Positions 1 through 40,911 of a DNA stretch of 40,911 nt are shown piece by piece (within the stretch, counting starts at the first letter, position 1; each line of letters starts with the position of its first letter). A program made the position numbers and the translations under genes. This DNA comes from Thermoanaerobaculia bacterium. GTDB lineage: Bacteria > Acidobacteriota > Thermoanaerobaculia > Multivoradales > Multivoraceae. Location: positions 1 through 40,911 of the forward strand of contig JAJDZH010000178.1 in NCBI GenBank assembly GCA_022824725.1, in the 5' to 3' direction. The notes beneath the pieces were generated by a model. That model ran no database searches. It saw only the letters and a program-made list of their open reading frames with translations, and was not told where the DNA came from.

Positions 1-1938
1 GCCGAGGACGTCGCCGTCGGACCCGGTCCAGCGTTCCCAGCCGAGGGTCGCGGCGGCCTCGACGGCGAGCCGGCGGCGGACGCCGGGGGGCAGGATTTCG
101 TCGCGGTACTCCTGGGGCTGCGCGGCGAAGGCCTCCCAGGAGGGCATGCTGACGACGCGGACGGCGTGGCCTTCCGCCGCAAGCTCCGCCGCAGCGTCGA
201 GGCTGGGGGCCACCTCGGAGCCGGTGGCGATGAGGATGAGATCGGGCTCGCCGGCGCCGTCGCTCACGACGTAGGCGCCGCGGGCGACGCCCTCGAGCGC
301 TCCGTCGACGGTAGCCTCCAGCACGGGCAGCTTCTGGCGGGTCAGGACGAGGGCGCAGGGGCCCGGCGTCTCGAGCGCCAGGGCCCACGCCGCCGCGGTC
401 TCGTTCGCGTCCGCGGGCCGGACGACGACCAGCCCCGGCACCGCGCGCAGGTGCGCCAGGTGCTCGATCGGCTGGTGGGTCGGTCCGTCTTCGCCCAGGA
501 AGACGGAGTCGTGGGTGAAGACGTAGATCGCCCGGAGCTCCATCAGTGCGGCCAGCCGCAGACTGGGCTTCAGGTAGTCGAGGAAGCAGAGGAAGGTGCC
601 GCCGTACGGGCGGAACAGGCCGGAGAGCGCCAGGCCGTTCATCGCCGCCGCCATCCCGTGCTCACGCACACCGAAGCGGAAGTGGCGCGTTGGCGCGCCG
701 GCGGCGTAGTCGCCCTCGCCTTCGAGCAGGGTGTTGTTCGAGCCGGTCAGGTCGGCCGAGCCGCCGGCGAGCTCCGGCACCAGATCCTTCAGCGCGTTCA
801 GTGTCACGCCGGAGGCCGAGCGGGTGGCGATCGGGCCGTCGGCGGAATCGAACCTGGGCAGCGCATCGCGCCAGCCGTCCGGCAGCCCAACGGCAAGCCG
901 GCGGTCGAGTTCGGCCGCGGCGTCCGGGTACTCGCGGCGGTAGGACTCGAGCAGGCGGTTCCATTCGGCGACTGCCTCGGCCCCGAAGTCCGCGGCAGGC
1001 GCGAACGCCTCGCGGGCCGCCTCGGGCACGAGGAACTCGGGTTCGAGCGGCCAGCCCAGGGCCTCCTTGGTGGCCACGACTTCGTCCGCGCCGAGTGGCG
1101 CGCCGTGCGACGCGGCGCTGTCCTGCTTGTTCGGGCTTCCGTAGCCGATGTGGGTGCTGACCTGGATCAGGCTCGGCCGGCCCGTCTCCGCCAAGGCCGC
1201 CTCGAACGCCGCGTCCAGTGCCTCGATGTCGTTGCCGTCGTCGACCGACAACGTGTGCCAGCCGTACGCCTGATAGCGCGCGAGCACGTCCTCGCTGAAG
1301 CTCAGGTCCGTCGGACCGTCGATCGTGATCCGGTTCGCGTCGTAGAGGACGTTCAGCTTGCCGAGGCCGAGGTGACCGGCCATGGAGCAGGCTTCGGAGG
1401 CGACGCCCTCCATCAGGTCGCCGTCGCTGGCGAGCACCCAGGTCTTGTGGTTGAACAGGAGGTGGTCCGGCCGGTTGAAGCGGGCGGCGAGCAGTTGCTC
1501 GGCGATCGCCATGCCGACCGCGGCGGAGATGCCCTGGCCGAGCGGACCGGTCGTCACCTCGACGCCGGGGGTCAGGCCGTGCTCGGGGTGGCCCGGGGTG
1601 AGCGAGCCGTACTGGCGGAAGTTCCGGATCTCGCCGAGGCTCAGGTCATAGCCGGCCAGGTGCAGGAGCCCGTAGATCAGCGCCGAGGCGTGGCCGCAGG
1701 AGAGGACGAAGCGGTCCCGGTTCGGCCACCGCGGATCGTTCGGCGCGAAGCGCAGGTACTTCGTCCACAGCAGCGCCGCCATCGCGGCCTGACCCATCGG
1801 CGCGCCGGGATGGCCGCTGTTCGCCCGCTCGACCATGTCGACGGCGAGGAATCGCAGCGTGTCCGTCGCGACGTCCAGCGGCGCACGCTGCGGCGGCCCG
1901 CCGGCGTCGGCGGTTCCGGCGGCCTCGACCTGACTCAT
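1..1938 (-). CDS. tkt: Transketolase (3' end runs off the window edge)
   Basis: Not in the ORF track. Manual minus-strand translation from ATG 1938 gives ...[22 protein letters not shown]...[15 protein letters not shown]...TPGHPE...VTTGPLGQG..., the classic transketolase N-terminal motifs. Confidence 0.96.
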
Positions 1939-2058
1939 CGACGCGTGGTTCTCGTGGGTCGTGGGCGCGGCAGGCGAAGGCGGGGCGAGAGGCCGGTCAA
2001 GCGGCGCCAAGCATATACGCCGCCAGCCGGACGAAGACGCGGCTCCTGCGGTCCTCCG

Positions 2059-2580
2059 TCAGGGGCGCGAATCGAGGTAGCGGTCGACCGCTTTCTCGAG
2101 TGCGGCGCTTCGCAGCCCGTTCTCCTTGGCGCGGGCCCTGGCCGCTTCGCGGTCCTCGCCCTTGCCGGCCACGAGGTAGGCGTAGTAGAGCGCGCCGACC
2201 CGGTTGCCGGAAGCGCAGTGCACGAGAGCCGGTCCATCCAGCTTCTGCATCGCCTCGATGAAGCGCTCGAAGGTCTCGGGCTGCTCCATCCGCTCGCCGT
2301 CGACCGGCAGGTTCAGGTACGGAATGTCCAGACTTTGCAGCGCCGCGGGTTCGTCGAAGCCGCGGTTCTCGCCCTCGGCGCGCAGGTCCAGGACGAAGGA
2401 AAGCCCGTCCGCGGCCATCGCCTCGAGCTGTTCCTCGGTGGGCTGGCCGCCGAAGAGAACGCCCGGTTCCGGGTGCTTCGCGCCCCGCAGCCCGTGGTCC
2501 TTCTGCTCGGCGAAGGCAAGGGAAGCGGTGAGAACCAGGGCCAAGGTGGACAGAACACTCCCAAGGGAGAAGCTACGCAT
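2059..2580 (-). CDS. Secreted CX5R protein, DUF442/TIGR01244 (phosphatase-fold, sulfurtransferase-like) family
   Basis: GGQP, VLDLR and LVHCASGNR motifs. Signal-peptide-like N-terminus MRSFSLGSVLSTLALVLTASLAFA. A GGAGG SD lies upstream of ATG 2580; the ORF track uses 2634. Confidence 0.8.
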   Translation of the reverse strand: MRSFSLGSVLSTLALVLTASLAFAEQKDHGLRGAKHPEPGVLFGGQPTEEQLEAMAADGLSFVLDLRAEGENRGFDEPAALQSLDIPYLNLPVDGERMEQPETFERFIEAMQKLDGPALVHCASGNRVGALYYAYLVAGKGEDREAARARAKENGLRSAALEKAVDRYLDSRP

Positions 2581-2633
2581 CGGAGAACCTCCTCCGGATG
2601 CCGGCCAGAAGGCCGGCGCACCCAGTGTTTTCA

Positions 2634-2975
2634 TCAGAAGAACCCCAGTTCCAGTTTGGCGGCCTCGCTCATCATCGCCGGATTCCAGGTCGGGTCCCAG
2701 ACCACCTCGACCTCGGCGCCCTCGACGCCTTCCACGTCGCGAACGGTCCGCTCCACATCGCCCGGCAGCGACTCGGCGACCGGGCAGTGCGGCGAGGTCA
2801 GCGTCATCTGCAGCTTGACGTGGGCGTCCTCTTCGATCCGCACGTCGTAGATCAGGCCAAGCTCGTAGACGTCGACCGGGATCTCCGGGTCGTAGACGGT
2901 CTTGAGCGCCTCGACGATGCGGGCCTCGAGGGCCGCCATGTCCACCGGGACTCCAGTCGTGGCAGTGTCGTCCAT
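2634..2975 (-). CDS. sufT: SUF-associated DUF59/MIP18 Fe-S assembly protein (SufT-like)
   Basis: VYDPEIPVDVYELGLIY, MTLTSPHCPVA and WDPTWNPAMMSEAAKLELG motifs; lies at the end of the suf operon. Confidence 0.9.
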   Translation of the reverse strand: MDDTATTGVPVDMAALEARIVEALKTVYDPEIPVDVYELGLIYDVRIEEDAHVKLQMTLTSPHCPVAESLPGDVERTVRDVEGVEGAEVEVVWDPTWNPAMMSEAAKLELGFF

Positions 2976-3003
2976 TCTCCGTTCCTCCCGTCGACCGTAC
3001 AGC

Positions 3004-3456
3004 CTACTCGGTCGTCACGGCTTCCGAATCCCCGCCCTCGAGGGCGGCCCGGAGCGCGTGCCAGGCCAGCGTCGCGCACTTGATCCGCACCGGGTAGTCC
3101 TTGACGCCGCTCAGCACCTCCAGTTTGCCCAGGTCGATGTCCCCGGCCCCGTTGCCCTCGCCCGTCATCAGGGCCAGGAAGGAAGCGATCAGCGCCTCCG
3201 CCTGCGGCCGCTCCAGCCCGCGGACGGCCTCCGTCATCAGGGAGGCCGAGGCGGTCGAGATCGCGCAGCCGACGCCTTCGAAGGTCGCGCCGTCGACGCG
3301 GTCGCCGTCCATCCGCAGGTAGATCTTGACCTGGTCGCCGCACAGCGGGTTGTAGCCCTCGGCGCAGGCCGTCGCCGGATCGAGAGCCCCGAAGTTCCGG
3401 GGCGAGCGGTAGTGGTCGAGGATGACCTGCTGGTAGAGATCGCGGAGATCGGACAT
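3004..3456 (-). CDS. sufU: SufU (NifU/IscU-like) sulfur-transfer protein
   Basis: MSDLRDLYQQVILDHY, NPLCGD, GCAISTASAS and RIKCATLAW; start reassigned to ATG 3456. Confidence 0.93.
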   Translation of the reverse strand: MSDLRDLYQQVILDHYRSPRNFGALDPATACAEGYNPLCGDQVKIYLRMDGDRVDGATFEGVGCAISTASASLMTEAVRGLERPQAEALIASFLALMTGEGNGAGDIDLGKLEVLSGVKDYPVRIKCATLAWHALRAALEGGDSEAVTTE

Positions 3457-3485
3457 GGTGTTCGGCCCTGCTCCCTGAAGGCCGT

Positions 3486-4766
3486 TCAGCCGAAGATCCG
3501 CCGCACTTCGTGCAGGCCGGAGACGAGCAGGTCGACCTCCTCGTGGGTGTTGTACATACCGAACGAGGCTCGCACCGTCGCCGGGACGCCGAGCCGGTCC
3601 ATCAGCGGCTGCGCGCAATGATGACCGGCACGGATCGCGATCCCCTGCTCGTCGAGGATCGTTGCCACATCGTGGGGGTGGGCGCCGTCGATCACCAGCG
3701 AGACGACCGCGGCGCGGACCGGTCCGGCGTTCGAGGCGTGGCCCAGAACGTTGACCCAGGGCAGATCATTCAGGACTTCCATAGTGTGGGAGAGCAGTTC
3801 GTGCTCGTGCCGCTCGATCCGCTCCAGACCGATCGACTCCAGGAACTCCACCGCGACGCCCAGACCGATCGCCGGCGCGATTGCAGGCGTTCCCGCCTCG
3901 AAGCGCTGGGGCGGCGCCATGTACCCGCTGCGCTCGAAGGTGACCCGCGTGATCATCGCGCCGCCGCCGTGGTACGGGGGCATGGCCGCCAGCAACTCGT
4001 GCCGGCCCCAGAGCACGCCGATGCCGCCGGGACCGTACATCTTGTGGCCCGAGAAGGCGTAGAAGTCGCAGCCGAGCGCGGCGACGTCGACCGCCATGTG
4101 CGGTACCGCCTGCGCTCCATCGACGACCACGGCCGCGTCCGAGCGGGAACGGGTCAGCTCGACAACGGCCGGGATGTCGTTGACCGTGCCGAGCGCGTTC
4201 GAGACGTGGGCGAGCGCGACCACCCGGGTGCGCTCGTTGAGCATGCCGGCAAACCGGTCCAGATCGAGTTCGCCGTCGTCCGTGAGCGGCGCCGCAAGCA
4301 CCCGGGCGCCGGTCTGCTCGCAGACGAGCTGCCAGGGGACGATGTTCGAGTGGTGCTCCATCTCGGTCAGCAGCACCTCGTCGCCGGGCTCAAGCCGCGG
4401 CCGGCCGTAGCTCTGGGCGACCAGATTCAGGCTCTCGGTCGTGCCGCGTGTGAAGACGACCTCGTGGCTGTCCGGGGCGCCGATGAAGCGCGCGAGCTTG
4501 CCGCGGGCCGCCTCGTAGGCGTCGGTGGACTGCTCGGACAGGGCGTGGACGCCGCGGTGTGCGTTGGCGTAGTAGGTGCGATAGCAGTCGCTGACCGCCT
4601 CGATGACGACTTCCGGGCGCTGCGCGCTGGCGGCGTTGTCGAGGTAGACCAGCCGGTGGCCGCGAACGTTCCGCTCGAGGATGGGGAAGCAGGCCCGCAG
4701 GCGCTCGACGTCGAACGCGGCGGAGTCCCGTTGTTCGTTCCCGACCGCGGCTGCCGGCGCCGTCAT
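3486..4766 (-). CDS. sufS: Cysteine desulfurase SufS
   Basis: YLDNAASAQRP, the PLP lysine motif FSGHKMYGP and the group II RAGHHCAQP motif. Confidence 0.96.
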   Translation of the reverse strand: MTAPAAAVGNEQRDSAAFDVERLRACFPILERNVRGHRLVYLDNAASAQRPEVVIEAVSDCYRTYYANAHRGVHALSEQSTDAYEAARGKLARFIGAPDSHEVVFTRGTTESLNLVAQSYGRPRLEPGDEVLLTEMEHHSNIVPWQLVCEQTGARVLAAPLTDDGELDLDRFAGMLNERTRVVALAHVSNALGTVNDIPAVVELTRSRSDAAVVVDGAQAVPHMAVDVAALGCDFYAFSGHKMYGPGGIGVLWGRHELLAAMPPYHGGGAMITRVTFERSGYMAPPQRFEAGTPAIAPAIGLGVAVEFLESIGLERIERHEHELLSHTMEVLNDLPWVNVLGHASNAGPVRAAVVSLVIDGAHPHDVATILDEQGIAIRAGHHCAQPLMDRLGVPATVRASFGMYNTHEEVDLLVSGLHEVRRIFG

Positions 4767-4770
4767 CCGT

Positions 4771-6141
4771 CTACCCGCCCTGCCCGTTGCTCCGGCCGCC
4801 GTTCAGGCTGGCGAACAGGCGAGCTTCCAGGTCCCGCCGCAGCGGCTCGAACGTCGCCTTGTCGGTGACCTCCCGCGCGAAGGCGTGGACGAGCATGCCG
4901 TGCGCTTCCTCGAAACCGATGCCGCGGGCGCGCAGGTAGAAGAGAGCCTCTTCGTCGAGACGGCCGATCGTCGAGCCGTGGGTGCAGCGGACGTCGTCGG
5001 CGAAGATCTCGAGTTGCGGGTTGCTGTTGGCCAGCGCGGCCTTGGACAGCAGCAGGTTGCGGTTCGTCTGTTTGGCGTCCGTCTTCTGGGCGGCCTGGTG
5101 AACGTAGATGCGGCCGTTGAACACGGAGCGGGCCTGGCCGTCTAGCACGCCCTTGTAGAGCTGGTGGCTGGTCGTGTGCGGCTGCCGGTGCTCGACCCGC
5201 ATGTGGTTGCCCGTGAACTGGGAGCCGGCGAGGACGTAGAGGCCGTCGAGGGTGCAGTCGGCCCCCTCGCCGTCCAGCAGGGCGACCGTGTCGTTGCGTA
5301 CCAGGGCGCCGCCGAAGGCCAGGGAGGAGGACTCGAAGGCCGCGGCCCGGTCGAGCCGGGCATGCTGGAAGCCGAGGTGGAACGCCCCGGCCGCGTCGGC
5401 CTGCAGCCGCGTGTGGCGGACCACCGAACCCGCGCCGCAGACGAACTCCGCCGCAGGGCAGACGAAGTAACCGCCAGCCGCCGGATCGGCGGCGGCGAAG
5501 GTCTCGATGACGGCAGCCTGGCTGTTCTCGCCGGCGACGACGAGCAGGCGCGGGAAGCTGACCTCGATCGAGGCCGGGGCGCCGTTGTCTCCAGCCGCGG
5601 CGTCCGCGGACGGCGCGCTGAGCCAGAGCACCTGGATGGGCCGCTCGAGCGCCGTCCCCGCCGGAATCCCGAGCGCTACACCGTCCTCGAACAGCGCCGT
5701 GTTCAGCGCCGCGAACGGATGGACGCCGGCGTCGGCGCTGCAGGAGGCGCGGCCGTCCACGCTCGCACCCAGGTGCTCGGCGAGGAGCTCGGAGCCGGCG
5801 CCCTCCGGATCGGCGAGGGAGAAGGCGGTCACCCCCTCCGGCGGCGACGAGGCGGCCGGCGCATAGCGGCCGTTGACGAACACCATCCGGTCGCAGTCGG
5901 GGTAGAGAAAGGGCAGGGCGCCGCCTTCCCCCAGCGCCCCTCCGGCCGCCGGCACGGGCCGGGCGCGCAGGATCGGGCCGAGGTTCGTCTGCCGCCACTC
6001 CTCGTCGCGCGAACCCGGAAAGCCGGCTGCTTCGAAGCGCTCGATCGCCTGCTGCCGCCTCGCTGCCACGGGCCCCCCGGCGCCGCGGCCGGCGAAGAGC
6101 TCCAGGTAGGGACCGGTGCGGTTGTCGGCGCCGGAGGTCAC
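4771..6141 (-). CDS. sufD: Fe-S cluster assembly protein SufD
   Basis: EEWRQTNL, QLYKGVLD, PQLEIFADDVRCTHGSTIG and LFYLRARGI; GGAGG SD before the GTG start. Confidence 0.95.
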   Translation of the reverse strand: MTSGADNRTGPYLELFAGRGAGGPVAARRQQAIERFEAAGFPGSRDEEWRQTNLGPILRARPVPAAGGALGEGGALPFLYPDCDRMVFVNGRYAPAASSPPEGVTAFSLADPEGAGSELLAEHLGASVDGRASCSADAGVHPFAALNTALFEDGVALGIPAGTALERPIQVLWLSAPSADAAAGDNGAPASIEVSFPRLLVVAGENSQAAVIETFAAADPAAGGYFVCPAAEFVCGAGSVVRHTRLQADAAGAFHLGFQHARLDRAAAFESSSLAFGGALVRNDTVALLDGEGADCTLDGLYVLAGSQFTGNHMRVEHRQPHTTSHQLYKGVLDGQARSVFNGRIYVHQAAQKTDAKQTNRNLLLSKAALANSNPQLEIFADDVRCTHGSTIGRLDEEALFYLRARGIGFEEAHGMLVHAFAREVTDKATFEPLRRDLEARLFASLNGGRSNGQGG

Positions 6142-6153
6142 GATCCCTCCCGT

Positions 6154-6909
6154 TCAGGCCTCTGCCCGCGCACCGTCGAACCCGCCGTAGCCCTTCTCTT
6201 CGAGTTCGTGCGCGAGCTCGCTGCCGCCGGAGCGGACGATTCGGCCGTCGAGAAGGACGTGAACGTGGTCCGGAACGATGTAGTTCAGCAGCCGCTGGTA
6301 GTGGGTGATGACGACGAACGCGCGGTTTTCCGCCCGGAGCGCGTTGACGCCTGCCGCCACCGTCTTCAGCGCGTCGATGTCGAGCCCGGAGTCCGTCTCG
6401 TCCAGCACCGCGAGCCGGGGCTCGAGCACCGCCATCTGGAGGATCTCGTTCCGCTTCTTCTCGCCGCCCGAGAAACCGTCGTTGACCGGACGCCGCAGCA
6501 GCGCCTCGTCGACGTCGACCAGCGTGGCGCGCTCGCGCAGCAGCTTCAGGAAGTCCATCGCGTCGAGCTCGGGCTCGCCCCGCGCCTTGCGGTTCGCGTT
6601 GACGGCCGCCTTCAGGAAGTAGCTGTTGCCGACGCCGGGGATCTCGACCGGATACTGAAAGGCCAGAAACAGGCCCGCGTGGGCCCGCTCTTCGGGCGCC
6701 ATCTCCTGCAGGTCCTCGCCATCGAGCTCCAGCGAGCCCGCGGTGATCTCGTAGTCCTCCTTGCCCGCGAGAACCTGGGCCAGCGTGCTCTTGCCAGAGC
6801 CGTTCGGCCCCATCACGGCGTGGACCTCGCCGGCGCCCACCTCCAGGTCCACGCCCTTCAGGATTTCCTGTTCTTCGACCTTCGCGTGAAGGTCCGTCAC
6901 CCTCAGCAT
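6154..6909 (-). CDS. sufC: Fe-S cluster assembly ATPase SufC
   Basis: GPNGSGKST, FQYPVEIPGV, GFSGGEKKRNEILQM and LDETDSGLDIDA. Confidence 0.97.
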   Translation of the reverse strand: MLRVTDLHAKVEEQEILKGVDLEVGAGEVHAVMGPNGSGKSTLAQVLAGKEDYEITAGSLELDGEDLQEMAPEERAHAGLFLAFQYPVEIPGVGNSYFLKAAVNANRKARGEPELDAMDFLKLLRERATLVDVDEALLRRPVNDGFSGGEKKRNEILQMAVLEPRLAVLDETDSGLDIDALKTVAAGVNALRAENRAFVVITHYQRLLNYIVPDHVHVLLDGRIVRSGGSELAHELEEKGYGGFDGARAEA

Positions 6910-6981
6910 TGCTCTGTTTCTCCGTATGGCGGCTGAGCAGCCGCTTGCGGTCCCGGCAGCATGCGGCTCCCCAAAATGGGG

Positions 6982-8429
<1,448 letters not shown>

Positions 8430-8430
<1 letters not shown>

Positions 8431-8906
8431 CAGGTGCTGCTCCCGAGCGGAATGAGGGTGGCGGCCCCGGAACGCGGCCGGCTGCCGGCGGACTGTCCGG
8501 AGAGAAAGTCCGGCCGCGCCATGTCCTCGATCGTGACCGCTTCGAGAGCGCCGCGAACGGCCCGGTCGATCCGCTGCCAGTTCTCGCTCACGCGGCAGAA
8601 CGCCTCGTACGAGCAGTCGTCGTGGGAGTGCTCGCTGCACTGGGTCAGGGCGATCGGCCCCTCGAGCGCGAAGATCACCTCGGCGACGCTGATCTCGGAC
8701 GCCGGACGCGCCAGCTCGTAGCCGCCGTGGACGCCGCGGTGGGACACCAGGAGCCCGTTCCTGGCGAGCAACTTGAGGATCTTGCTGACCATCGGCGGCG
8801 GCAGATGCGTCTGCAGCGCCAGTTCGGCGGCCGCGGCCTGCCCCGTCAAGGCCAGTTGGCTCAGCAGGACGATGCCGTAGTCGGCTTGCTTGGTCAGTCG
8901 GATCAT
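8430..8906 (-). CDS. Rrf2-family SUF system Fe-S cluster assembly regulator
   Basis: [26 protein letters not shown] and three C-terminal cysteines (C-x7-C-x5-C); first gene of the suf operon; start reassigned to ATG 8906. Confidence 0.92.
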
Positions 8907-8990
8907 GACGCGTGTCGTCGGAGGCAGAATGTGGCCGACGAACAGGACTCCGATCTCAATCGATCGAGTCCCGGTGCGCGCCACCCCTGG

Positions 8991-9015
8991 AACCGGGACC
9001 CCGTTAGTCCCGATT
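8991..9015. promoter_or_regulatory. Candidate Rrf2 operator, 9-7-9 imperfect palindrome
   Basis: AACCGGGAC-CCCGTTA-GTCCCGATT (8 of 9 positions match), located just downstream of the predicted -10 of the suf promoter. Confidence 0.65.
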
Positions 9016-9018
9016 GGG

Positions 9019-9046
9019 AGACTAGCACGGGAAGGTCGCGTGTCAA
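9019..9046 (-). promoter_or_regulatory. Sigma70-type promoter of the suf operon
   Basis: Minus strand TTGACA-16 nt-TAGTCT, with an extended -10 TG dinucleotide. Confidence 0.7.
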
Positions 9047-9073
9047 TGGGTTGCGCGGACGTGAGTCCCGGCT

Positions 9074-10261
9074 TCAGTCCTTCCCCTCGGCGCCGGACGC
9101 CGGCGCCAGACGCTCCGCTTCCCGACTGTCGCCGAGCAGCACGGCGACCCAGCGGAACTCCTCCGTGTTCTCGAGCAGGATCTTGACCACCATCGTCAGC
9201 GGCACCGACAGCAGCATCCCGACCGGTCCCCAAACCCAACCCCAGAAGACGAGGGACAGGACGACCACCAGGGTCGACAAGCCGAGCCGCCGCCCCAGCA
9301 GCGGCGGTTCGATGAAGTTGCCGATGACCATGTTGACCACCAGGTAGCCCAGGGCGACGAGCAGCGCCCGGCCGACGCCGATCTGGACCATGGCCAGGAG
9401 GGTCGTCGGCACCGCCGCGATGATCGAACCGAGGTTCGGGATGAAGTTGAGAACGAAGGCCACCAGACCCCAGAAGACCGCGAACTCGACGCCCATCACC
9501 CCCACCCAGATGCCGATCAGCAGGCCGGTGACCAGGCTGATCACCGTCTTGATCCCCATGTAGTGCTGGATTTCGTGCATGGCGCGCGCGAAGCGCGCCT
9601 CGGCGCCGGCGCTGCCGAAGGCCGCCCGGACCTTGGGGCCGAAGGACGCCGCCTCGAAGAGGGTGAAGATGACGATCAGCGAGATGACGAGGAACGACGA
9701 AAGGGCCGCCGTCGTCGTCCGCAGCGTCCGGTTCACGAAGTCGACCAGGAAGCCTGGCTCGAAACGCGAGAACAGGGCAAGCGACAGGGAGTCGTCACCG
9801 CCGTCGGTCGCGGCCTGGGCGGCATCCGGGGACTCCGGGTCGACGGCCGCGGCTCCATCGCCTGTGCCGTCCGCCGTCGAGTCCGCCAGCCAACTGGCGA
9901 CGGGCACTCCCCGCTCCTCGAGCCAGTCGCCGCCGTCTTCGATCCACTCCGAGAGCGTGGACTGGATCTCGCCCATCTCGCCCGCGACCTGGTTCGCCGT
10001 GGAAGCGACCAGATAGCCGGCCAGGGCGATGACCAGCAGATCCATCAGGATCGTGCCGAGGACGGCGACGATCATCGGCAGGCCTCGCTGCAGCCAGGTC
10101 AGAACGGGCAGGCTGATCGCGGCGATGAAGACCGCGACCAGGAACGGGATCATGATCGAGGACGCGGCCCGCAGGCCGGCGACCAGGACGACGACGCAGG
10201 CAGCGACCAGAAGCAGTCGCATCGGCGTAACGAGATCCCGTGCCTGATCGTCCCTGGCCAC
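9074..10261 (-). CDS. AI-2E (PerM/UPF0118) family transporter
   Basis: Multiple hydrophobic segments; FVLNFIPNLGS, GNFIEP and FWGWVWGPVGMLLSVPLT. Alternative start is ATG 10222. Confidence 0.92.
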   Translation of the reverse strand: MARDDQARDLVTPMRLLLVAACVVVLVAGLRAASSIMIPFLVAVFIAAISLPVLTWLQRGLPMIVAVLGTILMDLLVIALAGYLVASTANQVAGEMGEIQSTLSEWIEDGGDWLEERGVPVASWLADSTADGTGDGAAAVDPESPDAAQAATDGGDDSLSLALFSRFEPGFLVDFVNRTLRTTTAALSSFLVISLIVIFTLFEAASFGPKVRAAFGSAGAEARFARAMHEIQHYMGIKTVISLVTGLLIGIWVGVMGVEFAVFWGLVAFVLNFIPNLGSIIAAVPTTLLAMVQIGVGRALLVALGYLVVNMVIGNFIEPPLLGRRLGLSTLVVVLSLVFWGWVWGPVGMLLSVPLTMVVKILLENTEEFRWVAVLLGDSREAERLAPASGAEGKD

Positions 10262-10313
10262 TGGCCGCAGTGTAACCGTGCCCGGCCCCTGGGCCCCCGT
10301 GCCCCCCTGAGGT

Positions 10314-12257
<1,944 letters not shown>

Positions 12258-12275
12258 CCGGGTCTCCCTATCGCT

Positions 12276-13865
<1,590 letters not shown>

Positions 13866-13931
13866 CTCTTGCTACCTCGCCACGGTCGAGAGCGAGAAAC
13901 GGTCCCGCCTCACCGTCCAGGCCGTGAACAG

Positions 13932-14006
13932 TGGCTCCTCGGGAGGGATTCGAACCCCCAACATTTCGGTTAACAGCCGAACGCTCTACCGTTGAGCTAC
14001 CGAGGA
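13932..14006 (-). tRNA. tRNA-Asn (GTT)
   Basis: TCCTCGGTAGCTCAACGGTAGAGCGTTCGGCT-GTT-AACCGAAATGTTGGGGGTTCGAATCCCTCCCGAGGAGCCA folds as a cloverleaf with encoded CCA. Confidence 0.97.
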
Positions 14007-14049
14007 AGAATCCGCCTCAAGGCAAACAGCGGCGGGCGACACGGAGTTC

Positions 14050-14079
14050 ATCTTAGGGAGGCTTCAAGCCGACTGTCAA
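14050..14079 (-). promoter_or_regulatory. Sigma70-type promoter for tRNA-Asn
   Basis: Minus strand TTGACA-18 nt-TAAGAT, about 43 nt upstream of the tRNA. Confidence 0.75.
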
Positions 14080-14107
14080 ACCCCCGCCCGAACGCCTTTC
14101 GGCGAAG

Positions 14108-15832
<1,725 letters not shown>

Positions 15833-15841
15833 GACATCTCC

Positions 15842-17638
15842 TCAGCGCCCCGACTGCCCGTAGAACTCGCGGCTGAGCTGCTGCTTTTCCTCGATCATCC
15901 GGTGCAGGGTCTCCATGTCACCTTCACGCTGTGCGCGATTGATCTCCCGGGCAAGCAGGTTGAGCCGCTGTCTGGTGAAACGCCGACCCAATTCCACGAG
16001 ACTGATCCGAAGCTCCGATTCAGAGAAGGCAGACGACCGTTGTAACAAAAGCCCGGCGATCCGGTCAACAGGTCGATCGGTCTCGTCGTCCGTACCGGCC
16101 CGGCGTCCCAGAACATCCACGAGGGCGCCGGAGTCGATCCGCTCCGCCCCGGCTTGGGCCTGCTCCCTCATGGCCTCGTAGATGGCGCGCAGGGCGGGAT
16201 CGAAGAAGGCATCCGGCGCCGGCCATTCGATGCCGCGAAGGTCCGGGGCGGCGGCCGTCAGACGCAGCACCTGCTCCTCGATCGACGAGGTCACCGGGGG
16301 ACGGCGGACGGCGGCGGGCCCGGGCGCGTCCGCGGCGGCCGGCTTCTCAGCCGCCGGGGCGGATTCCCGCAGCAGCACGTCGACCTTGACCCCGAGTCGC
16401 TCGGCGGCGGTCTCGTAGTAGCCCCTTCGCGCGATCGGGTCGCCGATCCGGTCGATCAGCGTCCGTACCCGCGCGGCCTCGCGCGCCCGCAACCGCGGAT
16501 CGAGCTCGCCCCGGCTGGGCAGGTCGTCGATCTCGATCGCCACCGCATCCCGGGCCTCGGCAACCGTGGCCCGCACCGCCCCGGGTCCCTCGTCGAGCCG
16601 CAGCGAATCCGGATCCTGGCCCGCCGGAAAGAGCGCCCGGCGAACGTTGAGCCCGGCCTCGAGCATCAGTCCCGCCGCCTTGCGGGCCGCCTCGATGCCG
16701 GCACGGTCGCCGTCGTAACCCAGGACCACCTCGTCGGTGTAGCGGGACAGCAACCGCACCTGCTGCTCCGTGAGCGCCGTCCCCATGCTCGCGACGGCCC
16801 AGTCGATGCCCGATGCCGCGGCGCCCATCACGTCGAAGTAGCCCTCGACCAGGAGCGCCCGGCCCTGTTCCCGGATCCCGCGGCGGGCGGCGTCGAGCCC
16901 GTAGAGCAGCGTGCCCTTCCGGAAGTGATCCGTCTCGTTCGTGTTGACGTACTTGGCCTGGTCGTCGCCGAGGGTGCGGCCGCCGAACGCCAGGAGGCGG
17001 CCGGAAGGCGACCGGATGGGGAACATCAGCCGGTTGCGGAACCGGTCGTAGGGACGGTCCGGCGCCTTCGGGCTGCGGGCGATGAGACCCGCGGCCTCGA
17101 GGTCGGGAACCGGTATGCGCCGTCCCAGATCCTCGATCATCGTCCGCCAGTCGTCGGGCGCGTAGCCCACGCCGAAGCTGGCGATGAGCTCCCGCGGCAC
17201 CTTGCGCCGCTCCAGGTACTGCCGGGGCACGGGCTCCGTCCCGAGCTTCGCCCGGAAGAAGTCGTAGGCGGCGTCGAGCGCGGCCTGAACGCGCTCGGAG
17301 CGGTCGGCCCGGCGATCGGCGCCCGGCCCGGAAGCCCGCCGCAGGGGAACTCCGTAGCGGCGGGCCAGACTCTCGATCGCGGTGGCGAAGGTGTCGCCGG
17401 TGAGTTCCATGTGGAAGCGGATGGCGTCGCCGCCGGCGCCGCAGCCGAAGCAGTAGTAGAGCTTGCGCTCGGGATCGAGCGACAGCGACGGCGTCTTCTC
17501 CTTGTGGAAGGGGCAGAGCGCCACGAAGCGCTGGCCGCGGCGCTCGACCTTCGTGTGCTCGCTGACGAGGTCGATGAGGTCGACCGCCTCGCGCACCGCG
17601 TCCACCGCCTCGTCGGTGAGCCTGGAGCGTCGCTGCAC
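15842..17638 (-). CDS. dnaG: DNA primase
   Basis: CPFH...CFGC zinc finger, DRFRNRLMFPI, and Toprim motifs LVEGYFDV and YDGDRAG. Confidence 0.96.
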   Translation of the reverse strand: MQRRSRLTDEAVDAVREAVDLIDLVSEHTKVERRGQRFVALCPFHKEKTPSLSLDPERKLYYCFGCGAGGDAIRFHMELTGDTFATAIESLARRYGVPLRRASGPGADRRADRSERVQAALDAAYDFFRAKLGTEPVPRQYLERRKVPRELIASFGVGYAPDDWRTMIEDLGRRIPVPDLEAAGLIARSPKAPDRPYDRFRNRLMFPIRSPSGRLLAFGGRTLGDDQAKYVNTNETDHFRKGTLLYGLDAARRGIREQGRALLVEGYFDVMGAAASGIDWAVASMGTALTEQQVRLLSRYTDEVVLGYDGDRAGIEAARKAAGLMLEAGLNVRRALFPAGQDPDSLRLDEGPGAVRATVAEARDAVAIEIDDLPSRGELDPRLRAREAARVRTLIDRIGDPIARRGYYETAAERLGVKVDVLLRESAPAAEKPAAADAPGPAAVRRPPVTSSIEEQVLRLTAAAPDLRGIEWPAPDAFFDPALRAIYEAMREQAQAGAERIDSGALVDVLGRRAGTDDETDRPVDRIAGLLLQRSSAFSESELRISLVELGRRFTRQRLNLLAREINRAQREGDMETLHRMIEEKQQLSREFYGQSGR

Positions 17639-17678
17639 GACCGCTCATGCTACAGCGACAGGCGCCCCTCGGGAGCCG

Positions 17679-20240
17679 TCAGCGCAGGAGGACTTCGGTC
17701 GCGCCGTCGCCGCCGGCGGAGGGGAGAGCGGGATCGAAGCCGGCCACCGCCGGGTGGCTTCGCAGGTGCTCGCGAACCGCCCGGCGAAGCCGGCCGCTGC
17801 CGTGGCCATGGACCACGCGAACCCGTTCGCGGCCGGCCGCCAGAGCCCGATCGAGGTAGGCGTCGAGGGAGTCGAGGGCCGGCTCGACCAACTGGCCGAT
17901 CAGGAGCAGCTCCGCTTCCACCGAAGGCGCGGGAGATCTCTGGACCCGGACCCGGCCGGGCGCCGGCCGTTCTCCGCCCGCTACCGCCAGAAGATCGGCG
18001 CCGGGCGCCCGGACCCGCTTGCCGCGGACCAGCACCGTCGCCTGGTCGCCGCGCAGTTCCACGAGCTCACCCAGCCAGCCCAGCGAACGGTGGCGGACAC
18101 GCTCACCGGCAACCAGGGGACGCTGCTCCTCCGGCTGCGACGGTTCCTCCGGTTCCCGTTCCGGCGCGGGGTCGATCTCGCCAGGCGCCCGGGAAGCGCG
18201 ATCGGCCGCCGCCGCCAGGTCCCGGTCGAGTTCTCCGTGCAGGGATGCGGCGGCCCGGGCGAAGGCCCGTTTGCCCGGCCCCCGGGAGGTCGACGACAAC
18301 CCGGCCAGGGCCTCATCCAGCCGGCGGCGGTTCGCCCGCCGCAACGCGTCGACTTCCCGCCCGAGCGCCTTGCCGAGTCGTTCCCTGGCCGCCCGCAGGG
18401 ACTCCTGCCGGGTCTCGAAACGGGCGCGGGCTGTCTCCGTCTCGGCGGTCCGCCGGGCGAGCTCCGCCTCCCGCTCGAGCAGCCGCTCGCGGAGGCGTTC
18501 GTTGCGTTCCAGCACCCGCCGCAGCTTCTGGTGCTCGGAACCCAGGAAGTGCTCGGCCCGCTCCAGCCAGGCCGGCGGCAGGCCGAGGCGACGCGCCAGC
18601 GCCAACGCCTGGCTTCCTCCGGGCGGGCCGACGACCAGCCGGTAGGTGGGCAGGCCGTTCTGCGGATCGAAACCCATCGCGGCGCAGGAGGCCGACTGCG
18701 ACTCGAGGGCGGCCGCGGCAAGCTGGGTGAGGTGGGTCGTCAGGATGCCGAGCGAACCGCGCTCGACCAGCCCCTCGAGCAGGGCGATTCCGAGCGCGGC
18801 GCCCTCCTCCGGGTTCGTCCCGGCGCCGACCTCGTCGAGCAGGACCAGGGTGCGCGGCCCGGCGCGGCGCCACACCTCGCGCAGGCGGAGCAACCGGGCG
18901 CTGAACGTCGACTGCTCGTCGAGGACGCTCTGCTCGTCGCCCACCACCGCCACGACGTGGTCGAGGATCGGCAGGCGACTGTCCCGCCCGGCGGGAACCG
19001 GCAGACCGGCCTGGTTCATCAGGCACAAGAGCCCCACCGTCTTCAGGGCGACCGTCTTGCCGCCGGCGTTCGGACCGGTCAGCACCAGGGTTCTACACCC
19101 CGGCCAGGAACCGCCCGCGCCGCTGCCGATCCCTCCGCGGGAGTCCCCGCCGTGATCGTCCAGCTTCAGGTCCAGCGGCACGACGACGCCCCGGTTGCCG
19201 GCCGCGCCCAGCGCCAGTTCCCTGCGGTCGGCCAGCCGCGGATCGAGCAGCGGGTGGCGGGCGCCGCGGAGTTCGAGCAGCGGCGCTTCGCCGGCCGGAC
19301 CGTCGGATGCGACCGTGGCGAGCACGGCGTCGACGTCGACTGCGAAGCGCGCCGCCGCCTGCATCGCATCGACGGCGGCCAGGAAGTCGATGCGCGCGAC
19401 GATCGCCGGCGTGAGGACCTGCACCTGAGCCACCAGCTCGGCCAGGATGCGGCTGCGCTCGACGTCCTTGTCCGAAGCAAGCCGCTCCATCTCGTCGTTG
19501 CCTTCGACTACCTCCGAGGGTTCGAAGTAGAAGCTCCTGCCCGAGGCGGAGCGGCCCCTGACGAGTCCGGCGAGACGGCCGCGGCTACCCGAGGGAAGGA
19601 GGACCGACAGCCGGCCGCCCCGCATGGGCGTCGAATCGTCCGCCAGGGCGTTGCCGTGCTCCCGCACCCAGGCCTGAAGCGAGGCCTCGACCGAAGCCTG
19701 GGTGCGCCGGGCGTCCCGGACGAGCGTCCGCAGCCGCGGCGTCGCGTCGTCCCGCACCTCGCCGCGCCGGTTCAGCATGCGGCGCAGGCGGCTCGCCAAC
19801 CCGGCGCAGCCTCCGCCATGCTGGCCCGGAGGGACGGCTTGCGCGGCGTCGGCCTCCATCCGTCGCAGCGTCTCGACCTCGGCGGCGCATTGCGGCGTGG
19901 CGCCGGGACTCTCCAGCCGTCCCACCACCTCCTCGCTGGCCTCGATCGCCGCGGCCAGGTCGAGCAACTCCGGACCGCCCAAGCCTCGACCGTCCCCTTC
20001 GAGATGAGAGCAGAGGTCGAGAAGCCCATCGAGCGACGGCACCAGGACACCGTCCCGTTCGACCTCCCGGGCGATCTCCGCGTAGCGAACCCGCCGCCGC
20101 TCGATCTCGTCGCGGTCGGTTTCCGGCGCGATGGCGCGGACCGCCCGGCCCCCTATGTCGGTCGAAGCGAAACCCGCGAGGACGGCGAGCAGCGACGGAA
20201 ACTCGAGCGCCTCGGAGGTAGCGGCGCTACAACAACTCAT
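17679..20240 (-). CDS. mutS2: Endonuclease MutS2 (Smr domain)
   Basis: ARHPLL, Walker A LTGPNAGGKT, LLDEVGAGTNP, a coiled coil, a KOW-like region and the C-terminal Smr motif VVHGHGSGRLR. Confidence 0.93.
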   Translation of the reverse strand: MSCCSAATSEALEFPSLLAVLAGFASTDIGGRAVRAIAPETDRDEIERRRVRYAEIAREVERDGVLVPSLDGLLDLCSHLEGDGRGLGGPELLDLAAAIEASEEVVGRLESPGATPQCAAEVETLRRMEADAAQAVPPGQHGGGCAGLASRLRRMLNRRGEVRDDATPRLRTLVRDARRTQASVEASLQAWVREHGNALADDSTPMRGGRLSVLLPSGSRGRLAGLVRGRSASGRSFYFEPSEVVEGNDEMERLASDKDVERSRILAELVAQVQVLTPAIVARIDFLAAVDAMQAAARFAVDVDAVLATVASDGPAGEAPLLELRGARHPLLDPRLADRRELALGAAGNRGVVVPLDLKLDDHGGDSRGGIGSGAGGSWPGCRTLVLTGPNAGGKTVALKTVGLLCLMNQAGLPVPAGRDSRLPILDHVVAVVGDEQSVLDEQSTFSARLLRLREVWRRAGPRTLVLLDEVGAGTNPEEGAALGIALLEGLVERGSLGILTTHLTQLAAAALESQSASCAAMGFDPQNGLPTYRLVVGPPGGSQALALARRLGLPPAWLERAEHFLGSEHQKLRRVLERNERLRERLLEREAELARRTAETETARARFETRQESLRAARERLGKALGREVDALRRANRRRLDEALAGLSSTSRGPGKRAFARAAASLHGELDRDLAAAADRASRAPGEIDPAPEREPEEPSQPEEQRPLVAGERVRHRSLGWLGELVELRGDQATVLVRGKRVRAPGADLLAVAGGERPAPGRVRVQRSPAPSVEAELLLIGQLVEPALDSLDAYLDRALAAGRERVRVVHGHGSGRLRRAVREHLRSHPAVAGFDPALPSAGGDGATEVLLR

Positions 20241-20272
20241 CTGTCAGCCCGGTAACGGATCACCAAGCTCGG

Positions 20273-20290
20273 CGCAGCGCGTTCGCTGCG
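20273..20290. terminator. GC hairpin after rpsU (possible weak terminator or pause)
   Basis: CGCAGCG-cgtt-CGCTGCG, 8 nt past the rpsU stop; no clear U-tract. Confidence 0.35.
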
Positions 20291-20298
20291 GGGACGCC

Positions 20299-20508
20299 CT
20301 AGGCGAGACCGGCGCGGCGCTCCTCAGCCAGCCGCCGCAACATCTTCTTGCGGGCCTGCATGACCTTGCGCTTCCGCTTGACGGACGGCTTCTCGAAGTG
20401 CTGGCGCTTCTTGAGCTCCGTCAGGATGCCTTCCTTCTCGCACTTCCGCTTGAAGCGGCGAAGCGCATTCTCGAAGCTCTCGTCTTCGCGTACCTGCACA
20501 ACCGGCAT
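20299..20508 (-). CDS. rpsU: 30S ribosomal protein S21
   Basis: [42 protein letters not shown] is typical bS21. Confidence 0.97.
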
Positions 20509-20598
20509 GAAGTGATCTCGTTCCCTTTGTTGACCCGCGGGCTTCCGCCCGGATAGCCCGATCGCCGCCGACGCACGTCAGCCCACGGGCGAACGCGG

Positions 20599-20627
20599 AT
20601 TCTGCACGAGCCGGCCCGCCCCGTCAA
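20599..20627 (-). promoter_or_regulatory. Sigma70-type promoter of rpsU-mutS2-dnaG-rpoD
   Basis: Minus strand TTGACG-17 nt-CAGAAT, 90 nt upstream of rpsU. Confidence 0.65.
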
Positions 20628-20640
20628 GGGCCGGGCACGC

Positions 20641-21432
20641 CTACTCCTCCTCCGCCTGACCCTCCACGGCGTTGGCGTCGGTGCGGTAGACCGTCCCGTC
20701 GCCCTCGCGGAAGAACACCCCGGCGGCCGCGCCGGCGCCATGCTCCTCGGGGTTCTTCGGGTAGAACCAGGCGAACACGTTCTCCTCATCGAACTCCCGG
20801 ACGTTGCGATGGAACACCTTGCCGAGGAGCGCTTCGACCTCGGCCTCGGTCATCCCCCGCTCCACTTGGGCCAGCCGTTCGGCGGTGATGTAGCGCGCGT
20901 CCTGGTACTCGGCCAGCCGCGCCTGGAGATCGGCGTTGTCGGGGTCGACGCCGAGGGCCCGCTGCAGGATCTCGACCGCGCGGCGGTAGTCGCCGCCCTT
21001 GACCACGTACTCCTCGGCCAGGTACATGTCCTCGGCGCTCTTCATCGCGAAGGCGGCCCGCTGCTCTTCGGTCATCTCACCGCCGAGTTCCCATTCCGCT
21101 TCGTTGATGTAGTTGACCAGCTTGGTCGCAAAGGCCTCTCCGTCGTTTCCGATCTCGTTGTCGAGGGAATCGACCTGCGCGGCGAGGGCCTCGACGTCGT
21201 CGTCCTCGCCCGGCGTGAGGACCCGCGCGCGAAGCCCCGCCAGTTCGTCGCGCTTGACGTTCAGCGCCGCCTGCTCTTCCTGCAACTCGGCCCACGCATC
21301 GGCGCGCGCGGCGGACACCCGTTCCTCCTCCGAGGGACCGCACGCGACCAGAGCGGCGAACAGGACGATGACCGAAGCGCAAGCGGCGAACGCCGCCCGG
21401 CCCGGCCGCCCGATTGGAGTGGATCTCGACAT
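20641..21432 (-). CDS. Lipoprotein with coiled coil, TPR-like repeat and C-terminal SmpA/OmlA (BamE-like) domain
   Basis: Lipobox LVAC; TPR-like GDYRRAVEILQRALGVDPDN; BamE-like LAQVERGMTEAEVEALLG...WFY; AAGGAGG SD. Confidence 0.7.
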   Translation of the reverse strand: MSRSTPIGRPGRAAFAACASVIVLFAALVACGPSEEERVSAARADAWAELQEEQAALNVKRDELAGLRARVLTPGEDDDVEALAAQVDSLDNEIGNDGEAFATKLVNYINEAEWELGGEMTEEQRAAFAMKSAEDMYLAEEYVVKGGDYRRAVEILQRALGVDPDNADLQARLAEYQDARYITAERLAQVERGMTEAEVEALLGKVFHRNVREFDEENVFAWFYPKNPEEHGAGAAAGVFFREGDGTVYRTDANAVEGQAEEE

Positions 21433-21554
21433 TCTGGCGCCTCCTTGGACCGCTTGTTGCGTGCCGGCGACTATACCCCAAGGCGAGCCGCGACAGGGCG
21501 CACACGGAGGCTCGACGTGGGGCTATACTGCGGCACTGCGCTCGGGTGCCCTGA

Positions 21555-21627
21555 GGGTCCATAGCTCAGCGGTTAGAGCATCCGGCTCATAACCGGCAGG
21601 TCCCTGGTTCGAATCCAGGTGGACCCA
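21555..21627 (+). tRNA. tRNA with CAT anticodon, most likely tRNA-Ile2 (lysidine-modified)
   Basis: GGGTCCATAGCTCAGCGGTTAGAGCATCCGGCT-CAT-AACCGGCAGGTCCCTGGTTCGAATCCAGGTGGACCCA. G1:C72 is paired, so it is not the initiator. CCA is not encoded. A TATACT -10 lies at 21524-21529. Ile2 versus elongator Met is inferred from the acceptor and D arms. Confidence 0.9.
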
Positions 21628-21685
21628 CACCGCGAACTGCGGAGCCTGCGATCGCTAACTCACTGGAACCTCTGACAATCGGCGC

Positions 21686-22426
21686 ATGGAACGAGTCCTC
21701 GACACGATCGTAGATCTGCAGCAGGCGAGCCTGGAACTCGCCCACAGCCGCGCCCTTCTGGACGGGGTTCCCGAGTCGATGCAGGAGCTCCACGACCAGT
21801 ACGTGCACCAGCGGAGCGAGATCGAACGGCTCGAGCAGGAGTGCCAGCAGGCCGAACTCGAGCGCCGCGCCGCGGAAGCAGAAGCGGCGGCGGGAAAGGA
21901 GAGCATCGAGCGCTACCAGGAGCAGATCGCCCGCGTCACGACGCAGCGCGAGTACGGCGCTCTTCTGAGTGAGATCGACACGGTGCGCGCCGGCATGCGG
22001 GAAGCGGACGAGCAGGCTCTCCTGGCCATCGAGCGCCAGGACGAGGCGTCGGCGCAGCTCGACGAGATCCGCGGCGCGTTCGAGACGCTCGACCAGCAGT
22101 ACCAGGAGCAGCTCGCCGTGTGGGAAGAGCAGAAGCCCGAAATGCGCAAGCGGGTCGAAACGCTCGAGGGGCAGATCGAGGTGTTTCGTGAACGCCTCCC
22201 GCCGGCCGCCCTCCTCCAGTACGAGCGCCTGTTCGACCGCCACGGCGGCGCGCCGCTGGCCGCCATCGGAGTCGTCGAGAGTACCGGCGCTCCCATCCGG
22301 CACTGTTCGTTCTGCAACTACCGGATCAGGCCTCAGGTCGTCGTCCAGATTCAGACCCAGGGCGCGCTCGTACCCTGCGACTCCTGCCAGCGAATCCTGT
22401 ACCTGGACGGCGGAGAGACCGGCTGA
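21686..22426 (+). CDS. Coiled-coil protein with C-terminal C4 zinc ribbon (DUF164 / CT398 / HP0958-like)
   Basis: Long Glu/Gln-rich coiled coil followed by CSFC...CDSCQRILY. Confidence 0.88.
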   Translation: MERVLDTIVDLQQASLELAHSRALLDGVPESMQELHDQYVHQRSEIERLEQECQQAELERRAAEAEAAAGKESIERYQEQIARVTTQREYGALLSEIDTVRAGMREADEQALLAIERQDEASAQLDEIRGAFETLDQQYQEQLAVWEEQKPEMRKRVETLEGQIEVFRERLPPAALLQYERLFDRHGGAPLAAIGVVESTGAPIRHCSFCNYRIRPQVVVQIQTQGALVPCDSCQRILYLDGGETG

Positions 22427-23148
22427 GCGAGGCGCCGGGGAAGACGGCGGCCGAACGCTACGCGGAGATAGTGGAGCGGCTGGCGGAGGCCTGCCGGCAG
22501 GCAGGCAGGGAGCCGGAAGAGGTCGCCCTGGTCGGCGCCTGCAAGCGGCAGCCGCTCGACCGCATCGCCGCGGCGCTGGACGCCGGCCTCCGCATCCTCG
22601 GCGAGAACCAGGTGCAGGAGGGCGAGGCGCACCGCGCGGCGCTGGTCGACGCCGGCTACAGCGACCGGGTCGCCTGGCACCTGATCGGACCGCTGCAGTC
22701 GAACAAGGCGGCCCGCGCCTGCGACGCCTTCGACGTGTTCGAAGCGGTCGACCGGCCGAAGATCGCGGAGCGGCTCGACCGTGTGCTCGGCAGCCGGGGA
22801 CTCGGCGTCCGCGGCTGCCTGCTCGAAGTGAACATCGGCCGCGAACCCAGCAAGCACGGCTTCCTGCCCGAGGACACGGAAGCGATGCTGCGCATCGGCG
22901 AACTCGACCATCTGCGGGTGCGCGGCCTGATGGCGATTCCGCCGCCGCGCTCCGACGCGGGCGAGTCCCGCGCCGACTTTGCCGCTCTCAGGCGCCTGCG
23001 CGACCGGCTGGCCCGCGGCGGCCTGTTCGGCGACCGGGAGGGATGGCTGTCGATGGGCATGAGCGCCGACTTCGAGGCCGCGGTCCTCGAGGGCGCCAGC
23101 CACGTGCGGATCGGTTCCGCGTTGTTCGGAGAGCGGCCGCGGCGATAA
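22423..23148 (+). CDS. yggS: YggS/PLPBP pyridoxal-phosphate homeostasis protein
   Basis: LVGACK, LGENQVQE, WHLIGPLQSNK, GLMAIPP, LSMGMSADF and VRIGSALFG. Start uncertain: CTG 22423 or GTG 22471. Confidence 0.93.
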   Translation: MSEAPGKTAAERYAEIVERLAEACRQAGREPEEVALVGACKRQPLDRIAAALDAGLRILGENQVQEGEAHRAALVDAGYSDRVAWHLIGPLQSNKAARACDAFDVFEAVDRPKIAERLDRVLGSRGLGVRGCLLEVNIGREPSKHGFLPEDTEAMLRIGELDHLRVRGLMAIPPPRSDAGESRADFAALRRLRDRLARGGLFGDREGWLSMGMSADFEAAVLEGASHVRIGSALFGERPRR

Positions 23149-23290
23149 GGTCGCCGCTTCGCGGCGGCTATGTCGACGCCGCCTCCGGCGGCAGCGGGTC
23201 AGAAGACCCGCGCACCCAGTTGGCGCGGCACACTGGGTGCGCCGGCGCCCTCGCCGGCTTCTGAAGACAACGCGCCGCGAAGCGGCGACC
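23149..23290. repeat. Intergenic element with perfect 18-bp terminal inverted repeats and four internal hairpins (MITE/REPIN-like or structured ncRNA)
   Basis: GGTCGCCGCTTCGCGGCG (23149-23166) is the exact reverse complement of CGCCGCGAAGCGGCGACC (23273-23290); internal stems are listed under findings. Confidence 0.75.
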
Positions 23291-23321
23291 ATCCCGCCGC
23301 GCTAGTGCTAGCGTCTACTGC

Positions 23322-25103
23322 TTGGAGTCTCTTTCCGATCTGCTTCGAGTCGTAGCGGAACGCTACGGCGAACGCGAGGCCCTGCTGTCCATCCGGCGCC
23401 ATCGCCGGACGGACTCGCTTTCCGCGCGGGAGTTCCTCGACGCCGTCTGCCGGACCGCCTGGGCGCTCGAGTCGCGCGGCGTGGCGAAGGGCGACCGTGT
23501 GGCGCTGTTCGCGACCAACCGGCCGGAGTGGCACATCGTCGACTTCGCCTGCCACCTGCTGGGCGCCGTTTCCGTGCCGATCTATCCGACTCTCAACGCG
23601 CCCCAGGTCGCCTACATCCTGCTCGACAGCGGCGCCGGCTGGATCTTCTACGACGACAAGGCGAAACGGGACCTGCTGTCGGGCATCGTTCCCAGCGACG
23701 GCGGCGAGGACGACCAGAACGGCGATGAGCAGCGCGGTCTGCGCATGGTGGCGCTGGATGCCGAGGCCGCCGCCCCCGGCGGCACCCACCTCGAAGCCCT
23801 GATCGCCGGGGCGCCGCCGGCCACGGATGCCGACCTCGCCACGTTCAGCGGGCGGGTCGGCCGGGACGACACGGCGAGCATCATCTACACCTCCGGCACG
23901 ACCGGCGACCCCAAGGGCGTCGTCCTGTCGCACCGGAACTTCGTCTCGAACATCCTGGCCTGCCAGGAGCTCTATCCGCTGGGGGAGGACGATCAGGCGC
24001 TCTCCTTCCTGCCGCTCTCCCACGTGTTCGAGCGCACGGTCGACTACCTCTTCTTCTACCGCGGGGTGTCGATCCACTACTCCCCCGCGATCGAGCGTGT
24101 CGCCGGCCTGATGCCGGACGTGCGGCCCACCGTCCTGTGTTCGGTGCCCAGGCTCTACGAGAGCGCCTACCTGCGTATTCAGAACCTCTTCGCGAGCCAG
24201 CCGCCGGCCCGCCGCCGGCTGATCGCCTGGGCGCTCAAGGTCGGCAAGCGGCGCGCTGAGCGCGGCGGCGCGGCGCTCCAGGGCCTGATCGCCGACCGCC
24301 TCGTGTTCCGCAAGATCAAGCAGCGCTTCGGGGGCCGCCTGCGGTTCGCCATTTCAGGCGGCGCCGCGATCGCCAATGAAGTCGCCGAGTTCTTCGACGC
24401 GATCGGCATCCGCCTCTACCAGGGTTACGGATTGACCGAAACCGCACCGGTTCTGGCAGTCGAGTACCCGGGCGCCTCCCGCCGGGGCTCCGTCGGCAAG
24501 GCCGCTCCCGGGGTCTCGCTTCGCATCGCGGACGACGGCGAGATCCTCGCCCGCACCGACGGCCTGATGCAGGGCTACTGGAAGAAGCCCCAGGCCACCG
24601 CCGAGGCGATCGACCCGGACGGCTGGTTCCACACCGGCGACATCGGCCGTCTCGACGACGACGGCTACCTCTACATCACGGACCGCAAGAAGGACCTCCT
24701 GGTGACGAGCGGCGGCAAGAACGTGGCGCCCCAGCCGATCGAGCAGATGCTGATCACGCACCCCGCGATCGCCCAGGTGGTCGTGGTCGGCGACGGCTAC
24801 CCGTACCTCAATGCCCTGATCGTCCCGAACTACGCGGAGCCGCCGGCGCCGTTCACCGGCATGGACCCCTCGGAACTCCGCCAGGACCCGCGCCTCCAGG
24901 AGCTCGTCCAGGGCGTGCTCGACCGCGCCAACGAGCGGCTGCCGACCCACGAGCGCGTGCGCCGCTTCCGGCTGCTCGAGCGGGAACTGACGCTGGAGGA
25001 GGGCGAGATCACGCCCACGCTGAAGGTGCGCAGGAAGATCGTCAACGAGCGCTACCGCGACGTGATTGCCTCGATGTACCTCAAGAGCCAGCGCGTCAGT
25101 TGA
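23322..25103 (+). CDS. Long-chain fatty acid-CoA ligase (AMP-binding, FadD15-like)
   Basis: IIYTSGTTGDPKGV, FLPLSHVFER, YQGYGLTET, WFHTGDIG and ITDRKKDLLVTSGGKNVAP. Confidence 0.93.
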   Translation: MESLSDLLRVVAERYGEREALLSIRRHRRTDSLSAREFLDAVCRTAWALESRGVAKGDRVALFATNRPEWHIVDFACHLLGAVSVPIYPTLNAPQVAYILLDSGAGWIFYDDKAKRDLLSGIVPSDGGEDDQNGDEQRGLRMVALDAEAAAPGGTHLEALIAGAPPATDADLATFSGRVGRDDTASIIYTSGTTGDPKGVVLSHRNFVSNILACQELYPLGEDDQALSFLPLSHVFERTVDYLFFYRGVSIHYSPAIERVAGLMPDVRPTVLCSVPRLYESAYLRIQNLFASQPPARRRLIAWALKVGKRRAERGGAALQGLIADRLVFRKIKQRFGGRLRFAISGGAAIANEVAEFFDAIGIRLYQGYGLTETAPVLAVEYPGASRRGSVGKAAPGVSLRIADDGEILARTDGLMQGYWKKPQATAEAIDPDGWFHTGDIGRLDDDGYLYITDRKKDLLVTSGGKNVAPQPIEQMLITHPAIAQVVVVGDGYPYLNALIVPNYAEPPAPFTGMDPSELRQDPRLQELVQGVLDRANERLPTHERVRRFRLLERELTLEEGEITPTLKVRRKIVNERYRDVIASMYLKSQRVS

Positions 25104-25152
25104 CGTCTGCGCGTCGGACGGGATCGCCGCGATTGCACAGGGAGCCAGCGCC

Positions 25153-25467
25153 TCAGTTGACGCGCCCGGACGGCTCCGTCGGGTCGGGCGCTTCCTCGAT
25201 CACTCCGTGGACCTCCTCGTAGCGCCGGAGATTCGTGCCCAGGGCCCGTATGATCCGCTTGAGATGCCCGGGACTGGTCACGATCCGGGCGCTGACGATG
25301 CCCTGAGGCGGAACCACGTTGATGAAGTCGAGGATGAACTCCTCGCGGGTGTGGGTGATGCGCAACAGGTTGGAGTAGGCCCCCTTCAGCTCGGCGTCGC
25401 CGATCTTGACGTTGATCGACGAGGACGCATCCTGGTCGGCCGGTCCTTCCTTGGGTTGGTCGCTCAT
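25153..25467 (-). CDS. DUF3467 family small protein
   Basis: GAYSNLLRITHTREEFILDF...ARIVTSPGHLKRIIRAL..NLRRYE..HG.I pattern; ATG 25467 overlaps the wzt stop (ATGA). Confidence 0.85.
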   Translation of the reverse strand: MSDQPKEGPADQDASSSINVKIGDAELKGAYSNLLRITHTREEFILDFINVVPPQGIVSARIVTSPGHLKRIIRALGTNLRRYEEVHGVIEEAPDPTEPSGRVN

Positions 25468-26804
25468 TCGATCCTCCGTTGGTCGCCGGCCTGTTGGCCG
25501 GGCGAAAGCCAGTCGATGTCGGTCCGCGCAGCCAGCGTCTCCACCTGCCACTCGTGGTCGGGAAGGTAGAGGCCGATGCTCCTCAGCGACGTGCTCTCCG
25601 TCACCGTGAACCGGAGCGCGCGGCGGCGGTAATCGTACGCCCTGCCGTCGCGGGCGTGAACCGCGACATCCACGGTGTACTCGCCCGGCGCCAGCCGCAA
25701 CTCCGGACAGACGAGCCGGACCCGCACCGGCCCGGCGAGAGAGCGCGGTTCGTAGCCGGCCAGATCGGTGTTCGTGCCCCAGCAGTCGACGCCCCGCGGC
25801 GTCTTGACGCCGACGCCGAAGACGAAGTCGGACAGTTCCTCTCTTGGTTCGACGTCGAGCTCGAAGGCCACCGCTTCCCCGCAGTGGACGTGGTAGCGCT
25901 CCTGCCGCTCGTCGCCGGCCAGCAGGCGCGCCGCCAGGATCTCGGCCTGCCCCGAACCCCAGCGCGCGACCTCCTCGGCAGCGTCCGCGGGCGCGGTCGT
26001 GGCGTGCTCGCCTTCCTCCGACTGGCGGCGCCGGTCGTGGGCCTCGCCCTCGCGGGCCGCCACCGACTCCAGGTAGGCGTCGATGACTCGTCGCGTCGAC
26101 CCCAGGCCCCGGACCCGCCCGCCGTCCAGCCACATCGCCCGGTCGCAGATCTCGTCGATCAGCGTCATCGTGTGGCTGACGACGAGCAGGGTGCCGCCCC
26201 CGGCCAGGTGCTCCTCGATCCGCGCCAGGCAGCGGTGAACGAACTCCTCGTCGCCGACGGCGAGGACCTCGTCGACCAGGAGCACTTCCGGGTCGGTGTG
26301 AATGGCGACCGAGAAGCCGAGCCGCACGTACATGCCGGAGGAGTAGTACTTGATCGGCTCCTCGATGAAGTCGCCGAGACCCGCGAACTCCACGATGTCG
26401 TCGTAGCGCTGCTCGATCCGCCGCCGGCTCAGCCCGAGCAGCGCCCCGTTGATGAAGATGTTCTCCCGGCCGGAGATCTCGGGATGAAAGCCCGCGCCGA
26501 GCTCGATCAGGGCCGCGACCCGTCCGTTCACCGAGAGTTCGCCGGAAGTCGGCGGCAGCAGACCGGCCACGAGCTTGATCAGCGTCGACTTTCCCGAACC
26601 GTTGCCGCCGATGATCCCCACCGCCTCCCCGGCCGCGACCTCGAAGCTGACGTCGGTCAGGGCCTCGACGACTTCACCCGAGGCCAGGCCCCCGGTCAGG
26701 CTGCCTTCGAGCAGCGCGCTCTTCAGCGTCCGCAGCCGGTAGCCGCCGGCGGCGCGCCGGTACCGCTTGCACAGGCCGCTCGCCGCAACCGCCGGCGGGC
26801 TCAA
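25464..26804 (-). CDS. wzt: Polysaccharide-export ABC transporter ATPase (Wzt/TagH-like) with C-terminal Wzt_C carbohydrate-binding domain
   Basis: GGNGSGKST, LGAGFHPEISGREN, YSSGMYVRLGF and VDEVLAVGD, plus a C-terminal beta-rich extension (RWGSG...LAPGEYTVDVAVH). Probable TTG start at 26804. Confidence 0.9.
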   Translation of the reverse strand: MSPPAVAASGLCKRYRRAAGGYRLRTLKSALLEGSLTGGLASGEVVEALTDVSFEVAAGEAVGIIGGNGSGKSTLIKLVAGLLPPTSGELSVNGRVAALIELGAGFHPEISGRENIFINGALLGLSRRRIEQRYDDIVEFAGLGDFIEEPIKYYSSGMYVRLGFSVAIHTDPEVLLVDEVLAVGDEEFVHRCLARIEEHLAGGGTLLVVSHTMTLIDEICDRAMWLDGGRVRGLGSTRRVIDAYLESVAAREGEAHDRRRQSEEGEHATTAPADAAEEVARWGSGQAEILAARLLAGDERQERYHVHCGEAVAFELDVEPREELSDFVFGVGVKTPRGVDCWGTNTDLAGYEPRSLAGPVRVRLVCPELRLAPGEYTVDVAVHARDGRAYDYRRRALRFTVTESTSLRSIGLYLPDHEWQVETLAARTDIDWLSPGQQAGDQRRIE

Positions 26805-26805
26805 C

Positions 26806-27606
26806 TCAGACCGCCTCGGCCAGGGTGTCGGAGAGGCGCGAGAAGAGGCCGGCGCCCGCCACCCACGACACGGCGGCGATCGCGGCCATGATCGCCCACA
26901 CATGAAGTTCGGGCAGGCGGCCGAAGAACAGGAGGTCCTGCGTCGCGGTGGTGAACGAAGTCATCGGATTCAGTTGCACCACCTTCGCGAACCGTGGTGG
27001 CAGGTCGCTCAGGGTGTAGATGATCGGCGCGAGGAAGAAGGCGAGGACGAGCAGGTTGCCGAGAAGATCTCGCACGTCCTTGAAGTGAACGCAGAGAGCC
27101 GAGAGGGCGAAGGCGAGGCCGGCCACCATGACCAGTTCGATCGCCAGAACGGCAGGCAGCAGGACGGCCGTCCAGCCGGAGATCGGATAGCCGAGCAGCC
27201 GGCCGGCGACCAGGGCGACCCCAACGATCGGCAGCGCCAGGAGGAAATGCACCAGGTTCGCCGCCACCGCCACCGCCGGCAGCACCTCGACCGGAAACAC
27301 GGCCTTCCGGATCAGGCCTCCGTTGGCCGTAAGCGACGTGCAGCCTTCCAGCAACGAGGTGGAGACCCAGATCCAGGGGAACAGACCGGTCACGAGAAAC
27401 ACGCCGTACGGCTCGACCGCCACCAGGTCCGAGCGCTTCAGGATCATGCCGAAGACGAACGAGTAGACGGCGAGCAGCAGGAGGGGATTGAGCAGGGACC
27501 ACAGGAACCCCAGGACGCTTCCCCGGTAGCGGGCGCGCAGCTCCCGCATGACCAGAGTCCAGAGGAGGCTGCGGTAGCGGACCAGCGTTCGGGCCAAGTC
27601 GACCAT
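26806..27606 (-). CDS. wzm: Polysaccharide-export ABC transporter permease (Wzm/TagG-like)
   Basis: RELRARYRGSVLGFLWSLLNPL, LIRKAVFP, FFLAPIIY and LNPMT; start reassigned to ATG 27606. Confidence 0.92.
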   Translation of the reverse strand: MVDLARTLVRYRSLLWTLVMRELRARYRGSVLGFLWSLLNPLLLLAVYSFVFGMILKRSDLVAVEPYGVFLVTGLFPWIWVSTSLLEGCTSLTANGGLIRKAVFPVEVLPAVAVAANLVHFLLALPIVGVALVAGRLLGYPISGWTAVLLPAVLAIELVMVAGLAFALSALCVHFKDVRDLLGNLLVLAFFLAPIIYTLSDLPPRFAKVVQLNPMTSFTTATQDLLFFGRLPELHVWAIMAAIAAVSWVAGAGLFSRLSDTLAEAV

Positions 27607-27619
27607 TGCCGCGAGCATC

Positions 27620-29851
27620 TTACGCGGGTGCGCGGGCCGGACCGGCGGTCGCGCACTCGAGGTACACCGGCGCCCCGGCAAGCACGGCGGGAACCCGGTC
27701 GAGTTCCCGTCCATCGCGGTCGCGCACCGCGCGCACCTCTCTCCGCGGCCGGTAGGAGCGACCGCGGCCGTCCAGCGCCCAGACGACCCGGATCTCGCGC
27801 CCCTCCCGAAGCGCCCGGTAGCCGCGCAGCCCTGAAGGCATCCGCAGGCGCAGGACCTCCGCGCCGGCCAGTTCGCGCTGGAGTTGACGCAGGGCGAGCC
27901 AGGCCGGGCGCCGCCGGAGGCCGTCGCCCCGCGGGTCGAGTAATCCGTAACCCGCGGCCGCCAACTGCCACCAGTAGACGCGCTCCGCCAGACCGCTGCC
28001 CAGCGCCTCCAGGGCGTAGCGGACCAGGTAGCTGGCCTGGGCGTCCTCGTCGACGGCGACATCGCGGCCGGCGGGGGCATGCGGACCCTCGGCGAGCGGC
28101 CAGTTGAACTCGGTGACCCAGCTCCTCTCCGACGCGCAGTCCGGCGCCCTGCGAGCCAGGGAGCGCAGAACCGCCAGCTTGCCGGCGAGGTCGAAGCCGA
28201 GCTGGCGGTTCTCTGGCGCGCCCCGCCGGTCGACGTAGAGCTGGCTCGCCAGAACATCGAACCGGCGCTCCGGCTGTCCCGAGTGGATCAGAGCCGCTGT
28301 CGCGTGAGGCTCGAAGTCGATCACCGCGGGTGCGAGAACGCAGGCGTCGCGGCACTGGGCCCGTACGGCCTCGGCGCCGGCCGCCAGCAGGTTCCAGTAG
28401 TCCCCGGGCCGCCAGACGCCCCACTTGCTGCGATTGGGCGCCTGGCCGATCAGGAACCGGCGCCCGCAGGGAGCGAGCGCGGCCGCGGCTTCCTCGACCC
28501 GCCGCCGCCAGAGCCCGGCGTCCCGAACCAGCGACCGGTCCTGGCTGAACTGGAACACCAGGTCGACCGGCCGCTCGCCACGGCGGAGAGTCCGCGCCAG
28601 TTCCAGCAGATCGCGGTCGACGCCCTGCCAGAGGTGGAAGCGCAGGAGCACGGTCTCGACTCCGAGCTCCTCGATCGCCTCGGCCAGGGAAGGGACCGGG
28701 GCCGAGCCGGGCCCGATCGCGACGCCCAGGCCGCCGAAGGGAACCGGCGCCGGCGCGCGGTCGAGGGCACGCCTGACGCGACGCGCCTCCGCGACCGACA
28801 GGAGCAGCGGTCCGGCGGATCGAAGCAGCGGCCTAGCGTGGTGGCCGGCGTCGCGCAGGCGCACGCCCAGGCGCTGGCCGCGGCTGGCCTGCTGATGCGG
28901 CTGATCGGTCAGTGGATCCCAGACCGTGCGCTCGGTGGCCGTGGCCCCGCGTTCCGCATCGGGAACGTGGGGGTGGGCGCGGCGCCGCGGCAGGAGGAGA
29001 TCGGACAGACGCCGCAGGCCCCGGCGCGCGCCCTGCTTCGATCCCAGCTTGAGACGGAACGCGCGGTGGCAGGTCTCGAACCAGATTCGCTGAAGCCGCG
29101 GCAAACCGCCCGGCCGGTAGCCGGCCAGGTACTCGGCGCGATCCTCCGGCCGCAGCACCGGCATCCGGCTCAGGTCCCTCAGTCGCTGACTGGTCGACAG
29201 CCGTCGGCGAAAACGGGCGCGGTTCAGGTCGACCAGGAAGAGTTCCGCGTCGGTCGTCGCTTCCGACAGGAGGACGTTGCCGGAGGTCAGATCCCTGAAC
29301 CAGACGCCGTGACGGTGCAGTTCCGCGGCCAGCGCCCCGACCCGCCGCAACAGGGTCGGACCGTGGATTCCGGGAAACCGCTCGGGGCCGTCGCCGCCGT
29401 TCAGGGCCCGCAGGACGTAGCGCAACTCCAGCGCGTCCGGCACCAGGCGGCAGACGTACCAGGCGGGACCGTCGATGGTGTTCGATTCCGCGTAGAGGAG
29501 CGGTTCCGGCGTCGGGATCCCGAGACGCCGGAAGCGGACCGCGGCCCGGAAGCTCAGACGAGCCCGGCTGCCCCGGCGGCGGCGGCGGAGCCGCGCGTGC
29601 AGATCATCGTGGCGGAATTGCTTGACGACCACGGCCGTCTCGGCCGCCTCCGCGGGCCCTCGCCAGCCGGCTTCGTAGAGGTAGCTGCGTCCCCAATGCA
29701 GGCTGCGCCGGCCGCTCCCCGGGTCCAGCAGCCGGCGCAGGGCCTCCTCGAAGCCGGCGCCCAGGTCACCGTCCACGGCGGTCGGCGTGACCGCGCCGGT
29801 GAGGTCGTCGAACTCGAACCGGCGTTCCGGTCCTTCGGCCCTGGCCGTCAA
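27620..29851 (-). CDS. Fusion of an LPS-kinase-like (Kdo/WaaP/InaA) domain and a clan GH-A-like TIM-barrel domain
   Basis: Kinase part: VVVKQF, GIPTPEPL, VWFRDLTSGNVLL, LVDLNRARF. GH-like part: IGQAPNR, FDVLASQLY, WVTEFNW, ERVYWWQL. Probable TTG start at 29851 overlaps the rng stop (TTGA). Confidence 0.75.
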   Translation of the reverse strand: MTARAEGPERRFEFDDLTGAVTPTAVDGDLGAGFEEALRRLLDPGSGRRSLHWGRSYLYEAGWRGPAEAAETAVVVKQFRHDDLHARLRRRRRGSRARLSFRAAVRFRRLGIPTPEPLLYAESNTIDGPAWYVCRLVPDALELRYVLRALNGGDGPERFPGIHGPTLLRRVGALAAELHRHGVWFRDLTSGNVLLSEATTDAELFLVDLNRARFRRRLSTSQRLRDLSRMPVLRPEDRAEYLAGYRPGGLPRLQRIWFETCHRAFRLKLGSKQGARRGLRRLSDLLLPRRRAHPHVPDAERGATATERTVWDPLTDQPHQQASRGQRLGVRLRDAGHHARPLLRSAGPLLLSVAEARRVRRALDRAPAPVPFGGLGVAIGPGSAPVPSLAEAIEELGVETVLLRFHLWQGVDRDLLELARTLRRGERPVDLVFQFSQDRSLVRDAGLWRRRVEEAAAALAPCGRRFLIGQAPNRSKWGVWRPGDYWNLLAAGAEAVRAQCRDACVLAPAVIDFEPHATAALIHSGQPERRFDVLASQLYVDRRGAPENRQLGFDLAGKLAVLRSLARRAPDCASERSWVTEFNWPLAEGPHAPAGRDVAVDEDAQASYLVRYALEALGSGLAERVYWWQLAAAGYGLLDPRGDGLRRRPAWLALRQLQRELAGAEVLRLRMPSGLRGYRALREGREIRVVWALDGRGRSYRPRREVRAVRDRDGRELDRVPAVLAGAPVYLECATAGPARAPA

Positions 29852-31314
29852 GGCCCTTCGATCTCGGTTACGACGAAGCGCTCCCGGTCGAGGTCCGGAT
29901 CCGCCCGCAGCAGGATGGGGACGTCGAACGCTCCCTGCATCCCGTCCAGCACGTCCGATTCGGAACCGTTCAGGCCGTCCAGCACCTCCGGGTGGACCCT
30001 CACCGCCAACTGGCGGCAACCGCGGCCGGCGCGCGCCAGACAGGTTCGCCGCAACTCCAGGCAGATCGTCGCGACGGACTTGATCCGGCCCCGGCCCCGG
30101 CAGGTCGGGCAGGGCCCCATGAGCGCCCGCTCCAGGTTCTCGCGCCGCCTCTGCCGGGTGAGTTGAACCAGGCCGAACTCCGAGATCTCGAGCACCCGCT
30201 TCCGGGCGCGGTCCTTCCGCAGCTCCAGCTCGAGCCGCGCGAACACCGCGCGACGATCTTCTTCGTGCTCCATGTCGATCAGGTCGATGACGAGGATGCC
30301 GGACAGGTCCCGCAGCCGTATCTGGCGCACGGCTTCCGCCACCGCCTCGAGATTGGTCCGGAGGACGGTGTCGCGGAAACCGCCGGAGCCGACATCGCGG
30401 CCGGAGTTCACGTCGATGGCCACCAGCGCCTCGGTCTGGTTGATGACCAGGTAGCCGCCGGAGGGCAGCGGCGCCCGCGGCTCCAGCGCGGCGTCGACGG
30501 CGGCGTCGATCCGGTAGCGATCGAACAGGCCGCGACGGCTCTTCTCCAGCCTCGTCACGAGTTCCGGCTGGACCCGCCCGAGGTACTCGCGGATGACCCT
30601 GTGCGCATCGGCGCCGTCGACCAGCAGGGCGCCGAAGTCCTCGCCGAAGTGGTCGCGAATCACCCGTACCGCGAGTTCTTCCTCCTGGTGGAGCAATGCC
30701 GGGGCCGCGGTCGCGGCCGCCCGCCCCTCGATCTCCCGCCAGACCTCCGCCAGAAGCTCGTACTCCCTCCCCAGGTCCTCCGCCGGCGCCCCCTCCGCCG
30801 CCGTGCGCACGATGCACCCCGTCGCTTCGAGCGCGTCGCCCCACCCTTCCATGACCGCCGTCTTCAGACGCGCCCGTTCGTCCGGATCCTCGATCCGCCT
30901 GGAGATTCCCAACCGACCGGCCAGCGGCGTCAGCACCAGGTACCGGCCGGGAAGCGTGATCTCGGTCGTGACCCGCGGTCCCTTGTCCGCCAGTCTTTCC
31001 CTGGCGATCTGAACGACGATTTCCTGGCCCCGCCGCGGGATGCCGGGGCTCATCCGCCGGCCGTCTCCGCCTGGCGCTCCCGACTCGTCGCCCGCCATCT
31101 CCTCGAGGTACAGGTAGCCGTCCCGTTCCAGTCCCAGATCGACGAAGGCAGCCCTCATGCCGGGAAGAACCCGCCGTACCCTCCCCTTGTAGATGTTGCC
31201 CACGAAGCCGCGGCCACGATGGCGCTCGACGAAGAACTCCACCAGCCGGCCGGCCTCGAGGACGGCAAGGCGGGTCTGGTGCGGGTCGCCTTCGACCAGA
31301 AGCTCCCTGTGCAT
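29848..31314 (-). CDS. rng: Ribonuclease G (Rne/Rng family)
   Basis: S1 domain GNIYKGRV...AAFVDLG, catalytic IDVNSG and IDLIDM, and CPTC Zn-link; start reassigned to ATG 31314. Confidence 0.93.
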   Translation of the reverse strand: MHRELLVEGDPHQTRLAVLEAGRLVEFFVERHRGRGFVGNIYKGRVRRVLPGMRAAFVDLGLERDGYLYLEEMAGDESGAPGGDGRRMSPGIPRRGQEIVVQIARERLADKGPRVTTEITLPGRYLVLTPLAGRLGISRRIEDPDERARLKTAVMEGWGDALEATGCIVRTAAEGAPAEDLGREYELLAEVWREIEGRAAATAAPALLHQEEELAVRVIRDHFGEDFGALLVDGADAHRVIREYLGRVQPELVTRLEKSRRGLFDRYRIDAAVDAALEPRAPLPSGGYLVINQTEALVAIDVNSGRDVGSGGFRDTVLRTNLEAVAEAVRQIRLRDLSGILVIDLIDMEHEEDRRAVFARLELELRKDRARKRVLEISEFGLVQLTRQRRRENLERALMGPCPTCRGRGRIKSVATICLELRRTCLARAGRGCRQLAVRVHPEVLDGLNGSESDVLDGMQGAFDVPILLRADPDLDRERFVVTEIEGP

Positions 31315-31346
31315 GTCGGTGCCGGCGGCCGCCCCTGACGGCCCGC

Positions 31347-32462
31347 TCAGATGTTGACGAAGCGCTGAACGTCGACGCGGATCATCAACCCGGTGGCCGC
31401 ACAACAGAAGAGCATGAAGGAGCCGCCGTAGCTGAGGAAGGGCAGCGGGATGCCGGTGATCGGAAGCAGACCGACCACCATCGCCGTATTGTAGAGAACG
31501 TGGCCCGCAATGAAGGCGAGCAGGCCGACGACGAGCAGCATGCCGGCCGGGTCTCGCGCGGCCAGGGCCGCGCGCACGCCGTTTCCCAGGTAGAGGAGGA
31601 GCAGCCCCAGGACGACGGTGACGCCCATGAACCCGTACTCCTCACCCAGCACGGCGAACACGAAATCGGTGTGAGGCGTCGGCAGAAACTGCAGATTCGA
31701 CTGCGTGCCCTCGCCGTATCCCTTGCCCAGCATCTGGCCTGAGCCGATGGCGATGCGGCTCTGGCGCACCTGGTAGCCCGACCCGAGCGGGTCCGCGCCG
31801 GGCCTGAAGAAGCTGGACACCCGGTCCTTCTGGTAGTCCTGCAGGGCGAAGACCCAGATGGCGCCCGCGACCATCGCGGCCACCCCCAGCGCGATCAGGG
31901 CGGACCGGAGCCTGAGGCCGGCGACGATAGCCATCGCTGCGAGCATCGGCACGAACATCAGGGCGCCGCCCATGTCCGGCTGCAGGGCGATCAGCAGCAC
32001 CGGCGCCACGACGAAAGCCGAGGCCGCCCAAAGCCAGTCGCGAGGCGCCACCGGCGCCTGGGCTTCCGCCATGTGCCGGGCCAGCAGGAGAACCGTCGCG
32101 ATCTTGCAGAAGTCCGACGGCTGACCGCCGAAACCGCCGATACCGATCCAGCTCCGTGCCCCGCCCGCTTCGTGGCCGAAGAAGGTCACCGCGGCGAGTA
32201 CCGCCACCGCCGCCAGGTAGATCCAGAAGGCGTAGCGGAGCAGGAACGTGTAGTCGACCGCGGCGGCCGCCGTCATGACCAGCAGACCCAGAACGATCCA
32301 CGCCGACTGGCGCACTTCGTAGTCCGTGTTCATGTCCGCGGAGGCACTGGAAATGACGACCAGGCCGATCACCGACAACGCCAGCGCCGACCCGGCGAGC
32401 AGCCAGGTGACGGACCGGACCCGGCGCAGCAGATGCCAGCGATCAGGTTCCCGCGGCAGCAC
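31347..32462 (-). CDS. rodA: Rod shape-determining protein RodA
   Basis: GARSWI, QPDMG, GYQVRQSRIAIGSG, HTDFVFAVLGEE and PITGIPLPFLSYGGS; GTG 32462 has a GAGGA SD. Confidence 0.95.
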   Translation of the reverse strand: MLPREPDRWHLLRRVRSVTWLLAGSALALSVIGLVVISSASADMNTDYEVRQSAWIVLGLLVMTAAAAVDYTFLLRYAFWIYLAAVAVLAAVTFFGHEAGGARSWIGIGGFGGQPSDFCKIATVLLLARHMAEAQAPVAPRDWLWAASAFVVAPVLLIALQPDMGGALMFVPMLAAMAIVAGLRLRSALIALGVAAMVAGAIWVFALQDYQKDRVSSFFRPGADPLGSGYQVRQSRIAIGSGQMLGKGYGEGTQSNLQFLPTPHTDFVFAVLGEEYGFMGVTVVLGLLLLYLGNGVRAALAARDPAGMLLVVGLLAFIAGHVLYNTAMVVGLLPITGIPLPFLSYGGSFMLFCCAATGLMIRVDVQRFVNI

Positions 32463-34242
32463 CGAAGTGATCCTCGAGCAACTCTCTCGCCAGCGGCGCC
32501 GCCGCTTCCGAGCCCCTGCCCCCGTTCTCGACGAAGACGACGACCACCAGCTCCGGCGCGTCCACCGGAGCGTAGGAGGTGAACCAGGCGTGGTCGGCCT
32601 GATCGGGCGGGAGATCCTCCGAGCGGATCCAGGTCTCCTGCGCGACGACCTGGGCGGTTCCCGTCTTGCCCGCGACGGCCACCACCGGCGTTCTGGCACC
32701 GCGTCCGGTTCCGTTCGCGACGACGTTGGCGAGCGCTTCGGCGACGAAGGCGATCACTTCGGCATCCAGGCCGAGCGGCTCGGGAGGCTCCCCGCCGCCC
32801 GCGACCAGGTACGGGCGCACCCGGAACCCCCCGTTCGCCACCGCGGCGGTCATCACCGCCACCTGCAGCGGCGAAGTCAGCAGCGGCCCCTGGCCTATCG
32901 CGACCGAGACCGTCTCGCCCGGATACCACGGATAGCCTCGCCGATCCCTGCTCCACTCGGAGTCGGGCACGAGACCCTCGCTCTCGCCGGGGAGTTCGAC
33001 TCCCGTTCGGCCACCCAGCCCGAGCCGGCGGGCGTAGGCGGCGATCACCTCGATTCCGATCTTGACGCCCTGCCGGTAGAAATAGACGTCGCAGGAGTGC
33101 TGCAGGGCCCCGCGCAGATCGACGAAGCCGTGCCCACGCCGCTGCCAGCAACGCCAGCGGCGGTCGTAGAGCCGGGTCGCGCCGTTGCAGTAGACCCGTT
33201 CCTCGGGGTCAAGCAGTCCCTCCGCGAGACCCGCCACCGCCATCACGATCTTGAACACCGAGCCCGGCGGGTAGGTGTTCTGGATCGCGCGGTTCTGCAG
33301 GGGCTTTCCCGGTGCGTCGACGATCCGGTCCCAGTCCTCCTGGCTCAGCCGGCCGGCGAAGCGGTTCGGGTCGAACGACGGCGAGGAGACCATCGCCCGC
33401 ACCGCGCCGTCGCGGGGGTCGAGCGCGACAATCGCGCCGGCCTTGTCCGCCAGCAGGCTCTCGGCCAATTGCTGCAGCCGCAGGTCGATCGTCAGGGTCA
33501 CGGACTCGCCGGGCTCGGCGTCCGCCCGTTGCACGTCCTCGCCCATCAGGCGGCCCCGGCTGTCGACGACCACGATCCGTTCCCCGTGGTTTCCGCGCAG
33601 CCGGCGATCCCGCAGCAGTTCCACGCCGCTGCGGCCTACCAGATCCCCGGCCGCCAGAGAGTCGTCGCGGTCGTGTTCGGCTGGAGTGGGTTCACCCAGA
33701 TAGCCCACCACATGAGCTGTCTGAAAACTGTGCCGGTACAGCCGGCGCCTCGACGTGGAGATCTCGAACTCCGGATGCTCGGGCTCCGAGACCTCGAACC
33801 GGGCGACCTGGGTCAGCTCCAGGTCCTCGGCCAGCAGCACGGGCACCTCCCGGGCCACGCCCCGATGACGCTCCAGCGCGGCCCTGAGCTCCCGCTCCTC
33901 CCGGCCGAGGATCCCGGCCGCGAAGGCCAGACTGGCGCCAAGGTCCGCGCTCTCGCCGCGGTCGATCATCAAGCGGAAAGTGGGCGTGTTCTCGACCAGG
34001 ATCCGCCCCGAGCGGTCGTAGATCAGGCCCCTCGGCGCGTCCAGTCGCAGCACCCGCAGCCGGTTGTTCTCGGCCAGACGTTCGTAGTGCTCCGCCCGAA
34101 TGATCTGGTGATACCAGTAGGCGCCGATCACGACCGCCAGGGCCACGCCCAGCACGCCGCACAGCCATCTGAGCCGGACGGCCATGTTCAGCAGGACCCA
34201 ATCCACGCTGTACTCGCCGGTGGGGTTCCGCAGACTCATCAT
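32443..34242 (-). CDS. mrdA: Penicillin-binding protein 2
   Basis: APRGLIYDR, SxxK (PGSVFK), SCD and KTGT motifs; lies between mreD and rodA. Confidence 0.95.
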   Translation of the reverse strand: MMSLRNPTGEYSVDWVLLNMAVRLRWLCGVLGVALAVVIGAYWYHQIIRAEHYERLAENNRLRVLRLDAPRGLIYDRSGRILVENTPTFRLMIDRGESADLGASLAFAAGILGREERELRAALERHRGVAREVPVLLAEDLELTQVARFEVSEPEHPEFEISTSRRRLYRHSFQTAHVVGYLGEPTPAEHDRDDSLAAGDLVGRSGVELLRDRRLRGNHGERIVVVDSRGRLMGEDVQRADAEPGESVTLTIDLRLQQLAESLLADKAGAIVALDPRDGAVRAMVSSPSFDPNRFAGRLSQEDWDRIVDAPGKPLQNRAIQNTYPPGSVFKIVMAVAGLAEGLLDPEERVYCNGATRLYDRRWRCWQRRGHGFVDLRGALQHSCDVYFYRQGVKIGIEVIAAYARRLGLGGRTGVELPGESEGLVPDSEWSRDRRGYPWYPGETVSVAIGQGPLLTSPLQVAVMTAAVANGGFRVRPYLVAGGGEPPEPLGLDAEVIAFVAEALANVVANGTGRGARTPVVAVAGKTGTAQVVAQETWIRSEDLPPDQADHAWFTSYAPVDAPELVVVVFVENGGRGSEAAAPLARELLEDHFGAAAGT

Positions 34243-34255
34243 GTGCCCTTCGCGG

Positions 34256-34768
34256 TCATCGCGGACGCTCCCTCCGCCGCTTCAGGGTACGCCGTTCATC
34301 GACCCAGGCCTGGGCGCGGTTGAACAGCCACAGGCCCGGCAGGCCGACGGCGGTCGTCGCGGCCACGCGCAGCGGAACGACCGCGCCGCCCAACCCGCCG
34401 ACTTCCAGAAACCTGAGCAGGCCGAGAACGATCGCCTGATGCACCAGCGTACCCACCGCGACCAGGAGCAGCACCACCGTCTGCTGGCCGGTGTCCACGC
34501 GCTGCGACAGGCGGGCGACTCCGTAGCCCACGACGCAGCAGGCGAGGCCGTGAAGGCCGAACGGCGAGGTGCTCAGCGTGTCCTGAACCAGGCCCGCGAC
34601 CAGGCCGCCCGCGACGCCCTGGAGCGAGTTGCCGGCCAGGCTGCCGAGCACGACCAGGAGCACGAAGAGGTCGATCGTCCGCCCGGCCGCCGGCAGCACT
34701 TCGGCCAGCAGCAACTCGACCAGCGACACCAGGGCCAGACTGGCGGCGAACCTAGCGGCCCACGGCAT
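34256..34768 (-). CDS. mreD: Rod shape-determining protein MreD
   Basis: Small hydrophobic protein with GLVQDTLS..PFG; lies between mreC and mrdA; start reassigned to ATG 34768. Confidence 0.88.
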   Translation of the reverse strand: MPWAARFAASLALVSLVELLLAEVLPAAGRTIDLFVLLVVLGSLAGNSLQGVAGGLVAGLVQDTLSTSPFGLHGLACCVVGYGVARLSQRVDTGQQTVVLLLVAVGTLVHQAIVLGLLRFLEVGGLGGAVVPLRVAATTAVGLPGLWLFNRAQAWVDERRTLKRRRERPR

Positions 34769-35591
34769 CCGCGCCGTCCATGACCGCCTCGGGCACCGGG
34801 TCGCGGCGCCACACGAAAGCGTGGCTGAGCGAACCGAGATCCACGCGCGGGGCGACCTTGATCTCGTGGAAGTGATCGTCGCCGGACTCGACGGAGGTGA
34901 CCGTGCCGATCGGGATTCCTCGCGGGAAGACGCCGTCGATGCCGGCCGTGACCACGCGGTCTCCCGGCTGGACATCGACCTGCACCGGCACGTACGCGAG
35001 CGAGAGTACGCCTGCCGCCTCGGTGCCCCGGACGATGCCCTGACGGCGCGTTCGCTCGATCATCGCGCCCACCGAAGAGTCTCGATCCGTAACGAGCAGC
35101 ACGCGCGCATAGTCGCCCCCGGCCGAAACGACGCGGCCCAGCAAGCCGTCGACCGTGGTCACGGGCCGCCGCGCCCACTCGGCTCTCGCGTTGCCGCGAG
35201 GCAACCGCAGAATGGCCGTGCGCCGCCACGAGTGGTAGTCGACGTAGACGACGTCCGCCAGCAGGAGCTCCGCGTCCGGCGGCCGCGCGTATCCGAACGG
35301 CGCCGAAAGCAGGTCGACCTCGAGTTCCGCGCCAAGAGCCGTGGCATGGGCCGCCTCGAGCTGCCGCAGCCGGCTTCGAAGTTCCTCGTTCTCGCGTTCC
35401 AGCCGAGCCCTCGTCCGCCACCCGTCCCGCACGCCGCCCGCGACATCGGCGGCCGCGGCGACCAGTCGCTTCGCCGGAGCCTCCACCCACAGCGCCACGT
35501 CGGCCGAGCGCTCCGGCGACTGAGCGGTCAACGACGCGAGCAGAAAGGTCACCGTGACGGCGAACAGGATGGCGACCCGGCGCTCGCTCAT
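34752..35591 (-). CDS. mreC: Rod shape-determining protein MreC
   Basis: N-terminal TM, coiled coil (LERENEELR), GLLGRV and GDRVVTAGIDGVFPRGIPIG. Confidence 0.93.
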   Translation of the reverse strand: MSERRVAILFAVTVTFLLASLTAQSPERSADVALWVEAPAKRLVAAAADVAGGVRDGWRTRARLERENEELRSRLRQLEAAHATALGAELEVDLLSAPFGYARPPDAELLLADVVYVDYHSWRRTAILRLPRGNARAEWARRPVTTVDGLLGRVVSAGGDYARVLLVTDRDSSVGAMIERTRRQGIVRGTEAAGVLSLAYVPVQVDVQPGDRVVTAGIDGVFPRGIPIGTVTSVESGDDHFHEIKVAPRVDLGSLSHAFVWRRDPVPEAVMDGADAVGR

Positions 35592-35606
35592 CTCGGTGAA
35601 CGCTCC

Positions 35607-36623
<1,017 letters not shown>

Positions 36624-36742
36624 TCGGGATGAACCTCGCGCCGCGATCATAACCGCCGGACGACCGCCCGATCCTGTTACGATGGCAGTACTTCTGAACC
36701 CGGAGGGCCTTCCGCGTTCTACCGGGCGCCCGGGTCCGAATC

Positions 36743-38695
36743 ATGCTGAACGTCATTCGCAAGAACATCAAGAGCTTCTATCCGCTCGCCATCGGCCTGG
36801 CCCTCGTCTTCGTGCTGCTTGTCTTCACCGACTTTCAGACGCTCGACGGCACGCAGATCAATCCGGACGCGGCCACCGTGGGCCGCGACAGAATCACCTT
36901 CGCCGAGTTCGAGCGCAGCTACCGGAACGCGGAGAGCCGCTACCGGGAAATCTACGGCGACGCCTTCAACGCGGATCTCGCCGACCAGCTCCAGTTGCCG
37001 GTTCAGGCGCTGGAAGCCCTGATCAACGACCGCCTTCTCATCATGGAAGCGGAACGGATGGGCCTGACCGTCAGCGACGAGGAGCTGCAGGAGGAGATCC
37101 TCGCCGTGCCTGGCCTGACCGACGGGGCCGGCAACTTCATCGGCGCGCGGCAGTACCAGGATCTCCTGCGCGCGAACCGACTCTCGGTGGACGACTTCGA
37201 GGCCGACCTGCGCACGTCCCTGCTCGTGCGCAAGCTGCAGGCGGCGCTGGCCGAGGTCGCCCACGTCTCCGACGCGGAGGTCGAGCTGCGCGCCCGCGAA
37301 GCGGCCGAGCGCGCCGCGATCCGCTACTTCCAGGTGCCGGCCAGCCGCTTCGCCGCCGAGGCCGAGCCTTCGAGCGAAGAGGCCGCGGCCTACTACGAAG
37401 CGCATCGCGAGGAGTTCAGGCTGCCCGAGCGCCGGCGGGTGGGCTACCTCCTGGTCAGCACGAACACGGTCCGCGCCGAACTCGAGGTGACCGACGACGA
37501 GGTCCGGACGTACTACGAAGACAACCCGGCCCAGTTCGAGATCCCGGAGCAGGTTCGGGCCAGCCACATCCTCCTGCTCGAGAACAGCGAACGGGACGCG
37601 GAGCAGGCGCGCAGCCTGCTGAACCGGCTGCGCGGCCGCATCGAAGCCGGAGAGGACTTCGTGGCGCTGGCCCGGGAGTACTCGGACGACGAGGCCACGA
37701 AGGAAGCAGGCGGCGACCTCGGCTACTTCGGCCGCGGTGCGATGACCCAGGCCTTCGAGGACGCCGCGTTCGGCGCCGCCGGCGGCGACCTGGTGGGACC
37801 GGTCGAGAACCAGCTCGGTCCGCGCACCGGCCATCACCTGATCCAGGTCCACGAGCGCCGCGAAGGCGGGCGCCAGACCCTCGAGGAAGTCAGCAACCTG
37901 ATCCGGGTCCAGCTCCTGGCCACCCGGGCCGAAGACGAGGCGAAGAGCCGGATCGATTCCCTGCACGAGCGCCTGGCGGACGAGACCTTCGCCGGCGAGG
38001 ACGAAGCCCGGGAACTGGCCGCCGCCGAAGCGCTCGTCTACGCCAGCACGGAGCCGTTCGGCGAAGACGATGCCGTGGCCGGCATCGGCCGCAACTTCAA
38101 CTTCAGCTCCGCGGCGTTCGGTCTCGAGGCCGGCGCCTGGTCCGAGCCGGTCCGCATCGCGGCGGGCTGGGCTCTCCTCTCCGTGCTCGAGGTGCTGCCG
38201 CCCAGGGACTCGGAGTTCGTGGAAGTCGAGGTCGACGTTCGCGAGGTCGTCCGCCGGCAGAAGGAGACCGAGCTCCTGGCGGCGGCGCTCACCGAGACGC
38301 GGGGCCGCGTCGAGGACGGGCTGAGCATGGACGACGCGGCCGGGGAGTTCGATGCCGTGATCGAGGAGAGCGGCAGCTTCGGCCTGCGCCAGCCGATCGG
38401 CACCCTCGGCGCAATGCCCGAGCTGGCCAGCGCCGTGTTCGCACTCTCCGCGGGCCAGTTCGGCGGCCCGGTGGACACTCCGTTCGGCGCCGTTCTGTTC
38501 GAGGTGACCGAACGCGAATCCTTCGATCCCGTGCTGTTCGACCCCGAAGCGACACGGAACGAGCTCCTGTCCGAGCGGAACCTGACCATGCTCCAGTCCC
38601 TGCTGCAGCGGCTCCGCGAGGAGGTCGGCGTCCACTACACCCAGGACTTCATCGAGAACTTCGGCCTGGGCGAGGCCGAGGCCGCCGGCGCCTGA
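36743..38695 (+). CDS. ppiD: PpiD-like periplasmic chaperone / parvulin PPIase with SurA N-terminal domain
   Basis: N-terminal TM anchor; rotamase motif VRASHILL...FVALAREYSDD..TKEAGGDLGYF..G.M...FE.AAF. Confidence 0.85.
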   Translation: MLNVIRKNIKSFYPLAIGLALVFVLLVFTDFQTLDGTQINPDAATVGRDRITFAEFERSYRNAESRYREIYGDAFNADLADQLQLPVQALEALINDRLLIMEAERMGLTVSDEELQEEILAVPGLTDGAGNFIGARQYQDLLRANRLSVDDFEADLRTSLLVRKLQAALAEVAHVSDAEVELRAREAAERAAIRYFQVPASRFAAEAEPSSEEAAAYYEAHREEFRLPERRRVGYLLVSTNTVRAELEVTDDEVRTYYEDNPAQFEIPEQVRASHILLLENSERDAEQARSLLNRLRGRIEAGEDFVALAREYSDDEATKEAGGDLGYFGRGAMTQAFEDAAFGAAGGDLVGPVENQLGPRTGHHLIQVHERREGGRQTLEEVSNLIRVQLLATRAEDEAKSRIDSLHERLADETFAGEDEARELAAAEALVYASTEPFGEDDAVAGIGRNFNFSSAAFGLEAGAWSEPVRIAAGWALLSVLEVLPPRDSEFVEVEVDVREVVRRQKETELLAAALTETRGRVEDGLSMDDAAGEFDAVIEESGSFGLRQPIGTLGAMPELASAVFALSAGQFGGPVDTPFGAVLFEVTERESFDPVLFDPEATRNELLSERNLTMLQSLLQRLREEVGVHYTQDFIENFGLGEAEAAGA

Positions 38696-38720
38696 CCGCG
38701 GCGCGGCGCTCCCTGGCGGC

Positions 38721-39338
38721 TTGATCGGCTATCTGCGCGGGCGCCGCCTGGCCCTGGACCCGGAGCGCCTGGTCCTCGACACGAACGGCGTGGGGTTCGA
38801 CCTGCGGATTCCCCTGTCGACCCACGCCGAGCTGGACAAGCTCGACCCGGACGCCGAGGTCGGCCTGTTCGTCCACACCCATGTCCGGGCCGACGCCATC
38901 GAGCTGTTCGGTTTCTGGACGGAGGCGGAACGAACCCTCTTCGAACACCTGATCGGCATAAGCGGCATCGGCCCCCGGCTCGCCCAGGTGGTGCTGTCCG
39001 GAGGTTCCACCGGCGATCTGCTGAACACGATCGGTGGCGGCAACGTCGCGGCTCTCGTCCGAATCCCGGGCATCGGCAGGAAGACCGCGGAACGCATGGT
39101 CCTGGAACTCAGGGAGAAGGCCAAGACGCTGCTCGCCGAAGCCGGCGCCGAGCCGCCAGCGGCCGAGCCCCAAACCGGCCGCGAGGACGAGCAGGACCAG
39201 GCCGTCAGCGCGCTGGTCAACCTCGGCTACCGCGCGGCCGAGGCGCAGCGGGCCGTCTCCGCGACGCTGGCCGAAGCACCCGAGGCGGAGTTTCAGGACC
39301 TTCTGCGCCTGAGCCTGCGCCGGCTGTCACGGCTGTAG
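38721..39338 (+). CDS. ruvA: Holliday junction branch migration protein RuvA
   Basis: MIGYLRG, GVGF, LFGF, HhH motifs GIGPRLA and PGIGRKTAER, and ALVNLGY. Confidence 0.96.
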   Translation: MIGYLRGRRLALDPERLVLDTNGVGFDLRIPLSTHAELDKLDPDAEVGLFVHTHVRADAIELFGFWTEAERTLFEHLIGISGIGPRLAQVVLSGGSTGDLLNTIGGGNVAALVRIPGIGRKTAERMVLELREKAKTLLAEAGAEPPAAEPQTGREDEQDQAVSALVNLGYRAAEAQRAVSATLAEAPEAEFQDLLRLSLRRLSRL

Positions 39339-39362
39339 GGGCAGCGGGGTAGCATCGCCGCC

Positions 39363-40430
39363 ATGGCAGGTTCGGGAGTCGACGAGGTCGAGCGAAACGT
39401 CCTCTCGGCCGCTCAGGACGCGGACGACCGGCGCGTCGAGCCGTCGCTGCGGCCCCAGCGCCTGGCCGACTACCTGGGCCAGGAGAAGATCGTCAAGCTG
39501 CTCGACGTCTACATGCGGGCGGCCCGCCAACGCGGAGAAGCGCTCGACCACGTCCTTCTCTTCGGCCCGCCGGGCCTGGGAAAGACCACTCTTGCCCACA
39601 TCATCGCCCGCGAGATGGGCTCCGCCCTGCGCGCCACGTCGGGCCCGGTGCTTGAGCGAGCCGGCGACCTGGCGGCGATCCTGACCAACCTGGAACCGGG
39701 CGATGTTCTGTTCATCGACGAGATCCACCGACTCGGGCCGACGGTGGAGGAGATCCTCTATCCGGCGCTCGAGGACTTCCAGCTCGACCTGGTCATCGGT
39801 CAGGGGCCGATGGCCAAATCGATGCGGATCGATCTACCCCGGTTCACCCTGGTCGGGGCCACCACCCGCGCCGGCATGATCACGGCGCCGCTGCAGGCCC
39901 GCTTCGGCATCGTCCACCGGCTCGACCTCTACGACTCGGACGTGCTGACCAGGATTCTCCAGCGTTCCGCCGACGTGCTCGAGGCGCCGATCGACGAGGG
40001 CGGCGCCAACGAGATCGCCCGGCGCAGCCGCGGCACCCCCCGGATCGCCAACAGGCTGTTGCGCCGGGTACGAGACTACGCACAGATCGAGGCCGACGGC
40101 CGGGTCGACCGAACGACCGCAACCGAGGCCCTGGAGCAGCTCGAAGTCGACGATCACGGCCTGGACGAGATCGACCGCAAGATCATGAGGATCCTGATCG
40201 AGCAGTACGGGGGCGGGCCTGCTGGCCTCAAGGCGCTGGCCGCATCCGTCGGTGAGGATCAGGGAACGATCGAGGACAACTACGAGCCGTACCTGGTCCA
40301 GCAGGGCTTCCTGCAGCGCACCTCCCGCGGCAGGGAGGCAACGAACAAGGCGTACGGACACCTCGGCCTGGGCTGCTCCGATGACCCGAGCAAGAACAAG
40401 CGGCCGAGCAAGAACAAGCGGCTCTTCTGA
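39363..40430 (+). CDS. ruvB: Holliday junction branch migration helicase RuvB
   Basis: [51 protein letters not shown] and EPYLVQQG. Confidence 0.97.
40386..40421 (+). repeat. Exact 18-bp tandem duplication in the ruvB 3' end
   Basis: CCGAGCAAGAACAAGCGG occurs twice in a row and encodes [12 protein letters not shown]. Confidence 0.95.
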
Positions 40431-40546
40431 AAGCAGGCGCCGGAACGGGCGGGCAACCGCACGCCACGCCATTCCAGTTCCGCCCGGTTGCTGTAGTTCA
40501 GCACCCGGCAGTGCTTTGAGCGCCTGACCTCCGCGAGCTCACGCGC

Positions 40547-40639
40547 CTACGTGTAGCCGAATGCCTCGCGCGCAGCGTGGAAGAGGTTCTGCCCGTCCAC
40601 GAAGACGACCGCGCGCTTGACTTGAGGCTCGCTGTTCAC
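40547..40639 (-). pseudogene. Truncated NYN-domain (LabA/DUF88, PIN-like) ribonuclease
   Basis: Not in the ORF track. GTG 40639 gives MNSEPQVKRAVVFVDGQNLFHAAREAFGYT then TAG. The F-V-D-G-x-N-L motif is the first catalytic strand of NYN/LabA proteins. Only about 115 nt remain before the convergent ruvB stop. Confidence 0.75.
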
Positions 40640-40650
40640 CGCCCGTCTGG

Positions 40651-40700
40651 AAAAAATAACCCCGCCCGAGGCCTTGCGGCGTGTCGAGCGGGGAGCAAGT
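40651..40700 (-). ncRNA. Candidate ~50-nt terminated hairpin RNA (leader or antitoxin) upstream of the NYN gene
   Basis: ACUUGCU-CCCCGCUCGA-CAC-GCC-GCAA-GGC-C-UCGGGCGGGG-UUAUUUUUU, preceded by the extended -10 TG-G-TAGCGT (40707-40715). Confidence 0.55.
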
Positions 40701-40855
40701 GAAGGCACGCTACCAAACCGGGCCCAGTCCTTCGAGCATCGGCTGGCGTGCCAAGCGGGGCTTCGCCCGCCGCATGGCGCCAGCCGGCGCGCGCGTATAC
40801 GCTATGTCGCCTTTCGCGCCCTCCGACGACGACGTGACTTCCCGCCCATCCGATC

Positions 40856-40911
40856 ATGAAGGTACTCAAGTTCGGCGGCTCTTCCGTGGCCGATGCAAGC
40901 CGCCTGCGGGC
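40856..40911 (+). CDS. Aspartate kinase (possibly bifunctional AK-HSDH), N-terminal fragment at the window edge
   Basis: ATG 40856 gives MKVLKFGGSSVADASRLR, which carries the aspartokinase KFGG(S/T)SV signature. Confidence 0.88.
   Translation, partial: MKVLKFGGSSVADASRLR

Follow-up and report, generated by a model that had tools for sequence, protein, structure and literature searches.

The locus analysed here raised the question of why a terminator-like hairpin stands directly ahead of a reading frame of only 30 codons, on the strand opposite to ruvB, and whether the two belong together. A first-pass annotation, made from the letters alone, had read the pair as a decayed copy of a cassette consisting of a promoter, a short terminated RNA and an NYN-type ribonuclease gene. 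We compared the locus with its homologues; the features found in the window (the whole stretch of 40,911 nucleotides from a Thermoanaerobaculia bacterium) are listed in Table 1.

Table 1. Coordinates of the NYN-module remnant and its surroundings in the window.
Feature	Position	Strand	Basis
ruvB	39363-40430	+	Pfam RuvB_N/lid/RuvB_C
Stretch from breakpoint to ruvB stop, 116 nt	40431..40546	.	No NYN-module similarity (blastn, tblastn)
Truncated NYN frame: GTG at 40639, 30 codons, TAG 40547-40549	40547..40639	-	tblastn with P0002
Whole surviving NYN-module block (promoter, leader hairpin, 30 codons + 2 nt)	40548..40737	-	blastn against intact L001
UUAUUUUUU tract, intrinsic-terminator-like together with the hairpin	40651..40659	-	Sequence; UUAU tail in family
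Leader hairpin: 10 bp, CAC/C (3-nt/1-nt) internal loop, 3 bp, GCAA loop	40660..40693	-	Fold, covariation, covariance model
Predicted single-stranded 5' tail ACUUGCU, likely transcription start A at 40700	40694..40700	-	Family alignment; start deduced from -10 spacing
Extended -10-like TGGTAGCGT, hexamer TAGCGT at 40707-40712	40707..40715	-	Sequence match
-35-like hexamer TCGAAG, weak (3/6)	40730..40735	-	Sequence match

The elements named by the annotation were all located: the extended -10 TGGTAGCGT, the hairpin with its internal loop and GCAA cap, and the UUAUUUUUU tail separated by an 11-nt spacer from the GTG. Its view that the terminator-like structure does not belong to ruvB also held, since the hairpin lies 230 nt (rather than about 220 nt) from the end of that gene, ruvB is on the other strand, and no T-tract follows the hairpin on the plus strand. 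Upstream of the hairpin, the minus strand carried no gene. The promoter match in the window was weak (6/12), and the hairpin (MFE of -26.1 kcal/mol, z = -2.1) was equalled by 6 of 200 shuffled sequences. A scan of the window for promoters and terminators returned 0 promoters and 1 terminator-like site, compared to 0.9 +/- 1.2 in shuffles. Since the signal in the window by itself was not above chance, its significance rests on the comparison with homologues.

Alignment with L001, the closest intact copy, covered 191 nt at 91% identity (blastn) and ended at ...ACGTA, inside codon 31; within the final 4.9 kb of the window nothing else matched L001, and the two loci shared no synteny. With the homology thus restricted to the block in Table 1, the window carries a truncated remnant of an NYN module, and the in-frame TAG is there because the breakpoint generated a stop codon. 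Consistent with this, P0002, an intact NYN protein, aligned to the window by residues 1-30 alone (tblastn, E = 6e-15), and the same search found no second NYN piece elsewhere in the window. The "decayed copy" of the annotation is therefore a fragment in which only residues 1-30 survive, and what lies between ruvB and the next gene is a relic without function.

The 30-residue peptide was identical at 29 positions to the N-terminus of intact NYN proteins (PF01936) of about 206 residues (residues 1-30 of P0002), which bears out the NYN-type frame proposed at first. The query of the protein search was a 69-residue read-through with X at the stop, and the portion past the stop was not NYN. A match of the peptide to NYN profiles was not obtained for the fragment, which stayed under the Pfam threshold (12.7-13.2 bits, E = 0.13-0.18), but was obtained for the intact homologues, P0002 and P0035 reaching 50.8 and 50.4 bits against a gathering cut-off of 24.2 (E = 3e-13). 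D15 and N18 were present in 80/80 proteins, E114, D118 and D143 in 78/80, and D145 in 76/80. Wherever the sequence reached the column, the first five of these residues were conserved, the two exceptions being the nonsense copies L020 and L021. Because D15 is the sole catalytic residue left in the window, an active enzyme cannot be encoded there.

An AF2 model of P0002 (pLDDT 87.2) gave 2qip as the best Foldseek match in the PDB (E = 2.4e-8, TM 0.67 on the target), and the intact homologues are predicted to have a PIN-like NYN fold. In the accessible part of the 2017 classification (PMC5499597), 2qip (VPA0982) represents the LabA-like NYN proteins (cluster NYN.COG1432), whose function is listed as unknown. 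The proteins studied here share with this group the Pfam NYN domain, the 2qip fold and the conserved acidic active-site residues, and that part of the classification describes no RNA partner or leader motif for the group (PMC5499597).

The presence of the hairpin upstream of intact NYN homologues had been set in advance as a test of the annotation. Among the best-scoring 80 of 468 confirmed matches, the hairpin was found just upstream of the NYN gene in all 80 fetched intact-type loci, which span many phyla (77 by pattern and 3 variants by eye), at 5-20 nt from the start codon. A covariance model of the leader gave one match per locus and none elsewhere in 806,862 nt, a result that is circular for the training rows; an independent copy from Methylobacterium, outside the training set, also carried the hairpin (45 bits, E = 5.6e-9). 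Among these loci, the linkage between hairpin and NYN gene is strict. No hairpin was present at distant NYN genes (23-29% identity) on plasmids of E. coli and Microbacterium, and when plasmids and E. coli genomes were searched for hairpins without an NYN gene, two chance matches were all that appeared (<=10 bits). Full-text literature searches, with the supplements of RNA-motif catalogues outside their scope, retrieved no description of an NYN-hairpin pairing, which seems to be undescribed.

Between unrelated taxa, homology extended from about -60 to -110 upstream to 0 to +20 past the stop codon. The module is compact (~0.75 kb), contains a single gene and is horizontally transferred. Clustering of the flanking ORFs of the 80 loci revealed no common neighbour gene; a conserved partner gene was considered and rejected, as the large clusters turned out to be alternative NYN frames. 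An SNF2 helicase, a DUF1156 methylase or HsdM adjoined the module in 13/80 loci. A phage origin was likewise rejected, since 50,697 phage records contained no homologue; 72,556 plasmid records contained only one close homologue. The hairpin is also not a repeat of the REP/MITE type, being present as a single copy in the window and once per locus. The nuclease gene was broken in 4/81 copies, namely the window, L020 and L021 (TGG to TGA) and L074 (frameshift), and the hairpin was retained in all four (71-79 bits with the covariance model).

The covariance model was trained on 81 homologous leaders, the window row included, and with its own row in the training set the window gave a single match (40648-40707, 79.3 bits, E = 7e-17). 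As the annotation had anticipated, the hairpin covaried: across the 81 sequences, 10 of the 13 base pairs were altered on both sides in a compensatory manner, values reached by 0/500 shuffles, and paired cells made up 97.8% of the hairpin alignment compared to 33-56% in slid controls, model and pair counts both being built on an alignment anchored on the hairpin. U-G pairs were frequent in the stem (35 at one position); as the complementary strand would have mismatches at these places, the RNA structure belongs to the sense strand. Mean pairwise identity was 82.3% in the hairpin core versus 66.0% in the coding sequence, where codon positions 1 and 2 showed 77.3% and position 3 showed 43.3%, with synonymous sites near saturation. 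At the level of sequence, the hairpin is under purifying selection.

The annotation had regarded the internal loop and GNRA cap as more elaborate than a terminator needs. The bulged C was kept in 77/81 leaders; a plain GNRA loop occurred in 54/81 leaders and is not a fixed feature. A UUAU tail was kept in 77/81 leaders, in agreement with the conserved U-tract that had been expected. On the 5' side, ACTTGCT was the most frequent form of the tail (27/81 leaders), one T in the 40694-40700 stretch was invariant, and the A at 40700, close to where the annotation had placed the start, fell in an alignment column with at least 90% A; it is the probable first nucleotide of the transcript. Rfam 15 gave no match at the window leader (cmscan E <= 10) nor in six other loci (E <= 0.1). 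The stem faintly resembles part of 16S rRNA, a likeness that we judged to be due to chance.

The position homologous to the -35 of the window reads TTGAAG in L001 and TTGACG or TTGACA in most loci. A promoter match of at least 8/12 was found in 65/81 leaders, and in 55/81 the -10 of the best sigma-70-like match ended 13-18 nt ahead of the stem. Downstream, at least six T occurred within 10 nt past the stem in 74/80 loci; the window and 74/80 loci thus have, on the transcribed strand, a GC-rich stem-loop with a U-tract immediately behind it, and these are predicted intrinsic terminators. The tail was T-poor in six loci (L041, L056, L063, L065, L068 and L077). Folding of these, with L056 left out and L076 and L081 added, revealed a separate terminator downstream of the conserved hairpin in L041 and L063, a terminator-like structure in L068 and a hairpin adjacent to the start codon in L065 and L076, while a second hairpin was missing in L077 and weak in L081. 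A second terminator or start-proximal hairpin in T-poor loci means that the hairpin and the block on expression look separately maintained.

Type III toxin-antitoxin systems (ToxIN, CptIN, TenpIN) are small mobile units that take part in abortive infection. Their antitoxins consist of tandem direct repeats that the toxin cuts to units, and their toxins have the ToxN/AbiQ fold; to our knowledge, NYN is not among the known type III toxin folds. The present modules differ in both respects. They contain a single hairpin, neither the window leader nor four intact modules showed tandem or direct repeats, and by Pfam and fold search the protein is an NYN and not a member of the ToxN/AbiQ/CptN family. 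As in type III systems, a putative terminator was found between the RNA and the nuclease gene (74/80 loci have a T-rich tract, and L041, L063 and L068 a putative second terminator). The likeness to these systems would consist of an RNA partner and a ratio-setting terminator ahead of an endoribonuclease gene, in keeping with the available part of a recent report (bioRxiv 10.1101/2025.04.15.648962).

That part of the report also describes AbiF/RCd22 of C. difficile (RF03085), in which a promoter, an ncRNA with hairpin motifs, a terminator and the toxin gene follow one another, the toxin mRNA arises by read-through, and the RCd22 RNA, acting in cis as well as in trans, neutralises the protein by binding it directly (bioRxiv 10.1101/2025.04.15.648962). 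The sigma-A-type promoter, hairpin ncRNA, Rho-independent terminator and gene for an RNA-targeting protein have their counterparts here. As far as described there, the proteins differ (Abi_2/AbiF, HEPN-like and Cas13-related, versus NYN), and RCd22 has two motif hairpins and a separate terminator, whereas in most of our loci one hairpin appears to serve as both motif and terminator. The abiF motif RF03085 gave no cmscan match in the window leader (E <= 10) or in six loci (E <= 0.1), and no Abi_2 protein was found downstream of the hairpin, where Pfam gives NYN. Of the resemblance to ToxIN and abiF claimed at first, the layout stood, and the tandem repeats, abiF motif and ToxN or Abi_2 protein were all missing; by analogy, the layout resembles both systems, and the defining features of both are absent.

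Regnase-1 (ZC3H12A) is a PIN/NYN-like RNase that recognises stem-loops, one of them in its own mRNA. It offers an analogy only, being eukaryotic, acting on a 3' UTR target and belonging to another subfamily; the accessible classification groups RNase_Zc3h12a with PRORP and not with NYN (PMC5499597). Closer at hand, P0002, P0006 and P0035 matched the PADLOC model HEC-09 (E = 4e-13 to 2e-17, model positions 2-166 of 203). Restriction-modification or DISARM-like genes adjoin some of the modules (13/80 loci). In the part of the source at hand, HEC-09, a candidate defence gene, begins with a helix-turn-helix-like region and ends with an NYN domain, a domain order that differs from the present one, and an RNA element goes unmentioned (bioRxiv 10.1101/2024.01.29.577857).

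The homologues thus supported the interpretation of the first-pass annotation, within which an antitoxin or sensor function would be one conceivable role. We consider it an evenly balanced proposition that the window holds the dead remnant of a mobile module whose hairpin RNA is the cognate partner that restrains the NYN nuclease. In intact copies, a sigma-70-type promoter would start transcription about 7 nt ahead of the 34-nt hairpin, and the U-tract directly after it would end most transcripts, giving an RNA of about 50 nt. Only read-through transcripts would carry the gene of the LabA-like, PIN-fold ribonuclease. The hairpin RNA, present in large excess, may then bind and restrain a potentially toxic nuclease in the manner of an RNA antitoxin or decoy, while its terminator would hold nuclease synthesis low. 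This scheme would follow the logic of type III loci and AbiF/RCd22. The window copy lost everything past codon 30 to a deletion or rearrangement, and the small RNA would at most still be made from a weakened promoter.

Several observations count against an RNA antitoxin: the single hairpin in place of toxin-processed ToxI repeats, the position of NYN outside the known type III toxin folds, and the occurrence of no phage homologue and one close plasmid homologue. HEC-09, the one PADLOC-named relative to have been tested, also counts against it, having protected against none of the tested phages in the available part of that study (bioRxiv 10.1101/2024.01.29.577857).

All of the evidence fits a purely cis-acting attenuator or an autoregulatory operator equally well, and sequence analysis cannot separate this from the antitoxin reading. 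The NYN protein would in that case bind or cleave the hairpin in its own leader, as Regnase-1 does for stem-loops of its mRNA, tuning termination, stability or translation, and no antitoxin would act in trans. The short distance from hairpin to start codon (5-20 nt), the conservation of sequence as well as structure, which suits a protein-binding site, and the single unit without processing repeats all speak for it. However, where an efficient-looking terminator comes straight after a strong promoter, a large excess of free short RNA is to be expected, which would be wasteful for control purely in cis, and loci without a U-tract gain a second terminator instead of losing the hairpin. We regard cis autoregulation as rather unlikely.

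A simpler possibility is that a strong intrinsic terminator travels with the gene as a passive insulator or attenuator and keeps a risky nuclease low, with no specific recognition between RNA and protein. The GC-rich stem and following U-tract speak for it, as does the occurrence of the module in unrelated genomic contexts. Yet such a terminator needs structure and not sequence, and the hairpin core (82%) was more conserved than codon positions 1 and 2 (77%), with the bulged C and UUAU tail kept in 77/81 leaders. Moreover, the hairpin is kept in the T-poor loci, several of which have a different terminator or a start-proximal hairpin downstream of it. Passive termination by itself is improbable.

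The 5' leader position, the terminator and the conserved internal loop and flanking tails could also suit a very small riboswitch-like attenuator of NYN expression, responsive to a ligand or factor. The approximately 7 nt upstream of the stem leave no room for an alternative anti-terminator, however, the variable loop sequence rules out a loop pseudoknot, and Rfam gave no match, making such a device very improbable. An element acting as DNA (a recombination site, transposon end or palindromic operator) is more doubtful still; although the module is mobile without encoding a recombinase and its left boundary lies near the hairpin, pairing is maintained by strand-specific U-G wobbles, each module holds one copy that lacks a counterpart at its far end, the window has no extra copies, and the promoter lies upstream, within the conserved block. 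A chance hairpin, or the terminator of ruvB or a neighbour beside a spurious ORF, is refuted in spite of the weak window-only statistics (z = -2.1, a scan without enrichment, the sub-threshold Pfam score of the fragment), because the intact L001 module, which stands in an unrelated context, shares the 190-nt block at 91% identity, the same hairpin stands in 81 homologous leaders, a ruvB terminator would need the opposite orientation, and there is no minus-strand gene upstream.

To return to the RNA that restrains a nuclease, its broadest form would be a new class of RNA-protein toxin-antitoxin or abortive-infection systems, in which a LabA-like NYN toxin is paired with an RNA of about 50 nt that is terminator, antitoxin and expression valve in one. 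Such a class would have spread horizontally across more than 12 phyla, and the window would illustrate its usual fate, with the toxin lost and the RNA gene left behind; we put this forward tentatively, as somewhat less than an even prospect. LabA-like NYN proteins form a large bacterial family to which the accessible classification assigns no established function (PMC5499597), and a linked, covarying RNA outside Rfam provides a testable partner for one subfamily. The comparison suggests that the RNA-antitoxin logic of ToxIN and AbiF was reinvented around another nuclease fold, with an RNA as small as a single hairpin. If so, the modules would add a toxin family to the RNA-regulated defence and addiction modules and offer a compact RNA-protein pair for study. 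The practical result for the window itself is small; among the homologues, the gene calls of P0010 and P0019 extend the NYN gene through the hairpin and could then be corrected.

The elements of the layout all lie on the minus strand within the last 400 nt of the window (see table). RNAfold returned exactly the hairpin that the first-pass annotation had described, with 10 bp, a CAC/C internal loop, 3 bp, and a GCAA loop (-26.1 kcal/mol). By itself, the signal in the window is unremarkable: the fold had a z-score of -2.1, with 6 of 200 shuffles equally stable, the promoter was weak (6/12 sigma-70-like match), a consensus scan of the window gave no promoters and a single terminator-like site where 0.9 would be expected, and Pfam reported NYN for the peptide alone at only E = 0.13-0.18. 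In agreement with the first-pass annotation, the hairpin is not the terminator of ruvB, because the plus strand has no T-tract after it; the gene also lies on the opposite strand and ends 230 nt away. At the 3' end of ruvB an 18-nt unit is perfectly duplicated in tandem (2.1 copies), which gives RuvB a repeated tail (12 protein letters) past the RuvB_C domain, whose last residue is 334 of 355.

Features in the window and, for NYN loci (L numbers), segments in which a second structure follows the conserved hairpin
Feature	Source	Coordinates	Strand	Basis or remark
-35-like TCGAAG	window	40730-40735	minus	sequence reading
Promoter-like TGGTAGCGT	window	40707-40715	minus	sequence reading
Conserved A (predicted start), beginning ACUUGCU	window	40700	minus	sequence reading
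Hairpin	window	40660-40693	minus	fold
Tract UUAUUUUUU	window	40651-40659	minus	after hairpin, then 11-nt spacer
Reading frame, 30 codons	window	GTG at 40639; TAG at 40547-40549	minus	frame reading
ruvB	window	39363-40430	plus	confirmed gene
18-nt tandem duplication in ruvB	window	40386-40422	plus	
tRNA-Asn (GTT)	window	13932-14006	minus	Rfam/ARAGORN
tRNA-Met (CAT)	window	21555-21628	plus	Rfam/ARAGORN
ORF starting MKVLKFGGSS	window	40856-40911	plus	runs past window end
Clear separate terminator	L041	1745-1812		fold
Clear separate terminator	L063	5938-6000		fold
Terminator-like second hairpin	L068	5934-6000		fold
Hairpin adjoining start codon	L065	5947-6000		fold
Hairpin adjoining start codon	L076	4525-4585		fold

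When a protein collection was searched with the window frame read through its stop (X at the stop position), 271 of 369 candidates had E ≤ 0.01, nearly all of about 205-217 aa and carrying PF01936. The top matches, P0002 and P0003, were identical to the window peptide at 29 of 30 residues, in agreement with the NYN-type frame first claimed. The window TAG sits at the position of a conserved Tyr in the homologues, and no alignment to P0002 or P0003 was found beyond it. P0002 aligned to the whole window (tblastn) through residues 1-30 only (E = 6e-15), the remainder being noise, and blastn with the closest intact copy, L001, gave a single 191-nt block of 91% identity (window 40548-40737, nearly the 40547-40736 originally delimited), with the remainder of L001 unrelated to the window. 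Since this alignment ends at ...ACGTA, within codon 31, the TAG is attributed to a deletion or rearrangement junction and not to a point mutation. The window copy, annotated earlier as decayed, is a dead remnant.

The first sign that the hairpin travels with the gene came from the public gene calls of the homologues P0010 and P0019, whose spurious N-terminal extension is the hairpin translated in another frame. Scanning a single genome for each species yielded at least 599 pattern matches; tblastn confirmed 468 of those listed, from which the 80 with the best scores were retrieved. The NYN proteins of these best 80 of 468 loci are 64-92% identical to P0002 and, judged by record titles, come from Acidobacteria, Gemmatimonadota, Nitrospirota, Gamma-, Beta- and Alphaproteobacteria, Caldilineaceae, Rokuibacteriota/Methylomirabilia, Eisenbacteria, Verrucomicrobia, Planctomycetota, Lentisphaerales, Saprospiraceae, Bipolaricaulota/Acetothermia, Omnitrophota, WOR-3, and Fraserbacteria. 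Every one of them has the same hairpin within 100 nt ahead of its start codon; a pattern-plus-fold search recovered it in 77 and a recognisable variant in L063, L065, and L076. A covariance model built from the 81-leader alignment (80 loci and the window) gave one match in the window (79.3 bits). Over the 806,862 nt retrieved it matched exactly once at each locus, in every case immediately before NYN, a count that is circular for the training rows but does show flanks free of extra copies. An untrained copy was detected upstream of a Methylobacterium bullatum NYN gene (45.1 bits, E = 5.6e-9). Linkage is documented for the top-scoring 80 among 468 confirmed loci and for this one independent copy; the hairpin was absent at distant NYN genes (23-29% identity; E. 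coli small plasmid, Microbacterium plasmid).

Across the 81 leaders, 97.8% of alignment cells were paired, and 10 of 13 pairs changed on both sides (37 cells), the covariation named in the first-pass annotation as support. None of 500 shuffles matched the observed structure values, and sliding the partner by 1-3 columns as a control lowered pairing to 33-56%. Mean pairwise identity (3,160 pairs) was 82.3% in the hairpin core, compared with 66.0% over the coding sequence, where codon positions 1+2 gave 77.3% and position 3 gave 43.3%. The hairpin is under its own selection, on sequence as well as structure. Of the internal loop expected to be conserved, the bulged C on the 3' side was retained in 77 leaders and the 5' CAC in 50; UUAU immediately after the stem was likewise kept in 77. 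The terminal loop is not a fixed feature, because plain GNRA occurred in 54, eight further loops had GNRA enclosed by one additional base pair, and the others were assorted. The Rfam search gave neither an abiF-motif nor any other match at the leader.

In 65 of 81 leaders a sigma-70-like match scored 8/12 or better, and in 55 of 81 the -10 ended 13-18 nt before the stem, a spacing that predicts initiation at the conserved A, roughly 7 nt ahead of the hairpin. At least six T followed the stem within 10 nt at 74 of the best 80 of 468 loci. Six of these 80 had a T-poor tail (L041, L056, L063, L065, L068, L077). The downstream segments of all but L056 were folded, along with those of L076 and the M. 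bullatum copy L081, and each kept the conserved hairpin. L041, L063, L068, L065, and L076 are proteobacterial copies in which this hairpin has lost its U-tract and a second hairpin follows; a second hairpin was weak in L081 and absent in L077. These structures suggest that the hairpin and the subsequent block to nuclease expression are two separately maintained things.

P0002 passes Pfam NYN (50.8 bits), and all copies long enough to reach the columns of the acidic residues D15, E114, D118, and D143 retain them. The top PDB match of its AlphaFold model (pLDDT 87) was 2qip, which represents a LabA-like NYN cluster with function listed as unknown in the available text of the 2017 PIN-superfamily classification (PMC5499597). 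Within the C-terminal 45 residues, a loop of lower model confidence carries the conserved basic residues RNRRG, possibly an RNA-binding surface. The proteins match the PADLOC candidate defence gene HEC-09 (E = 4e-13 to 2e-17); HEC-09 as described in the accessible sections of bioRxiv 10.1101/2024.01.29.577857 has a different domain order, and it is reported there to give no protection against any tested phage.

The alignments establish a strictly linked, covarying sense-strand RNA hairpin at the extreme 5' end of the predicted transcript, and a terminator-like tail preceding the nuclease gene. We consider that most transcripts would end at the hairpin, producing a ~50-nt RNA in excess, while read-through would yield a small amount of NYN that the RNA would bind and restrain. 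As far as computation goes, this RNA-partner interpretation is supported. Its chief competitor is an autoregulatory or attenuator function exerted only in cis, and sequence does not discriminate between the two readings. A purely passive terminator would also account for a stem before a U-tract but is less likely, because the hairpin is more conserved than the coding sequence, keeps its bulged C and UUAU, and persists at T-poor loci, with separate terminators or hairpins at several. A DNA palindrome is a poor fit to the frequent U-G pairs (for example, 35 of 78 at one position), which suit a sense-strand RNA.

The closest documented precedent for the proposed mechanism is the C. difficile AbiF/RCd22 system, with which the NYN module shares the order of elements. 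In the portions available of bioRxiv 10.1101/2025.04.15.648962, the order is promoter, hairpin-motif ncRNA, terminator, and toxin gene, read-through transcripts were mapped, and RCd22 RNA binds the toxin directly and so neutralises it, in cis as well as in trans. The likeness to ToxIN and abiF noted earlier held for layout and failed for membership: unlike type III systems, the NYN leader has no tandem repeats and the protein is not ToxN-like, and unlike abiF, the leader has no abiF-motif match and the protein is not Abi_2. The module would therefore work like these families, if our reading is right, yet is not a member. Searches of article full texts turned up no account of an NYN gene paired with an RNA, and the family indicated by the window would represent a new variety of RNA-regulated nuclease modules.

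Across unrelated taxa, DNA homology runs from ~60-110 nt upstream of the start to at most ~20 nt past the stop, so the unit is a ~0.75-kb promoter-hairpin-NYN module. The module has spread horizontally. Clustering of flanking ORFs at the best 80 of 468 loci gave no shared neighbour, the big clusters being other frames of NYN. Recurrent neighbours among these 80 were an SNF2-type helicase and a DUF1156 methylase (six loci each), HsdM (five), and a ParB-like protein (four); the first three together mark 13 restriction-modification or DISARM-like settings (L016, L026, L035, L053, L069, L073, L041, L079, L025, L029, L040, L054, L072). No homologue was found in the phage collection, and only one close homologue in the plasmid collection. 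The NYN modules of L028 and L032 lie on contigs of one assembly (JACQWA01) and are 85% identical across the module and near flanks; some genomes therefore have more than one copy.

Besides the window, the nuclease gene was broken at 3 of the best 80 of 468 loci, all with high-scoring hairpins (71-78 bits). L020 and L021, from two Caldilineaceae genomes, have the same TGG-to-TGA change in the codon of a conserved Trp (position ~6211-6213), with the hairpin and remaining NYN frame intact; either the gene was inactivated recently or the TGA is read through. In L074 (1050-1680), NYN is frameshifted, with disruptions near both ends, and the hairpin is intact (71 bits). A hairpin kept with a broken nuclease fits a costly gene, four cases being few and the decay apparently recent. 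Elsewhere in the window, the two tRNAs were the sole Rfam/ARAGORN matches, and the terminal plus-strand ORF, a short fragment, presumably resembles the start of aspartate kinases.
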